A program made the position numbers and the translations under genes. Positions 1 through 64,000 of a DNA stretch of 64,000 bases are shown here, piece after piece. Location of the stretch: NCBI RefSeq assembly GCF_002854065.1, contig NZ_CP024147.1. The stretch is one strand, 5' to 3'. The notes under the pieces were generated by a model. The model saw nothing but the letters and a program-made list of their open reading frames with translations, did no database searches and was not told where the DNA came from. Positions within the stretch are counted from its first letter, which is position 1. Each line of letters opens with the position of its first letter. The stretch is from Escherichia coli (lineage in GTDB: Bacteria; Pseudomonadota; Gammaproteobacteria; Enterobacterales; Enterobacteriaceae).

Positions 1-234
1 TCACCCTTTGACGTGGTGATATGGATGACGGATGGCTGGCCGCTGTATGAATCCCGCCTGAAGGGAAAGCTGCACGTAATCAGCAAGCGATATACGCAGC
101 GAATTGAGCGGCATAACCTGAATCTGAGGCAGCACCTGGCACGGCTGGGACGGAAGTCGCTGTCGTTCTCAAAATCGGTGGAGCTGCATGACAAAGTCAT
201 CGGGCATTATCTGAACATAAAACACTATCAATAA
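1..234 (+). CDS. insB: IS1 transposase InsB, C-terminal fragment (5' end outside window)
   Basis: ORF frame open from position 1; protein matches InsB C-terminus. Confidence 0.85.
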
Positions 235-249
235 GTTGGAGTCATTACC
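1..249 (+). mobile_element. IS1 right-end fragment (3' part of insB plus right terminal inverted repeat); the element continues upstream of the window
   Basis: Translation ends ...[29 protein letters not shown], the recognised InsB C-terminus; DNA ends ...aacactatcaataagttggagtcattacc at 249, matching the IS1 terminus. Confidence 0.85.
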
Positions 250-1713
250 GAAAAAGGTTACTGGTTTCACGCTTATCAACCCGAAGATCTTTGTACCATC
301 CACAATCCAATGGGAGATTTGCAGGATTTTATCGCATTGGTTAAAGATGCTAAAAAATTTGGTATCGATATCATTCCTGATTATACCTTTAACTTTATGG
401 GAATCGGGGGTAGTAGTAAAAATGACCTGGATTATCCCTCTGCTGATATACGAGCGAAGATCAGTAAAGATATAGAAGGTGGTATCCCTGGCTATTGGCA
501 AGGTCAGGTTTTGATTCCATTTATTATCGATCCAGTAACAAAAGAACGTAAACAAATCCATCCAGAAGATATACATCTCACTGCAAAAGACTTCGAAGCT
601 AGTAAAGATAATATTTCTAAGGATGAATGGGAAAACCTCCATGCATTAAAAGAAAAGCGTTTAAACGGAATGCCTAAAACAACCCCAAAAAGTGACCAGG
701 TTATTATGCTGCAAAATCAATACGTTCGTGAAATGCGAAAATATGGCGTACGAGGTTTACGTTATGATGCGGCAAAACACTCAAAACATGAACAAATAGA
801 AAGATCAATAACCCCACCGCTTAAAAATTATAATGAGCGATTACACAATACTAACTTATTTAACCCAAAATATCATGAAAAAGTCGTTATGAATTACATG
901 GAATATCTGGTAACTTGCCAGTTGGATGAACAACAAATGTCATCGCTACTTTATGAAAGAGATGATTTAAGCGCCATTGATTTTTCATTGCTCATGAAGA
1001 CGATAAAAGCCTTTTCATTTGGTGGCGATCTCCAAACCCTTGCATCAAAACCGGGTTCCACAATCTCAAGCATCCCATCAGAAAGACGGATATTGATTAA
1101 CATTAACCACGATTTTCCTAACAATGGCAATCTTTTCAATGACTTTCTATTTAACCATCAACAAGATGAACAATTAGCAATGGCATATATGGCCGCTCTC
1201 CCGTTCAGCAGGCCTTTAGTTTACTGGGATGGCCAAGTATTAAAATCAACGACTGAAATTAAAAATGATGATGGGTCGACGCGTGTCGGCGGTGAGGCGT
1301 GGCTTAATAAAGGTTGCTCTACCTATCAGCAGCTCTACAATGAATTCCACGCATTATATATAGATAAAGCAGGAATATGGAGCGCATTTGAGGGTGTATT
1401 TGCAACTAAAAACGTTCTGGCCTTTAGTCGTGGGGATTCTGTGAATATTAATCACTCTCCTCATGACGGACTAGTTATAATAAATAAAGGAAACGAAGAA
1501 GTTGAAGGTACCTGGCCTAACAAATTGCAACCTGGAAAATATAAAAACATGGGGAGTAATAGCGTTAACATTATTATTAATAATACCCGAAAATTTATCC
1601 CCCCTGGTAAAGTATTTACGCTTAGAGGCGGAACTCTAAATATCAATATTCCTGGGCGTAGCGCTCTTCTTTTAGGGAAAACAGGAGAACTGCCGAACTA
1701 TCTCTATTTGTAA
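250..1713 (+). pseudogene. Alpha-amylase family (GH13-like) gene, 3' fragment interrupted by IS1
   Basis: Reading frame is open from the first base after the IS1 end (EKGYWFHAYQPEDL...); contains GH13-like regions (DYTFNFMG, GLRYDAAKH); N-terminal part of the barrel missing; AT-rich codon usage; hairpin terminator follows. Confidence 0.6.
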
Positions 1714-1726
1714 TTTAATGTTATAT

Positions 1727-1748
1727 CTGCCCCGCTAAAACGGGGCAG
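1727..1748 (+). terminator. Hairpin downstream of amylase-like gene (ctgccccg-ctaaaa-cggggcag)
   Basis: Perfect 8-bp inverted repeat directly after stop codon; no strong T-run. Confidence 0.45.
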
Positions 1749-2006
1749 ATAATATGTTTAGTTTACTGACGGTCATTTTGCAGTGAAGCCATTTACTGTT
1801 TTTTATCGACCAGATAATCTGTTCTCTGATGGTAATTCCCCCCTAACCTGTTGCTTTAGTTATTCATTTCCTGTCTCACTTTGCCTTAATACCCTACGTT
1901 AAATGTTACTAATTTGTTGTTTTTGATCACAATAAGTAAACAATATGTCGCTTTTGTGCGCATTTTTCAGAAATGTAGATATTTTTAGATTATGGCTACG
2001 AAATGA

Positions 2007-3026
<1,020 letters not shown>

Positions 3027-3045
3027 GCGCAAAGGAATTGAGCGG

Positions 3046-4314
3046 ATGTATGATTTTGTGATTATTGGCGGCGGCATCATCGGCATGTCGACCGCCATGC
3101 AACTGATTGATGTCTACCCGGACGCCCGCATTGCGTTGCTGGAAAAAGAGTCCGGCCCGGCCTGTCACCAGACGGGCCACAACAGCGGCGTGATCCATGC
3201 CGGGGTTTATTACACGCCCGGCAGTCTGAAGGCGCAGTTTTGCCTGGCGGGAAACCGCGCCACCAAAGCCTTTTGCGATCAAAACGGCATTCGCTACGAC
3301 AACTGCGGCAAGATGCTGGTCGCCACGTCTGAACTCGAAATGGAACGGATGCGCGCCTTATGGGAACGCACGGCGGCGAACGGCATCGAGCGCGAGTGGT
3401 TAAACGCCGATGAACTGCGCGAGCGCGAACCGAATATCACCGGGCTTGGCGGTATTTTTGTGCCGTCCAGCGGCATTGTCAGCTACCGCGAAGTCACGGC
3501 GGCGATGGCAAAAATCTTCCAGGCCAGAGGCGGCGAGATTATCTATAACGCCGAAGTCAGCGCCCTCAGTGAGCATAAAAACGGCGTGGTGATACGTACC
3601 CGTCAGGGCGGTGAATATGAAGCATCGACGCTGATTAGCTGCTCCGGGCTGATGGCTGACCGGCTGGTGAAAATGCTCGGCCTCGAACCGGGCTTTATTA
3701 TCTGCCCGTTCCGTGGCGAGTATTTCCGCCTGGCGCCGGAGCATAACCAGATTGTTAACCATCTGATTTACCCCATTCCCGATCCGGCAATGCCGTTTTT
3801 GGGCGTTCATCTCACCCGCATGATCGACGGTAGCGTCACCGTTGGGCCAAACGCAGTGCTGGCGTTCAAACGCGAAGGCTATCGCAAGCGCGACTTCTCA
3901 TTTAGCGACACGCTGGAGATTTTAGGCTCGTCGGGGATTCGCCGGGTGCTGCAAAACCATCTACGCTCAGGACTGGGCGAGATGAAAAACTCGCTGTGCA
4001 AAAGCGGCTATCTGCGGCTGGTGCAAAAGTATTGTCCCCGGCTTTCGTTAAGCGATCTCCAGCCCTGGCCCGCCGGTGTGCGGGCGCAGGCGGTATCGCC
4101 GGACGGCAAGCTGATTGACGATTTTCTGTTTGTCACCACCCCGCGCACGATCCACACCTGCAATGCGCCCTCCCCGGCAGCGACATCAGCAATTCCTATT
4201 GGTGCGCATATTGTCAGCAAGGTACAAACGCTGTTGGCAAGCCAGAGTAACCCCGGACGCACGCTGCGAGCGGCACGTAGTGTGGATGCCTTACACGCCG
4301 CATTTAATCAATAA
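3046..4314 (+). CDS. lhgO: L-2-hydroxyglutarate oxidase/dehydrogenase (YgaF)
   Basis: Starts MYDFVIIGGGIIGMSTAMQL (FAD-binding GxGxxG); ORF track start at 2980 is an upstream extension overlapping csiD. Confidence 0.93.
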   Translation: MYDFVIIGGGIIGMSTAMQLIDVYPDARIALLEKESGPACHQTGHNSGVIHAGVYYTPGSLKAQFCLAGNRATKAFCDQNGIRYDNCGKMLVATSELEMERMRALWERTAANGIEREWLNADELREREPNITGLGGIFVPSSGIVSYREVTAAMAKIFQARGGEIIYNAEVSALSEHKNGVVIRTRQGGEYEASTLISCSGLMADRLVKMLGLEPGFIICPFRGEYFRLAPEHNQIVNHLIYPIPDPAMPFLGVHLTRMIDGSVTVGPNAVLAFKREGYRKRDFSFSDTLEILGSSGIRRVLQNHLRSGLGEMKNSLCKSGYLRLVQKYCPRLSLSDLQPWPAGVRAQAVSPDGKLIDDFLFVTTPRTIHTCNAPSPAATSAIPIGAHIVSKVQTLLASQSNPGRTLRAARSVDALHAAFNQ

Positions 4315-4336
4315 CCTTTGAAAACAGGATGTAGCG

Positions 4337-5785
4337 ATGAAACTGAACGACAGTAACTTATTCCGCCAGCAGGCGTTGATTAACGGGGAATGGCTGGACG
4401 CCAACAATGGTGAAGTCATCGACGTCACCAATCCGACGAACGGCGACAAGCTGGGTAGCGTGCCGAAAATGGGCGCTGATGAAACCCGCGCCGCTATCGA
4501 CGCCGCCAACCGCGCCCTGCCCGCCTGGCATGCGCTCACCGCCAAAGAACGCGCCAACATTCTGCGCAACTGGTTCAATTTGATGATGGAGCATCAGGAC
4601 GATTTAGCGCGCCTGATGACCCTCGAACAGGGCAAACCACTGGCTGAAGCGAAAGGTGAAATCAGCTACGCCGCCTCCTTTATTGAGTGGTTTGCCGAAG
4701 AAGGCAAACGCATTTATGGCGACACCATTCCCGGTCATCAGGCCGATAAACGCCTGATTGTTATCAAGCAGCCGATTGGCGTCACCGCGGCTATCACGCC
4801 GTGGAACTTCCCGGCGGCGATGATTACCCGTAAAGCCGGCCCGGCGCTGGCGGCTGGCTGCACGATGGTGCTGAAGCCCGCCAGTCAGACGCCGTTCTCT
4901 GCGTTGGCGCTGGCAGAGCTGGCGATCCGCGCGGGCATTCCGGCTGGCGTGTTTAACGTGGTCACCGGTTCGGCGGGCGCGGTGGGTAATGAACTGACCA
5001 GCAACCCGCTGGTACGCAAACTGTCGTTTACCGGCTCGACCGAAATTGGCCGCCAGTTAATGGAACAGTGCGCGAAAGACATCAAAAAAGTGTCGCTGGA
5101 GCTGGGCGGCAACGCGCCGTTTATCGTCTTTGACGATGCCGATCTCGATAAAGCCGTGGAAGGCGCACTGGCCTCGAAATTCCGCAACGCCGGGCAAACC
5201 TGCGTCTGCGCCAACCGTTTATACGTGCAGGACGGCGTGTATGACCGCTTTGCCGAAAAATTGCAGCAGGCGGTGAGCAAACTGCACATCGGTGACGGGC
5301 TGGAGAAAGGCGTCACTATCGGGCCGCTGATTGATGAAAAAGCAGTAGCAAAAGTAGAAGAGCATATTGCCGATGCGCTGGAGAAAGGCGCACGCGTGGT
5401 TTGCGGTGGTAAAGCACACGAACGCGGCGGTAACTTCTTCCAGCCGACCATTCTGGTGGACGTTCCAGCCAACGCCAAAGTGTCGAAAGAAGAGACGTTC
5501 GGCCCCCTCGCCCCGCTGTTCCGTTTTAAAGATGAAGCCGATGTGATCGCGCAAGCCAATGACACCGAGTTTGGTCTTGCCGCCTATTTCTACGCCCGTG
5601 ATTTAAGCCGCGTCTTCCGCGTGGGCGAAGCGCTGGAGTACGGCATCGTCGGCATCAATACCGGGATTATTTCCAATGAAGTGGCCCCGTTCGGCGGCAT
5701 TAAAGCCTCGGGGCTGGGTCGTGAAGGTTCGAAGTATGGCATCGAAGATTACTTAGAAATCAAATATATGTGCATCGGTCTTTAA
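4337..5785 (+). CDS. gabD: Succinate-semialdehyde dehydrogenase (NADP+)
   Basis: 482-aa ORF MKLNDSNLFRQQALINGEWLDANNG..., aldehyde dehydrogenase family. Confidence 0.96.
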   Translation: MKLNDSNLFRQQALINGEWLDANNGEVIDVTNPTNGDKLGSVPKMGADETRAAIDAANRALPAWHALTAKERANILRNWFNLMMEHQDDLARLMTLEQGKPLAEAKGEISYAASFIEWFAEEGKRIYGDTIPGHQADKRLIVIKQPIGVTAAITPWNFPAAMITRKAGPALAAGCTMVLKPASQTPFSALALAELAIRAGIPAGVFNVVTGSAGAVGNELTSNPLVRKLSFTGSTEIGRQLMEQCAKDIKKVSLELGGNAPFIVFDDADLDKAVEGALASKFRNAGQTCVCANRLYVQDGVYDRFAEKLQQAVSKLHIGDGLEKGVTIGPLIDEKAVAKVEEHIADALEKGARVVCGGKAHERGGNFFQPTILVDVPANAKVSKEETFGPLAPLFRFKDEADVIAQANDTEFGLAAYFYARDLSRVFRVGEALEYGIVGINTGIISNEVAPFGGIKASGLGREGSKYGIEDYLEIKYMCIGL

Positions 5786-5798
5786 CTGGAGAATGCGA

Positions 5799-7079
5799 AT
5801 GAGCAGCAATAAAGAGTTAATGCAGCGCCGCAGTCAGGCGATTCCCCGTGGCGTTGGGCAAATTCACCCCATTTTCGCTGATCGCGCGGAAAACTGCCGG
5901 GTGTGGGACGTTGAAGGCCGTGAGTATCTTGATTTCGCGGGCGGCATTGCGGTGCTCAATACCGGGCACCTGCATCCGAAAGTGGTTGCGGCAGTGGAAG
6001 CGCAGTTGAAAAAACTGTCGCACACCTGCTTCCAGGTGCTGGCCTACGAGCCGTATCTGGAGCTGTGCGAGATTATGAATCAGAAGGTGCCAGGCGATTT
6101 CGCCAAGAAAACGCTGCTGGTTACGACCGGTTCCGAAGCGGTGGAAAACGCGGTGAAAATCGCCCGCGCCGCCACCAAACGTAGCGGCACCATCGCTTTT
6201 AGCGGCGCGTATCACGGGCGCACGCATTACACGCTGGCGCTGACCGGCAAGGTGAATCCGTACTCTGCGGGCATGGGCCTGATGCCAGGGCACGTTTATC
6301 GCGCGCTTTATCCTTGCCCACTGCACGGCATCAGTGAAGATGATGCTATCGCCAGTATCCACCGAATTTTTAAAAATGATGCGGCGCCGGAAGATATTGC
6401 CGCCATCGTGATTGAGCCGGTTCAGGGCGAAGGCGGTTTCTACGCCGCTACGCCAGCTTTTATGCAGCGTTTACGCGCGCTGTGTGACGAGCACGGGATC
6501 ATGCTGATTGCCGATGAAGTGCAGAGCGGCGCGGGGCGTACCGGCACGCTGTTTGCGATGGAGCAAATGGGCGTGGCACCAGATCTCACCACCTTTGCGA
6601 AATCGATCGCAGGCGGTTTCCCGCTGGCGGGCGTCACCGGGCGCGCCGAAGTGATGGATGCCGTCGCACCGGGCGGGCTGGGCGGCACCTATGCCGGTAA
6701 CCCGATTGCCTGCGTGGCGGCGCTGGAAGTGTTGAAGGTGTTCGAGCAGGAAAATCTGCTGCAAAAAGCTAACGTTCTGGGGCAGAAGTTGAAAGACGGA
6801 TTGTTGGCGATCGCCGAAAAACACACTGAGATCGGCGACGTACGCGGCCTGGGGGCGATGATCGCCATCGAGCTGTTTGAAGATGGCGATCACAACAAGC
6901 CGGACGCCAAACTCACCGCCGAGATCGTGGCGCGCGCCCGCGATAAAGGTCTGATTCTTCTCTCGTGCGGCCCGTATTACAACGTGCTGCGCATCCTTGT
7001 ACCGCTCACCATTGAAGATGCTCAGATTCGTCAGGGTCTGGAGATCATCAGCCAGTGTTTTGCTGAGGCGAAGCAGTAG
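5799..7079 (+). CDS. gabT: 4-aminobutyrate aminotransferase
   Basis: Recognised GabT sequence from M(S)SNKELMQRRSQAIPRGVGQ; start chosen at second ATG with better spacing to GGAG. Confidence 0.95.
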   Translation: MSSNKELMQRRSQAIPRGVGQIHPIFADRAENCRVWDVEGREYLDFAGGIAVLNTGHLHPKVVAAVEAQLKKLSHTCFQVLAYEPYLELCEIMNQKVPGDFAKKTLLVTTGSEAVENAVKIARAATKRSGTIAFSGAYHGRTHYTLALTGKVNPYSAGMGLMPGHVYRALYPCPLHGISEDDAIASIHRIFKNDAAPEDIAAIVIEPVQGEGGFYAATPAFMQRLRALCDEHGIMLIADEVQSGAGRTGTLFAMEQMGVAPDLTTFAKSIAGGFPLAGVTGRAEVMDAVAPGGLGGTYAGNPIACVAALEVLKVFEQENLLQKANVLGQKLKDGLLAIAEKHTEIGDVRGLGAMIAIELFEDGDHNKPDAKLTAEIVARARDKGLILLSCGPYYNVLRILVPLTIEDAQIRQGLEIISQCFAEAKQ

Positions 7080-7091
7080 CACCGCCCCCAT

Positions 7092-7350
7092 GCCGGAGGC
7101 GACGCTGCGCGTCTTGTCCGGCCTACGAGAGTGTAGGTCGGATAAGGCGTTTACGCCGCATCCGACAATCGGCGCACCCTGCCGGAGGCGATGCTTACGC
7201 GTCTTGTCCGGCCTACGGAAATGTAGATCGGATAAGGCGTTTACGCCGCATCCGACATTCGGCGCATCCATGCCGGAGGCGACGCTGCGCGTCTTGTCCG
7301 GCCTACGAGAGTGTAGGTCGGATAAGGCGTTTACGCCGCATCCTACAATC
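7092..7350. repeat. Three tandem ~90-bp REP/BIME units in gabT-gabP spacer
   Basis: Unit gccggaggcgacgctgcgcgtcttgtccggcctacg...cggataaggcgtttacgccgcatccg repeated three times with few substitutions; classical REP palindromes. Confidence 0.9.
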
Positions 7351-7496
7351 TGTACGTGAACAGGAAGAAATCTATGTTGGCCGGGTAAGGCGGAGCCGCT
7401 CTCCGGCAAAAAGAATCAATAACAATTATACGCGTGACCCGACGCGGGAAATGTCGGGGCGCTCTCCCAAGTGACACACTTTCGAGAGGATTCAGG

Positions 7497-8897
7497 ATGG
7501 GGCAATCATCGCAACCACATGAGTTAGGCGGCGGGCTGAAGTCACGCCATGTCACCATGTTGTCTATTGCCGGTGTTATCGGCGCAAGTCTGTTTGTCGG
7601 TTCCAGCGTCGCCATCGCCGAAGCGGGCCCGGCGGTATTACTGGCCTATCTGTTCGCCGGGCTACTGGTGGTTATGATTATGCGGATGTTGGCGGAAATG
7701 GCGGTTGCCACGCCCGATACCGGTTCGTTTTCCACCTATGCCGATAAAGCTATTGGTCGTTGGGCGGGTTATACCATCGGCTGGTTGTACTGGTGGTTTT
7801 GGGTACTGGTTATCCCGCTGGAAGCCAACATCGCCGCCATGATCCTGCACTCGTGGGTTCCAGGCATTCCCATCTGGTTATTTTCCCTCGTCATTACCCT
7901 CGCCTTAACTGGCAGTAATTTATTAAGCGTTAAAAACTACGGCGAATTTGAGTTCTGGCTGGCGCTGTGCAAAGTCATCGCTATCCTGGCCTTTATTTTC
8001 CTTGGTGCAGTCGCAATTAGCGGTTTTTACCCGTATGCCGACGTGAGCGGTATTTCAAGATTGTGGGATAGCGGCGGCTTTATGCCCAACGGCTTCGGCG
8101 CGGTATTAAGCGCGATGTTGATCACCATGTTCTCGTTTATGGGCGCAGAAATTGTCACCATTGCCGCCGCGGAATCCGACACGCCGGAAAAACATATTGT
8201 CCGCGCCACCAACTCGGTTATCTGGCGTATTTCTATCTTCTATTTATGCTCTATTTTTGTCGTCGTGGCGTTAATACCGTGGAATATGCCGGGGCTGAAA
8301 GCCGTTGGTTCTTATCGCTCGGTTCTGGAATTGCTCAATATTCCCCATGCGAAATTAATCATGGACTGCGTGATATTACTTTCCGTAACCAGTTGCCTGA
8401 ACTCGGCGCTGTATACCGCTTCCAGGATGCTCTACTCCTTAAGCCGTCGCGGTGATGCGCCCGCGGTAATGGGTAAAATCAACCGCAGTAAAACCCCGTA
8501 CGTGGCGGTGTTACTCTCCACCGGCGCGGCATTTTTAACGGTGGTGGTGAACTATTACGCACCTGCGAAAGTGTTTAAATTCCTGATAGACAGCTCCGGC
8601 GCTATCGCCCTGCTGGTTTATCTGGTAATTGCCGTTTCACAGTTGCGGATGCGTAAAATCTTGCTCGCGGAAGGAAGCGAAATCCGCCTGCGGATGTGGC
8701 TTTATCCCTGGCTCACCTGGCTGGTGATTGGCTTTATTACCTTTGTGTTGGTGGTCATGCTATTCCGCCCGGCGCAACAGTTAGAAGTGATTTCCACCGG
8801 CTTATTAGCAATAGGGATAATCTGTACCGTGCCGATTATGGCGCGCTGGAAAAAACTGGTATTGTGGCAAAAAACACCCGTTCATAATACGCGCTGA
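7497..8897 (+). CDS. gabP: GABA permease (APC family)
   Basis: Recognised sequence MGQSSQPHELGGGLKSRHVTMLSIAG...; ORF track start 7434 is an upstream extension into the REP region. Confidence 0.95.
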   Translation: MGQSSQPHELGGGLKSRHVTMLSIAGVIGASLFVGSSVAIAEAGPAVLLAYLFAGLLVVMIMRMLAEMAVATPDTGSFSTYADKAIGRWAGYTIGWLYWWFWVLVIPLEANIAAMILHSWVPGIPIWLFSLVITLALTGSNLLSVKNYGEFEFWLALCKVIAILAFIFLGAVAISGFYPYADVSGISRLWDSGGFMPNGFGAVLSAMLITMFSFMGAEIVTIAAAESDTPEKHIVRATNSVIWRISIFYLCSIFVVVALIPWNMPGLKAVGSYRSVLELLNIPHAKLIMDCVILLSVTSCLNSALYTASRMLYSLSRRGDAPAVMGKINRSKTPYVAVLLSTGAAFLTVVVNYYAPAKVFKFLIDSSGAIALLVYLVIAVSQLRMRKILLAEGSEIRLRMWLYPWLTWLVIGFITFVLVVMLFRPAQQLEVISTGLLAIGIICTVPIMARWKKLVLWQKTPVHNTR

Positions 8898-8917
8898 TAA
8901 TGATCAGGAGTCACACC

Positions 8918-9580
8918 ATGACCATTACGTCTCTGGATGGCTATCGCTGGCTGAAGAACGATATTATTCGCGGTAATTTTCAACCGGATGAAAAATTACG
9001 AATGAGTTTGCTGACATCGCGTTATGCACTTGGCGTTGGGCCGTTACGGGAAGCTCTTTCGCAACTGGTGGCGGAACGGCTGGTCACGGTGGTGAATCAA
9101 AAAGGGTATCGGGTGGCGTCTATGTCAGAGCAGGAGCTGCTCGATATTTTCGATGCCCGCGCCAATATGGAAGCGATGTTAGTGAGTCTGGCGATTGCCC
9201 GCGGTGGCGATGAGTGGGAGGCAGACGTTCTCGCAAAAGCGCATCTGTTGAGTAAGCTTGAGGCCCGTGACGCCAGCGAGAAAATGCTTGATGAGTGGGA
9301 TCTGCGTCATCAGGCGTTTCATACGGCAATTGTGGCGGGCTGTGGTTCTCACTATTTGCTGCAAATGCGTGAACGGTTGTTTGATCTGGCGGCGCGCTAT
9401 CGATTTATCTGGCTGCGACAAACAGTGCTTTCGGTGGAAATGCTGGAGGATAAACACGATCAGCACCAGACCCTGACTGCGGCGGTACTGGCGCGAGATA
9501 CCGCGCGCGCCAGTGAGTTAATGCGCCAGCATTTACTGACGCCAATTCCCATTATCCAGCAGGCGATGGCTGGCAATTAA
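8918..9580 (+). CDS. csiR: GntR-family repressor CsiR
   Basis: Sequence MTITSLDGYRWLKNDIIRGNF...; GGAG RBS 7 nt upstream of this ATG. Confidence 0.93.
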   Translation: MTITSLDGYRWLKNDIIRGNFQPDEKLRMSLLTSRYALGVGPLREALSQLVAERLVTVVNQKGYRVASMSEQELLDIFDARANMEAMLVSLAIARGGDEWEADVLAKAHLLSKLEARDASEKMLDEWDLRHQAFHTAIVAGCGSHYLLQMRERLFDLAARYRFIWLRQTVLSVEMLEDKHDQHQTLTAAVLARDTARASELMRQHLLTPIPIIQQAMAGN

Positions 9581-10030
9581 CTACTCTTCAGGAATACGCA
9601 ACACTTGCCCCGGGTAAATTTTATCCGGGCTTTTTAGCATCGGTTTATTCGCTTCGAAGATTTTATTGTACAGATTGGCGTTACCGTAGACCTGTTTGGA
9701 AATGGCACTCAGAGTGTCGCCAGACTTAACGGTATAAAACTGGCTGGCAGTGGCTGGTGTCGCCGTTTTCACCTGATCATCAACACTGGCAATGCCGGAA
9801 ATATTCCCCACCGCAACAAGGATTTTCTCTTTCGCCTCCTGACTCAGGCCGTCACCAGTGACCGTCGCTTTGCCATCGGCAATTTGAATGTTCACTTTAT
9901 CGGCATCCGGTATACCGGTTTTGTTCAGATGCTCCTGCACCTTCTTCGCCTGATCGTCTTTATCGTGCTGACCTGTAACCGCGTCCCAGAGTTTTTCTCC
10001 GGCATCTTTCACAAAATTGAACAGACCCAT
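9581..10030 (-). CDS. kbp: K+-binding protein Kbp/YgaU (BON + LysM domains)
   Basis: Sequence [21 protein letters not shown]...; stop codon directly abuts csiR stop. Confidence 0.93.
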
Positions 10031-10113
10031 AGCTACCTCATTCGTTAACGGAAACACTCAGAAAGTGTAGCAGAGGAACGCGGCGCGTTAACGCCGCGGG
10101 GATGAGCACAGGT

Positions 10114-10272
10114 TTAATCGCGGGTTTGCACCCAGAACGCGTGAATCAAACCGGGGATATACCCAAGCAGTGTCAGCAGAATATTAATAATGAACGCCCA
10201 ACCGAACCCTTTACCGAGCAGCACGCTGAGCGGCGGCAGAATGATGGTGATGACGATTCTCCAGAAACCCAT
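10114..10272 (-). CDS. yqaE: Small membrane protein YqaE (PMP3/UPF0057 family)
   Basis: Reverse strand encodes 52-aa MGFWRIVITIILPPL...; not in the ORF track because it is under 60 aa. Confidence 0.88.
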   Translation of the reverse strand: MGFWRIVITIILPPLSVLLGKGFGWAFIINILLTLLGYIPGLIHAFWVQTRD

Positions 10273-10454
10273 ATGTACTCCCTATAAGAAAATTACTCAT
10301 TGTTTAAAAAGAGATTTTATCTCTTAAGCGTAGTAATTTTAGCGGAGCCTGCCAGTTTCAGCTTACGCTTTTACTCTCATTTACGCTGCTGAGGCTGGTA
10401 TATGTTGCATTTTTAGTTTAGAGTTTACTTAATTTAGAAAATACTTAAATAAAT

Positions 10455-10754
10455 ATGACTGAACTCGCGCAATTACAGGCCAGTGCCGAACAGGCAGCGG
10501 CCTTATTGAAAGCAATGAGCCACCCTAAACGGTTGCTGATTCTGTGCATGCTTAGCGGTTCCCCCGGCACCAGCGCGGGAGAGCTGACGCGCATTACCGG
10601 ACTGAGCGCCTCTGCGACATCACAGCATCTCGCTCGTATGCGGGACGAAGGACTTATCAACAGCCAACGGGATGCCCAACGCATTCTATATTCCATTAAA
10701 AATGAGGCGGTAAATGCCATTATCGCCACCCTGAAAAATGTCTATTGTCCGTAA
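10455..10754 (+). CDS. ygaV: ArsR-family transcriptional regulator YgaV
   Basis: 99-aa ORF MTELAQLQASAEQAAALLKAMSHPKRLLILCML... Confidence 0.93.
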   Translation: MTELAQLQASAEQAAALLKAMSHPKRLLILCMLSGSPGTSAGELTRITGLSASATSQHLARMRDEGLINSQRDAQRILYSIKNEAVNAIIATLKNVYCP

Positions 10755-10763
10755 GGAGTCACT

Positions 10764-11282
10764 ATGGCTTTGACAACCATTTCGCCGCATGATGCACAAG
10801 AATTAATCGCACGCGGCGCAAAGTTAATCGATATTCGTGACGCTGATGAATATCTTCGTGAACATATTCCTGAAGCAGATCTGGCTCCATTATCCGTGCT
10901 GGAACAGTCAGGTCTCCCGGCTAAATTACATCGCGAGCAAATTATATTCCACTGCCAGGCAGGTAAACGCACCAGTAATAACGCCGATAAATTAGCAGCG
11001 ATTGCCGCCCCCGCAGAAATCTTTTTACTCGAAGATGGGATTGATGGCTGGAAAAAAGCAGGATTGCCAGTAGCGGTAAATAAATCTCAACCCTTGCCGT
11101 TAATGCGCCAGGTGCAGATCGCTGCGGGTGGTTTAATATTAATCGGCGTTATACTGGGTTATACCGTAAATAGCGGTTTCTTCTTATTAAGCGGCTTTGT
11201 TGGTGCCGGGTTACTGTTTGCAGGAATTAGCGGTTTTTGTGGGATGGCAAGGTTGTTAGATAAGATGCCGTGGAACCAATGA
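10764..11282 (+). CDS. ygaP: Membrane-anchored rhodanese (thiosulfate sulfurtransferase) YgaP
   Basis: Rhodanese domain with active-site Cys (HCQAGKRTS) and C-terminal hydrophobic segments. Confidence 0.93.
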
Positions 11283-11334
11283 GCTTGAGAAGCGACGCCG
11301 GACGCGCCATAGCAGTGACATCCGGCCTCAGTAA

Positions 11335-11739
11335 TTAGATCAGGAAATCGTCGAGAGATTTACCTTCTGCCAGCGCCTGAGCGATTGGCTTCGGTGTACG
11401 GCCCTGACCGGTCCAGGTTTTAGTTTCACCGTTAACATCGGTGAATTTATATTTCGCCGGACGCGGCTGGCGTTTTTTACCAGCGCGTGGTGCAGCAGCA
11501 GAGCTATTACCCAATAACTCTTCCGGGTTAATTCCGTCAGCCTTCATCAGCTCCAGCCAGGTGCTAATTTTTTCCTGACGCTCAGCCAGTTCACGCTGCT
11601 GCTGTTCTTCTTCTTCACGTCTTTCTTTAGTGACAACCCTGAATTTTTCGAGCATTTCTTCAAGAACGTCAATGGAGAATTCGCGAGCCATCGCACGGAG
11701 GGTGCGAATGTTATTTAAACTTTGTAACATTACGGACAT
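11335..11739 (-). CDS. stpA: H-NS paralogue, DNA-binding protein StpA
   Basis: 134-aa [36 protein letters not shown]... Confidence 0.96.
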
Positions 11740-12406
11740 AATAAAGAAAACCTTTTAACGCCAAAACAAAAAAGTATTTCGTCGCGTAGTGTAAGCGATC
11801 ACTTATTATATTTCCACAAAATTTAATCTATTTACAGTCCTGCGCGAGATTATTTCAGCTGTTATTTTCTGAAACTCTCAGAATAATTTCAAGATTATAT
11901 ATTAGCCATTTTGATGAGTAATTTAGGTTATTGGTGAACAGAGTGGCGCTCTCTGCTCGCTAATTCCGCAAGCCTGACAAAACCGAAGTGAATAAAAATG
12001 CAATATAAAAGAATAAAAGAAAACACCCCTCACTGGTGCTTTCTGCTGTTAATGTACATTTTCTGGCATAAAAAATGCTGTAAATGACCCGGTCACGACA
12101 TACACCGAATTCTCTACGCTTATAGCGTTACCTCACCCCCAAACTTTCATTAGTGAAATTAAAGACAAGGCCATATCTAATTGATTTAATTGAAAATAAA
12201 TCATATCGGCATGTAAAAATCCACAATGTACAAAAAACGAGCCGTTACGGAATATTTTATCTACAAAAACTGACTAAATAAAAATTTTTCACTAATTGAT
12301 TAGTCATAGCCAGCGATATACGCTATGCGAAAATGCAGATGGCAATGAGATCCACTGCTTTCATCTCCATTAACATCCCATTACGCCTTTATTAAGGAGC
12401 ATTAGC

Positions 12407-12856
12407 ATGTTCTCACCGCAGTCACGCTTGCGTCATGCAGTTGCAGATACGTTCGCGATGGTTGTTTACTGTTCTGTCGTGAACATGTGTATTGAAGTTT
12501 TCCTCTCCGGAATGAGCTTCGAACAGTCTTTTTATTCCAGATTGGTAGCGATTCCGGTGAACATCTTAATTGCATGGCCATACGGTATGTACCGCGATCT
12601 GTTTATGCGCGCGGCACGCAAAGTTAGCCCGTCGGGCTGGATAAAAAATCTGGCGGATATCCTGGCTTATGTGACGTTCCAGTCACCGGTGTATGTGGCG
12701 ATCTTGTTAGTGGTGGGCGCAGACTGGCATCAGATTATGGCGGCGGTCAGTTCAAACATCGTTGTTTCGATGTTGATGGGGGCGGTTTATGGCTACTTCC
12801 TCGATTATTGCCGCCGACTGTTTAAAGTCAGCCGTTACCAGCAGGTAAAAGCCTGA
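12407..12856 (+). CDS. alaE: L-alanine exporter AlaE (YgaW)
   Basis: 149-aa membrane protein [27 protein letters not shown]... Confidence 0.93.
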
Positions 12857-12866
12857 CTCTTCTTTT

Positions 12867-12889
12867 CGCGACTGGCATCGCCAGTCGCG
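12867..12889. terminator. Bidirectional hairpin between convergent alaE and ygaC
   Basis: cgcgactgg-catcg-ccagtcgcg inverted repeat flanked by T-rich runs on both strands. Confidence 0.5.
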
Positions 12890-12892
12890 TCT

Positions 12893-13237
12893 TTAACTGG
12901 CTTCGCCAAATAAACCATTCAAATAACGTTCAAGCGCAACACGCGAACTAAAGCCATGCGGGATACCGTAATGCTCGTGTCGCTCGCCTGCTAAATAGAG
13001 CGGAAATTGCTGGTAATGATCGCAAGTTTTAATATCGGAAGCGGGTTCAGCCAGTGTCGAACTGCGTTCTTTTAATGTTGGATGAATTACCAGAGCGGTA
13101 CGTCCCATTCGCGCTTCGCGATTAACATAGACATAATTTTCCCCACGGCGGTAACCATACGCTTTCTGGGTTACCACATCGACAGTAAAACCGACTTTTT
13201 CAAGTACGCGCGCCACCTCGTCTGGTCGTAAATACAT
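12893..13237 (-). CDS. ygaC: Uncharacterised protein YgaC
   Basis: 114-aa [32 protein letters not shown]... Confidence 0.9.
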
Positions 13238-13388
13238 ATTTGATCCTCGTTATTATCAACCGCGGGCCTACCTTACCTGATTGCGCATTCACAACGCTTT
13301 CAGAAAAGTCCATAAAGCCGCGATGAACCTCAGTTAAGAAAATTATGGTCTACACTGAAAATTACATCGAATTCTAATGGGGGATCAT

Positions 13389-13718
13389 ATGTTTAACCGA
13401 CCGAACCGCAACGACGTTGATGATGGCGTGCAGGATATCCAGAATGATGTCAATCAATTAGCTGACAGCCTCGAATCTGTATTGAAGTCCTGGGGCAGCA
13501 ACGCCAAAGGGGAAGCTGAAGCCGCACGCAGTAAAGCTCAGGCTTTGCTGAAAGAAACCAGGGCGCGAATGCATGGTCGTACTCGCGTTCAGCAAGCCGC
13601 ACGCGATGCCGTTGGCTGCGCGGATTCTTTTGTTCGTGAAAGACCCTGGTGTAGCGTGGGAACTGCTGCTGCGGTAGGTATTTTTATCGGTGCGTTGTTG
13701 AGCATGCGTAAATCGTAG
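13389..13718 (+). CDS. ygaM: ElaB/YqjD/YgaM family membrane-anchored protein
   Basis: Sequence MFNRPNRNDVDDGVQDIQNDV... with C-terminal TM anchor; start at second ATG with RBS. Confidence 0.9.
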   Translation: MFNRPNRNDVDDGVQDIQNDVNQLADSLESVLKSWGSNAKGEAEAARSKAQALLKETRARMHGRTRVQQAARDAVGCADSFVRERPWCSVGTAAAVGIFIGALLSMRKS

Positions 13719-13845
13719 TGAGACGATGACAAGCAGTAGTCTGACTTCTGAAAAGTACTCAGTGCGTCAACGCCTTGTCCGCCTACAGGCCTGAAAAACA
13801 TAGCGCATCAGGGGATTTTGCCCTGGTCACCAGTCTTATAGGACC

Positions 13846-13862
13846 CCGAAGCCTGGCTTCGG
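13846..13862. terminator. Perfect palindrome ccgaagcc-t-ggcttcgg between convergent ygaM and MocR-type gene
   Basis: 8-bp perfect inverted repeat; flanking U-runs weak. Confidence 0.4.
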
Positions 13863-13867
13863 AGTTA

Positions 13868-15202
13868 TTAATTTAAAGCACTGCGCAATTGCTGTGCTAC
13901 CTGTCGCGCCATACTTTCGCTAACGATATTCGTAAACGAGAGCAATAATCCTCCGTCCTCGCTTGAGCGGATACGCCAGTCGCTAAGTGCCTGTACGGCA
14001 AGACCAGCAGCATTGGCTTTATGCACGAATGTCACGTCATTACCTGCTAGTTTGATCACCATCTGGATACCGCCTTTTTGCGGCACAACCTGAAATCCCT
14101 GCTGCGTAAGTGCCTGCTCAATCCACTGCCGTCGCTGGGCATAATGCTGGCGCATTTTCTTCAGATGCCGCCAGAAATGCCCCTCACGGATGAAATCTGC
14201 CAGTGTGTTCTGCCACAGTACGGGTACAGCACATGGTTCCAGTGACGCCTGCTGCCGGAATTGCGAAATCTGCTCCACCGGCACCACCAGCCACGCACAG
14301 CGCAATGCAGGAAATAGCGCTTTGCTGAATGTTCCGGCATAAATCACCCGCTGCGGCGCGTCGAGACTTTTTAGTGCCGGTAACGGCTTACCGTGATAGC
14401 GAAACTCACTGTCGTAATCATCTTCAATAATCCATGCCTGACTACGCTCTGCCCATTCCAGTATCTGATACCTACGCGCTAAAGAGAGTGCCACACCCAG
14501 CGGGCTTTGGTGTGCCGGAGTAATCAGGGCAAAACGCGCATCAGGATAATTTTGTATTCCGCTTGTGACATCCAGTCCGTTGTCATCAACCGGCACAGGT
14601 AAAATTTCCAGACCGTGGCGAGTGACAATCGGGCGAATCAGCGGAAAGCCGGGATCTTCCATCCACATCCCGTCTCCCGGTTGCGCCAGAGCGTGCAGAA
14701 TTAAAGCCATTGAGGCCGCATAACCGTGAGTGATAAAGACCTGCTCTGGCTGACAATCAATCCCACGTGAAACGCGTAAATAATCAACAATAGCCTCGCG
14801 CAAGGCCGCCTCGCCGCAGACATCACCTAATGCCAAATCAAAACGCGTCTGGGTACGCAGACGGCGGCCCATCACCCGCGCCCACAATTCACGCGGAAAA
14901 AGATCAAGTGCAGGTAGCCCCATCTGAAAAGGCAGCGGCTGCTGACTTTCACCAGCAAAAGCCACGACATCCACAGCAGACTGTTGCGGATGTATCTGCT
15001 CACTGACAAAGGTACCCGCCTGTCCCCGCCTGACCAGCCATCCCTGCGCCACCAGCTCAGCATAAGCATTTTCGACAGTGGATCGAGAGACACCCAGCTC
15101 CTGCGACCAGGTACGGCTCGAGGGTAGCCTTGCGCCAGGTTTCAGTTCTCCTTGCTCGATAGCCGTTTTTAACTGACGGGCGATATCCTGATAACGTGGC
15201 AT
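13868..15202 (-). CDS. MocR/GabR-type transcriptional regulator (N-terminal GntR HTH fused to a large C-terminal domain of aminotransferase size)
   Basis: 444-aa ORF; N-terminus MPRYQDIARQLKTAIEQGELKPGARLPSSRTWSQELGVSRSTVENAYAELVAQGW is a GntR HTH followed by a ~350-aa domain; divergent from next gene. Confidence 0.8.
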   Translation of the reverse strand: MPRYQDIARQLKTAIEQGELKPGARLPSSRTWSQELGVSRSTVENAYAELVAQGWLVRRGQAGTFVSEQIHPQQSAVDVVAFAGESQQPLPFQMGLPALDLFPRELWARVMGRRLRTQTRFDLALGDVCGEAALREAIVDYLRVSRGIDCQPEQVFITHGYAASMALILHALAQPGDGMWMEDPGFPLIRPIVTRHGLEILPVPVDDNGLDVTSGIQNYPDARFALITPAHQSPLGVALSLARRYQILEWAERSQAWIIEDDYDSEFRYHGKPLPALKSLDAPQRVIYAGTFSKALFPALRCAWLVVPVEQISQFRQQASLEPCAVPVLWQNTLADFIREGHFWRHLKKMRQHYAQRRQWIEQALTQQGFQVVPQKGGIQMVIKLAGNDVTFVHKANAAGLAVQALSDWRIRSSEDGGLLLSFTNIVSESMARQVAQQLRSALN

Positions 15203-15289
15203 ATGGTCTGCTTTTTTAGGTAATTTATGGCTCTCTTTAGCAGTCCATTATAGTGCTACATTGCGGGCGTTAATAAGAGGAGAAACTGT

Positions 15290-15721
15290 ATGACTACATT
15301 ACGTCAGCCTTACTACGAACTTAGCCCGGCAGTGTATAACGCACTGGTGCAGGCCAAAACGGCACTGGAAAATAGCACGCTGGATACCACGTTGATGGAG
15401 TTAATTTATTTGCGCGTCTCGCAAATCAACGGCTGCGCATTTTGTCTGGAGATGCACAGCAAAGCATTGCGCAAATCCGGTGTGCCACAACACAAACTGG
15501 ACGCCCTGGCAGGCTGGCGCGTAAGCCATCATTTTGATGAACGCGAGCGAGCGGCGCTGGCATGGGCGGAATCAGTGACCGATATTGCCAGAACCCATGC
15601 GGAAGACGAGGTTTATCAGCCTTTGCTTGAGCATTTCAGCGCAGCAGAAATCAGCGATTTAACGTTTGCCATCGGGCTGATGAATTGTTTTAACCGTCTG
15701 GCCGTTTCCATGCGGATGTAA
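15290..15721 (+). CDS. Carboxymuconolactone decarboxylase / AhpD-like family protein
   Basis: 143-aa ORF with CxxCxxxH-type motif (GCAFCLEMH) typical of AhpD-core proteins; divergent from the MocR-type regulator. Confidence 0.75.
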   Translation: MTTLRQPYYELSPAVYNALVQAKTALENSTLDTTLMELIYLRVSQINGCAFCLEMHSKALRKSGVPQHKLDALAGWRVSHHFDERERAALAWAESVTDIARTHAEDEVYQPLLEHFSAAEISDLTFAIGLMNCFNRLAVSMRM

Positions 15722-15929
15722 TTTGCTGTTGCCGGGTATGCGCCCGGCAAAAAAACACAAAATCCCCTACCCCGTTGAGCCATTCACCGGTGGCGTAATC
15801 AATCTAAAATTCCCATATCTTGTGTGGTTGAATCTTTTTTCAACTACATCTAGTATCTCTGTATCAACAGAGAGACAACCCGACGCGTATCATCGCGCCG
15901 TATCTTCATTTTAAACGGAAATACGAATC

Positions 15930-16175
15930 ATGCGCATTACTATTTACACTCGTAACGATTGCGTTCAGTGCCACGCCACCAAACGGGCGATGGAAAACCA
16001 GGGCTTTGATTTTGAAATGATTAATGTCGATCGCGTTCCTGAAGCGGCAGAAGCGTTGCGTGCTCAGGGCTTTCGTCAGTTGCCGGTAGTGATTGCTGGC
16101 GATCTTAGCTGGTCTGGTTTCCGTCCGGACATGATTAACCGTCTGCATCCAGCGCCACACGCGGCCAGTGCATGA
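15930..16175 (+). CDS. nrdH: Glutaredoxin-like protein NrdH
   Basis: 81-aa [29 protein letters not shown]... (CVQC redox motif). Confidence 0.96.
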
Positions 16176-16582
16176 GCCAGCTCGTCTACTTCTCCAGCAG
16201 CTCCGAAAACACGCAGCGTTTTATCGAACGTTTAGGTCTGCCCGCGGTGCGCATCCCGCTCAATGAGCGGGAACGGATTCAGGTAGACGAGCCTTACATC
16301 CTGATCGTGCCCTCTTACGGCGGCGGCGGTACGGCTGGCGCGGTGCCACGACAGGTAATTCGCTTTTTAAACGACGAGCACAACCGGGCGTTGCTTCGCG
16401 GCGTTATTGCTTCGGGTAATCGCAACTTTGGTGAGGCGTATGGCCGCGCTGGAGATGTGATTGCCCGGAAATGCGGCGTGCCGTGGCTGTACCGCTTTGA
16501 ACTCATGGGTACGCAAAGCGATATCGAAAACGTTCGTAAAGGAGTAACCGAATTTTGGCAACGACAACCGCAGAATGCCTGA
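16172..16582 (+). CDS. nrdI: Flavodoxin-like ribonucleotide reductase stimulatory protein NrdI
   Basis: 136-aa [24 protein letters not shown]...; 4-bp overlap with nrdH. Confidence 0.96.
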
Positions 16583-18699
16583 CGCAGGAAACGATGGATT
16601 ACCACGCGCTGAATGCGATGCTTAACCTCTACGATAGCGCAGGTCGCATTCAGTTCGATAAAGACCGCCAGGCCGTTGACGCCTTTATTGCGACGCATGT
16701 GCGTCCGAACAGTGTGACCTTCAGTAGCCAGCAGCAGCGCCTGAACTGGCTGGTCAACGAAGGTTACTATGATGAAAGCGTTCTTAATCGCTACCCTCGC
16801 GACTTTGTCATTACGCTGTTTGCCCACGCACACACCAGCGGTTTTCGTTTCCAGACATTCCTCGGGGCATGGAAGTTTTACACCAGCTATACGTTGAAGA
16901 CATTCGACGGTAAACGTTATCTGGAAGATTTTGCCGATCGAGTCACGATGGTGGCGCTGACGCTGGCACAAGGCGATGAAACACTGGCGACGCAGCTCAC
17001 TGATGAGATGCTGTCAGGACGCTTTCAGCCAGCCACGCCGACATTCCTCAACTGCGGTAAGCAGCAGCGCGGCGAACTGGTTTCCTGTTTTCTGCTGCGT
17101 ATTGAAGACAATATGGAGTCGATTGGCCGGGCGGTAAATTCCGCACTACAACTGTCGAAACGCGGCGGCGGCGTGGCATTTTTGCTGTCGAATCTGCGAG
17201 AAGCGGGCGCGCCAATTAAACGTATTGAAAATCAATCTTCTGGCGTAATTCTGGTGATGAAAATGCTGGAAGACGCATTTTCCTATGCCAACCAACTCGG
17301 CGCTCGTCAGGGGGCTGGTGCAGTCTATTTACATGCTCATCATCCCGATATTCTGCGTTTTCTCGACACGAAACGGGAAAATGCCGACGAAAAAATCCGC
17401 ATTAAAACACTGTCGCTGGGCGTGGTGATCCCGGATATCACTTTCCATCTGGCAAAAGAGAATGCGCAGATGGCGCTGTTTTCGCCTTATGACGTAGAGC
17501 GAGTTTATGGCAAGCCGTTTGCCGATGTGGCCATCAGCCAACACTATGACGAACTGGTTGCCGATGAACGCATTCGCAAAAAATACCTCAACGCCCGTGA
17601 TTTCTTCCAGCGACTGGCAGAAATCCAGTTTGAGTCTGGCTATCCGTACATCATGTATGAAGACACGGTAAACCGTGCTAACCCTATCGCCGGGCGCATA
17701 AATATGAGTAATCTCTGCTCAGAAATTTTGCAGGTTAACAGCGCCTCAGAGTATGACGAGAATCTCGACTATACCCGCACAGGCCATGATATTTCCTGCA
17801 ATTTAGGTTCGTTGAATATTGCGCACACCATGGATTCCCCCGATTTTGCCCGCACGGTAGAGACTGCCGTGCGCGGTTTAACGGCAGTATCAGATATGAG
17901 TCATATCCGCAGCGTGCCGTCCATCGAAGCCGGAAATGCCGCCTCGCACGCCATCGGACTGGGGCAGATGAATTTACACGGCTATCTGGCGCGAGAAGGC
18001 ATCGCTTATGGTTCGCCGGAAGCACTGGATTTCACCAATCTCTATTTCTATGCCATCACCTGGCACGCACTGCGTACCTCGATGTTGCTGGCGCGCGAAC
18101 GCGGTCAAACCTTCGCCGGGTTCAAACAGTCACGCTATGCCAGTGGTGAATATTTTAGCCAATATCTGCAAGGGAACTGGCAGCCGAAAACGGCGAAAGT
18201 TGGCGAACTGTTTACCCGTAGCGGTATTACGTTACCTACCCGTGAGATGTGGGCGCAGCTGCGCGATGACGTGATGCGCTACGGCATTTACAACCAGAAT
18301 CTTCAGGCGGTGCCGCCAACCGGTTCTATCTCTTATATCAACCATGCTACGTCGAGTATTCATCCGATTGTGGCGAAAGTAGAGATACGCAAAGAGGGCA
18401 AAACAGGACGCGTTTACTACCCTGCCCCGTTTATGACTAACGAGAATCTGGCGCTGTATCAGGACGCTTACGAAATTGGCGCAGAAAAGATCATCGACAC
18501 CTACGCGGAAGCGACTCGCCATGTCGATCAGGGGCTGTCGCTGACGCTGTTTTTCCCCGATACCGCCACCACTCGCGATATCAACAAAGCGCAGATTTAC
18601 GCCTGGCGCAAAGGTATCAAAACGCTCTATTACATCCGGCTGCGTCAGATGGCGCTGGAAGGCACTGAAATTGAAGGCTGCGTCTCCTGTGCACTTTAA
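16555..18699 (+). CDS. nrdE: Class Ib ribonucleotide reductase alpha subunit
   Basis: 714-aa [34 protein letters not shown]... Confidence 0.96.
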
Positions 18700-19668
<969 letters not shown>

Positions 19669-20023
19669 GGGTGTTATTTTCAAAAATATCACTACCCGCG
19701 ACAGGGAAATAATTCCCGCCAAATAGCTTTTTATCACGCAAATATTTTGTGGTGATCTACACTGATACTCTGTTGCATTATTCGCCTGAAACCACAATAT
19801 TCAGGCGTTTTTTCGCTATCTTTGACAAAAAATATCAACTTTTCTCGATTTGCTCTCAGCCCTTATATCACGGGAAATTCCGGCGATTTGCTCGCATCAA
19901 TATTCATGCCACATTTGCCATCAGGGGTTGCCTCAGATTCTCAGTATGTTAGGGTAGAAAAAAGTGACTATTTCCATTGGGTAATATATCAACATAAACA
20001 AATAACAGGAATCTTTCTATTGC

Positions 20024-21226
20024 ATGGCAATTAAATTAGAAATTAAAAATCTTTATAAAATATTTGGTGAGCATCCACAGCGAGCGTTCAAATATATCGA
20101 ACAAGGACTTTCAAAAGAACAAATTCTGGAAAAAACTGGGCTATCGCTTGGCGTAAAAGACGCCAGTCTGGCCATTGAAGAAGGCGAGATATTTGTCATC
20201 ATGGGATTATCCGGCTCGGGTAAATCCACAATGGTACGCCTTCTCAATCGCCTGATTGAACCCACCCGCGGGCAAGTACTGATTGATGGTGTGGATATTG
20301 CCAAAATATCCGACGCCGAACTCCGTGAGGTGCGCAGAAAAAAGATTGCGATGGTCTTCCAGTCCTTTGCCTTAATGCCGCATATGACCGTGCTGGACAA
20401 TACTGCGTTTGGTATGGAATTGGCCGGAATTAATGCCGAAGAACGCCGGGAAAAAGCCATTGATGCACTGCGTCAGGTCGGGCTGGAAAATTATGCCCAC
20501 AGCTACCCGGATGAACTCTCTGGCGGGATGCGTCAACGTGTGGGATTAGCCCGCGCGTTAGCGATTAATCCGGATATTTTATTAATGGATGAAGCCTTCT
20601 CGGCGCTCGATCCATTAATTCGCACCGAGATGCAGGATGAGCTGGTAAAATTACAGGCGAAACATCAGCGCACCATTGTCTTTATTTCCCACGATCTCGA
20701 TGAAGCCATGCGTATTGGCGACCGAATTGCCATTATGCAAAATGGTGAAGTGGTACAGGTCGGCACACCGGATGAAATTCTCAATAATCCGGCGAATGAT
20801 TATGTCCGTACCTTCTTCCGTGGCGTTGATATTAGTCAGGTATTCAGTGCGAAAGATATTGCCCGCCGGACACCGAATGGCTTAATTCGTAAAACCCCTG
20901 GCTTCGGCCCACGTTCGGCACTGAAATTATTGCAGGATGAAGATCGCGAATATGGCTACGTTATCGAACGCGGTAATAAGTTTGTCGGCGCAGTCTCCAT
21001 CGATTCGCTTAAAACCGCGTTAACGCAGCAGCAAGGTCTTGATGCGGCGCTGATTGATGCGCCGTTAGCAGTCGATGCACAAACGCCTCTTAGCGAGTTG
21101 CTCTCTCATGTCGGACAGGCACCCTGTGCGGTGCCCGTGGTCGACGAGGACCAACAGTATGTCGGCATCATTTCGAAAGGAATGCTGCTGCGCGCTTTAG
21201 ATCGTGAGGGGGTAAATAATGGCTGA
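20024..21226 (+). CDS. proV: Glycine betaine/proline ABC transporter ATPase
   Basis: 400-aa ORF with Walker [10 protein letters not shown], signature LSGGMRQR and C-terminal CBS domains. Confidence 0.96.
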
Positions 21227-22283
21227 TCAAAATAATCCGTGGGATGCCACGCCAGCGGCGGACAGTGCCGCGCAATCCGCAGACGCCTGGGGTACACCGA
21301 CGACTGCACCGACTGACGGCGGTGGCGCTGACTGGCTGACCAGTACGCCTGCGCCAAACGTCGAGCATTTTAATATTCTCGATCCGTTCCATAAAACGCT
21401 GATCCCGCTCGACAGTTGGGTCACTGAAGGGATCGACTGGGTCGTTACCCATTTCCGTCCCGTCTTCCAGGGCGTGCGCGTTCCGGTTGATTATATCCTC
21501 AACGGTTTCCAGCAATTGCTGCTGGGTATGCCCGCGCCGGTGGCGATTATCGTTTTCGCTCTCATCGCCTGGCAGATTTCCGGGGTCGGAATGGGCGTGG
21601 CGACGCTGGTTTCGCTGATTGCCATCGGCGCAATCGGTGCCTGGTCGCAGGCAATGGTTACTCTGGCGCTGGTGTTAACCGCCCTGCTGTTCTGTATCGT
21701 CATCGGTTTGCCGTTGGGGATCTGGCTGGCGAGAAGTCCGCGAGCGGCGAAAATTATTCGTCCACTGCTTGATGCCATGCAGACCACGCCAGCGTTTGTT
21801 TATCTGGTGCCAATCGTCATGCTATTTGGTATCGGTAACGTGCCGGGCGTGGTGGTGACGATCATCTTTGCTCTGCCGCCGATTATCCGTCTGACCATTC
21901 TGGGGATTAACCAGGTTCCGGCGGATCTGATTGAAGCCTCGCGCTCATTCGGTGCCAGCCCGCGCCAGATGCTGTTCAAAGTTCAGTTACCGCTGGCGAT
22001 GCCGACCATTATGGCGGGCGTTAACCAGACGCTGATGCTGGCCCTTTCTATGGTGGTCATCGCCTCGATGATTGCCGTCGGCGGGCTGGGTCAGATGGTA
22101 CTTCGCGGTATCGGTCGTCTGGATATGGGGCTTGCCACCGTTGGCGGCGTCGGGATTGTGATCCTCGCCATTATCCTCGATCGTCTGACGCAGGCCGTTG
22201 GGCGCGACTCACGCAGTCGCGGCAACCGTCGCTGGTACACCACTGGCCCTGTCGGTCTGCTGACCCGCCCATTCATTAAGTAA
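21219..22283 (+). CDS. proW: Glycine betaine/proline ABC transporter permease
   Basis: 354-aa polytopic membrane ORF overlapping proV stop. Confidence 0.95.
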
Positions 22284-22339
22284 CTCTGCACTTGCCCGGT
22301 GACGCCGGGCATATCACCCTGCCAAAAAAAGGAATAACA

Positions 22340-23332
22340 ATGCGACATAGCGTACTTTTTGCGACAGCGTTTGCCACGCTTATCTCTACACAAACTTTTG
22401 CTGCCGATCTGCCGGGCAAAGGCATTACTGTTAATCCAGTTCAAAGCACCATCACCGAAGAAACCTTCCAGACACTGCTGGTCAGTCGTGCGCTGGAGAA
22501 ATTAGGTTATACCGTCAATAAACCCAGCGAAGTGGATTACAACGTTGGCTACACCTCGCTTGCTTCCGGCGATGCAACCTTCACCGCCGTGAACTGGACG
22601 CCACTGCATGACAACATGTACGAAGCTGCCGGTGGCGATAAGAAATTTTATCGTGAAGGGGTATTTGTTAACGGCGCGGCACAGGGTTACCTGATCGATA
22701 AGAAAACCGCCGACCAGTACAAAATCACCAACATCGCACAACTAAAAGATCCGAAGATCGCCAAACTGTTCGATACCAACGGCGACGGTAAAGCGGATTT
22801 GACTGGCTGTAACCCTGGCTGGGGCTGCGAAGGTGCGATCAACCACCAGCTTGCCGCGTATGAACTGACCAATACCGTGACGCATAATCAGGGGAACTAC
22901 GCGGCGATGATGGCTGACACCATCAGTCGTTACAAAGAGGGCAAACCGGTGTTTTACTACACCTGGACGCCGTACTGGGTGAGTAATGAGCTGAAGCCAG
23001 GGAAAGATGTGGTCTGGTTGCAGGTGCCGTTCTCTGCACTGCCGGGCGATAAAAATGCCGATACCAAACTGCCGAATGGCGCGAATTACGGCTTCCCGGT
23101 CAGCACCATGCATATCGTTGCCAATAAAGCCTGGGCCGAGAAAAACCCGGCAGCAGCGAAACTGTTTGCCATTATGCAGTTGCCAGTGGCAGATATTAAC
23201 GCCCAGAACGCCATTATGCATGACGGCAAAGCCTCAGAAGGCGATATTCAGGGCCACGTTGATGGCTGGATCAAAGCCCACCAGCAACAGTTCGATGGCT
23301 GGGTGAATGAGGCGTTGGCAGCGCAGAAGTAA
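22340..23332 (+). CDS. proX: Glycine betaine-binding periplasmic protein
   Basis: Starts [21 protein letters not shown] (signal peptide); ORF track start 22292 is an upstream extension. Confidence 0.94.
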
Positions 23333-23339
23333 TTTTTAT

Positions 23340-23425
<86 letters not shown>

Positions 23426-23523
23426 CCACACCGCACATTTCAACAATCTATCTTTCATCCCATATTCATCAACATCCGCTATTATTGATTTCCAGCTTAA
23501 TCATCACCTGATGAACAAAAATA

Positions 23524-24708
23524 ATGACTAAACCTAATCATGAGCTTAGCCCGGCGCTGATCGTGCTGATGTCTATCGCCACCGGTCTGGCGGTAGCCAG
23601 TAACTATTACGCCCAGCCATTGCTCGACACCATCGCGCGTAACTTTTCCCTTTCCGCCAGTTCGGCAGGCTTTATTGTTACCGCCGCGCAGTTGGGCTAT
23701 GCCGCAGGTCTACTGTTTCTTGTTCCCCTCGGTGATATGTTTGAACGCCGCCGCCTGATTGTCTCGATGACCTTACTGGCAGCGGGCGGTATGTTAATCA
23801 CTGCCAGCAGTCAGTCACTGGCGATGATGATCCTCGGTACGGCATTAACCGGTTTATTCTCAGTCGTGGCACAAATTCTGGTTCCGCTGGCAGCGACGCT
23901 GGCTTCACCGGATAAACGCGGCAAAGTGGTTGGCACCATTATGAGCGGTCTGCTGTTGGGGATATTGCTGGCACGAACCGTTGCCGGGTTACTGGCAAAC
24001 CTCGGCGGCTGGCGCACCGTCTTTTGGGTTGCCTCGGTGTTAATGGCTCTGATGGCGCTGGCATTATGGCGTGGTCTGCCACAAATGAAATCAGAAACCC
24101 ACCTCAACTACCCACAGTTGTTGGGTTCCGTTTTCAGCATGTTTATCAACGATAAGATCCTGCGCACCCGCGCGTTGCTGGGCTGCCTGACCTTTGCCAA
24201 CTTCAGCATTCTCTGGACCTCAATGGCCTTTTTGCTTGCCGCCCCACCTTTTAACTACAGCGATGGTGTCATTGGTCTGTTTGGGCTTGCGGGAGCTGCC
24301 GGAGCGTTGGGCGCTCGTCCGGCGGGCGGTTTTGCCGACAAGGGCAAATCGCACCACACAACAACTTTCGGTCTGCTTCTGCTGTTACTTTCATGGCTGG
24401 CAATCTGGTTTGGTCACACTTCCGTACTGGCGCTGATTATCGGCATCCTGGTGCTGGACCTCACCGTGCAGGGCGTGCATATCACTAACCAGACGGTAAT
24501 TTATCGAATACATCCTGATGCGCGTAATCGCCTGACCGCAGGTTACATGACCAGCTACTTTATTGGCGGTGCCGCCGGATCGCTAATTTCAGCCTCAGCC
24601 TGGCAACATGGCGGTTGGGCTGGCGTTTGTCTGGCTGGCGCGACGATTGCCCTGGTTAACTTACTGGTCTGGTGGCGAGGTTTTCATCGTCAGGAAGCCG
24701 CAAATTAA
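23524..24708 (+). CDS. ygaY: MFS transporter YgaY (intact here)
   Basis: 394-aa uninterrupted ORF with 12-TM-like hydrophobic pattern. Confidence 0.85.
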   Translation: MTKPNHELSPALIVLMSIATGLAVASNYYAQPLLDTIARNFSLSASSAGFIVTAAQLGYAAGLLFLVPLGDMFERRRLIVSMTLLAAGGMLITASSQSLAMMILGTALTGLFSVVAQILVPLAATLASPDKRGKVVGTIMSGLLLGILLARTVAGLLANLGGWRTVFWVASVLMALMALALWRGLPQMKSETHLNYPQLLGSVFSMFINDKILRTRALLGCLTFANFSILWTSMAFLLAAPPFNYSDGVIGLFGLAGAAGALGARPAGGFADKGKSHHTTTFGLLLLLLSWLAIWFGHTSVLALIIGILVLDLTVQGVHITNQTVIYRIHPDARNRLTAGYMTSYFIGGAAGSLISASAWQHGGWAGVCLAGATIALVNLLVWWRGFHRQEAAN

Positions 24709-24831
24709 GCAATCAGCAACCGTTTTCGTGGCTTTACACTTATAAGGGTGTTAAGAAGCCCATCAGTCTGATAAGGTTAAGATATTCATTCAGTCTATTT
24801 ATAATATTAACAATCGTTAAGCGTACACTCT

Positions 24832-25569
24832 ATGGAAAGCCCTACTCCACAGCCTGCTCCTGGTTCGGCGACCTTCATGGAAGGATGCAAAGACAGTTTA
24901 CCGATTGTTATTAGTTATATTCCGGTGGCCTTTGCGTTCGGTCTGAATGCGACCCGTCTGGGATTCTCTCCTCTCGAAAGCGTTTTTTTCTCCTGCATCA
25001 TTTATGCAGGCGCGAGCCAGTTCGTCATTACCGCGATGCTGGCAGCAGGGAGTAGTTTGTGGGTTGCTGCACTGACCGTCATGGCAATGGATGTTCGCCA
25101 TGTTTTGTATGGCCCGTCACTGCGTAGCCGTATTATTCAGCGTCTGCAAAAATCGAAAACCGCCCTATGGGCGTTTGGCCTGACGGATGAGGTTTTTGCC
25201 GCCGCCACCGCAAAACTGGTACGCAATAATCGCCGCTGGAGCGAGAACTGGATGATCGGCATTGCCTTCAGTTCATGGTCATCGTGGGTCTTTGGTACGG
25301 TAATAGGGGCATTCTCCGGCAGCGGCTTGCTGCAAGGTTATCCCGCCGTTGAAGCAGCATTAGGTTTTATGCTTCCGGCACTCTTTATGAGTTTCCTGCT
25401 CGCCTCTTTCCAGCGCAAACAATCTCTTTGCGTTACCGCAGCGTTAGTTGGTGCCCTTGCAGGCGTAACGCTATTTTCTATTCCCGTCGCCATTCTGGCA
25501 GGCATTGTCTGTGGCTGCCTCACTGCGTTAATCCAGGCATTCTGGCAAGGAGCGCCCGATGAGCTATGA
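24832..25569 (+). CDS. ygaZ: Branched-chain amino acid (valine) exporter subunit, AzlC family
   Basis: 245-aa membrane [34 protein letters not shown]... Confidence 0.93.
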
Positions 25570-25894
25570 GGTTCTGCTGCTTGGGTTACTGGTTGGCGCG
25601 GCGAATTATTGCTTCCGCTATTTGCCGCTGCGCCTGCGTGTGGGTAATGCCCGCCCAACCAAACGTGGCGCGGTAGGTATTTTGCTCGACACCATTGGCA
25701 TCGCCTCGATATGCGCTCTGCTGGTTGTCTCTACCGCACCAGAAGTGATGCACGATACACGCCGTTTCGTGCCCACGCTGGTCGGCTTCGCGGTACTGGG
25801 TGCCAGTTTCTATAAAACACGCAGCATTATCATCCCAACACTGCTTAGTGCGCTGGCCTATGGGCTCGCCTGGAAAGTGATGGCGATTATATAA
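25559..25894 (+). CDS. ygaH: Valine exporter small subunit, AzlD family
   Basis: 111-aa membrane ORF overlapping ygaZ end. Confidence 0.92.
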
Positions 25895-25984
25895 CCCACA
25901 AGAATCATTTTTCTAAAACAATACATTTACTTTATTTGTCACTGTCGTTACTATATCGGCTGAAATTAATGAGGTCATACCCAA

Positions 25985-26515
25985 ATGGATAGTTCGTTTA
26001 CGCCCATTGAACAAATGCTAAAATTTCGCGCCAGCCGCCACGAAGATTTTCCTTATCAGGAGATCCTTCTGACTCGTCTTTGCATGCACATGCAAAGCAA
26101 GCTGCTGGAGAACCGCAATAAAATGCTGAAGGCTCAGGGGATTAACGAGACGTTGTTTATGGCGTTGATTACGCTGGAGTCTCAGGAAAACCACAGTATT
26201 CAGCCTTCTGAATTAAGTTGTGCTCTTGGATCATCCCGTACCAACGCGACGCGTATTGCCGATGAACTGGAAAAACGCGGTTGGATCGAACGTCGTGAAA
26301 GCGATAACGATCGCCGCTGCCTGCATCTGCAATTAACGGAAAAAGGTCACGAGTTTTTGCGCGAGGTTTTACCACCGCAGCATAACTGCCTGCATCAACT
26401 CTGGTCCGCGCTCAGCACAACAGAAAAAGATCAGCTCGAGCAAATCACCCGCAAATTGCTCTCCCGTCTCGACCAGATGGAACAAGACGGTGTGGTTCTC
26501 GAAGCGATGAGCTAA
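25985..26515 (+). CDS. mprA: MarR-family repressor MprA (EmrR)
   Basis: 176-aa [35 protein letters not shown]... Confidence 0.96.
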
Positions 26516-26641
26516 CGCGTCATCTCGCTCAAAAATCCAGATTTATAAAAGAAAAAATGACTGGCCAGCATCGCAACATGCTGGCCTTTTTGGCAAGCAG
26601 GTCGGCTCAGCCGATGAGTTAAGAAGATCGTGGAGAACAAT

Positions 26642-27814
26642 ATGAGCGCAAATGCGGAGACTCAAACCCCGCAGCAACCGGTAAAGAAGAGCGGCAAACG
26701 TAAGCGTCTGCTCCTCCTTCTCACCTTGCTCTTTATAATTATTGCCGTAGCGATAGGGATTTATTGGTTTTTGGTACTGCGTCATTTCGAAGAAACCGAT
26801 GACGCATACGTGGCAGGGAATCAGATTCAAATTATGTCTCAGGTGTCTGGCAGCGTGACGAAAGTCTGGGCCGATAACACCGATTTTGTAAAAGAAGGCG
26901 ACGTGCTGGTCACTCTCGACCCGACAGATGCTCGCCAGGCGTTTGAAAAAGCCAAAACTGCACTGGCTTCCAGCGTTCGCCAAACCCACCAGCTGATGAT
27001 TAACAGCAAACAGTTGCAGGCGAATATTGAGGTGCAAAAAATCGCCCTCGCGAAAGCACAAAGCGACTACAACCGCCGTGTGCCGCTGGGCAATGCCAAC
27101 CTGATTGGTCGCGAAGAGCTGCAACACGCCCGCGACGCCGTTACCAGTGCCCAGGCGCAACTGGACGTCGCGATTCAACAATACAATGCCAATCAGGCGA
27201 TGATTCTGGGGACTAAACTGGAAGATCAGCCTGCCGTGCAACAGGCTGCCACCGAAGTACGTAACGCCTGGCTGGCGCTGGAGCGTACTCGTATTGTCAG
27301 TCCGATGACCGGTTATGTCTCCCGCCGCGCGGTACAGCCTGGGGCGCAAATTAGCCCAACGACGCCGCTCATGGCGGTCGTTCCAGCCACCAATATGTGG
27401 GTGGATGCCAACTTTAAAGAGACGCAGATTGCCAATATGCGTATCGGTCAGCCGGTCACTATCACCACCGATATTTACGGCGATGATGTGAAATACACCG
27501 GTAAAGTGGTTGGTCTGGATATGGGCACAGGTAGCGCGTTCTCACTGCTTCCGGCGCAAAATGCGACCGGTAACTGGATCAAAGTTGTTCAGCGTCTGCC
27601 TGTGCGTATCGAACTGGACCAGAAACAGCTGGAGCAATACCCGCTGCGTATCGGTTTATCCACGCTGGTGAGCGTCAATACCACTAACCGTGACGGTCAG
27701 GTACTGGCAAATAAAGTACGTTCCACTCCGGTAGCGGTAAGCACCGCGCGTGAAATCAGCCTGGCACCTGTCAATAAACTGATCGACGATATCGTAAAAG
27801 CTAACGCTGGCTAA
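26642..27814 (+). CDS. emrA: Multidrug efflux pump membrane fusion protein EmrA
   Basis: Sequence MSANAETQTPQQPVKKSGKRKRLL...; GGAG RBS upstream of this ATG. Confidence 0.95.
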   Translation: MSANAETQTPQQPVKKSGKRKRLLLLLTLLFIIIAVAIGIYWFLVLRHFEETDDAYVAGNQIQIMSQVSGSVTKVWADNTDFVKEGDVLVTLDPTDARQAFEKAKTALASSVRQTHQLMINSKQLQANIEVQKIALAKAQSDYNRRVPLGNANLIGREELQHARDAVTSAQAQLDVAIQQYNANQAMILGTKLEDQPAVQQAATEVRNAWLALERTRIVSPMTGYVSRRAVQPGAQISPTTPLMAVVPATNMWVDANFKETQIANMRIGQPVTITTDIYGDDVKYTGKVVGLDMGTGSAFSLLPAQNATGNWIKVVQRLPVRIELDQKQLEQYPLRIGLSTLVSVNTTNRDGQVLANKVRSTPVAVSTAREISLAPVNKLIDDIVKANAG

Positions 27815-27830
27815 TCCAGAGGTGCGTGTG

Positions 27831-29369
27831 ATGCAACAGCAAAAACCGCTGGAAGGCGCGCAACTGGTCATTATGACGATTGCGCTGTCACTAGCGACAT
27901 TCATGCAGGTGCTGGACTCCACCATTGCTAACGTGGCGATCCCCACTATCGCCGGGAATCTGGGCTCATCGCTCAGCCAGGGAACGTGGGTAATCACTTC
28001 TTTCGGGGTGGCGAATGCCATCTCGATCCCGCTTACCGGCTGGCTGGCAAAGCGCGTCGGGGAAGTGAAACTGTTCCTCTGGTCCACCATCGCCTTTGCT
28101 ATTGCGTCGTGGGCGTGTGGTGTCTCCAGCAGCCTAAATATGCTGATCTTCTTCCGCGTGATTCAGGGGATTGTCGCCGGGCCGTTGATCCCGCTTTCGC
28201 AAAGTCTATTGCTGAATAACTACCCGCCAGCCAAACGCTCAATCGCGCTGGCGTTGTGGTCGATGACGGTGATTGTCGCGCCAATTTGCGGCCCGATCCT
28301 CGGCGGCTATATCAGTGATAATTATCACTGGGGCTGGATATTCTTCATCAACGTGCCGATTGGCGTGGCGGTGGTGTTGATGACATTGCAGACGCTGCGC
28401 GGACGCGAAACCCGCACCGAACGGCGGCGGATTGATGCCGTGGGGCTGGCACTGCTGGTTATTGGTATCGGCAGCCTGCAGATTATGCTCGACCGCGGTA
28501 AAGAGCTGGACTGGTTTTCATCACAGGAAATTATCATCCTTACCGTGGTGGCGGTGGTGGCTATCTGCTTCCTGATTGTCTGGGAGCTGACCGACGATAA
28601 CCCGATAGTCGATCTGTCGTTGTTTAAGTCGCGCAACTTCACCATCGGCTGCTTGTGTATCAGCCTCGCGTATATGCTCTACTTCGGCGCTATTGTTCTG
28701 CTGCCGCAGTTGTTGCAGGAGGTCTACGGTTACACGGCAACGTGGGCAGGTCTGGCCTCTGCGCCGGTAGGGATTATTCCGGTGATCCTGTCGCCGATTA
28801 TCGGCCGCTTCGCGCATAAACTGGATATGCGGCGGCTGGTAACCTTCAGCTTTATTATGTATGCCGTCTGCTTCTACTGGCGTGCCTATACCTTTGAACC
28901 GGGCATGGATTTTGGCGCGTCGGCCTGGCCGCAGTTTATCCAGGGCTTCGCTGTGGCCTGCTTCTTTATGCCGCTGACCACCATTACGCTGTCTGGTTTG
29001 CCACCGGAACGACTGGCGGCGGCATCGAGTCTCTCCAACTTTACGCGTACGCTGGCGGGGTCTATCGGCACGTCGATAACCACAACCATGTGGACCAACC
29101 GCGAGTCGATGCACCATGCGCAGTTAACCGAGTCGGTAAACCCGTTCAACCCGAATGCCCAGGCGATGTACAGTCAACTGGAAGGGCTTGGGATGACGCA
29201 ACAGCAGGCCTCCGGCTGGATTGCCCAGCAGATCACTAACCAGGGGCTGATTATTTCCGCCAATGAGATCTTCTGGATGTCAGCCGGGATATTCCTCGTC
29301 CTGCTGGGGCTGGTGTGGTTTGCTAAACCGCCATTTGGCGCAGGTGGCGGCGGAGGCGGTGCGCACTAA
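27831..29369 (+). CDS. emrB: Multidrug efflux MFS transporter EmrB
   Basis: Sequence MQQQKPLEGAQLVIMTIALSLATFMQV...; the ORF track start at 27822 is an in-frame GTG. Confidence 0.95.
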   Translation: MQQQKPLEGAQLVIMTIALSLATFMQVLDSTIANVAIPTIAGNLGSSLSQGTWVITSFGVANAISIPLTGWLAKRVGEVKLFLWSTIAFAIASWACGVSSSLNMLIFFRVIQGIVAGPLIPLSQSLLLNNYPPAKRSIALALWSMTVIVAPICGPILGGYISDNYHWGWIFFINVPIGVAVVLMTLQTLRGRETRTERRRIDAVGLALLVIGIGSLQIMLDRGKELDWFSSQEIIILTVVAVVAICFLIVWELTDDNPIVDLSLFKSRNFTIGCLCISLAYMLYFGAIVLLPQLLQEVYGYTATWAGLASAPVGIIPVILSPIIGRFAHKLDMRRLVTFSFIMYAVCFYWRAYTFEPGMDFGASAWPQFIQGFAVACFFMPLTTITLSGLPPERLAAASSLSNFTRTLAGSIGTSITTTMWTNRESMHHAQLTESVNPFNPNAQAMYSQLEGLGMTQQQASGWIAQQITNQGLIISANEIFWMSAGIFLVLLGLVWFAKPPFGAGGGGGGAH

Positions 29370-29376
29370 GGTTGTC

Positions 29377-29401
29377 AAAGGGAGCTTCGGCTCCCTTTTT
29401 A
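29377..29401 (+). terminator. Rho-independent terminator after emrB
   Basis: aaagggagc-ttcg-gctccc followed by TTTTT. Confidence 0.8.
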
Positions 29402-29626
29402 TTTGCTCATTGTGCAAACGGTTGTTTTATCCACTCATTCGGTGTATCTTTTCGCCGCCCCAAACTCTTCCATTCACTATTAACCGGTTCTGAGCATTCG
29501 CTCAGGTTGTTAATTCTCTTTTTCCTTCGCCCTCGCTTTCGCGGGTGATACTCACATTTTCCGTTTAACCCCATAACTCGCACCCTCGCGGGCGTACGTT
29601 TATTACACACAAAATAATGGATTATT

Positions 29627-30334
29627 ATGAATACCCAACTTAAATACGGGAGAACCTGGCATTATCCTTTCTCCCCCGGCACCACCAGCGATGACCGCAT
29701 TAACGCCGATTACTGGCAGGATTTACAGGCCATCGCGCAACTGGTGCATACAGAAAAACTCGACGGCGAAAATAACTGCCTTAACCGCTACGGTGTGTTT
29801 GCCCGTTCCCATGCCGCGCCTACGCAGTCGGCATGGACCTATAAAATTCGCCAGCGTTGGCAACTGCTGAAAAACGATCTCGGCGACCTGGAGTTGTTTG
29901 GCGAAAATCTCTACGCCGTTCATTCCATTGAATACCGCGCGCTGGAACAGGACTTTTACCTGTTTGCCGTTCGCTGCCAGGATATGTGGCTGAGCTGGGA
30001 AGAGGTGCAGTTTTACGCCGCCCTGTTTGATTTCCCCTGCGTTCCCGAAATCTCCGGCCCGCAGCCGGGGAATGATGAAAAAAGCTGGCAACGTGATTTT
30101 CTGGCACTGACCAATGCGCGCGGCGCGTTCGATCCCTGGGATACACAAACCGGGCAACCCTGTACTCTGGAAGGCATTGTCAGCCGGAATCGTGATGCGT
30201 TTTCCGTCGCTGACTTTTCGCATAACGTCTTCAAGTATGTGCGCAAAAATCATGTCAAAACCACTGTGCACTGGAAACGACACTGGCAACGGGCGCGGAT
30301 GGCCCATGAGTTCGCTTATGGAGAACAGTCATGA
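29627..30334 (+). CDS. ATP-dependent RNA ligase-like nucleotidyltransferase (Rnl2-type catalytic domain only)
   Basis: 235-aa ORF with covalent nucleotidyltransferase motifs in canonical order and spacing: motif I EKLDGEN, motif [12 protein letters not shown], motif IV LEGIVSR, motif V FKYVRK. Confidence 0.75.
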
Positions 30335-31443
30335 TTTGGCAGCTTACCGACGATAAACGCTGGTCGACACTACGCCAGCGTTTCAGTTGGGTTGAGGAGA
30401 TGCATCACACGCCACAAGACCCGGAGCATCATGGTGAAGGTGACGTCGGCGTGCATACCGAAATGGTGCTTAACGCCCTTGTTACTCAGCCAGAATTCCA
30501 GCAACTCCCCGCTCAACAGCAGGAAGTTTTATGGGCGGCGGCGTTATTACATGATGTTGAAAAGCGCAGCACTACCGTGCAGGAAAACGGACGTATTCAG
30601 TCGCCGGGCCATGCTCGTCGGGGCGAACTGACGGCCCGGCTGATTTTGTGGCGCGATATCCCAACGCCGTTCGTGCTGCGCGAGCAAATCGTTGCGCTGG
30701 TGCGTCTGCATGGGTTACCGCTATGGTTACTGGAACGTCCGGAACCGGAGCGTTTGTTGCTCACGGCTGCAATGCGCATCGACACGCGTCTGCTCACTTT
30801 GCTTGCTCGTGCCGATCTGCTTGGTCGCCAAAGCCCGGATCAGCAATCAATGCTGGAACGCATCGATCTGTTCGAGCTGTTTTGCCAGGAGCAACAGTGT
30901 TGGGGAAAAGTGCGCTCGTTCGTGTCTGATTCCGCACGCTGGCATTACCTGACCCATGAGCAAAGTTCTCCTGATTTTGTTCCCTGGGAGGCTGAACCTT
31001 TTGAGGGCATTTTGCTGTGTGGCTTACCGGGTATGGGCAAAGATCGCTATATCAATGAACAGTGCCAGGGAATGGACGTTATCAGCCTTGATGATATGCG
31101 GCGGCGAATCAATGCCAATCCGGACGACAAAACCGCCACCGGGCGTATTGTGCAACAGGCAAAAGAAGAGGCACGCGTTTTTTTACGCCAGAAAAAGCCG
31201 TTCATCTGGAATGCAACGAACTTTACCCGCCAGCTTCGTAGCCAGCTCATCAGCCTGTTTACGGCTTACGGCGCACGAGTAAAAATAGTTTATCTTGAAG
31301 TGCCATGGGCGCAATGGAAGCAGCAAAATGCCAGACGCGAGTATGCAGTTCCTGAAGCGGTCGTGATGCGGATGGCCTCAAGGCTGGAAGTTCCTCAACC
31401 TGATGAAGCACATAGCGTGGAGTATCGGGTGATTGAAAGGTAA
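30331..31443 (+). CDS. Bifunctional HD-domain phosphoesterase / 5'-OH polynucleotide kinase (HD-Pnk architecture)
   Basis: 370-aa ORF; N-terminal HD metal-ligand pattern ([18 protein letters not shown], further His and Asp); C-terminal P-loop GLPGMGKD followed by [17 protein letters not shown] and [16 protein letters not shown], resembling the T4 Pnk kinase domain; start overlaps upstream stop (ATGA). Confidence 0.75.
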
Positions 31444-31448
31444 AAAAA

Positions 31449-31474
31449 CCGGGCGGTGGTGTCACCTGCCCGGC
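31449..31474. terminator. Bidirectional hairpin terminator between HD-Pnk gene and convergent luxS
   Basis: ccgggc-loop-gcccgg stem flanked by A-run upstream and T-rich run downstream. Confidence 0.6.
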
Positions 31475-31491
31475 TTCTTTTGTTCCACTGA

Positions 31492-32007
31492 CTAAATGTG
31501 CAGTTCCTGCAACTTCTCTTTCGGCAGCGCCAGTTCTTCGTTGCTGTTGATGCGCACGTCACGTTCCAGAATGCTACGCGCAATATCCTGCGCTTCCTGC
31601 AACGAGTGCATCTGGTAAGTGCCACACTGGTAGACGTTCAGTTCCGGGATCTGATTCTGATCCTGCACTTTCAGCACGTCTTCCATTGCCGCTTTCCAGG
31701 CATCAGCAACACGCTGCTCATCTGGCGTACCAATCAGACTCATATAAAAACCGGTGCGGCAGCCCATTGGCGAGATATCGATAATCTCTACACCATTACC
31801 GTTAAGATGGTTACGCATAAAACCAGCAAACAGGTGCTCCAGGGTATGGATCCCTCTTTCTGGCATCACTTCTTTGTTCGGCACGCAGAAGCGCAGATCG
31901 AACACGGTGATTGCGTCGCCATGCGGGGTGTTCATTGTTTTCGCCACCCGAACTGCAGGCGCTTCCATCCGGGTATGATCGACTGTGAAGCTATCTAACA
32001 ACGGCAT
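31492..32007 (-). CDS. luxS: S-ribosylhomocysteine lyase (autoinducer-2 synthase)
   Basis: 171-aa [34 protein letters not shown]... Confidence 0.97.
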
Positions 32008-32041
32008 TTAGCCACCTCCGGTAATTTTTTTAAAAATTTTC

Positions 32042-32070
32042 TGAACTCTTTCTTCCCAGGCGAGTCTGAG
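32042..32070 (+). promoter_or_regulatory. Sigma-E type promoter of micA
   Basis: -35-like tgaactc and -10-like tctga with ~16-nt spacer ending a few nt before the MicA 5' end. Confidence 0.6.
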
Positions 32071-32075
32071 TATAT

Positions 32076-32148
32076 GAAAGACGCGCATTTGTTATCATCA
32101 TCCCTGAATTCAGAGATGAAATTTTGGCCACTCACGAGTGGCCTTTTT
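32076..32148 (+). ncRNA. micA: MicA (SraD) small regulatory RNA
   Basis: Sequence gaaagacgcgcatttgttatcatcatccctgaattcagagatgaaattttggccactcacgagtggccttttt recognised as MicA, including the terminator hairpin and U-tail. Confidence 0.9.
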
Positions 32149-32156
32149 CTTTTCTG

Positions 32157-33740
<1,584 letters not shown>

Positions 33741-33785
33741 TTAATTAGCATAACTGTAATGGTGACCATATGTGCAGGCCTACAA

Positions 33786-34214
33786 TTAGTGCCACCACAT
33801 CATGCCCTGAACGGTCGCTGCTGCAACTGCAACATAGCGTAACGCTTTACCAAGGCACAAAAAAAAGATTACCGGCCCCCAGGAGATGCGCATCCATCCC
33901 GCTAACAGACACAGTAAATCGCCAACCACGGGCATCCAGCTTAATAATAGCGTGACTGCACCATAGCGTTTCAGCCAGCCGGTAGCTTTCTCTTGCCAGC
34001 GCGATGTTTTACGCAATGGAAAGAAACGCCCAAGGATAACGTTAGTTAACCCTCCAAGGCTATTACCCATTGTTGCTGTTAAAACTAAAACCCAGGGATG
34101 ACTGATCCCGGAAAGCAACATTGCCACCAGCACGACTTCGGAGTTGCCGGGTAATAGTGTAGCGCTGAGAAAACTACTGGCAAACAACGAGAAAAGCGAT
34201 AACGCTTCACTCAC
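33786..34214 (-). CDS. yqaA: DedA-family inner membrane protein YqaA
   Basis: 142-aa membrane ORF MSEALSLFSLFASSFLSATLLPGNSEVVL... Confidence 0.92.
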   Translation of the reverse strand: MSEALSLFSLFASSFLSATLLPGNSEVVLVAMLLSGISHPWVLVLTATMGNSLGGLTNVILGRFFPLRKTSRWQEKATGWLKRYGAVTLLLSWMPVVGDLLCLLAGWMRISWGPVIFFLCLGKALRYVAVAAATVQGMMWWH

Positions 34215-34777
34215 AGCAAGCGAACATCCACAGCGTCCATGCCTGCTGCACGGGCCGCCTGAATACCGAAATCGGCATCTTCAAAGACCACACACTGCGT
34301 CGGTTGCACGCCCATACGCTGCGCGCACAACAAAAATGTGTCTGGCGCGGGTTTATGGTGTTTGACGTGATCGGCAGCGACGACGGCGTCAAAATAACGG
34401 CGTAATCCCAGGTGCGCCAGCAATGCCTCAGCGATGGCGCTTTCACTCCCCGTTCCTACAGCCATTGGGCGACGACCATGCCAACTTTTCACCACATCAA
34501 CAAGAGGAAGCGGTTCGACGCTATCCAGCAGCATACTTCTGACTGCTTCTGTTTTTTCACGCGCTAACGCATGCGGGTCGAGATCGGCCTGATTCAGCTC
34601 AATAATTGCCTGAGCAATACGCCAGGTGGGCGAGCCATTAAGCGCAATCATTGCCTGAACATCGTACTGAAGACCGTAGTGCCCTAATACTTCGCGCCAC
34701 GCTTTACGGTGCGTAGGCTCCGTATCCAGGATTGTGCCATCCATATCAAAAATTAAACCTGCATAACGCTCGTACAT
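34211..34777 (-). CDS. yqaB: HAD-superfamily sugar phosphatase YqaB
   Basis: 188-aa ORF with HAD motif I FDMDGTILDT; 4-bp overlap with yqaA. Confidence 0.93.
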   Translation of the reverse strand: MYERYAGLIFDMDGTILDTEPTHRKAWREVLGHYGLQYDVQAMIALNGSPTWRIAQAIIELNQADLDPHALAREKTEAVRSMLLDSVEPLPLVDVVKSWHGRRPMAVGTGSESAIAEALLAHLGLRRYFDAVVAADHVKHHKPAPDTFLLCAQRMGVQPTQCVVFEDADFGIQAARAAGMDAVDVRLL

Positions 34778-34924
34778 GGTCTTCTCGCAAGTCGAAAAAT
34801 ATGACGCTACTTTAGCGTAATTGCTTGATTTTGTCGCTGATGGCGAAGGAGAAGAAAATTCAGGAAATGGATAAAGTAGTTATTTAGAAATGAGATATTT
34901 TTGAAGGAAATTTTTTGGAGAAGA

Positions 34925-35057
34925 TGGTGCATCCGGGAGGATGACTCACTGGCGTTCGCCCTTCGGGCCGTTGCTAAAGCAACGTTATCCTTCCTGGTGC
35001 CTGCGGTTAATTCCGCTACCTCTTCGATATCTTCATTGCTGAAGATTTCGGAGAATA
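34925..35057 (-). repeat. Spacer element A beginning with a 17-nt tRNA-Arg 3'-end fragment (copy 1 of 2)
   Basis: tggtgcatccgggagga duplicates the tRNA-Arg 3' end, followed by ~115 bp containing palindrome cgttgctaaagcaacg; ~85% identical to element B. Confidence 0.7.
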
Positions 35058-35134
35058 TGGTGCATCCGGGAGGATTCGAACCTCCGACCGCTCGGTTCGT
35101 AGCCGAGTACTCTATCCAGCTGAGCTACGGATGC
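35058..35134 (-). tRNA. argQ: tRNA-Arg (anticodon ACG)
   Basis: Reverse complement gives GCATCCGTAGCTCAGCTGGATAGAGTACTCGGCTACGAACCGAGCGGTCGGAGGTTCGAATCCTCCCGGATGCACCA; gene name assigned by position in the array. Confidence 0.95.
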
Positions 35135-35236
35135 ATCGGGAAAATTTATTTTACTGCTGATATTGATATCGCTACTAAAGCCATATCAAATAAGAAAATC
35201 CATCTTAACCATCATCACTGATGATTACGGAGAATA

Positions 35237-35313
35237 TGGTGCATCCGGGAGGATTCGAACCTCCGACCGCTCGGTTCGTAGCCGAGTACTCTATCCAGCT
35301 GAGCTACGGATGC
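35237..35313 (-). tRNA. argZ: tRNA-Arg (anticodon ACG)
   Basis: Identical 77-nt tRNA-Arg copy. Confidence 0.95.
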
Positions 35314-35375
35314 ATCGGGAAATTTATTTTACTGCTGATATTGATACCGCTACTAAAGCCATATCAAGTAAGAGA

Positions 35376-35452
35376 TGGTGCATCCGGGAGGATTCGAACC
35401 TCCGACCGCTCGGTTCGTAGCCGAGTACTCTATCCAGCTGAGCTACGGATGC
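35376..35452 (-). tRNA. argY: tRNA-Arg (anticodon ACG)
   Basis: Identical 77-nt tRNA-Arg copy. Confidence 0.95.
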
Positions 35453-35516
35453 ATCGGGAAACTTACTTTACTGCAGATTTTTTGATACCGCTACTAAAGC
35501 CGTATCAAGTAAGAGA

Positions 35517-35651
35517 TGGTGCATCCGGGAGGATTACTCGCCTTGCGGCTCGCCCTTCGGGCCGTTGCTAAAGCAACGTTATCCTCCCTGGTGCCTGCGG
35601 TTAGTACCGCCACCTCTTCCATACCTTCATCGCTGAAGGTTACGGAGAATA
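35517..35651 (-). repeat. Spacer element B beginning with a tRNA-Arg 3'-end fragment (copy 2 of 2)
   Basis: tggtgcatccgggaggatt then a diverged copy of element A with the same internal palindromes. Confidence 0.7.
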
Positions 35652-35728
35652 TGGTGCATCCGGGAGGATTCGAACCTCCGACCGCTCGGTTCGTAGCCGA
35701 GTACTCTATCCAGCTGAGCTACGGATGC
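35652..35728 (-). tRNA. argV: tRNA-Arg (anticodon ACG)
   Basis: Identical 77-nt tRNA-Arg copy. Confidence 0.95.
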
Positions 35729-35731
35729 AAA

Positions 35732-35824
35732 TGGCGGTGAGGCGGGGATTCGAACCCCGGATGCAGCTTTTGACCGCATACTCCCTTAGCAGGGGAGCGC
35801 CTTCAGCCTCTCGGCCACCTCACC
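35732..35824 (-). tRNA. serV: tRNA-Ser (anticodon GCU), long variable arm
   Basis: Reverse complement gives GGTGAGGTGGCCGAGAGGCTGAAGGCGCTCCCCTGCTAAGGGAGTATGCGGTCAAAAGCTGCATCCGGGGTTCGAATCCCCGCCTCACCGCCA. Confidence 0.95.
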
Positions 35825-36107
35825 ACACGCCTCTTACGAGTGCTTCGAAGAACTTGTTTATCGCTCATCGTCGCTGCGTGGCGCACATATTACTTTCTGA
35901 GACTTATAAGTCAAACAATTTTTCCCACACTTTTATCGTTTGCACACTTCACGCTCAATTAGTCTGTAAAAACGTCAAAAAGAGTGTTTTATCAACAGAA
36001 AAAACGGAAGTCTGACAGATAGCAGTAATGTAAAAAAATGGAGACTTAAGTTGAATGAACGGGAGTAAAGCGAAAAGACTATAGAGTGAAGGAGAAATTT
36101 TGAGGGT

Positions 36108-36133
36108 GCGTCTCACCGATAAAGATGAGACGC
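36108..36133 (-). terminator. Hairpin downstream of csrA
   Basis: gcgtctca-loop-tgagacgc inverted repeat 8 nt after the csrA stop. Confidence 0.45.
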
Positions 36134-36140
36134 GGAAAGA

Positions 36141-36326
36141 TTAGTAACTGGACTGCTGGGATTTTTCAGCCTGGATACGCTGGTAGATCTCTTCACGGTG
36201 AACAGAAACTTCCTTCGGGGCATTTACGCCAATACGTACCTGGTTGCCCTTTACCCCTAAAACTGTCACGGTGACCTCATCCCCAATCATGAGGGTCTCA
36301 CCAACTCGACGAGTCAGAATCAGCAT
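36141..36326 (-). CDS. csrA: Carbon storage regulator, RNA-binding protein CsrA
   Basis: 61-aa [51 protein letters not shown]... Confidence 0.97.
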
Positions 36327-36560
36327 TCTTTGCTCCTTGAAAGATTAAAAGAGTCGGGTCTCTCTGTATCCCGGCATTATCCATCATATAACGCCAAAAA
36401 GTAAGCAATGACAAACACATTACATCTAAGCAGTCATGGCATTACATTCTGTTAAACCTAAGTTTAGCCGATATACACAACTTCAACCTGACTTTATCGT
36501 TGTCGATAGCGTTAATGCGAATGCCGTGAAGCGAGTCCACGGCATTGCCTGACGCTTATA

Positions 36561-39191
36561 TTATTGCAATTTCGCGCTGACCCAGCCTTTCACACTGGCT
36601 AACGCTGCAGGTAAGGCCGCAGCATCCGTACCACCGGCTTGCGCCATGTCAGGACGTCCACCCCCCTTGCCGCCCACCTGCTGAGCGACCATACCAATCA
36701 GTTCCCCTGCTTTCACACGATCTGTGACGTCCTTAGATACGCCTGCAATCAGAGAAACCTTACCTTCGGCTACCGTTGCCAGCACGATAATTGTCGACCC
36801 CAGCTGATTTTTTAAATCGTCAACCATGGTACGCAACATTTTCGGCTCAACACCGCTAAGCTCGCTAACCAACAGCTTAACACCATTAACATCAATTGCC
36901 TTACTGGAAAGATTTGCGCTCTCCTGTGCGGCAGCTTGTTCTTTAAGCTGTTGTAGTTCTTTTTCTAACTGACGCGTACGTTCCAGTACTGAGCGCACTT
37001 TATCAGCCAGATTATTGCTATCGCCTTTCAGCAGATGCGCGACTTCGCTTAAGCGATCGCTGTCTGCATGAACGGTGGCGATAGCGCCTTCTCCGGTTAC
37101 CGCTTCGATACGACGAACGCCTGCAGCAGTACCCGATTCAGAGATGATGCGGAACAGACCAATATCACCAGTGCGGCTGGCGTGAGTACCGCCACACAGC
37201 TCGGTGGAGAAATCGCCCATGCTCAGCACGCGTACGCGCTCATCATACTTCTCGCCGAACAGCGCCATCGCACCTTTCGCTTTCGCCGCTTCGAGATCCA
37301 TGATGTTGGTTTCGATCGGCAAATTGCGACGAATCTGTGCGTTCACCAGGTCTTCGACCGCACGAATCTCTTCTGGTTTCATCGCTTCGTTGTGTGAGAA
37401 GTCGAAGCGCAGCACCTTGTCGTTAACCAGTGAACCTTTCTGCGATACATGAGTACCCAGAACCTGGCGCAGCGCAGCGTGCATCAGGTGCGTTGCGGAG
37501 TGATTCAGACGAATACGGGCGCGACGAGCCTCATCAACATCAGCCTGCACCGCGTCGCCCACTTTCAGAGAACCCGCAGCAAGTTTACCGATGTGACCAA
37601 TCGCCTGGCCGTATTTCTGCGTATCTTCCACCGCAAAGGAGAAGTTAGCGCCTTTCAGTTCGCCTTTATCGCCAACCTGACCGCCGGATTCCGCATAGAA
37701 TGGCGTTTGATCCAGCACGACCACAGCTTCCTGGCCTGCATTGATGGCATCAACCGCTTTACCATCAACAAACAGCGCAGTCACTTTGCCGTTCAGTTCC
37801 AGATGGTCATAACCTTTAAATTCAGATGCACTGTCAACACGGATCATTGCGTTGTAATCGGCACCAAAGCCGCTGGCTTCGCGCGCGCGACGACGCTGCT
37901 CTTCCATTGCAGCTTCAAAACCAGCTTCGTCAACTTTGATGTTGCGCTCACGACAAACATCAGCCGTCAGGTCAACCGGGAAGCCATAGGTGTCGTACAG
38001 ACGGAAAGCAGTTTCACCATCCAGCGTATCACCAGAAAGTTTTGCCAGCTCTTCATCCAGCAACGCCAGACCGCGCTCCAGAGTACGAGCAAACTGCTCT
38101 TCTTCAGTCTTCAGCACCTGCTCAACCTGCGCCTGCTGGCGTTTCAGGTCTTCACCCGCAGAGCCCATAACGTCGATCAGCGGACCAACCAGTTTGTAGA
38201 AGAAGGTTTCTTTCGCGCCGAGCATATTACCGTGACGCACTGCGCGACGAATGATACGACGCAGTACATAACCACGGTTTTCATTGGACGGCATTACGCC
38301 ATCCGCGATCAGGAACGCACAAGAACGAATGTGGTCAGCGATTACGCGCAGCGATTTATTGCTCAGATCGGTTGCGCCAGTAACTTTCGCTACCGCCTGG
38401 ATCAACGTGCGGAACAGGTCGATGTCATAGTTAGAGTTAACGTGTTGCAGCACCGCAGCAATACGCTCCAGACCCATACCGGTATCTACAGACGGCTTCG
38501 GCAGCGGTTCCATCGTGCCATCGGCCTGGCGGTTGAACTGCATGAAGACGATGTTCCAGATCTCAATGTAGCGGTCGCCGTCTTCTTCCGGACTTCCCGG
38601 AGGGCCACCCCAAATGTGGTCGCCGTGATCGTAGAAGATTTCGGTGCACGGGCCGCACGGACCAGTGTCACCCATCTGCCAGAAGTTGTCAGATGCGTAT
38701 GGCGCACCTTTGTTATCGCCGATGCGAATAATACGTTCGCGCGGGATCCCGACTTCTTTTTCCCAGATTTCGTAGGCTTCGTCGTCGCTTTCATAGACGG
38801 TAACCCACAGACGCTCTTTCGGCAGGGCAAACCATTTTTCGCTGGTCAGCAGTTCCCATGCAAACTGAATGGCATCGTGTTTGAAATAGTCGCCGAAGCT
38901 GAAGTTGCCCAGCATTTCGAAGAAGGTATGGTGACGCGCGGTGTAACCGACGTTTTCCAGGTCGTTGTGTTTACCACCCGCACGCACGCAGCGTTGGGAA
39001 GTGGTAGCGCGGGAATAATTACGCTTGTCGAGCCCAAGGAACACATCCTTGAACTGGTTCATCCCGGCGTTGGTAAACAACAAAGTTGGGTCGTTATGGG
39101 GTACCAGGGAGCTGCTGGCAACTACCTGATGTCCCTTACTATGGAAAAAGTCGAGAAACGCCTGACGGATCTCAGCGGTGCTCTTGCTCAT
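36561..39191 (-). CDS. alaS: Alanine--tRNA ligase
   Basis: 876-aa [34 protein letters not shown]... Confidence 0.97.
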
Positions 39192-39318
39192 AATTATCCT
39201 GAAATCAAGCTAACGAAATATCGCCACCAGCTCCAGCGTGTCTTAACCGCCGGGCTGGTAACTGAAAAGTGGGAATAAGATAAGTTTTCTTGACTGGGAA
39301 GTAAAATACCGTATGCGT

Positions 39319-39819
39319 TCAGTCGGCAAAATTTCGCCAAATATCCTGGATATCTTCCATCAGATAGCCACGATAGAGCAGAAAACGCTGGATCTTAACT
39401 TTTTCTGAAAAGACAGTTGGCAAAGGTTCACCATATTTTCGCGTCGCCTGATCGCGCGCCAGTGCGCACCAGTCGATGTCACATTCACGCATCGCTTTTT
39501 CTGTCGCTTCGCGGGAAATACCTTTCTGATTCAGTTCCTGGCGAATACGCGCAGGTCCATAACCTTTGCGGCTACGGCTGGCGATAAAGCGCGCAACAAA
39601 TCGGCTGTCATCGAGATAGCCATGTTCATGGCACCAGGCAATAACGCGCTCGTAATCTTCTGCCGTAGCATCAATCTCTTCTGGGCCATTTTTGCCCATA
39701 ATCGGTGCCGCGAGTTTACGTCGCAGTTCTTGCTCACTGTGATCGCGCACCGCCAGAATGCGTACCGCACGATCCAACAGGCGAGCATATGCCGGGCGAC
39801 GGGACGTTGATTCTGTCAT
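39319..39819 (-). CDS. recX: RecA regulator RecX
   Basis: 166-aa [39 protein letters not shown]... Confidence 0.95.
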
Positions 39820-39980
39820 GGCATATCCTTACAACTTAAAAAAGCAAAAGGGCCGCAGATGCGACCCAAGTTTTGCTGATAAACAGATTTAATAGTCAAT
39901 GAGTGTGCAGAATGTTCCCGCAGGCCCAATTCGTTAGAGGATCGAGGTGAGAGTAATTTTTCACGCCAGTGCTGGCCTGT

Positions 39981-40030
39981 ACCCCTCCCCCTCCCCCTCA
40001 CCCTAACCCTCTCCCCAAAGGGGCGAGGGG
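39981..40030 (-). repeat. G-tract-rich structured element in recA-recX spacer (G-rich on the transcribed strand)
   Basis: Plus strand cccctccccctccccctcaccctaaccctctcccc followed by partner aaaggggcgagggga; mRNA sense carries six or more G3-G5 runs. Confidence 0.6.
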
Positions 40031-40073
40031 ACCGTCCGTGCACACATTATCTATTATCATCAATAACGAACGA

Positions 40074-41214
<1,141 letters not shown>

Positions 41215-41712
41215 TCAAGTGTTTTGTAGAAATTGTTGCCACAAGGTCTGCAATGCATACGCAGTAGCCTGACGACGCACCGCATCACGGTCGCCGCTGA
41301 AGCATTCCCTCCGGGTAATGCCTTCACCGCGGGCAGTGGCAAAAGCAAACCAGACGGTGCCGACAGGCTTCTCTTCACTGCCGCCATCCGGCCCGGCGAT
41401 ACCACTAATAGACACGGCATAATCAGCACGAGCCGCTTTCAGTGCACCTATCGCCATTTCCACCACGACGGGTTCGCTCACCGCGCCATGCTGCGCCAGC
41501 GTCTCTTCGCGTACGCCGATCATTTGCGCTTTGGCTTCGTTACTGTAGGTGACAAATCCGCGTTCAAACCAGGCGGAACTGCCGGCAATATCGGTAATCA
41601 CTTTCGCTACCCAACCGCCGGTACAAGACTCAGCAGTTGTTACGGTTGCGCCACGGGCTTTCAGCGCCTGCCCAACCTGTTCGCTTAACTGCATCAGTTC
41701 ACTGTCAGTCAT
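41215..41712 (-). CDS. pncC: NMN amidohydrolase PncC (YgaD, CinA-like)
   Basis: Sequence MTDSELMQLSEQVGQALKARGAT... Confidence 0.94.
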   Translation of the reverse strand: MTDSELMQLSEQVGQALKARGATVTTAESCTGGWVAKVITDIAGSSAWFERGFVTYSNEAKAQMIGVREETLAQHGAVSEPVVVEMAIGALKAARADYAVSISGIAGPDGGSEEKPVGTVWFAFATARGEGITRRECFSGDRDAVRRQATAYALQTLWQQFLQNT

Positions 41713-41856
41713 CACAACCTCTGTCAGTCAAAAATTTATGCCGGACAAGATAGCACTTTCGTCAGGAAGATGGTGTTGGCGTTGCAATTTTACGAGGAGG
41801 ATTCAGAAAAAAGCTGATTAGCCAGAGGGAAGCTCACGCCCCCCTCTTGCAAATAG

Positions 41857-42942
41857 TTACTGCACGCGCGCCAGCGCCACGGCTTGTCCTAACTGCCAGA
41901 CCGCCATTGCGTAATGGGTGCTGTGGTTATAACGGGTAATGGTGTAGAAGTTCGGCAGACCGTACCAGTACTGGTAACCGGTACCGACATCCAGACGCAG
42001 CAGGCTGGCTTGTTGATGGTTGCCCAGCGGCTGCTGTGGCGTTAAACCTGCCGCGGCAAGCTGCGAAATGCTGTACCTGGTTTTGAAGCCATTTGGCAAG
42101 CCTGGAGCCTGACCGTTTGCCATTACCGCGACCTGATCGCCTTTCACCCAGCCGTGCGCTTTGAAATAGTTCGCCACGCTACCGATCGCATCAACCGGAT
42201 CCCACAGGTTGATATGCCCGTCGCCGCTGAAATCCACTGCATATTGTTTGTAAGACGACGGCATAAACTGTCCGTAGCCCATCGCCCCGGCAAAGGAACC
42301 TTTCAGATTGAGCGGATCGTCCTGCTCGTCGCGCGCCATCAGCAGGAAGGTTTCCAGCTCGCCAGAGAAATACTCCGCGCGGCGTGGGTAGTTAAATGAC
42401 AGCGTTGCCAGCGCATCGAGGATGCGAGTTTTCCCCATCACGCGCCCCCAGCGGGTTTCAACGCCGATAATCCCGACGATAATTTCCGGCGGTACGCCAT
42501 ACACCTGCCATGCGCGATTCAACGCATCTTCATACTGATTCCAGAAAACCACACCGTTCTGCACATTGTCCGGCGTAATAAATTTTTTGCGATAACGCAG
42601 CCATGCGCCGTTCGGACCTGATGGCGGTTTCACCGATGTGGTTGGTGCCTGGTTATCCATCAGCCGCAGTACCGAATCCAGACGTTTCGCCTGGGAGAGA
42701 ATTTCCTGCAACTGCTGACGATCGAAACCGTGTTTGTTCACCATTCTGTCGATGAACTGCTGGGCATTCGGGTTATTAGCGAAATCGCCGCCCATCTGCA
42801 TCACATTGTGCTGCGGCTCAAGCAGGAAGCCGCCAGACGGCGTTCCGGTGGTCGTTTCAGTCTCAGTAGGTTTTGGCTTGCTGCTACAGGCGGCAAGCAA
42901 CACAAAAAGGGGAAGCAATGTTACATAACGACGCTTGAACAT
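41857..42942 (-). CDS. mltB: Membrane-bound lytic murein transglycosylase B
   Basis: Starts MFKRRYVTLLPLFVLLAACSSKP (lipoprotein signal, lipobox LAAC); ORF track start is an upstream extension. Confidence 0.95.
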   Translation of the reverse strand: MFKRRYVTLLPLFVLLAACSSKPKPTETETTTGTPSGGFLLEPQHNVMQMGGDFANNPNAQQFIDRMVNKHGFDRQQLQEILSQAKRLDSVLRLMDNQAPTTSVKPPSGPNGAWLRYRKKFITPDNVQNGVVFWNQYEDALNRAWQVYGVPPEIIVGIIGVETRWGRVMGKTRILDALATLSFNYPRRAEYFSGELETFLLMARDEQDDPLNLKGSFAGAMGYGQFMPSSYKQYAVDFSGDGHINLWDPVDAIGSVANYFKAHGWVKGDQVAVMANGQAPGLPNGFKTRYSISQLAAAGLTPQQPLGNHQQASLLRLDVGTGYQYWYGLPNFYTITRYNHSTHYAMAVWQLGQAVALARVQ

Positions 42943-43179
42943 GAGGGGTCCATTTAACAGATTCAACCAGGGGCAAGTATGGTAAAGCATCACGCCCCGC
43001 ACAAGGAAGCGGTAGTCACTGCCCGATACGGACTTTACATAACTCAACTCATTCTCCTCGCTATCCTTTTACTCAAACTTTCAAATTAAAATATTTATCT
43101 TTCATTTTGCGATCAAAATAACACTTTTAAATCTTTCAATCTGATTATATTAGGTTGCCGTTTGGTAATAAAACAATAA

Positions 43180-44717
<1,538 letters not shown>

Positions 44718-44727
44718 AGGCTGAAAC

Positions 44728-45882
<1,155 letters not shown>

Positions 45883-45889
45883 TCAACAG

Positions 45890-45912
45890 CGGAGATCCGT
45901 TAAGGATCTCCG
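45890..45912 (+). terminator. Hairpin after srlD
   Basis: cggagatcc-gttaa-ggatctccg perfect 9-bp stem; no clear U-tail. Confidence 0.45.
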
Positions 45913-45987
45913 TGAGACTAATAGAATGCCTGATGCGCTACGCTCATCAGGCATACAGGACTTCCGCCACTACATTAAGGAAAAGTT

Positions 45988-46347
45988 ATGGTATCCGCAC
46001 TCATCACTGTCGCCGTTATCGCCTGGTGTGCGCAACTGGCCTTAGGCGGCTGGCAAATTTCTCGTTTTAACCGTGCCTTCGACACACTATGCCAGCAAGG
46101 GCGGGTTGGCGTGGGCCGTTCCAGCGGGCGCTTTAAACCGCGGGTCGTGGTCGCCATCGCCCTGGACGATCAGCAGCGCATCGCCGACACCTTGTTTATG
46201 AAAGGACTGACCGTCTTCGCCCGACCGCAAAAAATTCCCGCAATTACCGGTATGCATGCGGGTGATTTACAGCCCGATGTGATCTTTCCCCATGATCCAC
46301 TATCACAGAATGCTCTATCATTGGCGCTTAAACTGAAACGTGGATAA
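45988..46347 (+). CDS. gutM: Glucitol operon activator GutM
   Basis: 119-aa ORF MVSALITVAVIAWCAQLALGGWQISRFNRAF... Confidence 0.94.
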   Translation: MVSALITVAVIAWCAQLALGGWQISRFNRAFDTLCQQGRVGVGRSSGRFKPRVVVAIALDDQQRIADTLFMKGLTVFARPQKIPAITGMHAGDLQPDVIFPHDPLSQNALSLALKLKRG

Positions 46348-46413
46348 TTTCGTTGTGAATGTTACTTGCTTGCGAAGTTATCATTTTGAAACCTAAATCA
46401 GGTAATCACGCCC

Positions 46414-47187
46414 ATGAAACCTCGTCAGCGTCAAGCCGCCATTCTGGAGTATCTGCAAAAGCAGGGTAAATGCTCGGTTGAAGAATTGGCGCAATACTTT
46501 GACACCACAGGCACAACCATTCGCAAAGATCTGGTCATTCTGGAACATGCCGGAACCGTCATTCGTACTTATGGCGGAGTGGTGTTGAATAAAGAGGAAG
46601 CCGATCCGCCTATCGATCATAAAACACTCATCAACACCCACAAGAAAGAGCTGATAGCAGAAGCTGCCGTTGGTTTTATTCATGATGGCGATTCGATCAT
46701 TCTTGATGCTGGCAGCACCGTTTTGCAGATGGTGCCTCTGCTCTCGCGCTTTAATAACATCACGGTGATGACCAACAGTCTGCATATCGTCAATGCGTTA
46801 TCTGAACTGGATAATGAACAAACTATCCTGATGCCAGGCGGAACGTTTCGTAAAAAATCGGCCTCATTTCACGGGCAGCTGGCAGAGAATGCCTTCGAGC
46901 ATTTCACCTTCGACAAATTATTCATGGGTACTGACGGCATCGATCTCAATGCGGGCGTAACCACCTTCAACGAGGTCTATACCGTCAGTAAGGCAATGTG
47001 CAATGCCGCGCGCGAAGTGATTTTGATGGCGGACTCATCAAAGTTTGGCCGTAAAAGCCCCAACGTAGTTTGCAGTCTTGAAAGCGTCGATAAGCTGATT
47101 ACCGACGCAGATATCGATCCGGCGTTTCGTCAGGCGCTGGAAGAGAAAGGGATCGATGTGATCATAACCGGAGAGAGCAATGAGTGA
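46414..47187 (+). CDS. srlR: DeoR-family glucitol operon repressor
   Basis: 257-aa [32 protein letters not shown]... Confidence 0.95.
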
Positions 47188-48145
47188 AGCACTACTGAAC
47201 GCGGGACGTCAGACGTTAATGCTGGAGTTGCAGGAAGCAAGCCGCTTACCGGAACGTCTGGGCGATGATTTTGTTCGCGCCGCCAATATCATCCTGCACT
47301 GCGAAGGCAAAGTGGTGATTTCGGGAATTGGCAAATCGGGCCACATTGGTAAGAAAATCGCCGCAACGCTTGCCAGTACTGGCACACCGGCTTTTTTTGT
47401 CCATCCGGCAGAAGCACTGCACGGCGATCTGGGGATGATCGAAAGCCGCGATGTGATGCTGTTTATTTCTTACTCCGGTGGCGCGAAGGAACTGGATCTG
47501 ATTATTCCGCGTCTGGAAGATAAATCTATCGCGCTGCTGGCGATGACCGGCAAACCGACGTCACCGCTGGGCCTGGCGGCGAAAGCGGTGCTGGATATCT
47601 CCGTAGAACGCGAAGCCTGCCCGATGCACCTTGCGCCGACCTCCAGCACCGTCAATACCCTGATGATGGGTGACGCGCTGGCGATGGCGGTCATGCAGGC
47701 GCGCGGATTTAATGAAGAAGATTTTGCCCGCTCCCACCCAGCCGGGGCACTGGGCGCTCGCTTGCTGAATAAAGTGCATCATCTGATGCGCCGTGATGAC
47801 GCTATCCCGCAGGTAGCGTTAACCGCCAGCGTGATGGATGCGATGCTGGAACTCAGCCGCACCGGTCTGGGGCTGGTGGCGGTATGTGACGCTCAACAAC
47901 AGGTACAAGGCGTCTTTACCGACGGCGATTTACGTCGCTGGCTGGTTGGCGGCGGCGCACTCACCACGCCAGTTAATGAAGCGATGACGACAGGCGGTAC
48001 CACATTACAGGCACAAAGCCGCGCCATCGACGCCAAAGAGATCCTGATGAAGCACAAAATCACTGCCGCACCGGTGGTAGATGAAAACGGCAAACTCGTC
48101 GGCGCAATTAACCTGCAGGATTTCTATCAGGCCGGGATTATTTAA
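47180..48145 (+). CDS. gutQ: D-arabinose 5-phosphate isomerase GutQ (SIS + CBS domains)
   Basis: 321-aa ORF; stop codon overlaps norR stop on the opposite strand. Confidence 0.95.
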
Positions 48146-49656
48146 TCCTTCAATCCCAGACGTTTCGCCAGCCGATGCAGGTTGGCGACGTCGGTTTCCA
48201 GCATTCGCGCGCAGGCTGCCCAGTTGTGATGATTTTGTGCCAGTGCCTGACGAATAGTTTCACGCTGGAACGCTTCTGTCGCTTCACGCAGGTTTTGCTT
48301 AACAACGGGCACCGCCGCCGCTTCTGGCGGCGGTAACGTCACCTCAGGAAAAGCAAAATGTTGCGCCTCAAGAATCACTTCATCGCCGTTGCGGGTGGCT
48401 CTCGCCAGAACTACCGCCCGATGAATAGCATGTTCCAGTTCGCGCACGTTTCCCGGAAAACTGTAGTGTTGCAGTAAATTTCGCGCTCCGGCACTTAATA
48501 CCACGCGGGAGAGCCCCTGCCGCAAACGACACTGCTCGCAGAAATACCCCGCCAGCAGAATGACATCATCGCCCCGCTCACGCAGCGGCGGCACCGAAAG
48601 TGGAAACACGCTCAGGCGGTGGAACAAGTCAGCGCGAAATCGCCCTGCCAGCACCTCTTCGCGTAAGTCGCGGTTAGTCGCCGCCAGCACGCGCACATCG
48701 ACCCGCAAACTACGGTCATCGCCAACGCGCTGAATATCGCCATACTGCAACACCCTCAGCAGCTTGGCCTGCAATGCCAACGACAACTCGCCGATCTCAT
48801 CCAGAAACAGCGTGCCGTTATCCGCCATTTCAAACTTCCCACTGCGGTTACTGATAGCGCCAGTAAACGCTCCTTTCACATGCCCGAACAACTCACTTTC
48901 CGCCACACTTTCCGGCAGTGCGGCACAGTTGAGATAGACCAGCGGATTCACCGCCCGTGGCGAGGCCTCATGAATCGCTTTCGCCACCAGCTCCTTACCG
49001 GTTCCCGTCTCACCGCTGATCAGGACGTTGAGATCGGACGCCGCCACAATCTCAATCTCTTTTTTCAGTTGCGTCATGCCAGGGGACAAGCCAATCATCT
49101 GCGTCTGTTTCACCGCTTCAAATGGAGCGGCATCGCCCGGCAACATATTCTGGCTTTCCAGTTGCTCAATCAGCAACGCATTGCTTAACGCTCCCGCCGC
49201 CAGCGCGGCAATCAGGCGTAACTCTTCGTCGCTGAAAACATCGAACTGATCGGGCTGCATCCCGTCGAGCGTCAATGCGCCGATCAGGTTTTGCCCGGCA
49301 AACAGCGGCAGACCAACGCAGGCGTGAACCTTCAGACTCTCCTGCCCTGGAATCAAACCGTCATAGGGATCGGGCAATTCGCTGTCTGCGGGAAAGCGCA
49401 CCACATCACCCGCGCGGGCAATCGCTTCCAGCCGTGGATGACCTTCCAGCGCAAAGCGTCTACCGAGTACATCCTTCGCCAGCCCGTCGATGGCAAGCGG
49501 AATAAACTGCCGCGAGTCGTAACGTAGCAACGCAGACGCATCGCACTCCAGCACCTGACGCAGCGTGGTGATCAGGCGCTGAAAACGATCCTGATGACCA
49601 ATCCCACGCTGCAATTCGATGGCGATATTCGCCAGCACATCAACGGAAAAACTCAT
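48142..49656 (-). CDS. norR: Sigma-54-dependent NO-responsive activator NorR
   Basis: Sequence [28 protein letters not shown]... with AAA+ sigma-54 activator motifs ([14 protein letters not shown]); ORF track start is an upstream extension. Confidence 0.95.
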
Positions 49657-49668
49657 CTTTGCCTCACT

Positions 49669-49724
49669 GTCAATTTGACTATAGATATTGTCATATCGAC
49701 CATTTGATTGATAGTCATTTTGAC
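49669..49724. promoter_or_regulatory. Three NorR enhancer sites (GT-N7-AC inverted repeats)
   Basis: gtcaatttgac (49669-49679), gtcatatcgac (49690-49700), gtcattttgac (49714-49724). Confidence 0.85.
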
Positions 49725-49779
49725 TACTCACTAATGAGCATAATTTTATTTATAGAGTAAAAACAATTAGATAAAAAAC

Positions 49780-49795
49780 TGGCACGCAATCTGCA
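49780..49795 (+). promoter_or_regulatory. Sigma-54 promoter of norVW (-24 GG / -12 GC)
   Basis: tggcacgcaatctgca matches TGGCAC-N5-TTGCA about 45 nt upstream of norV ATG. Confidence 0.85.
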
Positions 49796-49842
49796 ATTAG
49801 CAAGACATCTTTTTAGAACACGCTGAATAAATTGAGGTTGCT

Positions 49843-51282
49843 ATGTCTATTGTGGTGAAAAATAACATTCATTGGGTGGGTCAACGTGACTGGGAAGTGC
49901 GTGATTTTCACGGCACGGAATATAAAACGCTGCGCGGCAGCAGCTACAACAGCTACCTCATCCGCGAAGAAAAAAACGTGCTGATCGACACCGTCGACCA
50001 TAAATTCAGCCGCGAATTTGTGCAGAACCTGCGTAATGAAATCGATCTGGCGGATATCGATTACATCGTGATTAACCATGCGGAAGAGGACCACGCCGGG
50101 GCGCTGACCGAACTGATGGCACAAATTCCCGATACGCCGATCTACTGTACTGCCAACGCTATCGACTCGATAAATGGTCATCACCATCATCCGGAGTGGA
50201 ATTTTAATGTGGTGAAAACTGGCGACACGCTGGATATCGGCAACGGCAAACAGCTCATTTTTGTCGAAACACCAATGCTGCACTGGCCGGACAGCATGAT
50301 GACTTACCTGACAGGCGACGCGGTGCTGTTCAGTAACGATGCTTTCGGTCAGCACTACTGTGACGAGCATCTGTTCAACGATGAAGTGGATCAGACGGAG
50401 CTTTTCGAGCAGTGCCAGCGTTACTACGCCAATATCCTGACGCCGTTCAGCCGCCTGGTAACGCCGAAAATTACCGAGATCCTAGGCTTTAACTTACCAG
50501 TCGATATGATAGCCACTTCCCACGGCGTGGTATGGCGCGATAACCCGACGCAAATTGTCGAGCTGTACCTGAAATGGGCGGCTGATTATCAGGAAGACAG
50601 AATCACCATTTTCTACGACACCATGTCGAATAACACCCGCATGATGGCTGACGCTATCGCCCAGGGGATTGCGGAAACCGACCCACGCGTGGCGGTGAAA
50701 ATTTTCAACGTCGCCCGAAGCGATAAAAACGAAATCCTGACCAATGTCTTCCGCTCAAAAGGCGTACTGGTCGGCACTTCGACGATGAATAACGTGATGA
50801 TGCCGAAAATCGCCGGGCTGGTGGAGGAGATGACCGGATTACGCTTCCGTAACAAACGCGCCAGTGCTTTCGGCTCTCACGGCTGGAGCGGCGGTGCGGT
50901 GGATCGTCTTTCCACGCGCCTGCAGGATGCGGGTTTCGAAATGTCGCTTAGCCTGAAAGCGAAATGGCGACCAGACCAGGACGCTCTGGAGTTATGCCGT
51001 GAACACGGTCGCGAAATCGCCCGTCAGTGGGCGCTCGCGCCGCTGCCGCAGAGCACGGTGAATGCGGTAGTTAAAGAAGAAACCTCTGCCACCACGACGG
51101 CTGACCTCGGCCCACGGATGCAGTGCAGCGTCTGCCAGTGGATTTACGATCCGGCAAAAGGCGAGCCAATGCAGGACGTTGCGCCAGGAACGCCGTGGAG
51201 TGAAGTCCCGGATAACTTCCTGTGCCCGGAATGCTCCCTCGGCAAAGACGTCTTTGACGAACTGGCATCGGAGGCAAAATGA
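49843..51282 (+). CDS. norV: Anaerobic nitric oxide reductase flavorubredoxin
   Basis: 479-aa [35 protein letters not shown]... with C-terminal rubredoxin CxxC pairs. Confidence 0.96.
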
Positions 51283-52412
51283 GCAACGGCATTGTGATCA
51301 TTGGTTCGGGCTTCGCCGCCCGCCAACTGGTGAAAAATATTCGCAAACAGGACGCCAGTATTCCATTAACCCTGATTGCCGCCGACAGCATGGATGAGTA
51401 CAACAAACCTGACCTCAGCCATGTTATCAGTCAGGGGCAACGTGCCGACGACCTTACCCGCCAGACGGCGGGTGAATTTGCCGAGCAGTTTAATCTGCAC
51501 CTGTTTCCGCAAACCTGGGTGACGGATATCGATGCCGAAGCCCGTGTGGTGAAAAGCCAGAATAATCAGTGGCGATACGACAAGCTAGTGCTGGCAACCG
51601 GTGCCAGCGCCTTTGTCCCGCCAGTGCCTGGGCGTGAGTTAATGCTGACGTTAAATAGTCAGCAAGAGTATCGCGCCTGTGAAACGCAACTGCGGGATGC
51701 CCGACGCGTGTTGATTGTTGGCGGTGGTTTGATTGGTAGCGAACTGGCGATGGATTTTTGTCGTGCAGGCAAAGCGGTCACGCTAATCGACAACGCTACC
51801 AGTATTCTGGCGTCGTTAATGCCACCGGAAGTAAGCAGCCGCTTGCAGCATCGGTTGACGGAGATGGGCGTTCATCTGCTGTTGAAATCTCAGTTGCAGG
51901 GGCTGGAAAAAACGGATTCTGGCATTGTGGCAACGCTGGACCGCCAGCGTAGTATCGAAGTGGATGCGGTAATTGCCGCCACCGGACTGCGCCCGGAAAC
52001 CGCCCTGGCACGACGCGCTGGGCTGACGATTAATCGCGGCGTTTGCGTCGATAGTTATCTGCAAACCAGTAATGCCGATATTTACGCGCTGGGCGATTGC
52101 GCGGAAATTAACGGTCAGGTACTGCCGTTCCTGCAGCCGATTCAACTTAGCGCGATGGTGCTGGCAAAAAATCTTCTCGGCAATAACACGCCGCTTAAAC
52201 TACCGGCGATGCTGGTGAAAATCAAAACGCCGGAATTACCGCTGCATCTGGCAGGCGAAACCCAGCGTCAGGATTTACGCTGGCAAATTAATACCGAACG
52301 CCAGGGAATGGTGGCGCGCGGCGTTGACGATGCTGACCTGCTTCGCGCCTTTGTGGTCAGTGAGGATCGGATGAAAGAGGCATTTGGATTGTTGAAAACG
52401 TTGCCGATGTAG
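51279..52412 (+). CDS. norW: NADH:flavorubredoxin reductase
   Basis: 377-aa [28 protein letters not shown]... (FAD/NAD binding). Confidence 0.96.
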
Positions 52413-52424
52413 GTGGGCTACTGT

Positions 52425-52525
<101 letters not shown>

Positions 52526-52539
52526 AAATGCAACACGTT

Positions 52540-54792
52540 TTATCCGTTCTGGACTTCACCCGCTAACCAACGCGCCGCAGCAATAACCCCCTGCCCCAGA
52601 GACAAACCGCCATCACCCGCCGGTAAACTCTGTGGAAAGAGCAATGTGAAATCAGCGAGATAATGCGCCAGACGTGCACGCAGCAAACGGTTATGAATAA
52701 CCCCGCCGCTAAATACCAGCGTAGTGATACCACGCATCGTGGCCTGCTCACGCATCAACGCGGCAAAACCCTGCGCCAGCGCATCATGAAACGCCCACGC
52801 GCGTTGATTAACCGGTGCCTGCCAGTTCAGCCACTGCTGCCAGAAAGTGGCGAGATCCAGTTGATTGTCCACCCGCGGCATTGTCACCGGATGCGTCACT
52901 CCGTGGCATGAGGCTGCGAGCGCCTCCAGAGCACAAGCCGCTTCACCTTCATAACTTAACGTGGCTGGCGCACAGCCCAGTGCCGCCGCCACTGCATCGA
53001 ACACCCGCCCACACGATGACGCCAGCGGCGCGTTAATTCCACGCTCAATGGCCCGCGCCAGTACGCTCCAGTTTTGCTGTTGCACACTTGCCGTTTCAGG
53101 GTAATTCTGCCACTCCGGCACAAAGCGCAGGCACTGCGCCAGCAGGTTACGCCACGGCTGCTTCGCCGCCAAATCGCCACCCGGAAGCGCCACTGCAGGC
53201 AAGCCGCCCAGGTGCTCACATTCGCGATAGTTCACCCGCAGGCACTCGCCGCCCCACAAAGCGCCGTTCTCCCCCATACCGATACCGTCGAGCGTCAAAG
53301 CAATGACATCACCGCCCTCCAGTGGCCACTGATGCTCTGCCAGACACGCCGCTGCATGGGCATGATGATGCAGTACCGTTTGCGTCGGCAGATTCATTTC
53401 GCTCGCCCACTGGCTGGAGACATAGCCCGGATGCACGTCATGCACAACGTATTGCGGGGTGAAATCGTAGATGTTTTGCATCAGGCGTAACGCTTCGCGC
53501 CACTGCATCTGGATGCCATCGTCACTTAAATCGCCCAGATGCTGGCTCAACACCGCTTGTTCACCGCGCACCAGGCAGAAGGTATTTTTCAGATCCGCGC
53601 CGAGACACAGCACAGGCGGAACATTTTTAAAGCCCGGAGGCAAAGCCAGCGCATCCGGCACATACCCCCGCGAACGGCGCATCATTTCGCCGCTTTCGCG
53701 CACCACTGAATCATCCATCCGCTGCACGATGTCGCGGTTATGTATTAAGAATCCGTCGGCAATGCCCTGCAAATCCTCCAGCGCCTGTTCGTTGCTGATA
53801 GCCGGTGGTTTACCGCTCAGGTTGCCAGAGGTCATCACCAGCGGGCATTGCAGTTCCTGTAACAGCAAATGCTGAAGCGGATTCGCAGGCAACATTACCC
53901 CGACTTCGTTAAGGCCAGGGGCGATATCATCACAAATCTCAGGTACGTATTTTTTATCCACCAGCACAATCGGCGCAGCGGGCGTGGTAAGCAACTGGCG
54001 CGCAGCGTCTGGTAAACCGTCAGCCACTGGCAACATGACTGCCAGCGGTTTCGCCGGGCGATGTTTGCGCGCCCGAAGTGTCGCCACCGCGTTACTGTTA
54101 CGTGCATCGCAGGCAAGATGAAATCCGCCAATCCCTTTGATGGCGACAATGTTGCCCATTTTTAACTGTGCGATAGCCGCCTGTAATGCCGCCTCTTGTT
54201 CTGCATGTTCACCATGACTTACCCATTCAAGATGCGGGCCACACTCCGGGCAGGCCACCGGCTGGGCGTGGAAGCGACGATCGAGCGGGTCGCGGTACTC
54301 TTTATCACAGGCTGGACACAGCGGAAACGCCGCCATCACGGTAAACGGGCGGTCGTAAGGCATCGCGCGAATAATGGTGAAACGCGGGCCGCAGTGGGTA
54401 CAGTTGATAAACGGATAACGATAACGCCGTTCGCCTGGGGTATTCATTTCGGCAAGGCAAGCAGGGCAAGTAGCGGCATCGGGAACAATTTGCGTATTCA
54501 TGGCGCCGCCCGCGCTCTGGCGGATGGTGAACTCAGTGGGCAGTTGTGACCAGATAAACGGTTCACGCTCAACGCTATCAATACGCGCCAGCGGCGGGCA
54601 GTGCTGATGCAATTGAACAAGAAACGTTTCCGGGTCTTCCAGCAGCCGGACTTCTACGCCATCGCCGTCATTACAGACATCGCCGTGAAGATTTAATTGC
54701 TGTGCCAGTTGCCAGACAAACGGACGAAAACCGACGCCCTGCACTTTGCCACGAATACGCAGTTGGACACCGCAAGATGTGTTTTTTGCCAT
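52540..54792 (-). CDS. hypF: Hydrogenase maturation carbamoyltransferase HypF
   Basis: Sequence [33 protein letters not shown]... (acylphosphatase, Zn-finger CxxC pairs, YrdC and Kae1-like regions). Confidence 0.95.
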
Positions 54793-54944
54793 TGAGTTAT
54801 TCCCGCCATCATGAATTGCGTAACCCGTCCAGCCGGACACGACAGCGTCGCATCCGGCAGTCACAGGTCGGCGATACCGCCCGCTCGGTATTCTACGAAT
54901 ATTTCCGGGAATTCCTTTGATGCCAGAACAGTTCTGTAAGATTT

Positions 54945-55472
54945 TTAGAACATCAGCGCCGTACGGCGGCGTTTTTCTGCGCTCAGTTGTTCAAGTTTAT
55001 TACGATCGACACAAATTAGCGCATGAGTCGGGCAAGCCGCCATACACGCCGGGCCGTCTTCACGATGGTTGCACAGGTCGCATTTATTGGCTTCGGCTTT
55101 GTCAGCCCGTACATTCAGACCCGCGCCGCTGTTGCGGATCACCGGACGTACCACCACTTCCATCGCGCCATACGGGCAAGCCACAACGCAGGTTTTGCAA
55201 CCAATGCAACGTTCCTGCATCACATGAACAAACCCTTTATCACGGCTGATAGCACCATTCGGGCAGACGTTAGCGCACGGTGCATCTTCACACTGACGGC
55301 AAACTGTCGCCGTGGAAATGTTCACACCTTTAATGACATGGATACGCGGTAAAAATGTTTCCGGGGTCAGCGATGCACAGTCCTGATTTTCCTGATGAGA
55401 AACCACGCACGCCACTTCACAGGTACGGCAACCAATACATTTACTCGCGTCAGCAATGATGAAACGGTTCAT
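54945..55472 (-). CDS. hydN: Electron transport protein HydN (4Fe-4S ferredoxin-type)
   Basis: Sequence [27 protein letters not shown]... with four CxxCxxCxxxCP clusters. Confidence 0.95.
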
Positions 55473-55621
55473 CAAATTCTCCAGCTATGACAGTTAATGC
55501 GCCGATACATTCACAAATTATGCCAGTTTTTAATTAACTGTTATTTAAGGAAATTAATTTCTGTAATGCAGGAAAAAAAGATGTCATCGACACTAGTGAC
55601 GATGACATGTGATGACAATGT

Positions 55622-56635
55622 TTATCGCGAAAGAGCAATGAGTGAGTCGCGGCAGATCAGTTTTCCGCTGAAGGTTTTCGGCGGTGAGAAATCCCCGCCA
55701 TCGAGCATAAAAATCAGCCGTCCAATAATTTCCTGAATCATCTCAGTCACCGGAATTTTTACGCTGGAGAGCGCCGGAACGATATAGGGGGCAATTGCGA
55801 TATCATCGAATCCGATAACTGACACCTGCTCTGGCACCGCTACGCCGCGCTCGTGTAACGCTTTCATCGCACCTATCGCCATATCGTCGTTACTGGCAAC
55901 TAACGCGCTAAATTTAGCCCCACGTTCGAGCAACGTTTCTACCCCTTCGGCCCCGCTGGCGGGCGTCCATTTACCGTTAGCGATAAGTTTTTCATTGAGC
56001 GCAATACCATGCTGCGCCAGCGCGTCTTTATATCCGGCAAGACGTTCAACGCTGGTGGGGGAATCCATCGAGCCGGTAAGAAAAGCAATCTCCTGATGCC
56101 CGGCGTTTATCAACTCTGCCACGGCGTTAAAGCTGGTCTGTTTATGATCGCACCAGACGCTATGGCTGCTATTTTTGCGCAGGCGGCGATTAAGCACCAT
56201 TATCGGCTGACTGTGCGCGTCAATGATGTCATCGATCTCATCCACACTTAAAAAACGCGGGTAAATCATAATGGCGTCGCAGCGCAAATCCAGCAGATAC
56301 TGAATCGCCTGGCGCTCTTCTTCGGCGCTGTGTTTACCATCTGCCAATAGCAACTGCCGCCCTTTCTCTTCCGCCATTCGCGCGGCATGAAACAGTAATT
56401 CACTAAAATAAATGCCGTGGTAAAGCGTGTTAGTCACTACCAGCCCCAGCGTCTGGGTACTTTTCGCCGACAGATTGCGCGCCAGCAAGTTTGGACGGTA
56501 ACCGCTCTCTTCTACCGCCTGAAACACGCGATCTTTAGTCTCCTGGCTGACGTAGCCATTACCTGAAAGCACGCGGGAAACGGTCGCTTTTGAAACCCCG
56601 GCGCGCTTCGCCACTTCCAGCATCGTCGTCATCAT
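55622..56635 (-). CDS. ascG: LacI/GalR-family repressor of asc operon
   Basis: Sequence M(M)TTMLEVAKRAGVSKATVSRVLSGNGYVS...; exact start (56632 vs 56635) uncertain. Confidence 0.92.
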   Translation of the reverse strand: MMTTMLEVAKRAGVSKATVSRVLSGNGYVSQETKDRVFQAVEESGYRPNLLARNLSAKSTQTLGLVVTNTLYHGIYFSELLFHAARMAEEKGRQLLLADGKHSAEEERQAIQYLLDLRCDAIMIYPRFLSVDEIDDIIDAHSQPIMVLNRRLRKNSSHSVWCDHKQTSFNAVAELINAGHQEIAFLTGSMDSPTSVERLAGYKDALAQHGIALNEKLIANGKWTPASGAEGVETLLERGAKFSALVASNDDMAIGAMKALHERGVAVPEQVSVIGFDDIAIAPYIVPALSSVKIPVTEMIQEIIGRLIFMLDGGDFSPPKTFSGKLICRDSLIALSR

Positions 56636-56718
56636 TTTCATCCCTTTACACGCAATCAACGCAGTGTACTGCACCGTTTACCGATTGTCCTTGCGCAATC
56701 GGCGGGAAAAATATTCAG

Positions 56719-56732
56719 GTGACCGGTTTCAC
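56719..56732. promoter_or_regulatory. Putative AscG operator palindrome 1
   Basis: gtgaccggtttcac, palindromic around ccgg, in the ascG-ascF divergent region. Confidence 0.55.
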
Positions 56733-56792
56733 AAATATAAAAAATGAACAATTAACTCTCTTGCTTATTTGGTTACAACTATTCATGATTTT

Positions 56793-56806
56793 GTGAAACC
56801 GGTTTC
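56793..56806. promoter_or_regulatory. Putative AscG operator palindrome 2
   Basis: gtgaaaccggtttc, second copy of the same palindromic motif 74 bp downstream. Confidence 0.55.
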
Positions 56807-56891
56807 TTAATTCCGTTTCAGCATCGGCATTTTTCCGTCACGTCGACTGATAACAACTACATCTTCCCTACTGATAACAGGATAAAATCCG

Positions 56892-59782
<2,891 letters not shown>

Positions 59783-59789
59783 GCAACCG

Positions 59790-59875
59790 TGCCGGATGCG
59801 GCGTGAACGCCTTATCCGGCCTACATAGTTCGTGCGACATGTAGGCCCGATAAGCGCAGCGCATCGGGCAATCTG
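59790..59875. repeat. REP elements downstream of ascB
   Basis: gccggatgcggcgtgaacgccttatccggcctac and gtaggcccgataagcgcagcgcatcgggca. Confidence 0.85.
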
Positions 59876-59896
59876 TGGATTGGCATCAGTCAAAAA

Positions 59897-60314
59897 TCAA
59901 AGAAACCATTCAGGCTTAACGCCAAATCGGGCTGAAAGTGCCTTAATGTGGGATATCGTCAGGGATCGTTGTCCAGACAAGATCTGGCTGACCAGGGATT
60001 TAGAACCGATTTCGTTCTTCAAATCCGCATAGTCAGATTATGTTGATCAATCAGCGTACGAAGTAACGCTACGCCAACCGGCATTGCCGCAACGGCTTTG
60101 TCGAACTCTGCAAACTTTTCGTTGTTGTTTTCATATTCTGCAATGCGGCTCGCCAGAAAGTCGATAAGTGGATTGGTGTCATCTTCTTCAATCAATATTC
60201 GACCAGTTCCAGTGCTTCACGATAATCATCTTCTGAGTCACTGCCTCCCAGAAAGGGGACTGCATTGACCAGTTCTCTTGTTGCTTTAACAGCGCGTGCA
60301 GCATTAGCAGTCAT
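59897..60314 (-). pseudogene. HigA-like (HTH-XRE) antitoxin gene remnant with two frameshifts
   Basis: Three reading-frame segments together resemble E. coli HigA: MTANAARAVKATRELVNAVPFLGGSDSEDDYREALELVEY / LIEEDDTNPLIDFLASRIAEYENNNEKFAEFDKAVAAMPVGVALLRTLIDQHNLT / YADLKNEIGSKSLVSQILSGQRSLTISHIKALSARFGVKPEWFL. Confidence 0.6.
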
Positions 60315-60549
60315 TCTTTGTTCTCTCTGTAGTATCGTATCAGACGCCCACTTTTCTAAAATGCCAGGTTTGCTCGGCATCATAAGGCATGGTCAGGAGA
60401 GGTTTCAGCGCCCGCTTTTGCGCATATTCGCTGTCACTCATTGGCAGATATTCGGTAAAGCTGGTGGCCTGTGCAGGCAGCACTAAGCTCAATAAAAAAG
60501 CGCACATCCCTGTTCTGATGTTCAATTCCCTGAATTCCCTAATGAAGAA

Positions 60550-61017
60550 TTATTCTTCCACCGCTAACTGCGCGAAGCCGCCGTTCCCTTCCCAGCCTTC
60601 CAGTCGTTGATAAACGGTTTCTACCGCATCTTTAATCGGCTGTGTCATCGGGTAGTAAAAGCCGACGATATCCGGCTGGATGCCGAGGAAAATCACTTCG
60701 CCAATATCTTCTTTCAACTGATCGATAAGGTAGTTCAACGGCATGTTATGGGTAGTCATCATAAACATCTCGGCGATATCATCCGGGTCGATGATGCGGA
60801 TTTCGCCGGGGTTTAGCCCCATATCCGTGGCGTCGACAATCAGCAGTCGTGTCGGGCGCAGTTCACGGATAGCGACGATGTCGTTTTCCGGTGCGCTACC
60901 GCCGTCAATCACCACCCAGTTACCTTTCGGCGCGGCAGCGCACTTTTCCGCCAGCAGCGGGCCTGCGCCATCATCGCCCATCATGCTATTGCCAACACAG
61001 AGTAAAACGTCAGTCAC
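60550..61017 (-). CDS. hycI: Hydrogenase 3 maturation endopeptidase
   Basis: 155-aa [34 protein letters not shown]... Confidence 0.95.
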   Translation of the reverse strand: MTDVLLCVGNSMMGDDGAGPLLAEKCAAAPKGNWVVIDGGSAPENDIVAIRELRPTRLLIVDATDMGLNPGEIRIIDPDDIAEMFMMTTHNMPLNYLIDQLKEDIGEVIFLGIQPDIVGFYYPMTQPIKDAVETVYQRLEGWEGNGGFAQLAVEE

Positions 61018-61420
61018 GCAGTCTCCTCACCATCAAATAGATGGCGTTTTCCTGATGAATATCATGCAGCATACTTAACAGCATTGTACTCCATTCCTTC
61101 TGCTGCGAAGTTTGCGCTGCCCGGGCTTTATCGAATGCATTAGCCAGCATCGGCACATGGTTAATGTCGATGACGATCTCACCATATTTCGGCACGCCTT
61201 CCATTTTGCGGCGGGCTTCGCTGCCCGCCTCCAGAGTGGCAATCCATGCCAGATAGTCATCCCACGGGCAGGTGAGCGCCGCTTCCAGGCAATCGATAAC
61301 CCCAAGGTGGTGACCAATCGCCAGGCTGTAATAGACCACCTGCTGCGCCTCGGCGGGCGTGGCATCGTTCTCATCAATAAATTTACGGCTCAGTTGACTG
61401 AACACCACCTTTTCACTCAT
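61010..61420 (-). CDS. hycH: Formate hydrogenlyase maturation protein HycH
   Basis: 136-aa [43 protein letters not shown]... Confidence 0.95.
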
Positions 61421-62184
61421 CGGATACGCGCCTCTTCAACAACATGATTCAGATGGCTGACAATCTCGTTCAGACGCGGATCGTTTTCCGCTTCCAGCCA
61501 GCGTGCAACCTGTTCTTCGCCCTGCCCTAACTGTGTCAGGAAGTCATCGGCAATCTGACGACCGTAACGATAACCCGCCAGTCGACGTGCTTCGCGATCC
61601 ACTTTCACACGCAGCGGCTGCACCATATCGCCATGCAGAATTTCTGCCGGTTGTTCATCCTGCTCACCCGGGCCACGGGCGTGAATTTTCTGCTCCAGCA
61701 GGCCGAGCGCCATTGCAAAGCCGTACAGCGTGGCCGCTGGCGTTGGCGGGCAGCCAGGGATATAAACATCCACCGGGACGATTTTATCCGTACCGCCCCA
61801 CACGCAGTAGAGATCGTGGAAGATCCCGCCACTGTTACCGCAGGCACCGTAGGAGATACAGATTTTCGGGTCCGGCGCGGACTGCCACGCACGCAGCGCA
61901 GGGGATCGCATTGCACGGGTGACCGCGCCGGTAAACAGTAAAATATCCGCATGACGCGGTGAAGGAACGACTTTAATGCCGAAGCGTTCTGCATCAAACA
62001 GCGGCGAAAGCGTGGCGAAAATTTCGATTTCGCAGCCGTTGCAGCCGCCGCAGTCCACGCGGTAAACGTAGGCAGAGCGTTTGATTTTTTTCAGTAACGA
62101 CGCCTTCATACTGGCGATGGATTCATCCACCGTCATCGGGACCGGAATGCCGTTGGCGTCACGGGGGCCTAATAAATTGCTCAT
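61417..62184 (-). CDS. hycG: Hydrogenase 3 small subunit (NuoB-like)
   Basis: 255-aa ORF with CGGCNGC and GCPP cluster-binding motifs. Confidence 0.95.
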
Positions 62185-62726
62185 CAGATGGCCTCTTTCA
62201 TATGGCGAGTCAGTTCAATACGGTCGGACGGCACTAGGCATTTCTGGCGCTTACATTCCGGGCAAGTCTCAAAGCTTTCGCGGTGGTTTTCCGCGCGGCT
62301 GTCGCCGTTGTGCTTAAGCAGCGCAATGGCGTAGTCGATCTCTTTCTGAACGGCGAAAGGACGATTGCAGACGCGGCAGTTACACAGCGCGAAGCGGGAC
62401 TGTTGCAGGAAGTCTTCTTTCTTCCACACCGCCAGTTCGTACTCTTGCGACAGTTTGATCGCCGCCGTCGGGCAAACTTCTTCGCAGCGTCCACAGAAGA
62501 TGCAACGCCCGAGATTAAACTCCCACGCAAGCTCTCCTGTGGCGAGATCAGTTTCAACCGTTAAGGCGTTTGACGGGCAGGCATTGACGCAGGCCGCGCA
62601 GCCGATGCACTGCTGCGGGTTCTGCTCTGGCTTACCACGGAAGTTTTTATCAACCGCAATCGGCTCCAGCGGATAAGACGAGGTCGCCGTGCCGGTTTTG
62701 ATGACTTTTTTGATAAAGGTAAACAT
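62184..62726 (-). CDS. hycF: Formate hydrogenlyase iron-sulfur subunit HycF
   Basis: 180-aa ORF with two CxxCxxCxxxCP ferredoxin motifs. Confidence 0.95.
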
Positions 62727-62735
62727 GGCGATTCC

Positions 62736-64000
62736 TTATTTCAGCGGCGAGTTTTTACGCTCAATGCTGTAACGCTCGAGTTCTTTGTACGGCACCACTT
62801 TGCTCTTCTTCTTACGCACATCGACCACGGTCATGCGGTCGGTACAGGAGTAGCAAGGGTCGAGGCTACCGATAATCAGCGGCGCATCGGAAACGGTATT
62901 GCCACGCAGCATGTAGCGCAGGGTCGGCCAGTTCGCGTAAGTCGCGGCACGGCAGCGCCAGCGGTACAGCTTCTGGTTGTCGCCGGTCATGCTCCAGTGG
63001 ATATCGTCGCCGCGCGGCGCTTCGGCAAAGCCCAGCGCAAAGCGGTGCGGAATGTAGGTAAAGCCTTCCACCATCAGCGGGCCACCCGGCAGGTTATCCA
63101 GACCGTAGTCGATCATGTTCAGCGCGGTATAGACTTCGTTGATACGCACTTTCAGACGGGAAATAACGTCGCAGCCCTGCTCGCTGTGGACTTCCATTGG
63201 CAGCAAGCCATAACCAACAAACGGGTGATCGGCGCGAGTATCGCGGGCGTGACCGCTGGCGCGGACCATCGGGCCAACGTTACTGAAGTCGCGAGCGATT
63301 TCCGGGTCCAGACGACCAATGCCGACAGTGCGCTGTTCCATGTTCGGCGTACTCAGCAGCACATCCACCAGCTCCTGCACTTCACGACGCATCTGTTGCG
63401 CCAGTTGACGGGTCTGGATCATGTCATCTTTCAGCAGATCGCGACGAATCCCGCCGATCAGGTTCAGGCCGTAGGTTTTACGCGCACCGGTAAGGATCTC
63501 TGCCATTTTCATGGAGGTTTCACGCACGCGGAAGAACTGCATAAAGCCGGAGTCGAAGCCGGTAAAGTGGCAGGCGAGGCCGAGGTTGAGCAGATGCGAG
63601 TGCAGGCGTTCCACCTCCAGCAGAATGGCGCGGATCATCTGCGCACGTTCTGGCACCTGAATACCCATCGCGTTTTCCACCGACGTGGTGTAGGCGGTGC
63701 TGTGAGCAAAGCCGCAGATCCCGCACACACGGTCAGAGAGGAAGGTCACTTCGTTATAACCCATGCGGGTTTCCGCCAGTTTTTCCATGCCGCGATGGAC
63801 GTAGAACAGACGGTAGTCGGCGTCGATAATGTTTTCGCCATCGACGAACAGACGGAAGTGACCCGGTTCGTCAGAAGTGACGTGCAGCGGACCAATCGGC
63901 ACGACGTTGTTTTTCTTGTCGCCCAGTTCGTTGATGAACTCGTAGGTTTCAGCATCGGTGGTCGGTGCCGGACGTTGACGATAATCCATGCTGTCTTTAC
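62736..64000 (-). CDS. hycE: Hydrogenase 3 large subunit HycE, C-terminal part (5' end beyond window)
   Basis: Open frame to the window edge; sequence ...MDYRQRPAPTTDAETYEFINELGDKKNNVVPIGPLHV... ending DPCYSCTDR (NiFe-binding). Confidence 0.93.
   Translation of the reverse strand, partial: KDSMDYRQRPAPTTDAETYEFINELGDKKNNVVPIGPLHVTSDEPGHFRLFVDGENIIDADYRLFYVHRGMEKLAETRMGYNEVTFLSDRVCGICGFAHSTAYTTSVENAMGIQVPERAQMIRAILLEVERLHSHLLNLGLACHFTGFDSGFMQFFRVRETSMKMAEILTGARKTYGLNLIGGIRRDLLKDDMIQTRQLAQQMRREVQELVDVLLSTPNMEQRTVGIGRLDPEIARDFSNVGPMVRASGHARDTRADHPFVGYGLLPMEVHSEQGCDVISRLKVRINEVYTALNMIDYGLDNLPGGPLMVEGFTYIPHRFALGFAEAPRGDDIHWSMTGDNQKLYRWRCRAATYANWPTLRYMLRGNTVSDAPLIIGSLDPCYSCTDRMTVVDVRKKKSKVVPYKELERYSIERKNSPLK

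Follow-up and report, generated by a model that had tools for sequence, protein, structure and literature searches.

The window analysed here is a stretch of 64,000 nucleotides of Escherichia coli DNA (GCF_002854065.1 NZ_CP024147.1). Within it, emrB, preceded by emrA, ends at 29369 and is followed by the leader under study, 228 nt of non-coding DNA (29399-29626) that extend from the emrB terminator to the ATG of an RNA ligase gene. The ligase gene (29627-30334, + strand) encodes a 235-aa protein of the ATP-dependent RNA ligase family (Pfam RNA_ligase PF09414, E = 3.7e-28), which RefSeq annotates as “RNA ligase family protein”. The next gene (30331-31443, + strand), the start of which overlaps the ligase stop codon in an ATGA, encodes a 370-aa HD-Pnk-type end-healing protein. 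Its C-terminal kinase domain (AAA_33, residues 227-355) occupies a region that also matches bacterial Pnkp, and its N-terminus gives weak matches to HD/HDIG domains and to the HD region of CCA enzymes. A + strand hairpin at 31449-31473 (fold -17.8 kcal/mol) is the presumed 3′ terminator of this cassette and faces the convergent gene luxS (31492-32007); MicA, recognized by an Rfam match at 32076-32147, is located 2.4 kb from the leader. No regulator gene is adjacent to the cassette, and neither of the cassette proteins has a match in the PADLOC defence-system libraries.

A ligase ORF upstream of and overlapping an HD-Pnk ORF is the arrangement described by the Shuman laboratory (PMC6097658), and the E. 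coli cassette has this architecture, with the ligase ORF overlapping an ORF for an HD phosphoesterase and a P-loop kinase. The pair of Runella slithyformis (Munir & Shuman 2017, summarised in PMC6097658) likewise consists of the same two genes, in the same order and overlapping; the Runella cluster contains two extra genes, for Tpt1 and a methyltransferase-HIT protein, whereas in E. coli only the pair itself is located between emrB and luxS. The Runella ligase undergoes self-adenylylation, yet seals none of the tested substrates (PMC6097658). Ligase-HD-Pnk pairs form an RNA-repair module that is widespread in bacteria, and their natural substrate and inducing conditions are unknown (PMC6097658). 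The 2017 work described the enzymes and not the control region (PMC6097658). The two genes occur together in all 80 related genome loci retrieved, and the 2.3 kb around the leader are 100% identical to E. coli strain 100416. The cassette is carried by 998 of 5426 complete E. coli genomes (18%), including the extraintestinal and enteropathogenic references CFT073, an ST131 O25b:H4 strain and E2348/69; K-12 and ordinary O157:H7 are without it.

Comparison with K-12 defines the boundaries of the cassette-type allele. A 2116-bp segment (29371-31486) replaces the 57-bp emrB-luxS spacer of the K-12 type; identity with K-12 ends one base past the emrB stop codon and returns at ACTGACTA, which includes the luxS stop codon. 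The original prediction, made from the DNA sequence, had considered that the region ahead of the ligase might be an insertion scar, and had proposed aligning it with the junction of cassette-less genomes to find the boundaries and any target duplication. In the alignment with K-12, neither a target duplication nor terminal repeats are present at the cassette junctions. No integrase or recombinase gene is found with the cassette, no copies of the leader were found on plasmids or phages, and each E. coli genome with the leader has one copy of it. The order emrA-emrB-leader-ligase-HD-Pnk is common to six genus-level lineages, the carriers outside Escherichia being Klebsiella spallanzanii, Kosakonia, three Phytobacter species, two Superficieibacter species, an uncultured enterobacterium, and a Salmonella-like contig. 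Enterobacteriaceae loci without exception have the cassette immediately after emrB and in the same orientation, and in other families it has no linkage to emrB. In O157:H7 TR01, emrB and its terminator hairpin with TTTTTAT are followed directly by the 3′ half of the hairpin downstream of the cassette (GTCACCTGCCCGG...); because half a hairpin can arise only by deletion, the TR01 allele is a deletion remnant. At the emrB-luxS locus, the cassette has thus long been present and is in the course of being lost; it did not arrive recently. It is accordingly extremely improbable that the leader is neutral junk or a scar left by a mobile cassette. The presence of the cassette in only 18% of complete E. 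coli genomes would agree with such an origin, as would the 62-68% identity between the ligase homologues of Enterobacterales and Bacteroidota, which suggests an old horizontal transfer; these points are outweighed by the absence of a target duplication, terminal repeat, and integrase, by the identical locus in six genera, the one deletion-remnant genome and the absence of plasmid or phage copies, and by a conservation of the leader that far exceeds the level of fourfold-degenerate sites.

This conservation was assessed in an alignment of 18 distinct leaders, for which a metagenome scan and two contig look-ups were added to the genome-derived set, and which covers five genus-level lineages beyond Escherichia. 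Over the whole leader, E. coli shares 69-76% identity with Klebsiella, Kosakonia, and Phytobacter, whereas fourfold-degenerate sites of emrB, the ligase gene, and the HD-Pnk gene in the same species pairs share 36-58%, which is near saturation. In the promoter and 5′ module (29422-29511), the identity between E. coli and other genera is 76-84%, with 49-55% for Superficieibacter. In the middle block, identity falls to 39-41%, close to neutral, for Kosakonia, UBA3516, and Phytobacter massiliensis, and is 57-65% for the leaders of Klebsiella and the Salmonella-like contig. A block around 29577-29594 is 61-86% identical between E. coli and other genera (Superficieibacter aside), and the last 21 nt, up to the second codon, are 81-95% identical (Superficieibacter, 86%). 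The predicted transcript is also C-rich and G-poor in every homologue, its C/G ratio being 1.5-2.3 versus ~1 in the flanking genes. Searches with nhmmer and with a covariance model of the 5′ module matched the leader only at emrB-linked Enterobacteriaceae loci, always directly in front of the ligase gene, and returned no leader homologues in Serratia, Morganellaceae, Budviciaceae, or Bacteroidota. These data show that the leader is under purifying selection and has been co-inherited with both genes behind emrB in several enterobacterial genera. The suggestion that it is a functional regulatory element is borne out in that its conservation among cassette-bearing genomes is well above the neutral level.

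The upstream border of the leader is formed by H1, the intrinsic terminator of emrB (29377-29403, + strand), which consists of AAAGGGAGC-UUCG-GCUCCCUUU and a U-run, with the hairpin itself at 29377-29398. H1 resembles known intrinsic terminators in having a GC-rich stem of 6-9 bp, a UUCG-type tetraloop, and a U-run; it is flagged by a terminator scan and has a d'Aubenton-type discriminant of +33. Its arms are GGGAGC/GCUCCC in Escherichia versus GGGAUC/GAUCCC elsewhere, a compensatory change from G:C to U:A, and five sequences are changed on both sides at one pair. An emrB terminator, as had been assumed, is thus found at this position, but it belongs to the cassette-type allele: the 57-bp spacer of K-12 lacks H1 and contains a different, bidirectional emrB/luxS terminator. 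H1 is a different hairpin at the same position as the latter, conserved across the genera with the cassette.

Downstream of H1, candidate -35 (TTGTTT, 29422-29427) and -10 (TATCTT, 29445-29450) hexamers are found on the + strand. Both are the same in 15 of the 18 leaders and are replaced by TTGCAA and TATTAT, respectively, in the three leaders of the Superficieibacter type. The spacer between them is 17 nt long in all 18 leaders while its sequence drifts, and alignment columns 1-33 are gap-free; retention of the hexamers and of the spacer length with a drifting spacer sequence is a feature of sigma-70 promoters. The E. coli hexamers match the consensus (TTGACA/TATAAT) at 7 of 12 positions, which is under the threshold of the promoter scan, and the Superficieibacter arrangement TTGCAA-17-TATTAT, at the aligned position, is called a promoter by the same scan. 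In Superficieibacter, the T-run of H1 directly abuts the -35 hexamer and therefore leaves no space for another promoter.

The weakness of the E. coli hexamers leaves some room for an explanation in which the cassette has no promoter of its own and is transcribed by read-through from emrRAB, the conserved blocks, the hexamers among them, then being elements for RNA processing, RNA stability, or protein binding in a long intercistronic region between emrB and the ligase gene. The conservation of H1 well past the needs of a generic terminator and the co-oriented position of the cassette directly behind emrB at every Enterobacteriaceae locus would also be in keeping with read-through. However, H1 is a canonical, high-scoring terminator, and the constant 17-nt spacer of variable sequence, together with the near-consensus Superficieibacter hexamers, is the signature of a promoter rather than of an RNA motif. 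The cassettes of other families are also not linked to emrB. Read-through is considered fairly improbable.

From the position of the hexamers only, transcription is predicted to start at G29457 (+ strand), 7 nt past the -10 hexamer, in the invariant block CGCCGCCCC (29453-29461). The Superficieibacter type also has a G 7 nt past its -10 hexamer; in Kosakonia and Phytobacter, the G comes one base later. The predicted start falls within the GC-rich block, and the discriminator is GC-rich. No published transcription-start or expression data usable for this locus were found. Promoter and operator elements of other kinds were also sought by eye and rejected: for sigma-54 (GG-N10-GC), sigma-E (GGAACTT-N16-TCTGA), sigma-32 (CCCCATNT at 29570), and a LexA box (CTG-N10-CAG in the hairpin H2 described below), either the required spacing or the second element is absent or unconserved.

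The predicted transcript begins with a region of ~32 nt upstream of H2 that is predicted to be unpaired in every homologue. This region includes the block CTTCCATTCAC (29467-29477, + strand), which is identical in 15 of the 18 leaders and reads CTTTCCGTTCA in the Superficieibacter type. It is followed by the hairpin H2, UCUGAGC-AUUC-GCUCAGG (29489-29506, + strand; 7 pairs, ~-9.5 kcal/mol), which corresponds to the first inverted repeat of the original prediction. The arms of that repeat, CTGAGC/GCTCAG, are indeed present at 29490-29495 and 29500-29505, but its loop, given as the five bases attcg, is the four-base ATTC, because the first g of the 3′ arm had been counted twice.

H2 is the only structure common to all the folded 5′ modules. 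The leader exceeds chance expectation by conservation and not by folding energy: H2 is paired in all 18 distinct leaders (100% of cells), and three of its pairs are changed on both sides, all within the Superficieibacter clade. No shuffled control reaches the observed covariation, and pairing falls to 22-50% when the partners are shifted. The outer pair is U.G or G.U, and H2 therefore pairs only in + strand RNA. These pairs and the conserved C/G ratio of the leader both indicate that the + strand is transcribed. The loop is 4 nt long in Escherichia and 5 nt elsewhere, with a variable sequence. The original prediction had made its reading depend on a structure conserved among cassette-bearing genomes; H2, kept with compensatory changes, is such a structure, and the comparison of the leaders shows it to be a hairpin of + strand leader RNA maintained by compensatory change. 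In 15 of the 18 leaders, the stem sequence is near-invariant beyond what base-pairing needs, which could reflect sequence-specific recognition rather than termination.

Recognition of this palindrome as DNA, that is, H2 as the operator of a transcription factor acting on the ligase promoter, would explain why the stem is near-invariant in excess of pairing needs, and in E. coli the stem can be read with CTG-N10-CAG spacing. The spacing at its centre, however, differs between Escherichia (4 nt) and the other leaders (5 nt). The outer T/G, which can pair in RNA, breaks the palindrome in DNA and is flipped to G/T in one clade, and in S. electus both arms are changed in a compensatory manner. The element is also situated 35-50 bp downstream of the predicted start, and there is no adjacent regulator gene. 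The operator that had been proposed for this region is thus disfavoured by the varying loop length and by outer U.G/G.U pairs that form in + strand RNA only, and this reading is very unlikely.

H2 is followed by the U-rich tract UUGUUAAUUCUCUUUUU (29507-29523, + strand), which is U-rich in every homologue with a differing sequence. In both E. coli and Superficieibacter, a simple scan picks out H2 as resembling a terminator. The d'Aubenton-type discriminant of H2 with the tail UUGUUAAUU is negative in all homologues, from -4 to -47, although this is a crude measure by which the presumed 3′ terminator of the cassette also scores below zero. No antiterminator for H2 was identified, as nothing in the 5′ module is complementary to its 5′ arm in any of the homologues folded. 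An attenuator had also been proposed for this region; the conserved, terminator-like hairpin fits such a function, but it remains a guess because the discriminant is sub-threshold and there is no antiterminator pairing. Long-leader attenuators and Rho-dependent 5′ untranslated regions share several features with the E. coli leader, namely a long leader, an early hairpin with a U-rich sequence, C-rich and G-poor RNA, and a weak ribosome-binding site. The E. coli leader differs from classical attenuators in that it has neither a conserved leader peptide nor a terminator/antiterminator pair, and H2 is under the terminator thresholds. C-rich unstructured RNA is the kind of substrate that Rho uses, and by analogy the leader may be a Rho substrate.

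The succession of a promoter, ~32 unpaired conserved nt, a hairpin, and a U-rich tail is also the layout of a small RNA. Accordingly, the 5′ module might be a small RNA gene, with a transcript of ~50-65 nt made from the promoter at 29422-29450 and ending at H2 and its U-tract, a seed for other mRNAs in the single-stranded CUUCCAUUCAC, and expression of the ligase operon by read-through only. Conservation drops to about the neutral level (39-41% in Kosakonia, UBA3516, and P. massiliensis) right past the U-tract, and the scan flags H2 as terminator-like, as this reading would predict. On the other hand, the tail UUGUUAAUU is interrupted and has no clean U-run, the discriminant is negative, the ligase gene directly follows the module in every case, Rfam contains no matching small RNA, and no other ligase promoter is apparent downstream. 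Of the features of Hfq-type small RNAs, the leader has a promoter-like site and a conserved block predicted to be unpaired; its U-tail is interrupted, and it scores below threshold as a terminator. A small RNA gene is a rather unlikely explanation.

Downstream of the U-tract, the predicted structures are less consistently retained, and the leader as a whole folds into nothing exceptional. Its minimum free energy is -47.6 kcal/mol, compared with -40.2 +/- 4.0 for shuffled sequences (z = -1.86; 8 of 200 shuffles are as stable), and the opposite strand gives z = -1.53. A multi-helix fold above background and with covariation was not found, only isolated hairpins being supported. The coordinates given in the original prediction are correct. 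The description of the region as a structured leader therefore stands for an individual conserved hairpin, but not for the whole region, which folds no better than shuffled sequences at this z value. The second inverted repeat of the original prediction, cgcgggtg/caccctcgcg, is present at 29540-29547 and 29581-29590 (+ strand), as seen by reading the sequence and from the GGGUG/CACCC core that RNAalifold predicts; it is imperfect, with one bulged base, and falls under the limit of a repeat search with a 6-nt seed. Its core GGGTG/CACCC is paired in about 15 of the 18 leaders with zero covariation, and it competes with two local hairpins, H3 and H4. As a conserved helix it was rejected, given the lack of covariation, the location in the middle block that evolves at a neutral rate, and the loss of pairing in the Salmonella-like leader.

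H3, a GC-clamped hairpin UCGCCC...GGGUGA (29527-29548, + strand), is predicted as a hairpin of its own in the majority of the 18 homologues, with the arm variants CGCCC/GGGUG, CACCC/GGGUG, GCCC/GGGC, and CCCG/CGGG; column counts understate it because the register of the alignment shifts between clades. H4, CUCGC-ACCCUC-GCGGG (29577-29594, + strand), is a predicted local hairpin that recurs with different arm sequences. RNAalifold proposes as an alternative to H4 a long-range + strand helix, P1, between CGCCC (29456-29460) and GGGCG (29590-29594). P1 is 88% paired. A single pair of it is altered on both sides, in Escherichia sp. MOD1 (29459 C to U and 29591 G to A), and this case is ambiguous because the G to A change also improves H4; the helix is broken in the Salmonella-like and Superficieibacter leaders.

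The leader ends in the translation-initiation block AAAAUAAUGGAUUAUUAUGAAU (29608-29632, + strand), which comprises an A-rich linker, a weak Shine-Dalgarno sequence GGA (29619-29621), and the ATG at 29627. The original prediction that no strong Shine-Dalgarno sequence precedes the ATG holds, the sole candidate being this GGA, 5 nt ahead of the start codon. Seventeen of the last 21 alignment columns (29611-29631) are invariant across the 18 leaders. The invariance of this block and of the H2 stem sequence suggests that a protein or a small RNA recognizes them. Small ORFs that might encode a leader peptide (58 aa on the + strand, 67 aa on the - strand, and a 13-codon GTG frame) were rejected, being broken by non-triplet indels and lost starts; the GTG frame of E. 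coli undergoes a frame change by a 1-nt indel in Kosakonia and Phytobacter, and its start codon is lost in P. massiliensis and Superficieibacter.

Exact complements, TCCATT and AATGGA, are present within the invariant 5′ and start-codon blocks, raising the question of a translational riboregulator in which UCCAUU (29469-29474) or the 5′ GCCCC would hide or re-fold the weak ribosome-binding site until a signal arrives. Such a switch might be opened by damaged RNA, by stress on translation, or by a small RNA or protein. The Superficieibacter sequence UCCGUU can still pair via G.U, and the ligase-HD-Pnk leaders of other lineages clearly pair a 5′ segment with the start codon. In the E. coli group, however, the duplex amounts to ~-6 kcal/mol and is no better than those of shuffled 5′ segments (p = 0.09-0.5), it shows no covariation, and AACGGA in Phytobacter massiliensis creates a mismatch. 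The UCCAUU/AAUGGA duplex and P1 cross, and both cannot form as nested helices. The anti-Shine-Dalgarno pairing UCCAUU x AAUGGA was consequently rejected as a conserved element, exact though it is, and a riboregulator of this type is improbable.

Taken together, the leader is a real, conserved regulatory region, ordinary in kind, and not an insertion scar. The most probable reading, with a probability of roughly 0.55, is that it is the control region of the ligase-HD-Pnk operon, consisting of a weak sigma-70 promoter of its own with a predicted start and a regulatory leader of ~170 nt. In this model, H1 (29377-29403) would end emrRAB transcription and insulate the cassette, and the weak sigma-70-type promoter (29422-29427, 17 nt, 29445-29450) would restart transcription near G29457. 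The resulting leader RNA of ~170 nt would be pyrimidine-rich (C/G about 2) and mostly unstructured, with H2 and its U-rich tail ~33-65 nt from the start, followed by H3, H4, the A-rich linker, and the weak Shine-Dalgarno sequence. Given the weak promoter and these features of the leader, expression of the operon is therefore probably low. Expression would probably be controlled once transcription has begun, through premature termination of some transcripts at or beyond H2, which may be intrinsic, Rho-dependent, or both; a factor or small RNA that targets the invariant start region might provide additional or alternative control. The ligase and HD-Pnk genes would be translationally coupled via the overlapping ATGA; this overlap and the retention of the pair at all 80 loci support an operon.

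In Rfam searches of the window and of the Kosakonia homologue at permissive thresholds, the leader gave only chance-level matches far under the gathering scores, MicA alone reaching threshold in the window, and no paper mentioning this leader was found. With no Rfam family and no publication, the leader is therefore undescribed, though it is a conventional-looking promoter-leader of a known gene pair. Another RNA-repair operon associated with conserved non-coding RNA is rsr-yrlBA-rtcBA of Salmonella, which contains internal non-coding Y-like RNAs and in which rtcBA is under the control of RtcR and sigma-54. The E. coli cassette is alike in being an RNA-repair operon that is associated with a conserved non-coding RNA sequence, whereas its leader has no Rfam match to Y RNA or tRNA-like elements, no sigma-54 promoter on reading of the sequence, and no adjacent regulator.

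In other lineages, ligase-HD-Pnk operons are preceded by conserved leaders with features of their own. Among those of Chitinophagia and Sphingobacteriia, 12 of 12 pair a 5′ GCCAUGU with ACAUGGC at the start codon of the ligase. In Cytophagales, a 5′ segment of 11-13 bp pairs with the bases just ahead of the AUG, and a compensatory variant of the AAUACCAU/AUGGUAUU stem is present. The leaders of Morganellaceae (Xenorhabdus, Providencia) share AUGUAAUACCAAC. Rfam returned no match for the leaders of Chitinophagia/Sphingobacteriia, Cytophagales, and Morganellaceae in the loci scanned. In Serratia, the ligase-HD-Pnk pair is located directly after rtcB-prfH. The leaders of these lineages make leader-based control of this class of operon plausible, although the nhmmer and covariance-model searches with the E. 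coli leader did not recover them. The idea that ligase-HD-Pnk operons widely carry long, conserved, so far undescribed leader RNAs that gate expression through the start codon or through early termination, with the E. coli leader as one local instance, is speculative and probably incorrect. If true, a damage-responsive riboregulator would use H2 as its sensor and the invariant start block as its gate, and the leader family might respond to RNA damage or translation stress.

The evolutionary picture of the locus is corrected by these results, the cassette being long established and under loss. The predicted start site, one conserved hairpin, and an invariant start block provide handles on when the operon is switched on, and a defined control region is the most direct route to what the ligase-HD-Pnk enzymes repair.

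The ligase leaders of the Chitinophagia and Sphingobacteriia were compared at 12 related genome loci (L032, L047, L049, L052, L055, L059, L068, L069, L073-L075 and L078; approximately 3895-4009 in locus coordinates, which are used for all L-numbered loci). RNAalifold predicted that GCCAUGU pairs with ACAUGGC at the start codon in all 12 leaders, and compensatory changes are found in the inner hairpins. These leaders also have TTGAGCCATGTAAT in common, located about 90 nt upstream. Scanning of three of the loci (L032, L047 and L055) gave no match to an Rfam family. In the Cytophagales-type leaders (L036, L041, L045, L051, L061, L064, L039, L044 and L081, ~3790-4003), a CCCUU..AGGG hairpin is followed by AAAUGC-YGUCUUGUAAUACCAUA. 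Within the latter element, GUCUUGUAAU is complementary over 11-13 bp to AUUACAAGAC, which lies directly 5' of the AUG, and AAUACCAU pairs with AUGGUAUU further downstream; L039 carries a compensatory variant of this second pairing, GACACCAU/AUGGUGUU. The Dysgonomonas and Prevotella leaders (L066 and L071, ~3875-3991) have CAUGUAAUUGUUUA opposite UAAACAAUUACAUA. Because AUG-UAA, UUG-UAA and AUG-UGA variants occur in these leaders, a start-stop mini-ORF is conceivable.

The Morganellaceae leaders comprise those of Xenorhabdus (L019-L043) and Providencia (L040, L042, L050, L054, L062 and L067). About 100 nt 5' of the ligase ATG, they have ATGTAATACCAAC(T/A)CTTGA..TCT(T)TCA in common, and a hairpin comes next. 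Both lineages show complementarity between the pyrimidine stretch and the Shine-Dalgarno region, each through its own sequences: CUCUUU/AAAGAG for Xenorhabdus and UUUCUC/GAGAAA for Providencia. In Xenorhabdus, GAACTCTTTCAT is similar to RAAMTCTTCCAT of the E. coli group.

The E. coli leader contains three copies of the hexamer GGTTGT: one follows the emrB stop codon (window 29371-29376), one overlaps the candidate -35 element (29420-29425) and one follows the leader hairpin H2 (29505-29510). The second and third copies are part of a longer repeat, GGTTGTTTTATC / GGTTGTT(T/A)A(T)TC, which is also present in other genera. Superficieibacter sp. 1612_C1 (L012) has two copies of the emrB terminator hairpin H1 (3644-3665 and 3776-3797), spaced by about 130 bp, in the interval that separates emrB from the predicted ligase promoter, and a related metagenome contig (L085) has a single copy. 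The small RNA MicA is encoded on the plus strand between luxS and gshA (window 32076-32147; Rfam RF00078, 83.9 bits); it is an expected neighbour and unrelated to the leader.

E. coli O157:H7 TR01 (NZ_CP033605.1, L107) is devoid of the cassette and retains the cassette-type H1; joined to this hairpin is the 3' half of the terminator at the downstream end of the cassette. This allele is a 64-bp deletion remnant (L107 1501-1564), in which window 29370-29402 is fused to 31461-31491 with microhomology of at most 1 nt at the junction. It is the single case of its type among 5426 complete genomes, and other O157 genomes have the K-12-type spacer. In the CFT073 assembly NZ_CP058222.1, the ligase gene is annotated in RefSeq as a frameshifted pseudogene (L106 2758-3455) and HD-Pnk is intact; the frameshift may reflect cassette decay in some B2 strains or else a sequencing error. 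Cassette-less E. coli ST2747 (NZ_CP007394.1, L110 958-1407) has an emrB annotated as truncated, with its C-terminus missing, and an intact K-12-type spacer.

Regarding gene order, ligase and HD-Pnk are 0.25-0.8 kb apart and do not overlap in Prevotella and Dysgonomonas (gaps at L066 4663-4907 and L071 4672-5471). In several Cytophagales loci (L036, L041, L045 and L061), HD-Pnk is closely followed by tRNA genes encoded on the opposite, minus strand (5950-7140). In Serratia sp. H1w (L016 2218-5801), the ligase-HD-Pnk pair, which in Serratia has no long leader, immediately follows an rtcB-family ligase gene and prfH, for which TIGR03073 and TIGR03072 were both above cut-off. Judged by sequence, four further loci (L015, L017, L018 and L020) have the same arrangement. 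The rtcB-family ligase, prfH, ligase and HD-Pnk genes constitute a four-gene RNA/ribosome-repair cluster in Serratia.

Follow-up and report, generated by a model that had tools for sequence, protein, structure and literature searches.

A minimal RNA ligase-like protein encoded with an HD-Pnk partner between emrB and luxS in Escherichia coli

We analyzed a window of 64,000 nucleotides from Escherichia coli (contig NZ_CP024147.1 of assembly GCF_002854065.1), in which the genes proX, ygaZ, ygaH, emrR, emrA, and emrB are followed by a gene for a small ligase-like protein and a gene for an HD-Pnk-type protein. Beyond the HD-Pnk gene, on the other strand, lie luxS, gshA, yqaA, yqaB, and a tRNA-Arg/Ser cluster. 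The two-gene cassette and its flanking elements are laid out as follows.

29377 to 29398, plus strand: intrinsic terminator hairpin of emrB, a terminator-like site AAAGGGAGCTTCGGCTCCCTTT followed by a T run
29422 to 29450, plus strand: tentative sigma-70-type promoter (TTGTTT, 17 nt, TATCTT) in a conserved block
29488 to 29507, plus strand: palindrome or hairpin TCTGAGCA-TTC-GCTCAGG in the leader of about 170 nt, flagged as terminator-like
29579 to 29595: GC-rich hairpin CGCACCCTCGCGGGCG in the region upstream of the ligase gene
29627 to 30334, plus strand: ligase coding sequence with an ATG start; 235 amino acids, a stand-alone nucleotidyltransferase domain
30331 to 31443, plus strand: HD-Pnk-type coding sequence; 370 amino acids, with an N-terminal all-helical, probable HD phosphoesterase domain and a C-terminal P-loop polynucleotide 5'-kinase domain
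31449 to 31473, no strand assigned: bidirectional terminator hairpin, with an A run on one side and a T run on the other, between HD-Pnk (plus strand) and luxS (minus strand)

The cassette is a variable feature of the species. It is present in 1000 of 5426 complete E. coli genomes (about 18%), with at least 80% coverage in 998 of them, in every case on the chromosome, and its median copy number is one. A query spanning the left junction found 993 genomes with the cassette and about 4400 where homology ends at the emrB stop codon. Carriers include the pandemic ST131 strain EC958, and two complete genomes are 100% identical to the window over 29400-31500. K-12 lacks the cassette; homology of the window to K-12-type strains ends at 29370, directly after the emrB stop codon, and 2122 bp (29370-31491) stand in place of a 63-bp emrB-luxS spacer that has its own bidirectional terminator. 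Within the replacement, an emrB terminator comes first, followed by 228 bp of upstream region, the gene pair, and a bidirectional terminator that is new to the site. We found no flanking repeats or mobile-element scar at the cassette and no compositional anomaly within it, the GC content being 0.50-0.57, like that of the flanks. The cassette adjoins emrB in twelve Enterobacteriaceae loci, which suggests that it settled here long ago and has since disappeared from most E. coli lineages, and not that it was inserted recently.

The emrB terminator hairpin, which is kept in the Enterobacteriaceae loci, parts the cassette from the emrRAB operon. The 228-bp region that follows it (29400-29626) is conserved across the Enterobacteriaceae genera that have the cassette at emrB and is absent before the cassette in Serratia, Xenorhabdus, and Bacteroidota. 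Its role could be that of an operator or of a regulatory leader RNA. Within it, the block at 29422-29450 is common to the Escherichia, Klebsiella, Kosakonia, and Phytobacter loci and is tentatively the cassette promoter, although its hexamers are weak (3/6 and 4/6 matches to the consensus) and were missed by a consensus scan. The palindrome at 29488-29507 may act as an operator or as an RNA stem-loop: RNAalifold gives it 7 pairs, 4 of which show changes on both sides in Superficieibacter. When 29000-32400 was searched against Rfam, MicA alone matched, and no family matched in the cassette leader. The MicA sRNA (RF00078, 83.9 bits) lies at 32076-32147 on the plus strand between luxS and gshA, as in K-12. 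At the other end of the cassette, a terminator scan listed a site at 31455-31470 within the HD-Pnk/luxS terminator. Farther downstream, repeated ORF translations at about 34900-35780 are artefacts of tandem tRNA-Arg (four copies) and tRNA-Ser genes, which are annotated in an identical genome.

That the ligase ORF is a genuine gene, strongly conserved and far beyond chance, is confirmed. A search of 5.8 billion proteins returned 2157 homologues at E ≤ 1e-3, essentially all of them 230-240 amino acids long, with identities of 84-87% to other Enterobacteriaceae and 61-65% to Bacteroidota, and a profile search of 1.84 billion cluster representatives returned 1689 clusters (50% identity level), of which 209 scored below 1e-30. 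The gene is under purifying selection, with a sense-frame dN/dS of 0.04-0.11 (0.04-0.07 within Escherichia). An antisense ORF at 29723-30307 (194 amino acids), to which the earlier note on this DNA had drawn attention, does exist, but it does not hold up as a gene: its frame is open in 24 of 84 related loci, versus 83 for the sense ORF, and it is therefore a shadow of the conserved sense gene. The ligase family itself is already annotated, PGAP naming the product "RNA ligase family protein" (WP_001095979.1). Residues 38-205 match the Pfam model RNA_ligase (PF09414) from position 2 to position 171 of its 171 (E = 4.8e-28), and all homologues among the matches listed carry this domain; no NCBIfam model matched. 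The Pfam search found no domain beyond PF09414, and the structural model shows none, in agreement with the earlier description of a protein devoid of added domains.

The sequence motifs of the ligase are given below, with percentages that refer to 105 full-length representatives of 50%-identity clusters.

29642 to 29698, plus strand: family-specific N-terminal motif, residues 6-24, beginning K-Y-G-R-T
29753 to 29773, plus strand: motif I, EKLDGEN, residues 43-49 (E43 94%, K44 100%, D46 100%, G47 99%, N49 98%)
29756 to 29758, plus strand: codon of K44, the predicted AMP-accepting lysine
Residue R60: motif Ia (99%)
29894 to 29914, plus strand: motif III, LFGENLY, residues 90-96, with G92 and E93 (E93 99%)
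After motif III: family-specific H99-S-I-x-Y103 (H99 and Y103 100%)
Residue F113: motif IIIa (96%)
30167 to 30187, plus strand: motif IV, LEGIVSR, residues 181-187 (E182, G183, and V185 100%; R187 96%)
30230 to 30247, plus strand: motif V, FKYVRK, residues 202-207 (K203 100%, V205 98%, R206 99%)
After motif V: family-specific C-terminal tail with H209, T212, and W216 (H209 98%)

Motifs I, III, IV, and V had been read from the sequence before, in this order, and had been called intact; both statements stand, and the catalytic residues are conserved among the 105 representatives. Motifs Ia, III, IIIa, IV, and V occur in canonical order and spacing, with residues all at least 91% conserved and located on the expected strands of the model. 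The earlier note was silent on two variants and on the conserved family segments at both ends. In motif IV, Arg187 takes the place of the Lys found in most ligases, and the usual K-x-K of motif V is replaced by K-x-V-R. The N-terminal motif, in which Y7, H12, S16, D22, and D23 are each found in at least 92% of the representatives, is near-invariant in a 26-sequence alignment and lies outside the Pfam match.

Structure prediction, which had been proposed as a check, was carried out with AlphaFold2 on the 26-sequence alignment. The model (mean pLDDT 85, pTM 0.84) has the nucleotidyltransferase fold of ATP-dependent RNA ligases, with motif I on the strand E39-43 plus the next turn. In a Foldseek comparison with the PDB, the best 33 matches are all RNA ligase or ligase-like chains at 14-20% identity, including NgrRnl, T4 Rnl2, archaeal Rnl3, fungal Trl1-LIG, T4 Rnl1, and REL1, together with an Aquifex chain that its depositors labeled a putative DNA ligase. 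Searches of PDB sequences with the ligase and with the 26-sequence family profile found no ligase structure; the matches that they did return, to hemocyanin, a designed WD-repeat protein, and poliovirus VP2, were repeat-driven and were rejected as spurious because their per-domain E-values were not significant. Aligning the family with T4 Rnl2 (sequence verified against 2hvq) by hhalign gave a probability of 0.2 at an Neff of 1.8, and in a global pairwise alignment motifs I, IIIa, and IV fell into register but III and V did not. The correspondence of motifs with Rnl2 therefore rests on order, spacing, and structural match.

The KxDG motif I, the motif order, and the fold place the protein in the covalent nucleotidyltransferase superfamily. 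With just 42 residues ahead of motif I and 28 beyond motif V, the protein has no space for an accessory domain. Rnl1, Rnl2, Rnl3, Rnl5, and Rnl6 are each defined by such a domain, and membership of these five clades is thereby excluded. In the case of Rnl2, the C-terminal helical domain, or a trans equivalent, that serves nick recognition and 5'-adenylylation is absent, and the ligase aligns only to the isolated N-terminal domain of T4 Rnl2 (residues 1-249, PDB 1s68); identity to this domain and to kinetoplastid REL1 is 14-16%, and the E. coli protein differs from both in its missing C-terminal helical domain, its K-x-V-R in place of K-x-K, and its N- and C-terminal signature segments. Rnl5 proteins (Naegleria NgrRnl, Deinococcus DraRnl) possess an N-terminal accessory domain that is absent here, and about 175 of the 340 NgrRnl residues align with the 235-residue ligase. 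The clade-specific C-terminal domains of Rnl1, Rnl3, and Rnl6 (for Rnl3 also N-terminal and dimerization domains) are likewise lacking. Rnl4, a portion of Pnkp that acts together with Hen1, is ruled out because the association with Hen1 and a metallophosphoesterase-type Pnkp is not found here, even though the bacterial Pnkp-Hen1 and Pnkp1-Rnl-Hen1 systems resemble the cassette in encoding kinase, phosphatase, and ligase together. The ligase module of these systems is described as inactive in the absence of its partner protein (PMC4411300). The ligase is thus outside all Rnl1-6 architectures.

Several relatives of the ligase have other architectures. In three proteins (P0122, P0130, P0135), an HNH-endonuclease-like N-terminal domain (CxxC ... 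HH ...) is fused to the ligase domain, and the 342-position phage profile phrog_24030 ("RNA ligase") matches the E. coli ligase only through its C-terminal 200 positions. Phage relatives occur in 27 records, full length and at 28-45% identity, mostly in jumbo phages larger than 200 kb. A comparison of jumbo phages mentions HNH-ligase fusions, puts stand-alone and HNH-fused ligases of such kind in an "Rnl2 family," and interprets them as repairing RNase damage (PMC7824862). Seven giant proteins of 650-2357 amino acids, probably eukaryotic (P0161, P0165, P0168, P0177, P0184, P0208, P0214), join this ligase domain to a P-loop Pnk-like kinase and to another, more divergent ligase-like domain (FPRTxHL ... 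EEKVDGANLG); phosphatase-like regions occur in some of these proteins, and the N-terminal P-x-T-x-H ... DD motif is common to the two ligase domains. Finally, Chryseolinea lacunae has a second, shorter PF09414 gene (212 amino acids, locus L002, 12136-12774, minus strand) 3.4 kb downstream of its ligase-HD-Pnk pair and on the opposite strand.

The stop codon of the ligase gene overlaps the start codon of the HD-Pnk gene (ATGA at 30331-30334). PGAP calls the HD-Pnk product "ATP-binding protein" or "AAA family ATPase." Its C-terminal half matches Pfam AAA_33 (E = 2.2e-31) and the kinase region of NCBIfam bacter_Pnkp (8.5e-8); phmmer matches it to C. thermocellum Pnk and to T4 Pnk, on which its predicted fold superposes in Foldseek with TM scores of 0.72 and 0.71, respectively, and it also superposes on mammalian PNKP and on Mucorales RNA 5'-kinases. 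The P-loop L-P-G-x-G-K is invariant. The Walker A segment at residues 232-238 reads L-P-G-x-G-K-D, conserved in at least 90% of 84 orthologues, with Asp replacing the usual kinase Ser/Thr and Asn in one Mucilaginibacter sequence. The N-terminal half gives weak HD profile matches (Pfam HD E = 0.075, HDIG 0.0034, HD region of CCA enzymes 7.7e-5); its dyad H74-D75 and other His/Asp residues are invariant, and it is confidently all-helical in the model. Neither protein matched a PADLOC defense family at E ≤ 0.01, and a reading of the pair as a known anti-phage defense system was dropped on this result.

The pairing of the two genes extends across phyla. Scanning GTDB r220, with one genome per species, we found 329 species with a close relative of the ligase and surveyed taxonomy and loci in the best 80 of them. 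These 80 are Enterobacterales (Escherichia, Klebsiella spallanzanii, Kosakonia, Phytobacter, Superficieibacter, Serratia, Xenorhabdus, Providencia, Proteus, Budvicia, Pragia, and others) and Bacteroidota (Chitinophaga, Chryseolinea, Ohtaekwangia, Mucilaginibacter, Bacteroides, Prevotella, Dysgonomonas, and others). The synteny is obligate: a full-length HD-Pnk homologue (49-96% identity) lies downstream of the ligase gene on the same strand in all 84 loci examined, starting 0-90 nt from the ligase stop codon with two exceptions. In these two, the gap is about 800 nt (Dysgonomonas, L076) and about 240 nt (Prevotella, L068), and something may have been inserted between the genes. Three apparent single-chain fusions of ligase and HD-Pnk (P0181, P0220, P0260) were discarded as short, truncated chimeras. 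Clustering the flanking ORFs of the 84 loci revealed no third conserved gene beyond close relatives, and the neighborhoods in Chryseolinea, a JGI metagenome contig, and Xenorhabdus consist of unrelated housekeeping genes; the functional unit is therefore exactly two genes. The earlier proposal that the ligase probably needs ends healed beforehand by the downstream HD-Pnk gains support from this synteny and from the overlapping stop and start codons.

The closest described system is that of Runella slithyformis, in which a ligase-like gene and an HD-Pnk gene have the same arrangement (Munir et al. 2018, PMC6097658). The Runella ligase-like protein forms a ligase-AMP adduct, but no 3'-OH/5'-PO4 substrate on which it was tried, DNA or RNA, was sealed (PMC6097658). 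The Runella partner has an N-terminal HD and a C-terminal Pnk domain, the architecture predicted for the E. coli partner, and the ligase family has many members in Bacteroidota, among them Cytophagales, to which Runella belongs. The Runella cluster differs in having two extra upstream genes, for Tpt1 and for an MTase-HIT fusion, and the host here is E. coli. By gene arrangement, we would assign the E. coli ligase to this HD-Pnk-linked, stand-alone clade; orthology is inferred from the arrangement, the 80 surveyed species having no Runella among them. A Tpt1/KptA homologue is absent from the window and lies near the cassette in only 1 of the 84 loci, so Tpt1 is outside the core system. The single case (Bacteroidetes MAG OH_PBB_261, L032, 9545-10051, minus strand), 44% identical to what we take to be the E. 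coli KptA sequence, echoes the four-gene Runella cluster. According to work attributed to Munir and Shuman in 2017, HD-Pnk reportedly acts as a kinase on 5'-OH ends and, with Ni, Cu, or Co, takes off 2',3'-cyclic, 3'-, and 2'-phosphates; its homologues are said to span 11 phyla and often to share an operon with a putative ligase. A literature search found no later characterization of the Runella-type ligase and none of the E. coli genes.

Based on these observations, we propose that the E. coli protein is a functional ATP-dependent polynucleotide ligase, most likely an RNA ligase, that consists of a bare adenylyltransferase domain and is co-transcribed and translationally coupled with HD-Pnk to form a heal-and-seal pair; we give this reading a probability of about 0.7. 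Ribotoxins and anticodon nucleases typically leave breaks with a 2',3'-cyclic phosphate (or 3'-phosphate) and a 5'-OH. The HD domain would strip the phosphate from the 3' side of such a break and the Pnk domain would phosphorylate the 5'-OH, leaving 3'-OH and 5'-phosphate ends. Lys44 would then react with ATP to form ligase-AMP, the AMP would pass to the 5'-phosphate, and attack by the 3'-OH would seal the break. Self-adenylylation of the ligase and end healing by HD-Pnk are carried over to the E. coli pair from the Runella literature, and RNA as the substrate, like a role in repairing toxin-inflicted RNA damage, is our inference. Since the ligase lacks the substrate-binding domain of the characterized Rnl1-6 enzymes, its 5'-adenylylation and sealing steps probably require either physical partnership with HD-Pnk or a certain folded RNA substrate. 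T4 Rnl2(1-249) alone reportedly adenylylates and seals AppRNA but does not complete nick sealing. The bare domain resembles this fragment and the Runella result agrees, which points to a second step that would need HD-Pnk or a specific RNA. An AlphaFold2 run on a ligase-(GGGGS)6-HD-Pnk fusion, with a shallow paired alignment of 17 genomes and no PAE output, gave a pTM of 0.50 with lower confidence at the ligase termini and no support for a fixed complex.

This heal-and-seal reading faces the objection that strand joining has been reported for no member of the clade, the Runella protein having sealed no substrate on which it was tried. Moreover, the chemistry could differ, given that motif V is without its second lysine and motif IV carries Arg in place of Lys. 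An alternative is an adenylyltransferase that joins nothing and transfers AMP to a 5'- or 3'-phosphate end, as a cap-like mark or in a cyclization, or to some other acceptor. The sole activity reported for such an arrangement is indeed self-adenylylation without ligation (PMC6097658), and the atypical motifs IV and V and the absent substrate-clamping domain lean in the same direction. Yet strict coupling to a maker of 3'-OH/5'-PO4 ends would otherwise be hard to explain, and motifs III, IIIa, and IV, which act in the later steps of other ligases, are at least 96% conserved; we regard a non-joining enzyme as quite improbable.

A ligase acting on DNA appears unlikely as well. In such a scheme, HD-Pnk would clean the 3'-phosphate/5'-OH nicks left by oxidative or nuclease damage, and the ligase would seal the DNA. 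The best sequence and structure matches, however, are all RNA ligases (PF09414, NgrRnl, Rnl2, Rnl3, REL1). ATP-dependent DNA ligases generally have an OB domain, and the ligase has none; the DNA substrates tried with the Runella protein were left unsealed (PMC6097658). The cassette could also be suspected of being an inactive or decaying relic kept in E. coli by linkage alone, as it is missing from about 82% of the complete genomes, including K-12. This suspicion is essentially refuted by the low dN/dS within Escherichia (0.04-0.07), by the presence of at least 80% of the cassette in 998 of the 1000 matching genomes, and by the intact catalytic residues and the upstream region conserved across genera.

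Beyond the heal-and-seal reading, we speculate that ligase and HD-Pnk form an obligate two-protein machine representing a seventh, mechanistically distinct type of ATP-dependent RNA ligase. Its core would be inert on ordinary ends and would seal only with HD-Pnk, on a specific folded RNA (a cleaved tRNA anticodon loop, or rRNA), or at unusual ends such as a 2'-phosphate. The pair might then give carrier lineages such as ST131, but not K-12, a strain-variable immunity against toxins that act as tRNases or rRNases, namely colicins, contact-dependent inhibition toxins, and phage-triggered anticodon nucleases. We hold this larger proposal to be doubtful.

E. coli is usually credited with one RNA-sealing system, RtcB. 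The RtcB-RtcA operon resembles the cassette as an RNA repair operon for 2',3'-cyclic-phosphate/5'-OH breaks, but RtcB is GTP-dependent, has an unrelated fold, and joins 3'-P to 5'-OH without healing; the rtc operon is controlled by sigma-54 and RtcR, and there is no sign of such control at the cassette. About one in five complete E. coli genomes thus carries a second, ATP-dependent candidate sealing system. New here is an E. coli member of the already annotated Runella-type ligase clade, and little of it will surprise a specialist in RNA repair; the E. coli copy offers a tractable route to the question left by the Runella work. At 235 amino acids, the protein is among the smallest ligase-like enzymes and bears on what a ligase core does without a substrate-clamping domain. 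E. coli is a genetically tractable host whose natural carrier and noncarrier strains are set apart by a clean replacement of 2.1 kb, and the E. coli pair thereby makes it testable what such a minimal ligase joins and whether it needs HD-Pnk.

Follow-up and report, generated by a model that had tools for sequence, protein, structure and literature searches.

Introduction

HD-Pnk enzymes, in which an N-terminal HD phosphoesterase domain is fused to a C-terminal polynucleotide kinase, form an already published family of end-healing proteins, and the closest described systems are those of Runella slithyformis and Deinococcus radiodurans. The HD-Pnk of Runella (Munir and Shuman 2017, J Bacteriol) has both kinase and phosphoesterase activity, and a ligase-like ORF is located directly upstream, with its 3' end overlapping the start of the HD-Pnk gene, in a cluster that further includes Tpt1 and an MTase-HIT gene (PMC6097658). 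In D. radiodurans, the genes follow the order DR_B0100 (LigB), DR_B0099 (PARG-type) and DR_B0098 (HD-Pnk), in a radiation-induced operon carried by a megaplasmid. DR_B0098 has 5'-kinase activity and phosphorylates a DNA oligonucleotide, DR_B0100 carries an AMP adduct on K40, and mutations in the HD motif did not lower the 3'-phosphatase activity in crude assays. The ligases of both species self-adenylylate yet sealed none of the DNA or RNA substrates tried, so that sealing is only an expectation for the entire family.

To our knowledge, Escherichia coli is commonly regarded as devoid of a 5'-OH polynucleotide kinase. This presumed absence has been used as a purity control (PMC1997131). Here, we analyzed a window of 64,000 nucleotides of E. 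coli DNA (contig NZ_CP024147.1, assembly GCF_002854065.1), in which an original prediction, made from the sequence alone, had recognized an HD phosphoesterase fused to a T4 Pnk-like kinase domain. We propose, with a probability of about 0.8, that two translationally coupled genes in the region 29627-31443 form an operon for the repair of broken nucleic-acid ends, and that the second of them encodes an HD-Pnk end-healing enzyme.

A ligase/HD-Pnk operon in E. coli

Table 1. Features of the ligase/HD-Pnk cassette and of its borders, in positions of the window
Feature	Coordinates	Strand	Basis or remark
Intrinsic-terminator-like hairpin just 3' of the emrB stop	29377..29398	+	Terminator scan; upstream edge of the insert
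Conserved leader block, candidate cis-regulatory element	29441..29512	+	Alignment of Enterobacteriaceae leaders
Ligase gene, 235-aa stand-alone ATP-dependent RNA-ligase-type adenylyltransferase	29627..30334	+	
HD-Pnk gene (370 aa)	30331..31443	+	ATG at 30331, TAA stop ending at 31443; predicted 2',3'-phosphoesterase and 5'-OH polynucleotide kinase
HD phosphoesterase domain, ~residues 11-210	30361..30960	+	
P-loop polynucleotide-kinase domain, ~residues 222-370	30994..31440	+	
Bidirectional terminator-like hairpin (A-run, GC-rich stem, T-run)	31442..31483	.	Sequence; terminator-scan match at 31455-31470

In RefSeq, which annotates a genome identical to this one, the second gene of the cassette (Table 1) has the same limits and is labeled 'ATP-binding protein', an annotation that could be sharpened. 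In the N-terminal half of the protein, the predicted HD pattern is present, with H42, H74, D75, H94, H127 and D162 as putative metal ligands, accompanied by the conserved residues H34 (in the HH at 33-34), K78 and R166. The C-terminal half carries the P-loop G231-LPGMGK237-D238 (residues 231-238, nt 31021-31044), and the blocks that had been likened to those of T4 Pnk are found at ISLDDMRRR (251-259), at WNATNFTR (293-300) and at 321-336; within them, D254 is the predicted general base, R257, R303 and R336 are predicted to contact phosphates or substrate, and N294 occupies a Walker-B-like position. A profile search matched residues 227-355 to Pfam AAA_33 (E 2e-31).

The relatives of this protein amount to 2018 word-indexed homologues and to 551 clusters at 50% identity (E<=1e-30). 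Among 142 diverse members, each residue of the catalytic set (H34, H42, H74, D75, H94, H127, D162, K237, D254, R257, R303 and R336) is conserved at 96-100%, the substrate-side residues D254, R257, R303 and R336 at 96-99%; this conservation and the Pfam match argue against a chance occurrence of the motifs. The dN/dS value of the allele studied here (WP_032281481) relative to that of UTI89 (WP_000638132) is 0.15, and purifying selection acts on the ligase gene as well as on that of HD-Pnk. In a fold search, the nearest solved structures were polynucleotide and tRNA kinases and HD hydrolases (the AF2 model of HD-Pnk has a pLDDT of 92.7 and a pTM of 0.92), and no unrelated P-loop family, such as adenylate, shikimate or gluconate kinases, ranked above the polynucleotide and tRNA kinases.

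The order of the two domains also withstood scrutiny: the HD domain matched that of the tRNA CCA enzyme in a profile alignment, DR_B0098 is a homologue over the full length of the protein (29% identity over residues 5-369, E 8e-34), and a ligase gene precedes and overlaps that of HD-Pnk, as in Runella. The N-terminal HD domain with its ligands, the C-terminal Pnk-type kinase, the full-length homology and the overlapping upstream ligase are all found together.

The ligase gene, which the original prediction did not mention, shares 4 nt (ATGA) with the HD-Pnk gene. Its product belongs to Pfam PF09414 and possesses motifs I, III, IV and V of covalent nucleotidyltransferases, including the lysine of motif I (TEK44LDGEN), which corresponds to K40 of DR_B0100; the two ligases are 35% identical. 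The nearest folds are those of Rnl5-, Rnl2- and Rnl3-type RNA ligases, and the protein consists of the adenylyltransferase domain alone, with no accessory domain of the Rnl2 (C-terminal) or Rnl5 (N-terminal) kind. The predicted ligase resembles Rnl at step 1 and falls outside both Rnl2 and Rnl5. Sequence matches in the PDB to mollusc hemocyanins were discarded, being the sum of weak matches to a repeated domain where the fold search gave RNA ligases. A homologue of the ligase lies directly upstream of HD-Pnk in 81 of 81 loci examined in Enterobacterales and Bacteroidota.

By analogy with the homologues, the two E. coli proteins probably have the same activities. The HD domain, in which the H-HD-H-H-D ligands would bind a transition-metal centre, would strip 2',3'-cyclic, 3'- or 2'-phosphates to leave a 3'-OH, and the P-loop domain would phosphorylate a 5'-OH end with the gamma-phosphate of an NTP, with D254 as general base and K237, R257, R303 and R336 holding phosphates and substrate. 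The ligase, once adenylylated on K44, would presumably join the 3'-OH and 5'-PO4 ends that result from healing.

Proposed relocation of a carboxylate into the P-loop

The Asp that replaces the usual Ser/Thr after the P-loop Lys had been noted in the original prediction. The replacement is real, and it is a trait of the family and not a local oddity: Asp is invariant in the close subfamily and occurs in 110 of the 142 diverse members, where it is coupled to the residue at position 294. With few exceptions, positions 238 and 294 covary, D being paired with N in 107 members and S/T with D in 19, which indicates that a carboxylate has been relocated, not lost. D238 would then supply the Mg-binding carboxylate that canonical relatives hold at the Walker-B-like position, here occupied by N294. 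DR_B0098 has the canonical GKS P-loop with WDAT, whereas the E. coli protein has GKD with WNAT. That the kinase stands for a mechanistically distinct Pnk clade, with its Mg-binding carboxylate moved into the P-loop (GKD/WNAT), is a tentative proposal, made as part of the RNA-repair scenario discussed below.

The unusual P-loop, the generic AAA_33 assignment as the only Pfam result and the RefSeq name would also agree with a C-terminal domain that is no working polynucleotide kinase, either a degenerate ATP-binding module or an AAA_33-type kinase of small molecules or nucleotides, next to an HD domain acting as a nucleotide or (p)ppGpp-type phosphohydrolase. We consider this improbable, given the invariance of GKD in the subfamily, the near-complete conservation of D254, R257, R303 and R336, the covariation of positions 238 and 294, the polynucleotide and tRNA kinases as best fold matches, the strict linkage to the ligase and the purifying selection.

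Genomic context and distribution

A blastn comparison with K-12 showed the cassette to be an insert of 2.1 kb that separates emrB from luxS (29371-31486) and has clean boundaries, K-12 homology resuming at 31487. It is carried by 999 of 5426 complete E. coli genomes (about 1 in 5), among which UTI89 has it intact, and is absent from K-12, in line with the earlier view that the gene is not part of the E. coli core. The same emrB-luxS site is syntenic on both flanks in Klebsiella, Enterobacter, Kosakonia and Citrobacter, and emrB precedes the cassette in Phytobacter and Superficieibacter; the Salmonella contig is short and does not include the flanks. The terminator-like hairpin behind emrB, which has a similar counterpart in most of the other Enterobacteriaceae aligned, implies that the cassette has its own promoter. 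At the other edge of the insert, the bidirectional hairpin is common to the HD-Pnk gene and to the convergent luxS.

The search for hallmarks of mobile elements around the insert returned only short flanking repeats at chance level, and E. coli plasmids yielded no copy of the cassette; the matches in the plasmid collection were megaplasmids or a mislabelled chromosome. Homologues in phages are rare, with a single full-length, distant match in the record of an uncultured 462-kb phage. Since the cassette is accessory and patchy, and its proteins are shared across distant phyla at 50-58% identity, one may ask whether the pair is a conflict system, namely an anti-phage effector or a toxin, akin to zeta-toxins or to abortive-infection kinases. 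We judge this very unlikely: neither protein matches the PADLOC anti-phage models at E<=0.01, there is no antitoxin-like partner, the partner being a ligase, and the stable emrB-luxS synteny across genera, the lack of mobile-element hallmarks and the scarcity of phage homologues all speak against it.

Leader region

The leader block upstream of the ligase gene contains a hairpin, H1 (29489-29506), in which CUGAGC and GCUCAG flank the loop and a U-rich tail follows. Its core, CCGGTTCTGAGC-loop-GCTCAGG, is nearly invariant in Escherichia, Klebsiella, Enterobacter, Phytobacter, Salmonella, Kosakonia and Citrobacter, whereas the 5' part of the block and the remaining spacer are more variable. The loop measures 4-8 nt across genera, and RNAalifold predicted 7 pairs, of which three change on both sides in Superficieibacter and one is a G-U in Kosakonia. 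Rfam gave no match for the leader of the window, nor for those of Bacteroidota and Xenorhabdus (no Pedo-repair match). A simple scan of the + strand upstream of the cassette found no sigma-70 promoter, and no LexA-type or sigma-54 box was seen by eye in the leader. A 13-codon leader-peptide ORF starting with GTG was rejected: it fits E. coli and Klebsiella, but the start codon is missing, by eye, in Enterobacter and Phytobacter.

Outside this group, an ATGTAAT motif can pair with the translation start of the ligase gene, and in three Cytophagales-type loci the match is perfect over 10 bp. Of 44 ligase genes, 7 have ATTACA no farther than 30 nt from the start, versus 4 of 421 other ORFs. The pairing is absent or mismatched in most clades and is at best suggestive.

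Nature of the substrate

The genes encountered next to the cassette in other genomes bear on its function. In the genome scan for homologues, 80 of 439 hits were kept (Runella was not among them), and within 6 kb of the cassette RtcB genes occur in 28 of these 80 genomes and PrfH genes in 12; in Serratia oryzae, rtcB, prfH, lig and hdpnk form a co-directional run. A role in ribosome repair is proven for the pair RtcB2-PrfH (PMC9304027, PMC9223846), and the frequent position of the cassette behind rtcB or rtcB-prfH points to RNA repair. Within the window, the cassette stands alone, with no adjoining rtcB or prfH.

The same enzymes could instead serve in DNA strand-break repair, by healing 3'-phosphate/5'-OH DNA ends produced by oxidative or radiation damage, the role put forward for the Deinococcus operon, a reading that partly overlaps ours, as the substrate alone differs. 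The D. radiodurans operon DR_B0100-DR_B0098 is radiation-induced and has been associated with the ability to withstand mitomycin C and ionising radiation, so that RNA is not the sole candidate substrate. DR_B0098 phosphorylates a DNA oligonucleotide and, from the work of Munir and Shuman in 2017, the Runella HD-Pnk reportedly works on DNA and RNA ends alike. On the other hand, RtcB and PrfH are RNA or ribosome repair factors and not DNA repair genes, the ligase fold is nearest to RNA ligases, the HD domain is most similar to that of the tRNA CCA enzyme, and the leader, inspected by eye, has no visible LexA-type box. We thus regard DNA repair as a possibility worth keeping in mind, clearly on the unlikely side, and we infer that the natural substrate is RNA, such as tRNA or rRNA molecules that ribotoxins or stress nucleases have cleaved.

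A more far-reaching version of the RNA-repair reading is itself doubtful, though possible. The cassette might be a self-contained, horizontally exchanged module for the repair of RNA breaks, shielding about one fifth of E. coli from ribotoxins such as colicins, anticodon nucleases triggered by phages, and contact-dependent or T6SS RNases. As further parts of the same tentative proposal, the leader (H1 in Enterobacteriaceae, the ATGTAAT element elsewhere) might govern expression and respond to RNA damage, and the ligase might be confined to sealing one particular natural substrate, for instance a tRNA cleaved in its anticodon loop or the rRNA of an assembled ribosome. If this holds, such a restriction would explain the failure of the homologous ligases on model substrates.

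Relevance for E. coli

With the E. coli gene, a known family gains a member in an important organism, and the picture of this family stays unchanged. The assumption that the species has no such kinase holds for K-12, while the 999 genomes identified here, including that of the uropathogenic UTI89, encode an intact predicted HD-Pnk and its ligase. The enzyme bears on the reading of 5'-OH and 2',3'-cyclic-phosphate RNA ends in strains other than K-12 and on how strains differ in their tolerance to RNase toxins. In addition, E. coli offers a genetically tractable host in which to ask what the partner ligase of the Runella/Deinococcus type seals.

Comparison with known systems

The gene order, with the ligase directly upstream and its end overlapping the HD-Pnk start, is that described for Runella (PMC6097658), whose Tpt1 and MTase-HIT genes have no counterpart here or in the Emticicia loci. 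This likeness lies in the described arrangement; the closeness in sequence is gauged from Emticicia and Dyadobacter, members of the same family (Spirosomaceae), whose HD-Pnk proteins are 51-52% identical to that of E. coli and have the same GKD P-loop. A protein search seeded with Emticicia had Spirosoma and Larkinella, and no named Runella entry, among the matches listed. The Deinococcus operon likewise places the ligase first and HD-Pnk last, and differs by the macro/PARG-type gene inserted between them.

The HD domain of E. coli Cca has motifs (H..H, HD, GH, H, D..GR) that align with those of HD-Pnk; in hhalign, residues 11-169 of the latter matched residues 200-351 of Cca (E 1.6e-4, 26% identity over 145 columns). 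In Cca, this domain acts as a Ni-dependent phosphatase and 2',3'-cyclic phosphodiesterase. HD-Pnk has a kinase fused to its HD domain and is devoid of the class-II nucleotidyltransferase head domain of Cca, and the model of the CCA-adding enzyme (NF008137) reached only 21.7 bits against a cutoff of 451, over model positions 202-269. Similarly, the NCBIfam model bacter_Pnkp (TIGR04075) scored 30.8 bits against a cutoff of 750, with only the kinase part (model positions 11-137) matched. Bacterial Pnkp unites kinase, calcineurin-type phosphoesterase and ligase in one chain of ~850 aa, whereas the ligase here is a separate protein of 235 aa with no extra domain, and no Hen1 methyltransferase gene was found in the neighbourhood.

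RtcB follows an unrelated chemistry, as it joins 3'-P and 5'-OH ends directly with GTP and with no healing of the ends, although RtcB and RtcB2-PrfH deal with the same kind of damage, the 2',3'-cyclic-P/5'-OH breaks left by ribotoxins (PMC9304027, PMC9223846). The overall logic of the E. coli cassette is that of T4 Pnkp with Rnl1/Rnl2 and of Clostridium thermocellum Pnkp-Hen1, in which 3' healing, 5' phosphorylation and ligation are combined; the 3' healing module is an HD domain located N-terminal to the kinase in E. coli, and a C-terminal domain in the two others, a HAD/DxDxT phosphatase in T4 and a calcineurin-type phosphoesterase in C. thermocellum.

Domain architecture of the predicted HD-Pnk protein

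The original prediction concerned an open reading frame thought to encode an HD-Pnk enzyme, i.e. an N-terminal HD phosphoesterase fused to a C-terminal 5'-OH polynucleotide kinase. The frame was confirmed with exactly the proposed limits (see the table), together with the motifs on which the prediction relied: the HD metal-ligand pattern in the N-terminal half (HH33-34, H42, H74-D75, H94, H127 and D162), and the P-loop GLPGMGKD (residues 231-238) and the T4-Pnk-like blocks ISLDDMRRR (251-259), WNATNFTR (293-300) and a further motif (321-336) in the C-terminal half. RefSeq labels the same frame of E. coli strain 100416, which is 100% identical over the stretch, as 'ATP-binding protein'. Homologue searches returned full-length homologues in the thousands, and the putative catalytic residues are all kept at 96-100% among 142 representatives drawn from clusters at 50% identity. 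Together with a dN/dS of 0.15 against the UTI89 allele and a Pfam AAA_33 match over residues 227-355 (E 2e-31), this places the motifs far beyond a chance pattern, and the interpretation as an HD-Pnk enzyme is supported. The sole full-length homologue in the phage collection lies in an unannotated 462 kb genome of an uncultured phage (LR756500.1, 24519-25559; 35% identical, query coverage 94%); matches in Bacillus phages are restricted to the kinase domain.

Coordinates of the features described in the text (window positions unless a locus is named)
Feature	Position	Strand	Remarks
Second insert relative to K-12	13721-15814		2.1 kb
444-aa ORF in second insert	13868-15202	-	
143-aa ORF in second insert	15290-15721		divergent from the 444-aa ORF
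Terminator-like hairpin after emrB	29377-29398		terminator scan
Ligase leader	257 nt upstream of 29627	+	holds conserved block 29441-29512
Hairpin H1	29489-29506		within the ligase leader
Ligase ORF	29627-30334	+	235 aa; first of two co-directional insert genes
HD-Pnk start		+	ATGA overlap with ligase ORF; GGAG upstream; read from sequence
HD-Pnk ORF	30331 (ATG)-31443 (end of TAA)	+	370 aa; read from sequence
Codon D238	31042-31044		
Codon N294	31210-31212		
Bidirectional terminator-like hairpin	between HD-Pnk gene and convergent luxS		sequence and terminator scan
MicA sRNA	32076-32147		between luxS and gshA
recX-recA spacer segment	39868-40069		about 200 bp, absent from K-12
ATGTAAT element (other genomes)	50-200 nt upstream of ligase start		e.g. 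L056 5210-5306, L022 5195-5303, L038 5210-5302

In a PDB sequence search with the protein, the kinase domain of Clostridium thermocellum Pnkp (4gp6) ranked first, and T4 Pnk is also among the matches, in agreement with the polynucleotide kinase assignment of the C-terminal half; placement of this domain in an unrelated family of small-molecule kinases is therefore not what the search returned. Against the bacterial Pnkp family itself, the protein scored 30.8 bits, below the cutoff of 750. A phmmer alignment pairs K237, D238, D254, R257 and N294 with Lys21, Ser22, Asp38, Arg41 and Asp78 of C. thermocellum Pnkp, whose roles are known from Shuman-lab structures. The Asp that follows the P-loop Lys is invariant in 22/22 close homologues and present in 79 of 81 HD-Pnk loci (the remaining two have GKN), including those of Emticicia and Dyadobacter, which belong to the same bacterial family as Runella, as well as in 110 of the 142 diverse members. 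It is a family trait and no local defect. Positions 238 and 294 covary, with Asp238 and Asn294 in 107 members, Ser/Thr238 and Asp294 in 19 and a handful of exceptions (raw counts, without phylogenetic correction), from which we infer that one carboxylate near the Mg-NTP site is kept family-wide and has moved into the P-loop in most members.

For the N-terminal half, the Pfam HD match of the protein alone is weak (E 0.075), and many HD-Pnk homologues carry a precomputed PF01966 match. The family profile (residues 11-169) aligns with the HD domain of E. coli Cca (residues 200-351) at 26% identity over 145 columns (E 1.6e-4), with the H..H, HD, GH, H and D..GR motifs in register. The H-HD-H-H-D ligand set is typical of HD enzymes with a two-metal centre. 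The score against the Cca family was 21.7 bits, below its cutoff of 451.

Partner ligase and gene order

The ORF directly upstream matches PF09414 RNA ligase (E 4.8e-28), and motifs I (K44-LDG), III, IV and V are invariant in the ligase alignment. It shares 35% identity with Deinococcus radiodurans DR_B0100, where K40, the residue aligned with K44, is needed for AMP-adduct formation. In 81/81 loci (80 genomes found through the HD-Pnk protein, and UTI89), the gene immediately upstream, in the same orientation, is a ligase homologue. Between E. coli and Bacteroidota or distant Enterobacterales, identity reaches 53-70% for the ligase and 49-63% for HD-Pnk, values high for such distant taxa, which suggests that the pair has been exchanged horizontally.

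Chromosomal site and distribution

The window covers the emrR-emrAB, luxS and gshA region of the E. coli chromosome. Its identity to K-12 MG1655 is 98.7% up to 29370 and 99.4% from 31487 onward, the intervening 2.1 kb being absent from K-12, where the emrB-luxS spacer is only 63 bp; neither flanking repeats nor features of a mobile element were seen around the insert. MicA lies downstream of luxS, as in K-12 (Rfam RF00078, 83.9 bits). The cassette occurs in 999 of 5426 complete E. coli genomes, UTI89 among them, always on the chromosome and annotated as 'RNA ligase family protein' and 'ATP-binding protein', which bears out the earlier view that the gene is not part of the E. coli core. The window allele is rare: only 2 of the 999 carriers have it at at least 99% identity, most being at 95-96%. 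Its HD-Pnk gene differs from that of UTI89 by a dS of about 0.13, and identity in the flanking genes is 97.8-99.4% to UTI89 and 98.7-99.4% to K-12. This pattern fits a long-standing polymorphism better than a recent transfer from the common allele. In Klebsiella spallanzanii, an Enterobacter, Kosakonia and Citrobacter amalonaticus, the pair likewise lies between emrB and luxS. In Phytobacter and Superficieibacter, emrB is the upstream neighbour, and the short Salmonella contig does not reach the flanks. This shared site in several genera suggests that the cassette is an old Enterobacteriaceae resident of the emrB-luxS site, lost by many E. coli lineages.

Two further segments of the window differ from K-12. 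Another 2.1-kb insert, between ygaM and nrdH, holds two ORFs that by eye resemble a GntR/MocR-type PLP-dependent regulator (444 aa) and a carboxymuconolactone-decarboxylase/AhpD-type protein (143 aa). The recX-recA spacer contains a GC-rich repeat-like stretch, CCCTCCCCCTCCCCCTCACCCTAACCCTCTCCCCAAAGGGGCGAGGGGAC, and the segment is probably a small intergenic repeat element of E. coli.

Leader elements upstream of the ligase gene

The scan for sigma-70 promoters gave none upstream of the ligase gene. The core of the leader block, CCGGTTCTGAGC-loop-GCTCAGG, is nearly invariant in seven Enterobacteriaceae genera, the 5' part of the block and the remaining spacer being more variable. The hairpin H1 has a conserved stem, a loop of 4 to 8 nt and a U-rich tail after it, and its stem is preserved in Superficieibacter, a divergent genus with changes on both sides of three pairs, and in Kosakonia, where one pair is G-U. 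The block with H1 may act as an attenuator or as a cis-regulatory RNA of another type.

Loci from several Bacteroidota families and Xenorhabdus carry instead the 7-mer ATGTAAT (TTGTAAT in one clade). It occurs in 38/78 loci within the 250 nt before the ligase gene, where its density is 2.0 per kb, 27-fold above the 0.07 per kb of the remaining locus sequence. Clade-specific hairpins lie downstream of it, and some of the loci show complementarity between it and ATTACAA just 5' of the start codon, perfect over 10 bp in L002, L003 and L008. Where rtcB or prfH immediately precedes the pair, the 7-mer is missing. Rfam gave no match for the window block with H1 or for the ATGTAAT-type leaders.

RNA or DNA as substrate

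In 28 of the 80 other genomes the pair has an RtcB-family ligase gene no further than 6 kb away, and in 12 also a PrfH gene; these genes mostly precede the pair immediately, in the same orientation. In Serratia oryzae (L040, 3477-7113) the order is rtcB-prfH-lig-hdpnk, and in L015, L036, L060, L074 and others the pair likewise follows rtcB or rtcB-prfH. The full arrangement looks like a four-gene operon for RNA and ribosome repair; we found no description of this linkage in the literature searched. RtcB2-PrfH rescues and repairs colicin E3-cut ribosomes (PMC9304027, PMC9223846). The rtcB and prfH neighbours favour RNA repair, as do the fold of the partner, which resembles RNA ligases, and the likeness of the HD domain to that of Cca. 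The Deinococcus data favour DNA repair, but we consider RNA the more likely substrate.

Comparison with known systems

No PADLOC defence family includes the HD-Pnk protein. Its likeness to characterised HD-Pnk enzymes, proposed at the outset, extends to the operon. In the bifunctional end-healing enzyme of Runella slithyformis, an HD phosphoesterase forms the N-terminal part and a 5'-OH kinase the C-terminal part, and the ligase ORF just before the gene runs with its 3' end into the HD-Pnk start (PMC6097658); by this published description, the overlapping gene order is that of the window. The Runella ligase adenylylates itself and sealed none of the tested substrates (PMC6097658). More distantly related to the cassette is the D. 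radiodurans operon DR_B0100 - DR_B0099 - DR_B0098, in which DR_B0098 phosphorylates 5'-OH DNA and DR_B0100 adenylylates itself, sealing none of the substrates tried. The D. radiodurans HD-Pnk is of the GKS/WDAT type with demonstrated kinase activity, whereas the E. coli protein is GKD/WNAT. Given the predicted HD-Pnk of carrier strains, the general claim that E. coli lacks a polynucleotide kinase needs correction, and these strains offer a tractable host for finding the ligase substrate. The window protein belongs to the HD-Pnk family, as judged from its architecture and residues, its homology over the full length and its operon context. It is a new, accessory E. coli member of a published enzyme family and half of a conserved ligase and HD-Pnk cassette, a kind of system already known.

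Follow-up and report, generated by a model that had tools for sequence, protein, structure and literature searches.

Following tRNA-Arg genes in the serV–arg operon of Escherichia coli are two elements of about 130 nt and a 40-nt remnant. With good though not complete confidence, we assign all three to the tRNA-linked repeats (TLRs), the two long ones as orthologues of K-12 raV and raQ and the short one as a truncated raZ, probably excised from the serV–arg precursor as discrete RNAs. The arg elements are known, catalogued TLRs and not traces of virus or island integration. [quoted passage not shown] Judged by this record, the finding brings a little-noticed repeat family to light once more. 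In the RefSeq annotation of MG1655, raV, raZ and raQ are absent; as RefSeq leaves the 19 tRNA-operon TLRs of E. coli unannotated, they will keep being flagged as anomalies.

The window, the whole 64,000-nt stretch of DNA analysed, carries the csrA–serV–argV/Y/Z/Q–yqaB locus on its minus strand. The locus comprises a single tRNA-Ser(GCU) gene and four tRNA-Arg(ACG) genes. The sequence-only reading had reported four identical tRNA-Arg genes and serV on this strand, and the ARAGORN and Rfam calls agree with it; the four Arg genes are alike at 77/77 nt and are also equal to K-12 argV/Y/Z/Q. Annotation over ±12 kb lists recA, recX, alaS and csrA in one flank, and yqaB, yqaA, gshA and luxS in the opposite one. 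The operon promoter is a weak candidate, since such sites are no commoner than in shuffled sequence. A consensus scan found no intrinsic terminator directly 3' of the fourth tRNA-Arg gene or of raQ; a weak terminator-like hairpin lies about 105 nt past raQ, just upstream of yqaB. Rfam matches on the plus strand to Plastid-ycf2, HPnc0260 and P14 were set aside as artefacts of tRNA antisense or chance. All features are listed in Table 1.

Table 1. Features of the serV–arg operon, in window coordinates (E-values of model R1 are rough).
Feature	Position	Strand	Basis
Candidate sigma-70 promoter of the operon, TTGACT-16-TAATAT	35887..35914	-	consensus match only
tRNA-Ser(GCU), serV	35732..35824	-	ARAGORN; Rfam tRNA 56.8 bits; tRNA-Ser annotated in identical strain
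tRNA-Arg(ACG) copy 1, argV position	35652..35728	-	ARAGORN, Rfam; same sequence as the other three and K-12
TLR 1, K-12 raV equivalent, 135 nt	35517..35651	-	Rfam RtT partial match 34.2 bits, E 1e-4; model R1 63.2 bits, E ~2e-17
Leader C1, 64 nt, before Arg2, hairpin UUGAUACGGC...GCGGUAUCAA	35453..35516	-	D4 family
tRNA-Arg(ACG) copy 2	35376..35452	-	ARAGORN, Rfam, K-12 comparison
Leader C2, 62 nt	35314..35375	-	D4 family; fold
tRNA-Arg(ACG) copy 3	35237..35313	-	ARAGORN, Rfam, K-12 comparison
Truncated TLR, remnant at K-12 raZ position, first ~40 nt	35197..35236	-	comparison with 198-nt K-12 spacer; fold
Leader C3, 62 nt	35135..35196	-	D4 family
tRNA-Arg(ACG) copy 4, argQ position	35058..35134	-	ARAGORN, Rfam, K-12 comparison
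TLR 2, K-12 raQ equivalent, 133 nt, last module of the operon	34925..35057	-	Rfam RtT 22 bits; model R1 56.7 bits, E ~2e-15
Weak terminator-like hairpin, then T run	34804..34818	-	consensus scan, not above shuffles

Preceding the second, third and fourth tRNA-Arg genes in transcription order is a leader of 62–64 nt. This is the block of about 60 bp that had already been noticed in three spacers, recovered here as a 57-nt spacer family (D4) in three copies with 95% and 65% identity. One pair of the leader hairpin is C-G, U·G or U-A among the three copies, and is altered again in E. cloacae. The tandem duplication of tRNA-plus-spacer units read from this block fits the modular architecture and the polymorphism between strains.

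Both long elements lie directly 3' of a co-oriented stable-RNA gene, each starting at the base right after the CCA of a same-strand tRNA-Arg, and both end in an exact copy of the tRNA-Arg 3' end, comprising the last 19 nt of TLR 1 (35535..35517) and the last 18 nt of TLR 2. The sequence-only reading had described two elements of about 130 bp, each beginning with such a copy; their number, length (133–135 nt) and tail copy stand, and it is the orientation that changes, the copy being at the end of the transcribed strand and appearing to come first owing to a reading on the plus strand. The 17-mer TCCTCCCGGATGCACCA occurs six times in the window, in the four tRNAs and at 35533..35517 and 34941..34925, where shuffles lead one to expect none; beyond the array the window holds no further copy. 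The length of the tail copy, about 18 nt, is close to that of a retroviral primer-binding site; retro-priming was considered and rejected, as 5S-linked repeats extend beyond the mature 3' end.

The arg elements occupy the same locus and the same positions after tRNA-Arg as raV, raZ and raQ of K-12 and are nearly identical to them in MG1655, with the same 18–19-nt tail copy. TLR 1 differs from K-12 raV at few of the 134–135 aligned positions, and TLR 2 is found with 100% identity in O157:H7 and O145 genomes. The exception is raZ, a third element overlooked by the sequence-only reading, of which the window retains only the first 40 nt or so: the remnant keeps hairpin 1 (CAUCA-GUGA-UGAUG), has lost the core and the tRNA-tail copy, and is fused to the leader in a third spacer of 102 nt, whereas K-12 has the full element there in a spacer of 198 nt. 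The 102-nt spacer with its remnant recurs at ≥99% identity in about 314 E. coli genomes, O157:H7 included.

The nearest named relative is the RtT RNA (rttR), described as a 178-bp repeat of the tyrT–tyrV operon (Egan & Landy 1978; Rfam RF00391). Like the arg elements, it lies directly behind a tRNA, whose last 19 nt it repeats at its own 3' end, and it shares with them the core AACGUUGC-N4-GCAACG-R-CCCGAAGGG-hairpin-GAGUAAUCC and a closing helix to which the tail copy contributes one strand; alignment to the tyrT repeats shows a common 16-mer and neighbouring blocks. The arg type differs in length (133–135 nt against 175–178 nt for the tyr type), in its tail, which is that of tRNA-Arg and not of tRNA-Tyr, and in lacking two internal tyr-type hairpins and having two other hairpins at its 5' side. 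The Rfam RtT model aligns to the 3' half of TLR 1 (E 1e-4) and to the full length of TLR 2, below threshold; at 22.0–34.2 bits, against a gathering threshold of 45 and 133–137 bits for the tyrT copies, the arg elements fall outside RF00391. A candidate hammerhead-like arrangement, GGAUGAGAA...GGUUCGAG, seen in the long TLR types was dismissed by eye, the conserved GAAA element being missing.

A covariance model (model R1) was built from 21 Tyr/Lys/Pro TLR cores, with zero Arg sequences. Across the 64 kb it matched only TLR 1 and TLR 2 (next best E 0.44), with scores that are inflated because the 16-mer used to collect the training cores is shared by the arg elements. A scan of contigs listed matches at no fewer than 120 loci, about two-thirds of them arising by chance in GC-rich genomes. 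The core lies 49–140 nt past a co-oriented tRNA, or past the preceding TLR in tandem arrays (at least 39 loci); among the matches listed, the last 18–19 nt of 45 out of 57 elements reproduce the tail of their own tRNA exactly (Tyr, Arg, Lys or Pro), and other copies end in the 3' end of 5S rRNA. The taxonomic range of the core is, as a lower bound, Enterobacterales to Orbales and Oceanospirillales.

The 5S-linked copies resemble the RrA, RrB and RrF repeats, TLRs that lie between terminators T1 and T2 of rrnA, rrnB and rrnD (PMC8144298); relatives of this kind in other genomes were, among the matches listed, L019, L033, L093, L096, L098 and L099. RrA/B/F belong to the same family as the arg elements, with the same core and an end made of 18 nt of the upstream stable RNA. 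They differ in following 5S rRNA between two intrinsic terminators, and in binding Hfq and CsrA in vitro, whereas TLRs of tRNA operons are predicted CsrA non-binders (PMC8144298).

Direct repeats that run from the T loop to the 3' end are the form taken by integrase core sites in tRNA genes. The tail copies have this form and a constant length of 18–19 nt, and the presence of TLRs differs among strains, so that they could be taken for attL/attR-type scars of a decayed phage or island inserted into the 3' end of tRNA-Arg by a tyrosine integrase. The sequence-only reading had put forward integrase-mediated recombination of this kind, with processed spacer RNAs as the alternative, but the surroundings give it no support and we regard it as very improbable. 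Neither repeat has an integrase beside it, and within ±12 kb no integrase, phage or mobile-element gene is annotated; the repeats are only about 115 nt apart, and the structured sequence between them is conserved but has no open reading frame in common, in units of 133–135 nt without an island. Where DNA specific to integrated elements would be unrelated between tRNA targets, here one structured core is conserved across operons, behind tRNAs for Tyr, Lys, Pro and Arg as well as behind 5S rRNA, no usual integrase target. Each copy carries the 3' end of its local gene, and tandem arrays of two to four are frequent. TLR matches in a phage collection proved to be Salmonella chromosome contigs. Among 2.9 million viral contigs of IMG/VR, scanned with the 16-mer for TLR presence only, three carried true TLRs; two TLR matches sit at the very end of the examined stretch. 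Beyond host flanks, copies are thus essentially absent from the phage and viral sets.

The differences between strains are likewise precise excisions of the 133–135-nt unit and not islands. The raV element is precisely missing in one O157:H7 strain (ECP19-2498) and raQ in strain 07_3337, and strain HH194M has one extra TLR. Comparison of these sequences shows that the tRNA genes (77 bp), tail repeats (18–30 bp) and leaders (62 nt) serve as recombination substrates, through which single TLRs are precisely lost or gained and the operon architecture is altered. Identical spacing in all strains, which had been named as evidence against mobile-element scars, is not what we find; spacing varies, through loss and gain of TLRs and not through mobile elements.

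TLR 1 opens with two 5' hairpins, followed by a 78-nt domain (35594..35517) in which a closing helix of GCACCAGGGAGGAU and AUCCUCCCGGAUGC encloses three hairpins and leaves the ACCA tail unpaired. Present in both long elements is the family core, consisting of a CGUUGC-N4-GCAACG hairpin, a CCC-GAA-GGG hairpin and a variable hairpin flanked by tandem G·A; in both, the tRNA-derived 3' strand finds its complement within the element, and the two form a helix of 12–13 bp from which the ACCA tail is free. The predicted closing helix resembles the acceptor/T arm of a tRNA and encloses three hairpins with compensatory changes. Palindromes had been reported in these elements and are indeed present, but they are better described as RNA-type hairpins, several with GNRA loops and with compensatory substitutions. 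Predicted folds lie well below those of shuffles, at -63 kcal/mol for TLR 1 (z -6.1), -39.2 kcal/mol for its 78-nt domain (z -5.2) and -47.5 kcal/mol for TLR 2 (z -4.45).

Among nine arg TLRs from four genera, pairing is kept in 91.8% of cells and drops to 32–47% with slid partners, and seven pairs change on both sides; in the third hairpin of the Tyr/Lys/Pro set, five of five pairs covary, including a C-G to U-A exchange in the pair closing the tandem G·A. Between tRNA types, the closing helix changes its 5' strand in step with the tRNA (Tyr, GGGGAAGGAU; Amphritea Lys, CGUAUAGGAU; Arg, GGGAGGAU), with a mean pairing of 9.0/11 for cognate and 7.5/11 for non-cognate combinations, a comparison made between types because the arg-type helix is nearly invariant within its type. 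As any strand complementary to a tRNA tail resembles the tRNA's own 5' strands, mimicry and descent look the same here. In Salmonella houtenae, tail copies have one or two mismatches and the terminal element is mutated in two hairpins, which from sequence looks like relaxed constraint.

Alternatively, the elements might have arisen neutrally, as a repetitive tRNA array underwent unequal crossing-over or slippage, and be transcribed and degraded as ordinary spacer with no role as RNA. TLRs are dispensable: natural strains lose copies without obvious harm, and a strain deleted for all 22 is listed in a strain table (PMC8144298). The Salmonella copies are decaying, and the literature assigns TLRs no known function (PMC8144298). 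This account deserves to be taken seriously, yet we consider it unlikely, as the hairpins stay paired through two-sided changes over four genera in the arg type and across tRNA types, the closing helix covaries with tRNA identity, the core is kept over the whole taxonomic range given above and folding energies are far below those of shuffles. Together, pairing, covariation, conservation and folding energy suggest selection on structure, part of which gene conversion among copies could mimic.

For the reading of the arg elements as TLRs released from the precursor, the following route can be proposed. The arg TLRs would be transcribed within the polycistronic serV–arg precursor, and the enzymes that mature tRNA ends would excise the 3' domain, probably because it resembles an acceptor/T-arm minihelix; RNase E would cut after the CCA, 3' exonucleases would stop at the helix and RNase P might act at the 5' side, yielding a discrete, folded, tRNA-sized RNA of about 76–78 nt, or a form of about 135 nt. 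By analogy, such processing is plausible: K-12 rttR, in the tyrT operon, is an annotated 171-nt RNA that ends at the CCA of the repeat, and RrA/B/F are transcribed and processed, their 3' end lying 3 nt beyond the repeat (PMC8144298). Also comparable is 3'ETS-leuZ, a spacer-derived sRNA sponge from the glyW–cysT–leuZ precursor (Lalaouna et al. 2015, as cited in PMC8144298), which is released from a tRNA precursor by processing as the arg TLRs may be; it is not a TLR and, in that citing account, acts by base-pairing with RyhB/RybB.

RrA/B/F and 3'ETS-leuZ also raise the question of a trans-acting regulatory role for the arg TLRs, by protein titration or as sRNA sponges. The rrn TLRs bind Hfq and CsrA in vitro, 3'ETS-leuZ, as presented in PMC8144298, shows that an RNA from a tRNA spacer can be functional, the arg fold is conserved with tandem G·A motifs as possible protein sites, and the locus adjoins csrA. 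Against such a role are the scores of 19 tRNA-operon TLRs, below 0.01 in a predictor of CsrA binders (PMC8144298), and the variable presence of dispensable copies, and we judge it distinctly unlikely. We give similarly little credence to a more elaborate model, in which TLRs would be acceptor/T-arm mimics that the tRNA-maturation machinery trims to a tRNA-sized RNA (predicted as 78 nt, 35594..35517, in TLR 1), with the conserved three-hairpin module and its tandem G·A motifs replacing the T loop and binding a putative factor. The module would have moved among the Tyr, Arg, Lys, Pro and 5S operons, taking up the 3' end of each local gene, for example through recombination in the shared T-loop GGUUCGAAUCC.

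A coding function has next to no probability. A 42-codon sense-strand open reading frame runs through raV (35622..35494), and the annotation of tpr within rttR of K-12, in the tyrT repeat, invites the idea of a small arginine-rich peptide; however, the raV frame through the shared core is not the tpr frame, substitutions keep base pairs and not codons, and raQ has no equivalent frame owing to an ATC in place of ATG.

Beyond the published record, the analysis adds that the closing helix follows tRNA identity across tRNA types, that the family extends past Enterobacterales and that TLRs are precisely excised between direct repeats in natural strains. These are testable leads and do not constitute a new kind of system.

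Among tRNAs, tRNA-Arg(ACG) is the only substrate of TadA, with the consequence that phenotype responds to its gene number and expression (PMC13170351). Mimicry of the TadA substrate by the TLRs was considered and discarded, as the loop of hairpin 2 is UACUAA or UAAUAA, without UACG. Through the TLRs, the structure of this tRNA operon differs from strain to strain.

The array lies at the csrA–serV–argV/Y/Z/Q–yqaB locus of E. coli and is transcribed from the minus strand; annotated genes in a 100%-matching genome run recA-recX-alaS-csrA-tRNAs-yqaB-yqaA-gshA-luxS. ARAGORN and Rfam confirm what had been read from the sequence, one serV-type tRNA-Ser and four identical tRNA-Arg genes, the latter agreeing at 77/77 nt among themselves and with the K-12 genes. 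Followed in the direction of transcription, three module types make up the array: A, the 77-nt tRNA-Arg; B, of 133–135 nt, its first base directly after CCA (UAUUCUCCG...) and its 3' end a copy of the tRNA-Arg 3' end; and C, a 62–64-nt leader (UCUCUUACUUGAUAYGGCUUUAGUAGCGGUAUCAA...UUUCCCGAU) preceding Arg2, Arg3 and Arg4. They are arranged as Ser-A-B-C-A-C-A-B'-C-A-B, with B' comprising only the first ~40 nt of B.

Coordinates of features in the array and elsewhere in the window
Feature	Position	Strand	Support
tRNA-Ser(GCU)	35824..35732	minus	ARAGORN; Rfam concordant
tRNA-Arg(ACG) copy 1	35728..35652	minus	ARAGORN; Rfam concordant
B element, raV	35651..35517	minus	
tRNA-Arg(ACG) copy 2	35452..35376	minus	ARAGORN; Rfam concordant
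tRNA-Arg(ACG) copy 3	35313..35237	minus	ARAGORN; Rfam concordant
B', raZ remnant	35236..35197	minus	
tRNA-Arg(ACG) copy 4	35134..35058	minus	ARAGORN; Rfam concordant
B element, raQ	35057..34925	minus	
Trailer	34804-34924	minus	
MicA sRNA	32076-32147	plus	Rfam 83.9 bits
Two adjoining genes	29627-31443	plus	
naRNA4 (CssrE) matches	7136-7213, 7226-7303, 23342-23419	plus	

The ~60-bp block noticed in three spacers is the C leader, which contains a hairpin; one of its pairs reads C-G, U·G and U-A from copy to copy in the window, and E. cloacae has compensatory changes at two pairs. Two ~130-bp elements with a tRNA-tail copy are present, as the sequence-only reading held, but the copy forms their 3' end on the transcribed strand rather than their start, and the count missed the partial third element. 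The tail copy matches the tRNA exactly over 19 nt in the first B element and over 18 nt in the last one. The window has six copies of the 17-nt core (TCCTCCCGGATGCACCA) in total, every one within the array, where chance would give none.

The B elements are established, with near certainty, as tRNA-linked repeats (TLRs), the name used for repeats of this kind by Stenum et al. 2021 (PMC8144298), whose account places the earliest sighting with Egan & Landy 1978, credits Rudd (1999) with a catalogue of 22 TLRs at ten K-12 loci and notes that an early claim of function for the tyrT copy has been retracted. Both align to RF00391 (RtT RNA, the tyrT-operon repeat) at 22–34 bits in a permissive-threshold Rfam scan, short of the 45-bit threshold for membership and far from the 133–137 bits of the K-12 tyrT repeats; their 3' half aligns well (E 1e-4, 752-nt search). 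Direct alignment of arg B elements and tyrT repeats gives a common core, AACGUUGC-N4-GCAACG-R-CCCGAAGGG-(variable hairpin)-GAGU(A/C)AUCC, followed each time by the local tRNA's tail (CCUUCCCCCACCACCA in the Tyr repeat, CCUCCCGGAUGCACCA in the Arg element). Because argV, argZ and argQ of K-12 are each followed by a B element, those of the window are raV, raQ and a partial raZ. These three are named in a supplementary strain table, deleted with argY/Z/Q in a strain that lacks every one of the 22 TLRs (PMC8144298); in the RefSeq record of MG1655 the tyrT operon has an annotated rttR, and no feature is given between the arg tRNAs. The original observation was correct, on a family already known and little cited.

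One genome per species was scanned with the 16-mer GCAACGRCCCGAAGGG; about two-thirds of the matches listed were chance occurrences in GC-rich genomes. Analysed in detail were 39 loci (36 from the scan, the window and two K-12 loci), in which the motif lies 49–140 nt past a co-oriented tRNA (Tyr, Arg-ACG, Arg-CCG, Lys, Pro or Ser-UGA) or past the preceding element of a tandem array; in further loci it stands before a copy of the 5S rRNA 3' end (rrnB T1–T2 spacer). TLR hosts among the matches listed are Escherichia, Citrobacter, Enterobacter, Klebsiella, Kosakonia, Pluralibacter, Erwinia, Tatumella, Mixta, Gilliamella, Amphritea and Marinobacterium. In 45 of the 57 elements the 3' end repeats the tail of the upstream tRNA exactly, over 18–19 nt. 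A covariance model of 21 Tyr/Lys/Pro cores and no Arg sequences, run unfiltered on the whole window, scored 63.2 bits on raV and 56.7 bits on raQ, with no other match there better than E 0.44, its training cores having been collected via a 16-mer also present in arg elements and its E-values being rough.

Six loci (L019, L033, L093, L096, L098, L099) carry TLR cores whose terminal sequence is that of the 5S rRNA 3' end (AACTGCCAGGCATCAAAT), with tRNA-Thr or tRNA-Asp/Trp downstream. They represent the form found in rrn operons and correspond to the rrnB T1–T2 spacer, which is in use in cloning vectors; the stretch just ahead of the core looks like a partial 5S-region copy. Outside enterics, a AACGTTGC-N4-GCAACGGCCCGAAGGG-hairpin motif is likewise present (L009, L039, L040, L095, L123; Stenotrophomonas, Pseudomonas xionganensis and others); the 1.5 kb upstream of it contain no tRNA, and in P. 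xionganensis it seems to be tandemly repeated. Rejected as TLRs were L148 and L149 (IMG/VR contig 3300047160_006838), long palindromic repeats with the same 16-mer (GGTGTCTGGAACCGTTGCCG-GCAACGGCCCGAAGGG-...CGGTTCCAGACACC) that probably belong to another repeat family.

Predicted folding energies are -63 kcal/mol for raV (z -6.1) and -47.5 kcal/mol for raQ (z -4.45). In the predicted fold a GNRA-capped hairpin lies some 10 nt past the tRNA, followed by a second hairpin and a long closing helix, GCACCAGGGAGGAU with the tRNA-derived strand AUCCUCCCGGAUGC, which encloses three hairpins and leaves the terminal ACCA unpaired. The 78-nt 3' domain alone gives the same predicted fold (51% ensemble frequency, z -5.2), as do the E. 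cloacae and Kosakonia 3' domains. This fold is conserved: across nine arg-type TLRs (Escherichia, E. albertii, Enterobacter, Kosakonia) 91.8% of cells pair, compared with 32–47% with partners slid, and seven pairs, chiefly those of hairpin 1 and of the third core hairpin, show two-sided changes. Every third-hairpin pair covaries in the Tyr/Lys/Pro set, including C-G↔U-A closing the tandem G·A; this position holds at least ten different stem sequences, and some copies lack the hairpin.

Pairing with the tail copy is also established. The 5' strand of the closing helix varies with the tRNA to which the element is linked (GGGGAAGGAU with AUCCUUCCCC for Tyr, CGUAUAGGAU with AUCCUAUACG for Amphritea Lys, GGGGGGGGAU with AUCCCCCCCC for Amphritea Tyr, GGGAGGAU with AUCCUCCC for Arg), and mean pairing is 9.0/11 for cognate and 7.5/11 for non-cognate combinations. 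As the arg-type 5' strand matches the joined acceptor and T-stem 5' strands of the tRNA at 11/14 positions, the modelled geometry of the 3' domain is that of an acceptor/T-arm minihelix with a three-hairpin core in place of the T loop. This likeness could either go back to an ancestral tRNA copy or be a plain consequence of tail complementarity.

Long-type TLRs (Tyr, Lys, Pro; L002, L030, L042, L051, L054, L071, L085) have two extra features between closing helix and core: a hairpin with 3' strand NNAGGUUCGA, resembling the T-stem 5' strand plus T loop, and a second hairpin, CGAGC-loop-GCGAG, in which there is a tandem G·A. Klebsiella Lys (GCAGG) and Pro (GGAGG) show the T-stem likeness without mismatch, the cognate match being inconsistent across copies. 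From such likeness in sequence, the TLR core has the appearance of a segment inserted into the T loop of a partial tRNA copy.

Spacing in the arg-ser cluster differs among E. coli strains, of which five architectures were read; where a TLR is lost, the excision is precise, from tRNA tail to tail copy. K-12 and EC2648 have full raV, raZ and raQ; the window has full raV and raQ and a 40-nt remnant at the raZ position; O157:H7 ECP19-2498 has that remnant and full raQ but no raV, spacer 1 being exactly the 64-nt C leader; 07_3337 has full raV and raZ and no raQ, the trailer beginning right after the Arg4 CCA; and HH194M has full raV and raZ and an extra TLR after Arg2, the locus as read ending before the raQ position. 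Of 5,426 complete genomes, about 314 have the window's 102-nt spacer at ≥99% identity. Arg-type TLRs number two in E. cloacae and at least three in Kosakonia, and are also found in Salmonella houtenae, with 1–2 mismatches in the tail copies. The terminal one of S. enterica subsp. houtenae (L186 1174-1310; tail copy GGATGCGTCA) has substitutions in two core hairpins and appears to be decaying; the internal one is intact but for one tail-copy mismatch. From these excisions and the arg-type TLRs of Salmonella, E. cloacae and Kosakonia, the family at the arg locus is therefore old, dispensable in single copies and unstable via its own repeats, which mediate precise loss and gain.

The tail repeats had been read as scars of integrase-mediated recombination, which is wrong. 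Nothing mobile lies within ±12 kb of the array in the annotation of the 100%-matching genome, only 115 nt separate the repeats, and the sole ORF between them (42 codons, in raV) is missing from raQ and differs in frame from tpr of the tyrT repeat. The phage collection yielded nothing but contigs of Salmonella chromosome and a single 7-kb fragment; IMG/VR has true TLRs on three contigs, two of the matches at the very end of the stretch examined. One core between repeats at five stable-RNA gene kinds is, moreover, not expected from independent integration scars. A recombinational origin of the TLR family is left conceivable by a single feature, the constant 18–19-nt repeat beginning in the T loop.

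The other suggestion of the sequence-only reading, a processed spacer RNA, seems reasonable for the arg copies. The TLRs would be transcribed inside the serV-arg precursor, because no intrinsic terminator parts them from the tRNAs, and the tRNA end-maturation enzymes would probably free the 3' domain as a discrete RNA, because it resembles a tRNA end; on this processing-mimic step our judgement is evenly balanced. As precedent, the annotated rttR, of 171 nt, finishes at the CCA of the repeat, and rrn TLR RNAs have a mapped 3' end 3 nt beyond the repeat, for which the authors invoke RNase E recognition of the repeated end (PMC8144298). That the TLRs are functionally neutral passengers we consider doubtful. 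A role in trans is more improbable still.

Past the last TLR is a C-rich, U-rich trailer with no strong intrinsic terminator, only a weak hairpin and a T run ~25 nt ahead of the yqaB start; termination of the operon may therefore be Rho-dependent, or leaky into yqaB.

Elsewhere in the window, two adjoining genes lying between luxS and emrB resemble a pair of the RNA-repair type. One encodes a 235-aa RNA ligase (PF09414, E 4e-28; RefSeq 'RNA ligase family protein'); the product of the other, 370 aa long, has an AAA_33 P-loop kinase domain at its C-terminal end (E 1e-31; RefSeq 'ATP-binding protein'). PADLOC gave no match to the pair. MicA is in its expected place between gshA and luxS, and naRNA4 (CssrE), a family of nucleoid-associated RNAs derived from REP sequences, has three matches, all of them ordinary REP clusters.

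Follow-up and report, generated by a model that had tools for sequence, protein, structure and literature searches.

In the 64,000-nt stretch of Escherichia coli DNA analyzed here (the window), recA and recX, whose product inhibits RecA, are both encoded on the minus strand and are separated by a spacer of 254 bp (39820-40073). A preliminary description of this DNA, made from the sequence alone, had given the spacer the same length, which the coordinates confirm, and had put that of K-12 at much less. Comparison with reference genomes, as that description had suggested, bore this out: the recA-recX spacer is 68 bp in K-12 MG1655 (recX, 2822139-2822639; recA, 2822708-2823769) and 68 bp in BL21, and the site is polymorphic rather than identical in all E. 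coli. The 68-bp unit, ancestral as argued below, comprises in order the recA stop codon, ~20 nt, an intrinsic terminator, and the recX ribosome-binding site (RBS). Alignment of the window with the BL21 site, which lacks the extra DNA (empty), and with two sites that contain it (filled) placed the additional ~190 bp as a single block downstream of the recA stop codon and ahead of the recA terminator hairpin. The features of the region are as follows, in window coordinates.

39319-39819, minus strand: recX coding sequence (166 aa), from the open reading frame list; the same gene is annotated by RefSeq in matching genomes
39820-39837, minus strand: recX leader with the RBS AAGGA, same as in the short allele (alignment to the BL21 empty site)
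39838-39867, minus strand: native recA intrinsic terminator, a GGGTCGC-ATCT-GCGGCCC hairpin plus U-tract, downstream of the insert
39868-40063: inserted composite BoxC element, palindromic and MITE-like, ~184 bp plus a 12-bp hexamer expansion, with ends approximate to a few bases
39873-39882: left arm of the outer inverted repeat, TTGCTGATAA (inverted pair I3, 90% complementary), equivalent to the family left end TTGCTAACAAAC
39890-39919: left arm of the sub-terminal inverted repeat, 30 nt (inverted pair I1), 70% complementary to 40027-40056
39915-39953, plus strand: decayed type-B BoxC unit, TTCCCGCAGGCCCAATTCGTTAGAGGATCGAGGTGAGAG, alignable with the intact type-B units found in other composites
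39954-39981: central spacer of the composite, TAATTTTTCACGCCAGTGCTGGCCTGTA, about 27 nt, conserved among copies (family alignment)
39982-40016, minus strand (mRNA strand): G-tract cluster of the preliminary description, ggggagagggttagggtgagggggagggggagggg, a 35-mer with six G-runs
39982-39993, minus strand: two extra GAGGGG hexamers (CCCCTC on the plus strand), missing from the common filled allele (strain S3)
39994-40029, minus strand: intact BoxC/PIT/TM-ECO unit, type A with one mismatch, CCCTCGCCCCTTTGGGGAGAGGGTTAGGGTGAGGGG
40027-40056: right arm of the sub-terminal inverted repeat (inverted pair I1)
40054-40063: right arm of the outer inverted repeat, TTATCATCAA (inverted pair I3), equivalent to the family right end CTTTGTCATC
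40074-40076, minus strand: recA stop codon TAA, 10 nt upstream of the BoxC element on the mRNA
40074-41135, minus strand: recA coding sequence (353 aa plus stop), from the open reading frame list

The recA terminator is identical in the BL21 empty allele, is conserved across Enterobacteriaceae, and was the sole terminator-like site found in 39700-40200. A promoter scan of the same interval returned no promoter-like site, and none inside the element able to drive recX, while a permissive Rfam scan of 39000-41500 matched no family. An open reading frame of 75 aa with a GTG start (39816-40043, minus strand) crosses the element and owes its Gly/Arg-rich product to the G-runs; it is unannotated by RefSeq in matching genomes and is probably spurious.

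The preliminary description had drawn attention to a cluster of G-tracts on the mRNA strand with a near-palindromic partner beside it. Both are present: six G3-G5 runs (lengths 4, 3, 3, 5, 5, and 4) occupy 39982-40016, and the C-rich hairpin partner CCCCTCGCCCC directly adjoins ggggagagggttagggtgagggggagggggagggg on its 5' side in the mRNA. The region gave the G4Hunter maximum of the 64-kb window (2.64; runner-up, 1.72), and when both strands were scanned it contained the one canonical motif of four G3+ runs with loops of N1-7 in the 64 kb. With six runs, the cluster has the sequence pattern of a G-quadruplex (G4), i.e., at least four runs of G3+ with short loops, and it is not a chance feature. 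Four of the six runs make up an ordinary BoxC unit, and the other two are supplied by the two extra GAGGGG hexamers.

BoxC is the repeat otherwise named PIT (potential intrastrand triplex) or TM-ECO (Holder et al., 2015, NAR, PMC4666352); it is also listed as BoxC in PMC2267715, and earlier work on it (Bachellier et al., 1990s; Hoyne and Maher, 2000/2002) is cited here as summarized in PMC4666352. The 36-nt unit CCCTCGCCCCTTTGGGGAGAGGGTTAGGGTGAGGGG matched MG1655 TM-ECO nos. 7, 11, and 15 (Table 1, PMC4666352) at 36/36 positions, and a regular expression for the consensus CCCTCNCCC-N3-6-GGGNGAGGG-N3-GGGNGAGGG matched the minus strand at 39995-40029. In K-12, type-A and type-B units are paired in inverted orientation at five loci (PMC4666352). 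In the window, a type-B homologue is present at the expected distance from the type-A unit, but this partner is decayed, and the TM-ECO consensus expression found no match within it (39915-39953). The contrast between the decayed partner and the pristine type-A unit is left unexplained by simple neutral decay acting on both halves. A search for other genomic copies, which the preliminary description had proposed, was carried out at high sensitivity on 5,426 complete E. coli genomes and gave a per-genome median of 13 places with BoxC-related sequence; all of the copies that we fetched were intergenic. The window copy is like the published elements in being intergenic, multi-copy, and strain-variable, but its locus lies outside the 23 TM-ECO copies reported for K-12 (PMC4666352), and neither recA nor recX was found mentioned in the searched portions of the supplements to Holder et al. 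(PMC4666352).

We aligned the window copy with those of ygfF-gcvP, alx-sstT, and fepB-entC in K-12 and of yggN-yggL and gldA-yijF in other strains. The aligned family unit is ~168-170 bp long and consists of two BoxC units, the central spacer, and conserved outer ends TTGAGATTGCTAACAAAC ... ACTTTGTCATC. Unlike the BoxC motif as published, then, the window copy is part of a ~170-bp unit with conserved inverted ends. At ~196 bp, the element is under 300 bp, non-coding, and bounded by terminal inverted repeats, and it has filled and empty sites among E. coli genomes with empty outgroups, as is characteristic of MITEs. It resembles the MITE-like repeats ERIC/IRU, YPAL, Correia/NEMIS, and RUP in its length (~170-190 bp), its imperfect terminal inverted repeats, its presence/absence polymorphism, and its predicted co-transcription with a neighboring gene as a long RNA hairpin. 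In contrast to those repeats, it has a core of two triplex-type G/C modules and has neither an identifiable target-site duplication, no direct repeat having been found at the recA-recX or gldA-yijF junctions, nor, to our knowledge, a transposase known for BoxC. The empty allele does not match the ~10-15 nt that flank the element on each side, and no precise insertion junction could be drawn. Holder et al. reported no association of TM-ECO with transposons, phages, or plasmids (PMC4666352).

Our principal conclusion, to which we assign a probability of roughly 0.8, is that a single copy of a BoxC composite, a dispersed and non-autonomous palindromic repeat, has been added to the ancestral 68-bp unit. 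The preliminary description had mentioned a small inserted repeat element as an alternative to its structural reading, and it is this alternative that the presence/absence polymorphism, the dispersed copies, and the terminal inverted repeats uphold. While the BoxC/PIT/TM-ECO family is already known, the locus, the rare hexamer expansion, and the sharing of the site with other repeat families are new here. Among other named repeats, the old 'RSA' repeat (152 bp, 6 copies) fit the composite poorly in copy number and size, and Delihas' RU-2 (YPAL) and RU-3 (a BIME) differ from it in sequence.

The composite is missing from recA-recX in BL21 and K-12. At this site it was present in 1,634 of 5,425 complete E. 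coli genomes (~30%), and ~3,790 had the short form, which includes K-12, BL21, and O157:H7; O26 and O111 genomes are among those that carry the filled allele. The recA-recX region was also compared across 79 species representatives. Spacers of 66-73 bp with the same stop-terminator-RBS layout were found in most genera (Enterobacter, Klebsiella, Raoultella, Kosakonia, Phytobacter, Trabulsiella, and several Citrobacter), and E. whittamii and the E. coli species representative had a short, K-12-type spacer, nearly identical between the two. The short form is therefore ancestral, and the element was gained. Were the polarity reversed, with the long spacer ancestral and the 68-bp K-12-type spacer a deletion derivative, one could point to the bases beside the element, which differ between alleles (the short allele's TTGTTTGATACACAA is loosely like the element end), and to the filled allele in another Escherichia species (L014). 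However, more than 50 species of other genera have spacers of 66-73 bp with the same layout and no BoxC, and together with the near-identical short forms of E. whittamii and the E. coli representative, this makes such a deletion hardly credible.

The gain of the BoxC composite probably took place by insertion, be it transposition, recombination, or a hairpin-targeted event. The same element, with the same decayed half, is carried by a second Escherichia species (strain E1V33), which points to an old polymorphism or to recombination as the means of spread within Escherichia. Holder et al. read TM-ECO variability as instability, and insertion or BIME replacement was not discussed (PMC4666352); at recA-recX, in contrast, the arrival of the element is a gain.

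The hexamers set the window apart from the common filled allele, in which a single CCCCTC unit takes the place of the window's three. Using stringent E-value cut-offs on 5,426 complete E. coli genomes, we found the three-hexamer form in two genomes, each one mismatch from the window, and a two-hexamer form in two more, as against ~1,630 genomes with the one-hexamer allele; no complete E. coli genome matched the window's element exactly, and no hexamer expansion occurred among the other fetched BoxC copies. The G-run feature is a rare, recent expansion atop a common repeat, and the hexamers would have been gained via replication slippage in the G-rich tract. Next to them, at position 39981, the window has A (gtaCCCC), while every other aligned filled allele has T (gttCCCC). 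BoxC-type triplex motifs with one extra GAGGGG were also observed in unrelated metagenome contigs (L100, L103, L104, L110, L111, L113, and L118) of 36-62% G+C. Since the motif and its expansion occur in contigs of such varied composition, they are not confined to Enterobacteriaceae, and since several unrelated contigs have the extra unit, slippage at this G-run appears to recur.

The expansion also bears on the behavior of the DNA itself. Compatible with gain of a BoxC composite is the possibility that, when the DNA is replicated or recA is heavily transcribed, the BoxC unit transiently adopts a triplex, hairpin, or cruciform and so becomes a hotspot of slippage or rearrangement. TM-ECO loci have been tied to higher local variability among E. 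coli strains (Holder et al., PMC4666352), and the change in GAGGGG copy number, which lengthens the third-strand G-run relative to published BoxC units, falls exactly at that run; BoxC-type motifs of unrelated metagenomic contigs have the same extra unit. In a related Escherichia species (L016), five tandem BIME-plus-hairpin units come after a truncated remnant of BoxC at this site. However, in vivo DMS footprinting detected no stable triplex (PMC4666352), insertion of elements would account equally well for much of the 'variability' at such loci, and the ancestral state at recA-recX is empty. Considering also that the one-hexamer allele is very stable (~1,630 genomes versus 4 with expanded forms), we regard DNA-level instability as a tentative addition to the main reading.

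As RNA, the element was predicted to fold from its outer ends inward into one long hairpin (-72.5 kcal/mol; z = -3.5), a fold that 0/200 shuffled sequences equaled. In the predicted structure, the decayed C-rich arm base-pairs with the canonical G-runs, and the terminator hairpin is intact; the two extra hexamers (12 nt) alone stay unpaired, in the apical loop. The C-to-T changes in the decayed arm were considered as a sign of selection preserving G-U pairs, but just 3/5 changes fit, which is too few.

The leading idea of the preliminary description was that a stable structure formed by the G-runs could modulate readthrough from recA into recX. As an RNA G4 attenuator, the six runs would fold as a G4 in the recA-recX transcript and change how far transcription or translation extends to recX. 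The canonical pattern and the highest G4Hunter score of the window are in its favor, and the motif G3+N1-3, present six times on the mRNA strand, is of the kind seen in bacterial regulatory G-quadruplexes. Since the two extra hexamers are predicted to lie unpaired in the apical loop, the last four runs of the expanded allele (GGG-TGA-GGGGG-A-GGGGG-A-GGGG) could form a short-loop G4 with the local BoxC hairpin unmelted. Purine-motif triplexes do not form in RNA (PMC4666352), so a triplex competitor would be absent at the RNA level. Unlike regulatory G-quadruplexes, however, the runs have strong competing Watson-Crick partners, the four canonical ones being paired with the C-rich arm in the predicted fold, and the same core is a triplex as DNA: CD and NMR on type A with and without the mismatch demonstrated an intrastrand purine-motif triplex in single-stranded DNA, the canonical 36-mer giving a triplex and not a G4 by NMR (PMC4666352), and the window's 36-mer is the type-A-mismatch sequence of Table 1 in that study. 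In reporter tests, PIT elements had no promoter or terminator activity, and they had no effect on RNA polymerase (PMC4666352). Nearly all filled genomes have one hexamer, and the three-hexamer form is common to 2/5,426, which argues against a selected function. Guo and Bartel are said to have found, in 2016, that RNA G4s are depleted or unfolded in bacteria. ViennaRNA with G4 enabled predicted a G4 for alleles of at least three hexamers only; its G4 energies looked unreliable, rising implausibly with copy number, and the prediction was discounted. G4 formation and function are unsupported here, and we consider a G4 attenuator disfavored, though not refuted: it is a low-probability reading, and a plausible one for the rare expanded allele alone.

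According to Pages et al. (2003), as cited in PMC3542578, recX is expressed via ~10% readthrough at the recA terminator. In the window, this terminator and the recX leader are both unchanged, the difference from the described system being ~190 nt of extra, presumably structured RNA ahead of the terminator. Lying upstream of the terminator, the element would be transcribed as part of the recA 3' UTR and of the ~10% readthrough transcript carrying recX, and would fold as a long hairpin in both. With the terminator and recX RBS untouched, it would have little or no effect on recX attenuation. Therefore, considering the predicted fold, the published inactivity of the core motif, and the ~10% readthrough, we regard the element as, most likely, a transcribed passenger in the recA 3' UTR, and take this as the default reading. 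Nothing here shows that the element regulates recX.

The main functional rival to a passenger is a modest effect of the hairpin and its terminator context, whereby the ~190-nt hairpin and A-rich sequence alter recA mRNA stability or termination and shift the RecA:RecX ratio without a G4. With the insert, the terminator stem is immediately preceded by AGCAAAA, whose predicted pairing with UUUUGCU in the U-tract would extend the helix and could alter termination efficiency, although the short allele also shows some pairing between upstream sequence and the U-tract. The folding energy and z-score of the element are consistent with an effect of this kind, REP stem-loops in 3' UTRs are known to stabilize mRNA or to terminate transcription (PMC3333891), and recX dosage depends on the ~10% readthrough (PMC3542578). 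However, the proposal is built on prediction, PIT elements lacked terminator activity in reporters (PMC4666352), and the many unrelated inserts tolerated at this site in other taxa suggest low constraint. An effect on RecA:RecX is thus unlikely in our estimation, but a 190-nt structured insert by the recA terminator in ~30% of E. coli is a cheaply testable natural variant for SOS tuning. If there is no effect, as expected of a passenger, the locus is a strain-variable repeat site and a size marker, and calls for caution in assembling G-rich hexamer tracts.

The stretch between the recA stop codon and terminator took different elements in different lineages. REP/BIME units, with their RAYT (TnpA-REP), are like the BoxC composite in being palindromic and in lying in 3' UTRs near terminators, and BIMEs are found at this site in E. 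albertii and, in K-12, at the yggN-yggL and gldA-yijF junctions where other strains have the composite; unlike them, the BoxC core is unrelated in sequence and has no GTAG/CTAC tetranucleotide. BoxC is not known to be linked to RAYT. At both yggN-yggL (L004:1440-1700 versus L093:5610-5820) and gldA-yijF (L094:1150-1520 versus L097:2140-2455), K-12 has a BIME at the very junctions where some strains have a BoxC composite. The outer ends GATTGATAACAAA ... TTTGTCATCGCC are retained in both alleles of yggN-yggL, where the BoxC composite is the minority allele (65/5,425 genomes). Ordinary REP/BIME units occur elsewhere in the window (23350-23430, 45920-45960, 52430-52520, and 59785-59835), and the TTTGTCATC-type flank found around BoxC composites is missing from them; therefore, this flank is not a general REP feature.

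The arrival of a BoxC composite at an ancestrally empty site shared with other repeats bears on how BoxC/PIT elements spread. In the boldest reading, BoxC composites would be truly mobile and target the terminator-proximal hairpin sites used by BIME, REP, ERIC, and IS200, and the four-run tract in the apical loop of the three-hexamer allele would fold as an RNA G4 that shifts RecX:RecA. We consider this combination very improbable. If it were true, mobile BoxC would explain BoxC/BIME allelism at identical junctions at three loci, and an RNA G4 in the three-hexamer allele would amount to strain-specific SOS tuning.

Several further observations concern these sites. Approximately 2,400 genomes lack ygfF and the BoxC composite that K-12 has in ygfF-gcvP, and have a single REP-like unit instead (isolate 538, bglA-gcvP, L098:760-960); this was rejected as a clean swap of alleles, being a larger indel without ygfF. 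The recA-recX spacer of E. albertii (238 bp; L018:1263-1500) has a BIME with a copy of the recA terminator hairpin on either side, one degenerate and the other intact, and the 3' junction of this BIME, TTTGTCAGCAAAACCT-GGGTCGC, is closely like the TTTATCAGCAAAACTT-GGGTCGC of the E. coli BoxC allele. In Escherichia sp. MOD1-EC7003 (1,022 bp; L016:479-1500), the truncated BoxC remnant is followed by approximately five tandem units, each composed of a BIME and a terminator-like hairpin copy, GGGGCGCATTTGCGGCCC, and the hairpin seems to have been co-amplified with the BIME. Between the recA stop codon and terminator, Silvania confinis (L030) has an ERIC/IRU element, two Citrobacter species (L020 and L092) have REP-like units, and Salmonella arizonae (L025) and Kluyvera sichuanensis (L043) have other hairpins or palindromes. 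In E. coli GmM077, the recA-recX spacer contains IS200C (tnpA; L099:3121-3899), another hairpin-seeking element.

Follow-up and report, generated by a model that had tools for sequence, protein, structure and literature searches.

The norR–norVW regulatory region of an Escherichia coli strain and its likeness to that of K-12

The NorR-controlled norVW genes of Escherichia coli belong to one of the best-characterised sigma-54 enhancer/promoter systems, and a further instance carries little weight as a discovery. In K-12, NO-inducible transcription of norVW depends on both norR and rpoN (PMC2831303). Tucker et al. 2010 (PMC2831303) printed the sequence of a 66-bp oligonucleotide, ‘NorR123’, as the minimum DNA with three NorR sites, and used it in assays of NorR binding and ATPase activity. 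Changing any one of these sites from GT-N7-AC to GG-N7-CC abolished norV-lacZ induction, removed the ~40-fold enhancer stimulation of the NorR ATPase and led to the loss of open-complex formation at low NorR concentration (PMC2831303). With longer flanking DNA, NorR formed ring-shaped oligomers consistent with hexamers, and IHF was stated to bind in the interval from the NorR sites to the norV start (PMC2831303). The same authors compared this architecture with TyrR boxes, where three neighbouring dyad sites are likewise proposed to bring three dimers together as a hexamer (PMC2831303). By contrast with NorR, TyrR responds to aromatic amino acids and works mostly as a repressor, at sigma-70 promoters; the likeness is thus one of analogy and not of membership. 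As for the promoter, sigma-54 ChIP-seq in K-12 identified a site upstream of norV, OS25, with a PSSM score of 12.27, a predicted start 37 bp from norV and a flag for experimental confirmation in EcoCyc (Bonocora et al. 2015, PMC4591121). In the NorR protein itself, R75, D96, D99, C113 and D131 are the proposed iron ligands (PMC4601167), and R81 is critical to interdomain repression (PMC2941729).

Taken from this literature, the switch would operate as follows. Three NorR dimers would assemble on the three GT-N7-AC palindromes into a DNA-bound hexamer, with the participation of flanking DNA, while sigma-54 RNA polymerase would wait in a closed complex at the -24/-12 promoter. IHF would bend the AT-rich spacer so that the hexamer contacts this polymerase. 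[quoted passage not shown] ATP hydrolysis would then lead to the open complex and, in the sequence studied here, to transcription of norVW from about position 49806, yielding the NO reductase. Outside E. coli, the same norR–norVW arrangement has been described in Salmonella, Erwinia and Vibrio (Rodionov 2005), in agreement with the 17-sequence alignment presented below. The NorR-dependent hmp/fhp and norB/norA promoters of Pseudomonas, Vibrio cholerae and Ralstonia differ in their target, which is a flavohaemoglobin or a respiratory NO reductase and not norVW.

The locus and its three proteins

The sequence that we analysed (hereafter, the window) is a 64-kb stretch extending from the ypjC/gab region to hycD. 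According to the ORF coordinates, positions 49657-49842 constitute the entire 186-bp intergenic region between the divergent norR and norV, bounded by start codons at 49656 (minus strand, norR) and 49843 (plus strand, norV). It is AT-rich, with a GC content of 31.7% as compared to 52.2% for the whole window. On one side, norR (48142-49656, minus strand) codes for a sigma-54-dependent enhancer-binding protein of 504 aa, an NO sensor with GAF, AAA+ and HTH domains, which matches the NCBIfam equivalog NF003451 with 824 bits (cut-off 476) over residues 2-503. On the other side, norV (49843-51282, plus strand) codes for the full-length flavorubredoxin NO reductase (479 aa, all of them aligned to NF003954 with 1047 bits for a cut-off of 711), followed by norW (51279-52412, plus strand), which codes for the NADH:flavorubredoxin reductase (377 aa; NF003437, 680 bits, cut-off 392). 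The start of norW overlaps the stop of norV (ATGA), which implies that both genes are translationally coupled and form one operon. The genes follow the standard order gutQ–norR–norVW–hypF, and the RefSeq annotations of K-12 and of the closest genome name the same genes here. A 301-bp query spanning the gap retrieved the same locus, annotated norR/norV each time, from 5425 of the 5426 complete E. coli genomes, so the window derives from an E. coli chromosome; the match to strain PapM-32-1 was 100% identical. The genes for the other actors of the mechanism, rpoN, ihfA and ihfB, are not encoded within the 64-kb window.

None of the three proteins contains internal stops. Compared to K-12 MG1655, NorV has three substitutions and no deletions, and NorR has five (T177A, C316S, S423N, T443P and V446A). 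NorR retains a Walker A motif from residue 215, GAFTGA at 262-267, a Walker B motif from residue 283 and the C-terminal HTH, as well as all five iron ligands and R81. The five ligands are invariant even among NorR proteins of only 44-49% identity, while the three proteins that we inspected among the NorR proteins that do not control norVW, which are ~45-50% identical, have A in place of R81. Serine at position 316 is also the residue found in the 13 other enterobacterial NorR proteins sampled, with the sole exception of Morganella (P), so that the cysteine of K-12 is the exception; positions 177, 423, 443 and 446 vary freely among the NorR proteins sampled.

Elsewhere in the window, the sequence is not collinear over its full length with PapM-32-1, its best-matching genome, and BLAST comparison revealed three extra segments. 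A 2.1-kb segment in the emrB–luxS interval (29371-31486), missing from this closest complete genome, contains two overlapping plus-strand ORFs: a 235-aa protein of the RNA_ligase family (29627-30334; PF09414, 99 bits) and a protein of 370 aa whose C-terminal part is an AAA_33/polynucleotide-kinase-like P-loop domain (30331-31443; PF13671, 110 bits). Judging from these domains, the two ORFs look like an RNA-repair-type ligase and kinase pair; a PADLOC search of the segment gave no match. The second strain-variable segment, also of 2.1 kb (13721-15814, nrdH–ygaM area), has no counterpart at this place in PapM-32-1. It encodes a MocR/PdxR-like GntR-aminotransferase regulator (13868-15202, minus strand; NF052282, 417 bits) and, divergent from it, an AhpD-family protein (15290-15721, plus strand). 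The third (59890-60528, ~640 bp) adjoins hycI, occurs at full length in 1416 of 5426 genomes and is annotated in other E. coli as an HTH-domain protein and a hypothetical protein. The window also contains an array of tRNA genes on the minus strand (35058-35824; four Arg(ACG) and one Ser(GCT)) whose internal spacing differs from that in PapM-32-1, the MicA sRNA (32076-32147, plus strand) adjoining luxS, and three matches to naRNA4 (REP-type) repeats at 7136-7303 and 23342-23419 (plus strand).

Enhancer, promoter and a second action of the NorR sites

An earlier note on this DNA, made from the sequence alone, had proposed that the norR–norV divergent region contains three GT-N7-AC NorR sites followed by a sigma-54 promoter. 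Three such inverted repeats are indeed found, in tandem and upstream of the promoter, as the control region of an E. coli-type norVW requires: GTCAATTTGAC at 49669-49679, proximal to norR and centred at about -132 from the predicted transcription start; GTCATATCGAC at 49690-49700, 21 bp further on (centre at about -111); and GTCATTTTGAC at 49714-49724, proximal to norV and 24 bp from the middle site (centre at about -87). The proposed order, norR, three sites, promoter and norV, held, with the boundaries 49657-49842 exact to the base. The upstream block that includes the three sites (49664-49729, plus strand) is an exact copy of the 66-bp NorR123 fragment, which matches the window exactly at this single place.

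A fourth palindrome of similar form, GTCAACGTGAC (GTCA-N3-TGAC), lies 38 bp past the norV ATG at 49880-49890, in codons 13-16, and we rejected it as a NorR site because its defining T (that of ‘GT’) is the freely varying wobble base of Gly13, which differs in 10 of 15 other sequences (the codons being GGC, GGA, GGG and GGT) and is not kept in other genera, whereas the GQRD peptide encoded across it never changes. Read at the codon level, the palindrome appears as a by-product of that conserved peptide. The published primer norRpromR stops partway into it.

The promoter claim stood as well, although not to the letter. The -24/-12 core TGGCACGCAATCTGCA (TGGCAC-GCAAT-CTGCA) occupies positions 49780-49795 on the plus strand, downstream of the NorR sites and directed towards norV. 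The string TGGCAC-N5-TTGCA given by the earlier note has no exact match here, and its one match, at this promoter, includes a single mismatch: its -24 element TGGCAC was correct, but the first base of its -12 element was not, as the region reads CTGCA, which is the wild-type sequence of E. coli (K-12, OS25). Since it is shared with K-12 and with a published in vivo sigma-54 site, this C cannot be regarded as a defect. The complete 17-mer CTGGCACGCAATCTGCA (49779-49795, plus strand; -24 GG at 49781-49782 and -12 GC at 49793-49794) is identical to that of OS25. By the rule of Bonocora 2015, which yields a prediction and not a mapped position, norVW transcription would start at 49806 (plus strand), 19 bp downstream of the motif centre, leaving a 5′ UTR of 37 nt. 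A norV Shine-Dalgarno sequence, GAGG, is located at 49834-49837 (plus strand), 5 nt before the ATG, in a region (TGAGGTTGCT) that is kept in most of the aligned enterobacteria. At the gathering thresholds, Rfam detected no RNA family in the intergenic region. A second sigma-54 promoter occurs in the window upstream of hydN–hypF (55510-55526, minus strand); its sequence, CTGGCATAATTTGTGAA, is one mismatch away from the K-12 ChIP-seq motif OS26, CTGGCATGATTTGTGAA.

All this closely mirrors the norR–norVW region of K-12 MG1655 (b2709/b2710), which has the same genes and the same 186-bp length, 183 of these 186 bases being identical. Identity to K-12 extends over each of the NorR sites, the enhancer block of 66 bp, the sigma-54 17-mer, the 5′ UTR and the ribosome-binding site; the three substitutions all fall in the spacer, downstream of the norV-proximal NorR site and before the -24 box. 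The earlier note had also considered the NorR/sigma-54 module for norVW complete, and as far as sequence can tell it appears to be so, with the three NorR sites, the sigma-54 promoter, a candidate IHF site and the three genes in place in versions identical or nearly identical to those of K-12. We put the probability that this region is the canonical norR–norVW control region of E. coli, one characterised before, at about 0.96. The feature is known in full detail and is ordinary here. Given that these elements and genes are correctly placed and identical or nearly so, we strongly infer that the module would work in this strain as it does in K-12.

An additional role, compatible with this reading, is that the same three sites act on the other strand, bound NorR repressing the transcription of norR. 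The sites (49669-49724) are directly upstream of the norR start at 49656 and, since they lie 13-68 bp upstream of the norR ATG, negative autoregulation is probable on positional grounds. A weak negative autoregulation of norR was reportedly described by Hutchings in 2002. The K-12 RefSeq record calls NorR a ‘dual regulator’, and negative autoregulation has been proposed through a NorR site upstream of norR2 in Vibrio (Rodionov 2005). Against it, a consensus scan found no sigma-70-type norR promoter on the minus strand of the gap; its single match overlaps sites 2 and 3 and is oriented along the plus strand. Weighing both sides, we give this additional role an even chance.

Variation of the spacer within E. 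coli

The polymorphism of the region is unevenly distributed. As block-level counts of exact matches among all complete E. coli genomes, the 60-bp enhancer core (49667-49726) is exact in 3748 of 5423 records and the 65-bp block from the promoter to the ATG in 3978 of 5426, while the 55-bp spacer is exact in only 35 of 5426 genomes and that of 1555 genomes is too different to seed a megablast match. In the two strains with a variant enhancer block that we inspected, the changes (49706 and 49710) affect the DNA that separates site 2 from site 3 and leave every site intact.

The three non-K-12 bases of the window (relative to MG1655) are C for T at 49731, A for G at 49737 and T for C at 49768. 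The C at 49731 was absent from the four other E. coli strains aligned; the other two bases also occur in CFT073, a strain with NO-inducible NorVW activity (PMC5320621). The polymorphic spacer also includes a candidate IHF bending site, AAACAATTAGATA (49761-49773, plus strand, centred at about -39), which has two mismatches to WATCAANNNNTTR and whose position we derived from a motif scan. K-12 has the same number of mismatches at this core because the variable position 49768 is one of the non-specific N4 positions. Most norR–norV gaps of other genera come closer to the IHF consensus, with an ATCAA core where Escherichia has AACAA. ATCAA is found at the aligned position in 11 of 17 sequences, with a perfect consensus in, for example, Citrobacter, and it is also found in E. 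coli AF57.

This rare spacer haplotype could in principle be a natural tuning variant that changes IHF bending, and hence the threshold or amplitude of norVW induction by NO, while leaving enhancer and promoter untouched; we consider this very improbable, and an effect of the haplotype on induction strength is unlikely. It is also very improbable that the parts are complete but the module is attenuated or non-functional, be it through altered IHF-mediated bending by the haplotype (49731 C, 49737 A, 49768 T), through the NorR substitutions or through missing trans-acting factors. The rarity of the exact spacer, the location of 49768 inside the IHF-like core and the five differences between this NorR and that of K-12, one of them (316) two residues away from the RVDVR arginine-finger region, might suggest such a defect. 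However, 49768 belongs to the non-specific N4 part of the IHF consensus, two of the three bases are those of the NO-responsive CFT073, the spacer varies both within E. coli and between genera and so appears tolerant of change, and serine at 316 is the norm among enterobacteria, with free variation at the other four NorR positions. As to trans-acting factors, rpoN and the IHF genes are core E. coli genes.

Chance matches and conservation in other species

The individual motifs are weak evidence by themselves. The window has 211 copies of GT-N7-AC where 185 +/- 14 are expected, and four clusters of three within 60 bp are found, three of them in addition to the norR–norV cluster; with GT-N7-AC alone at chance level, we did not rely on bare-motif counts. 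With one mismatch allowed, TGGCAC-N5-TTGCA is expected ~1.8 times per window. A stricter form of the site, GTCA-N3-YGAC, is enriched (12 occurrences versus 3.3 expected), although this pattern was derived from these same sites. The composite behaves differently: a trio of sites inside 60 bp, with TGGCA-N7-TGC 30-120 bp further downstream, has a single instance in the window, and 300 dinucleotide-preserving shuffles produced none. The case rests on the identity to NorR123, the identity to the ChIP-seq 17-mer and an arrangement that is conserved beside norR in other genera.

To place the locus in a wider taxonomic frame, we scanned one genome per species, ~100,000 species in all, for the DNA pattern of three GTCA-N4-GAC sites with similar spacing. 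This yielded at least 120 loci, which should be taken as a sample and not as a census. Among the matches listed, tblastn located the end of a NorR-type GAF gene within 113 bp of the three-site cluster in 29 of 120 loci, 16 of which also encode norV. The 13 listed loci that lack norV belong mainly to Pseudomonas and to Burkholderiales/Comamonadaceae, and have a NorR-type GAF gene (44-49% identity) no more than 113 bp from the cluster. The remaining 91 of the 120 listed matches are not beside norR and include, for instance, repeats in Bacteroidales MAGs and sequences of high-GC actinobacteria, so the three-site pattern alone is not specific; the adjacency of the cluster to norR, for its part, cannot be due to chance. 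In Bacteroides, Parabacteroides and Prevotellaceae, the matches correspond to tandem repeats, several copies per locus, with no norR nearby.

We aligned the 16 norR–norV gaps with that of the window (17 sequences). The norR-proximal site is kept in all 17, but these loci were selected by the pattern of the sites, so that the cross-species conservation of the sites is partly circular. The promoter was absent from the search pattern: TGGCAC is present in 16 of the 17 gaps and TGGCAT in the other one. Also outside the pattern were the ATCAA core, ~15 bp upstream of TGGCAC in 11 of the 17, and the GAGG ribosome-binding site, both of which align at fixed positions. The rest of the spacer is not conserved among the 17 gaps. 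In the Enterobacteriaceae E. albertii, Citrobacter, Kluyvera, Enterobacter, Pseudescherichia and Pseudocitrobacter, and in Morganella (order Enterobacterales), norR and norV are divergent and separated by 180-221 bp, with three GTCA-N4-GAC palindromes at spacings similar to those of E. coli, TGGCAC placed at a constant distance and a ribosome-binding site GAGG. The -12 element of norV differs among them, being CTGCA in Escherichia, Citrobacter, Kluyvera and Pseudocitrobacter and TTGAT in six Enterobacter/Pseudescherichia loci and in Morganella. In the TTGAT promoters the usually near-invariant GC of the -12 element is thus replaced by GA, as it is in the hydN promoter of E. coli.

The idea that the motifs match by coincidence, with GT-N7-AC and a near-consensus -24/-12 element so short that any AT-rich intergenic region might contain them in no regulatory role, agrees with the chance-level counts, the other triple clusters, the expected one-mismatch promoters and the many listed matches away from norR, but it is refuted by the identity to experimentally validated K-12 elements (the assayed 66-mer and the 17-mer bound in ChIP-seq), by the shuffles, and by a block located exactly between norR and norV in an arrangement conserved beside norR in several genera, and we regard it as extremely improbable.

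The canonical norR–norVW region thus remains our reading of this DNA. Its value is that of a positive control, as a reading of the raw sequence placed a real regulatory module at its exact coordinates. The contrast between a polymorphic spacer and stable sites illustrates where selection acts in an enhancer-dependent promoter. For the strain itself, the gene and element content suggests that it carries an intact NO-detoxification switch, with a full-length norV.

Follow-up and report, generated by a model that had tools for sequence, protein, structure and literature searches.

We analyzed a stretch of 64,000 nucleotides of Escherichia coli DNA (the window), in which the divergent intergenic region between ascG (minus strand) and ascF (plus strand) occupied 259 bp at 56633-56891. 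This region was 100% identical to that of E. coli strain CUWW06, and the annotation of that identical locus (ascG/ascF/ascB) confirmed the site named in an earlier note, which was made from the sequence alone and had described two copies of a palindrome in the ascG-ascF region as a LacI/GalR-family operator pair. The same region was found in 4698 of 5426 complete E. coli genomes. The genes at the locus were as follows.

55622-56632, minus strand: ascG, LacI/GalR-family repressor gene, 336 aa (RefSeq annotation of the identical locus)
56892-58349, plus strand: ascF, PTS cellobiose/arbutin/salicin EIIBC (annotation and NCBIfam)
58358-59782, plus strand: ascB, 6-phospho-beta-glucosidase, GH1 (annotation and NCBIfam/Pfam)

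AscF scored 1025.6 bits against the NCBIfam equivalog NF007311 (cut-off 722), and AscB scored 1092 bits against NF007356 and matched the Pfam family Glyco_hydro_1. In AscG, Pfam domains were assigned to residues 3-48 (LacI HTH) and 171-330 (Peripla_BP_3) of the 336 aa; a C-terminal tetramerisation extension (LacI-type tail) was absent, with 6 residues beyond the sugar-binding domain. The nearest NCBIfam models of AscG were GalR and GalS, both under cut-off. When the window was compared with K-12 MG1655, 6 of the 259 intergenic positions differed, every one of them outside the two palindromes (sites A and B below), which were identical in K-12 MG1655 (2839351-2839364 and 2839425-2839438). An Rfam scan of 55400-57200 with E-values up to 1 matched no RNA family, thus riboswitches and antiterminator-type elements of described families appeared to be absent from this interval. 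On the other side of the operon, the gap between ascB and hycI contained a frameshifted helix-turn-helix pseudogene and a small hypothetical ORF at 59897-60508 (RefSeq annotation of the identical genome); in K-12 this gap was just ~160 bp.

Both strings quoted in the earlier note were present, GTGACCGGTTTCAC at 56719-56732 (site A) and GTGAAACCGGTTTC at 56793-56806 (site B). Their reported separation of 74 bp was correct from start to start, and the distance from dyad centre to dyad centre was 76 bp (central CG at 56724/56725 in site A and 56800/56801 in site B). The description as two copies of one palindrome was justified in full for site B, which had 1 mismatch in 14 to the experimentally defined AscG box TGAAACC-GGTTTCA and fully fitted it. 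For site A it was only about half right: the site had a perfect right half-site and the CCGG core, but its left arm was short of two A's in comparison with the AscG operator. A repeat search also revealed a direct 9-mer common to both sites (ACCGGTTTC, 56722-30 and 56798-806, spacing 76). The features of the intergenic region, some of which are discussed further below, were the following.

56660-56690, minus strand: putative ascG promoter block, with -10 TACACT, -35 aGGACA and a 17-nt spacer
56718-56733, no strand: site A, CRP box gGTGA-CCGGTT-TCACA, centre 56725.5, AscG-type dyad 56724/25
56722-56735 and 56790-56803, no strand: arms ACCGGTTTCACAAA and TTTGTGAAACCGGT of a perfect 14-nt inverted repeat, which brackets the 54-bp core promoter
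56761-56766, plus strand: predicted PascF -35 TTGCTT, its TTG column near-invariant in the 80-sequence alignment
56784-56789, plus strand: predicted PascF -10 CATGAT, a conserved hexamer column 17 nt from the -35
56791-56810, no strand: site B, the main AscG operator, which overlaps the predicted start (~-3 to +11) and has its core TGAAACCGGTTTCT at 56794-56807

In an ungapped search of the window with the consensus TGAAACCGGTTTCA, site B had 1 mismatch and site A had 3, and matches with 3 mismatches occurred at noise level (4 found versus 2.77 expected). Because such a search (up to 3 mismatches) cannot tell site A from noise, we adopted a 20-nt AscG weight matrix that was trained on non-Escherichia orthologous operators only. 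Among the ~128,000 positions of the 64-kb window, site B ranked first (27.3 bits) and site A second (13.1 bits), followed by a match of 7.5 bits. Thus, just 76 bp separated the top two AscG-like sites of the 64 kb. The 7.5-bit match, located at the start of hydN (55456-55475), was dropped as background.

Based on a scan for the AscG protein in species-representative genomes, we identified 80 loci, all of which had ascF divergent from ascG, in genera that included Escherichia, Citrobacter, Enterobacter, Klebsiella/Raoultella, Kluyvera, Lelliottia, Leclercia, Phytobacter, Aeromonas and Sodalis. One locus was left out, in which the ascF match fell short of the start codon, and the remaining 79 were analyzed together with the window as 80 intergenic regions. 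First, site B was found in all 80 regions with scores of 25-33 bits, in the form TG[A/G]AACCGGTT[T/C]C[C/T/A]. The AscG binding sequence published for PascF is TGAAACCGGTTTCT, which is identical to window 56794-56807 and served as the AscG site in experiments in vivo (PMC8667592, Table S3 and text). The suggestion of a LacI/GalR-family operator pair was therefore borne out for site B, a published AscG operator, but had to be revised for site A, which is primarily a CRP box. Both sites lay beside the repressor gene, in the ascG/ascF spacer.

Some variation was also observed in and around site B. The last position of the operator, 56807, showed a T/C polymorphism (TTTCT versus TTTCC), and the C form, present in strain L65 and Escherichia sp. 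E1V33, was that of most other genera; approximately half of the E. coli genomes were one base off the window in the 40-mer around the site. In E. coli 04A19CPO007 (NZ_CM151383.1, 3228-3925), an IS1 element was situated between operator B and the ascF start codon, at about window position 56845. The ascF leader contained a perfect 10-nt direct repeat, ACTGATAACA, at 56846-56855 and 56870-56879 (24 nt apart). Its downstream copy overlapped the conserved ribosome-binding region (GATAACAGGAT), and its upstream copy fell in a stretch that was variable or missing in other genera.

Second, the position of site A was conserved as a pair of CRP half-sites. The GTGA/TCAC core had no mismatch in 58 of the 80 regions, one in 20 and two in 2. 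In the 76 regions outside the Escherichia-type group, only these half-sites were kept and the spacer was free (TCGTCA, TCCCAT, TCAAAA, TCATCA, TAAAAA, CGAACA and more), and the column-conservation profile of the 80 regions was 9-5-9-9 / 0-0-1-2 / 9-9-9-9. Conserved half-sites around a free spacer characterize a CRP box and not an AscG operator. A clear second AscG-like site was present only in the four Escherichia-type regions (spacer CCGGTT, 13.1 bits); some Kluyvera regions had a weak one (TCGGTT, 2.0-9.0 bits), and the matrix scan of the 80 regions revealed none above 3.3 bits in the others. In the papers cited here, we met no report of an AscG-like core in the CRP box that is limited to Escherichia and, in weaker form, Kluyvera. 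The CRP boxes of Kluyvera and relatives (L060, L063, L066, L067, L068 and L072; TGTGATCGGTTTCACG) contained an AscG-type right half-site, and judging from the sequence they may be another, weaker case of a CRP box that holds an AscG-like core. The AscG of that Kluyvera lineage was ~75% identical to the E. coli protein.

The sequence of site A, GGTGACCGGTTTCACA, had 1 mismatch in 10 to TGTGA-N6-TCACA and was the sole match with up to one mismatch in the window. Since ~1.8 such matches are expected by chance per 64 kb, the CRP assignment is based on the conservation described above and on a ChIP-seq table: in a CRP ChIP-seq study of ETEC H10407, GGTGACCGGTTTCACA (window 56718-56733) was listed for the ascG/ascF peak, the motif being the authors' computational call inside the peak (PMC4287617). 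In addition, ascF is a known CRP target that was also recovered by genomic SELEX (PMC3105977).

These data also bear on the possibility that the two sites repeat each other by chance and play no part in regulation. Although short palindromes occur frequently and searching with the simple consensus gave noise-level counts, every one of the 80 regions had site B and 78 had the half-sites of site A with no more than one core mismatch, site B has published binding data and site A has ChIP data, and a perfect 14-nt inverted repeat is expected only ~1e-4 times in 259 bp (an estimate from ~3.3e4 position pairs x 4^-14). A chance origin thus seemed practically negligible.

The distance between the CRP centre and the centre of operator B was nearly constant, with 75 bp in 43 regions, 74 in 32, 73 in one and 65 in four. 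The four 65-bp species (Enterobacter sp. ENT03, Escherichia sp. ESNIH1, Pseudescherichia vulneris and Enterobacteriaceae bacterium UBA7338; L030, L033, L042 and L043) had the two sites one helical turn closer, and the missing 10 bp lay between the CRP box and the -35. A consensus scan of 56500-57000 for sigma-70 promoters and terminators found nothing. The promoter part of this default scan came out empty because both predicted PascF hexamers are weak, and the hexamers were hence predicted from cross-genus conservation; in the -10 column, A at position 2 and T at position 6 were shared by 13 of the 14 genera displayed, the exception being Dryocola. On this basis, transcription from PascF would start near 56796-56797, which would place the CRP centre at about -71.5 (-61.5 in the four 65-bp species) and operator B at about -3 to +11. 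PascF would then be a class I CRP-dependent promoter with weak core hexamers at predicted positions. On the opposite strand, GCAGTGTACTGCACCG (56660-56675) together with ATTGTC was near-invariant over all 80 regions, Aeromonas included, and the block at 56660-56690 is probably the ascG promoter. This block also held a short dyad, GCAGT-GT-ACTGC.

It might be argued that site A is solely a CRP box, that its AscG likeness is incidental (GTGA...TCAC resembles TGA...TCA) and that AscG acts through site B alone. Most orthologous promoters indeed have a CRP box and a single operator, and site A as an ungapped 14-mer is at noise level, with 3 mismatches to the AscG consensus. Moreover, in a synthetic promoter AscG repressed strongly from +1 and had almost no effect alone at -61 (PMC8667592). 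However, when all 4096 possible spacers were enumerated with the E. coli CRP half-sites and flanks fixed, CCGGTT obtained the top AscG-matrix score, only two spacers reached 8 bits, and the median was -11.5. Site A was also the second-best AscG-like site in 64 kb (13.1 versus 7.5 bits for the next) and formed the perfect 14-nt inverted repeat with site B, and a previous report that cites Ishida 2009 states that ascFB "has two binding sites" for AscG (PMC3505978). A purely CRP-binding site A is thus very improbable. Site A is chiefly the CRP activator site of the promoter, and in Escherichia it also has an AscG-like core. In E. coli it would most likely be a dual CRP/AscG site, a reading favored over CRP alone because CCGGTT is the best spacer, because the 40-mer around site A was identical in 4546 of 4699 E. 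coli records (the 40-mer between the sites being polymorphic) and because of the two AscG sites in the literature.

Another possibility, raised by the earlier note, was that AscG dimers at A and B associate and loop out the intervening 76 bp with the ascFB promoter, and that the spacing serves this purpose. Geometrically, this is possible: the two sites bracket the core promoter, and the 76-bp dyad spacing lies in a loop-favorable phase, as LacI forms stable loops at 75.5-77.5 bp but unstable ones at 70.5-72.5 bp (PMC3505978). The same study mentions two AscG sites at ascFB, and AscG is closest to GalR and GalS, of which GalR loops without a tetramerisation tail (PMC3505978). On the other hand, repression by LLhA/Q55A, a chimera that joins LacI to the regulatory domain of AscG, changed less than 2-fold with spacing, unlike that by the GalR, GalS and TreR chimeras (PMC3505978); this domain has been tested for looping only there, and the result, being obtained with a chimera, is indicative rather than final. 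AscG has no C-terminal extension past its sugar-binding domain, and alone at -61 of the synthetic promoter it had almost no effect (PMC8667592). Furthermore, the CRP-to-operator distance of 73-75 (or 65) bp was kept in the 76 regions outside the Escherichia-type group, mostly where a second AscG-like site was absent (best other at most 3.3 bits, except in some Kluyvera). When compared with looping pairs of the lac/gal type, asc showed neither signs of tetramer or dimer-dimer contacts nor conservation of the auxiliary operator, and the favorable phase of 76 bp was equally explained by the position of CRP. Since most genomes with the kept spacing have one AscG-like site, the spacing is no evidence for looping, and the 74/76-bp value can be attributed to class I CRP geometry. 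Therefore, the claim that the spacing indicates looping did not hold, and looping itself is unsupported and appeared unlikely.

Instead, it is highly probable that CRP at about -71.5 activates a weak promoter, that AscG at site B occludes the start and that in Escherichia AscG at site A competes with CRP. According to this model, cAMP-CRP would bind site A and recruit RNA polymerase to the poor -35 (TTGCTT) and -10 (CATGAT) hexamers, and an AscG dimer on site B (TGAAACCGGTTTCT, ~-3 to +11) would block the polymerase. In Escherichia, the spacer CCGGTT and the flanking TTCACAA would make up a full AscG half-site and core, such that a second AscG dimer on the CRP box could exclude the activator. 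With AscG on both sites, repression would combine promoter occlusion at B with anti-activation at A; the competition between AscG and CRP at site A is inferred. Ishida, Kori and Ishihama (2009) are reported to have described two AscG sites upstream of ascFB and to have attributed repression to interference both with cAMP-CRP, at a CRP box overlapping one AscG site, and with the binding of RNA polymerase. This agrees with our sequence comparison, and the control region studied here, the AscG/CRP region of the cryptic ascFB operon, has been described before. The AscG genomic SELEX data of Ishida are curated in RegulonDB, and the RegPrecise AscG profile contains 7 sites.

With regard to evolution, the layout of a single operator and a CRP box was kept in Citrobacter, Enterobacter, Klebsiella/Raoultella, Aeromonas and others. 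We speculate, with considerable reservation, that the asc promoter originally carried a single AscG operator apart from its CRP box, and that the change of the Escherichia spacer to CCGGTT put a repressor site on the activator site, which could add to the crypticity of ascFB. If so, a side effect was the perfect 14-nt inverted repeat, which would be able to mediate inversion of the 54-bp core promoter.

In one genome, E. coli TUM1226 (NZ_CP135719.1, 2152067-2152397), the 54 bp between the repeat arms (window 56736-56789) were exactly inverted: compared with K-12, this segment had 1 mismatch as the reverse complement and 44 in direct orientation. The inversion turns the predicted -35/-10 core promoter of PascF toward ascG. 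A junction-specific query detected the inverted state in only 1 of 4698 genomes, and promoter phase variation was rejected on this account. Either the inverted repeat mediated a rare inversion in TUM1226, or the state is an artefact of the assembly.

Little of this is new in substance, as a publication from 2009 already covered the AscG boxes of ascFB and its dependence on CRP, and RegulonDB and RegPrecise contain AscG binding data. Our results correct the reading of the locus in two respects: the upstream "operator" is an activator site that only in Escherichia was most likely turned into a repressor site as well, and the spacing would reflect the class I geometry of CRP rather than looping. 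A lineage-restricted repressor half-site over a CRP box is also a small, testable example of how a catabolic operon may be pushed toward silence.

The asc control region can be compared with several known systems. The AscG operators of ascFB in K-12 (Ishida 2009) represent the same locus with the same site sequences as the window, and nothing material differs. The PtxS operator of Pseudomonas, also of the LacI family, has the same 14-bp consensus palindrome as the AscG box, 5'-TGAAACCGGTTTCA-3', but the repressor, the effector (2-ketogluconate for PtxS) and the regulon are different, and the identity is due to a common LacI-family half-site type rather than a common system. As in E. coli asc, the repressor site is superimposed on the activator site in CytR/CRP anti-activation at deoP2. 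Unlike the case of CytR, we know of no cooperative contact between repressor and CRP at asc, nor is one implied, and competition is the expected relation. The lac O1/O2/O3 and gal OE/OI operators are similar to asc in that two operators of one LacI/GalR-family repressor flank a promoter. In contrast with these pairs, the AscG domain did not confer spacing-dependent repression and AscG has no tetramerisation tail, and most orthologous promoters lack the second asc operator but keep the spacing of the CRP box. With lac (CRP at -61.5, O1 at +11), asc has in common an upstream CRP box, in asc at a predicted class I position (-71.5, or -61.5 in four species), and a LacI-family operator near or over the start; compared with lac O3, the auxiliary AscG site is lineage-restricted and sits on the CRP box itself.
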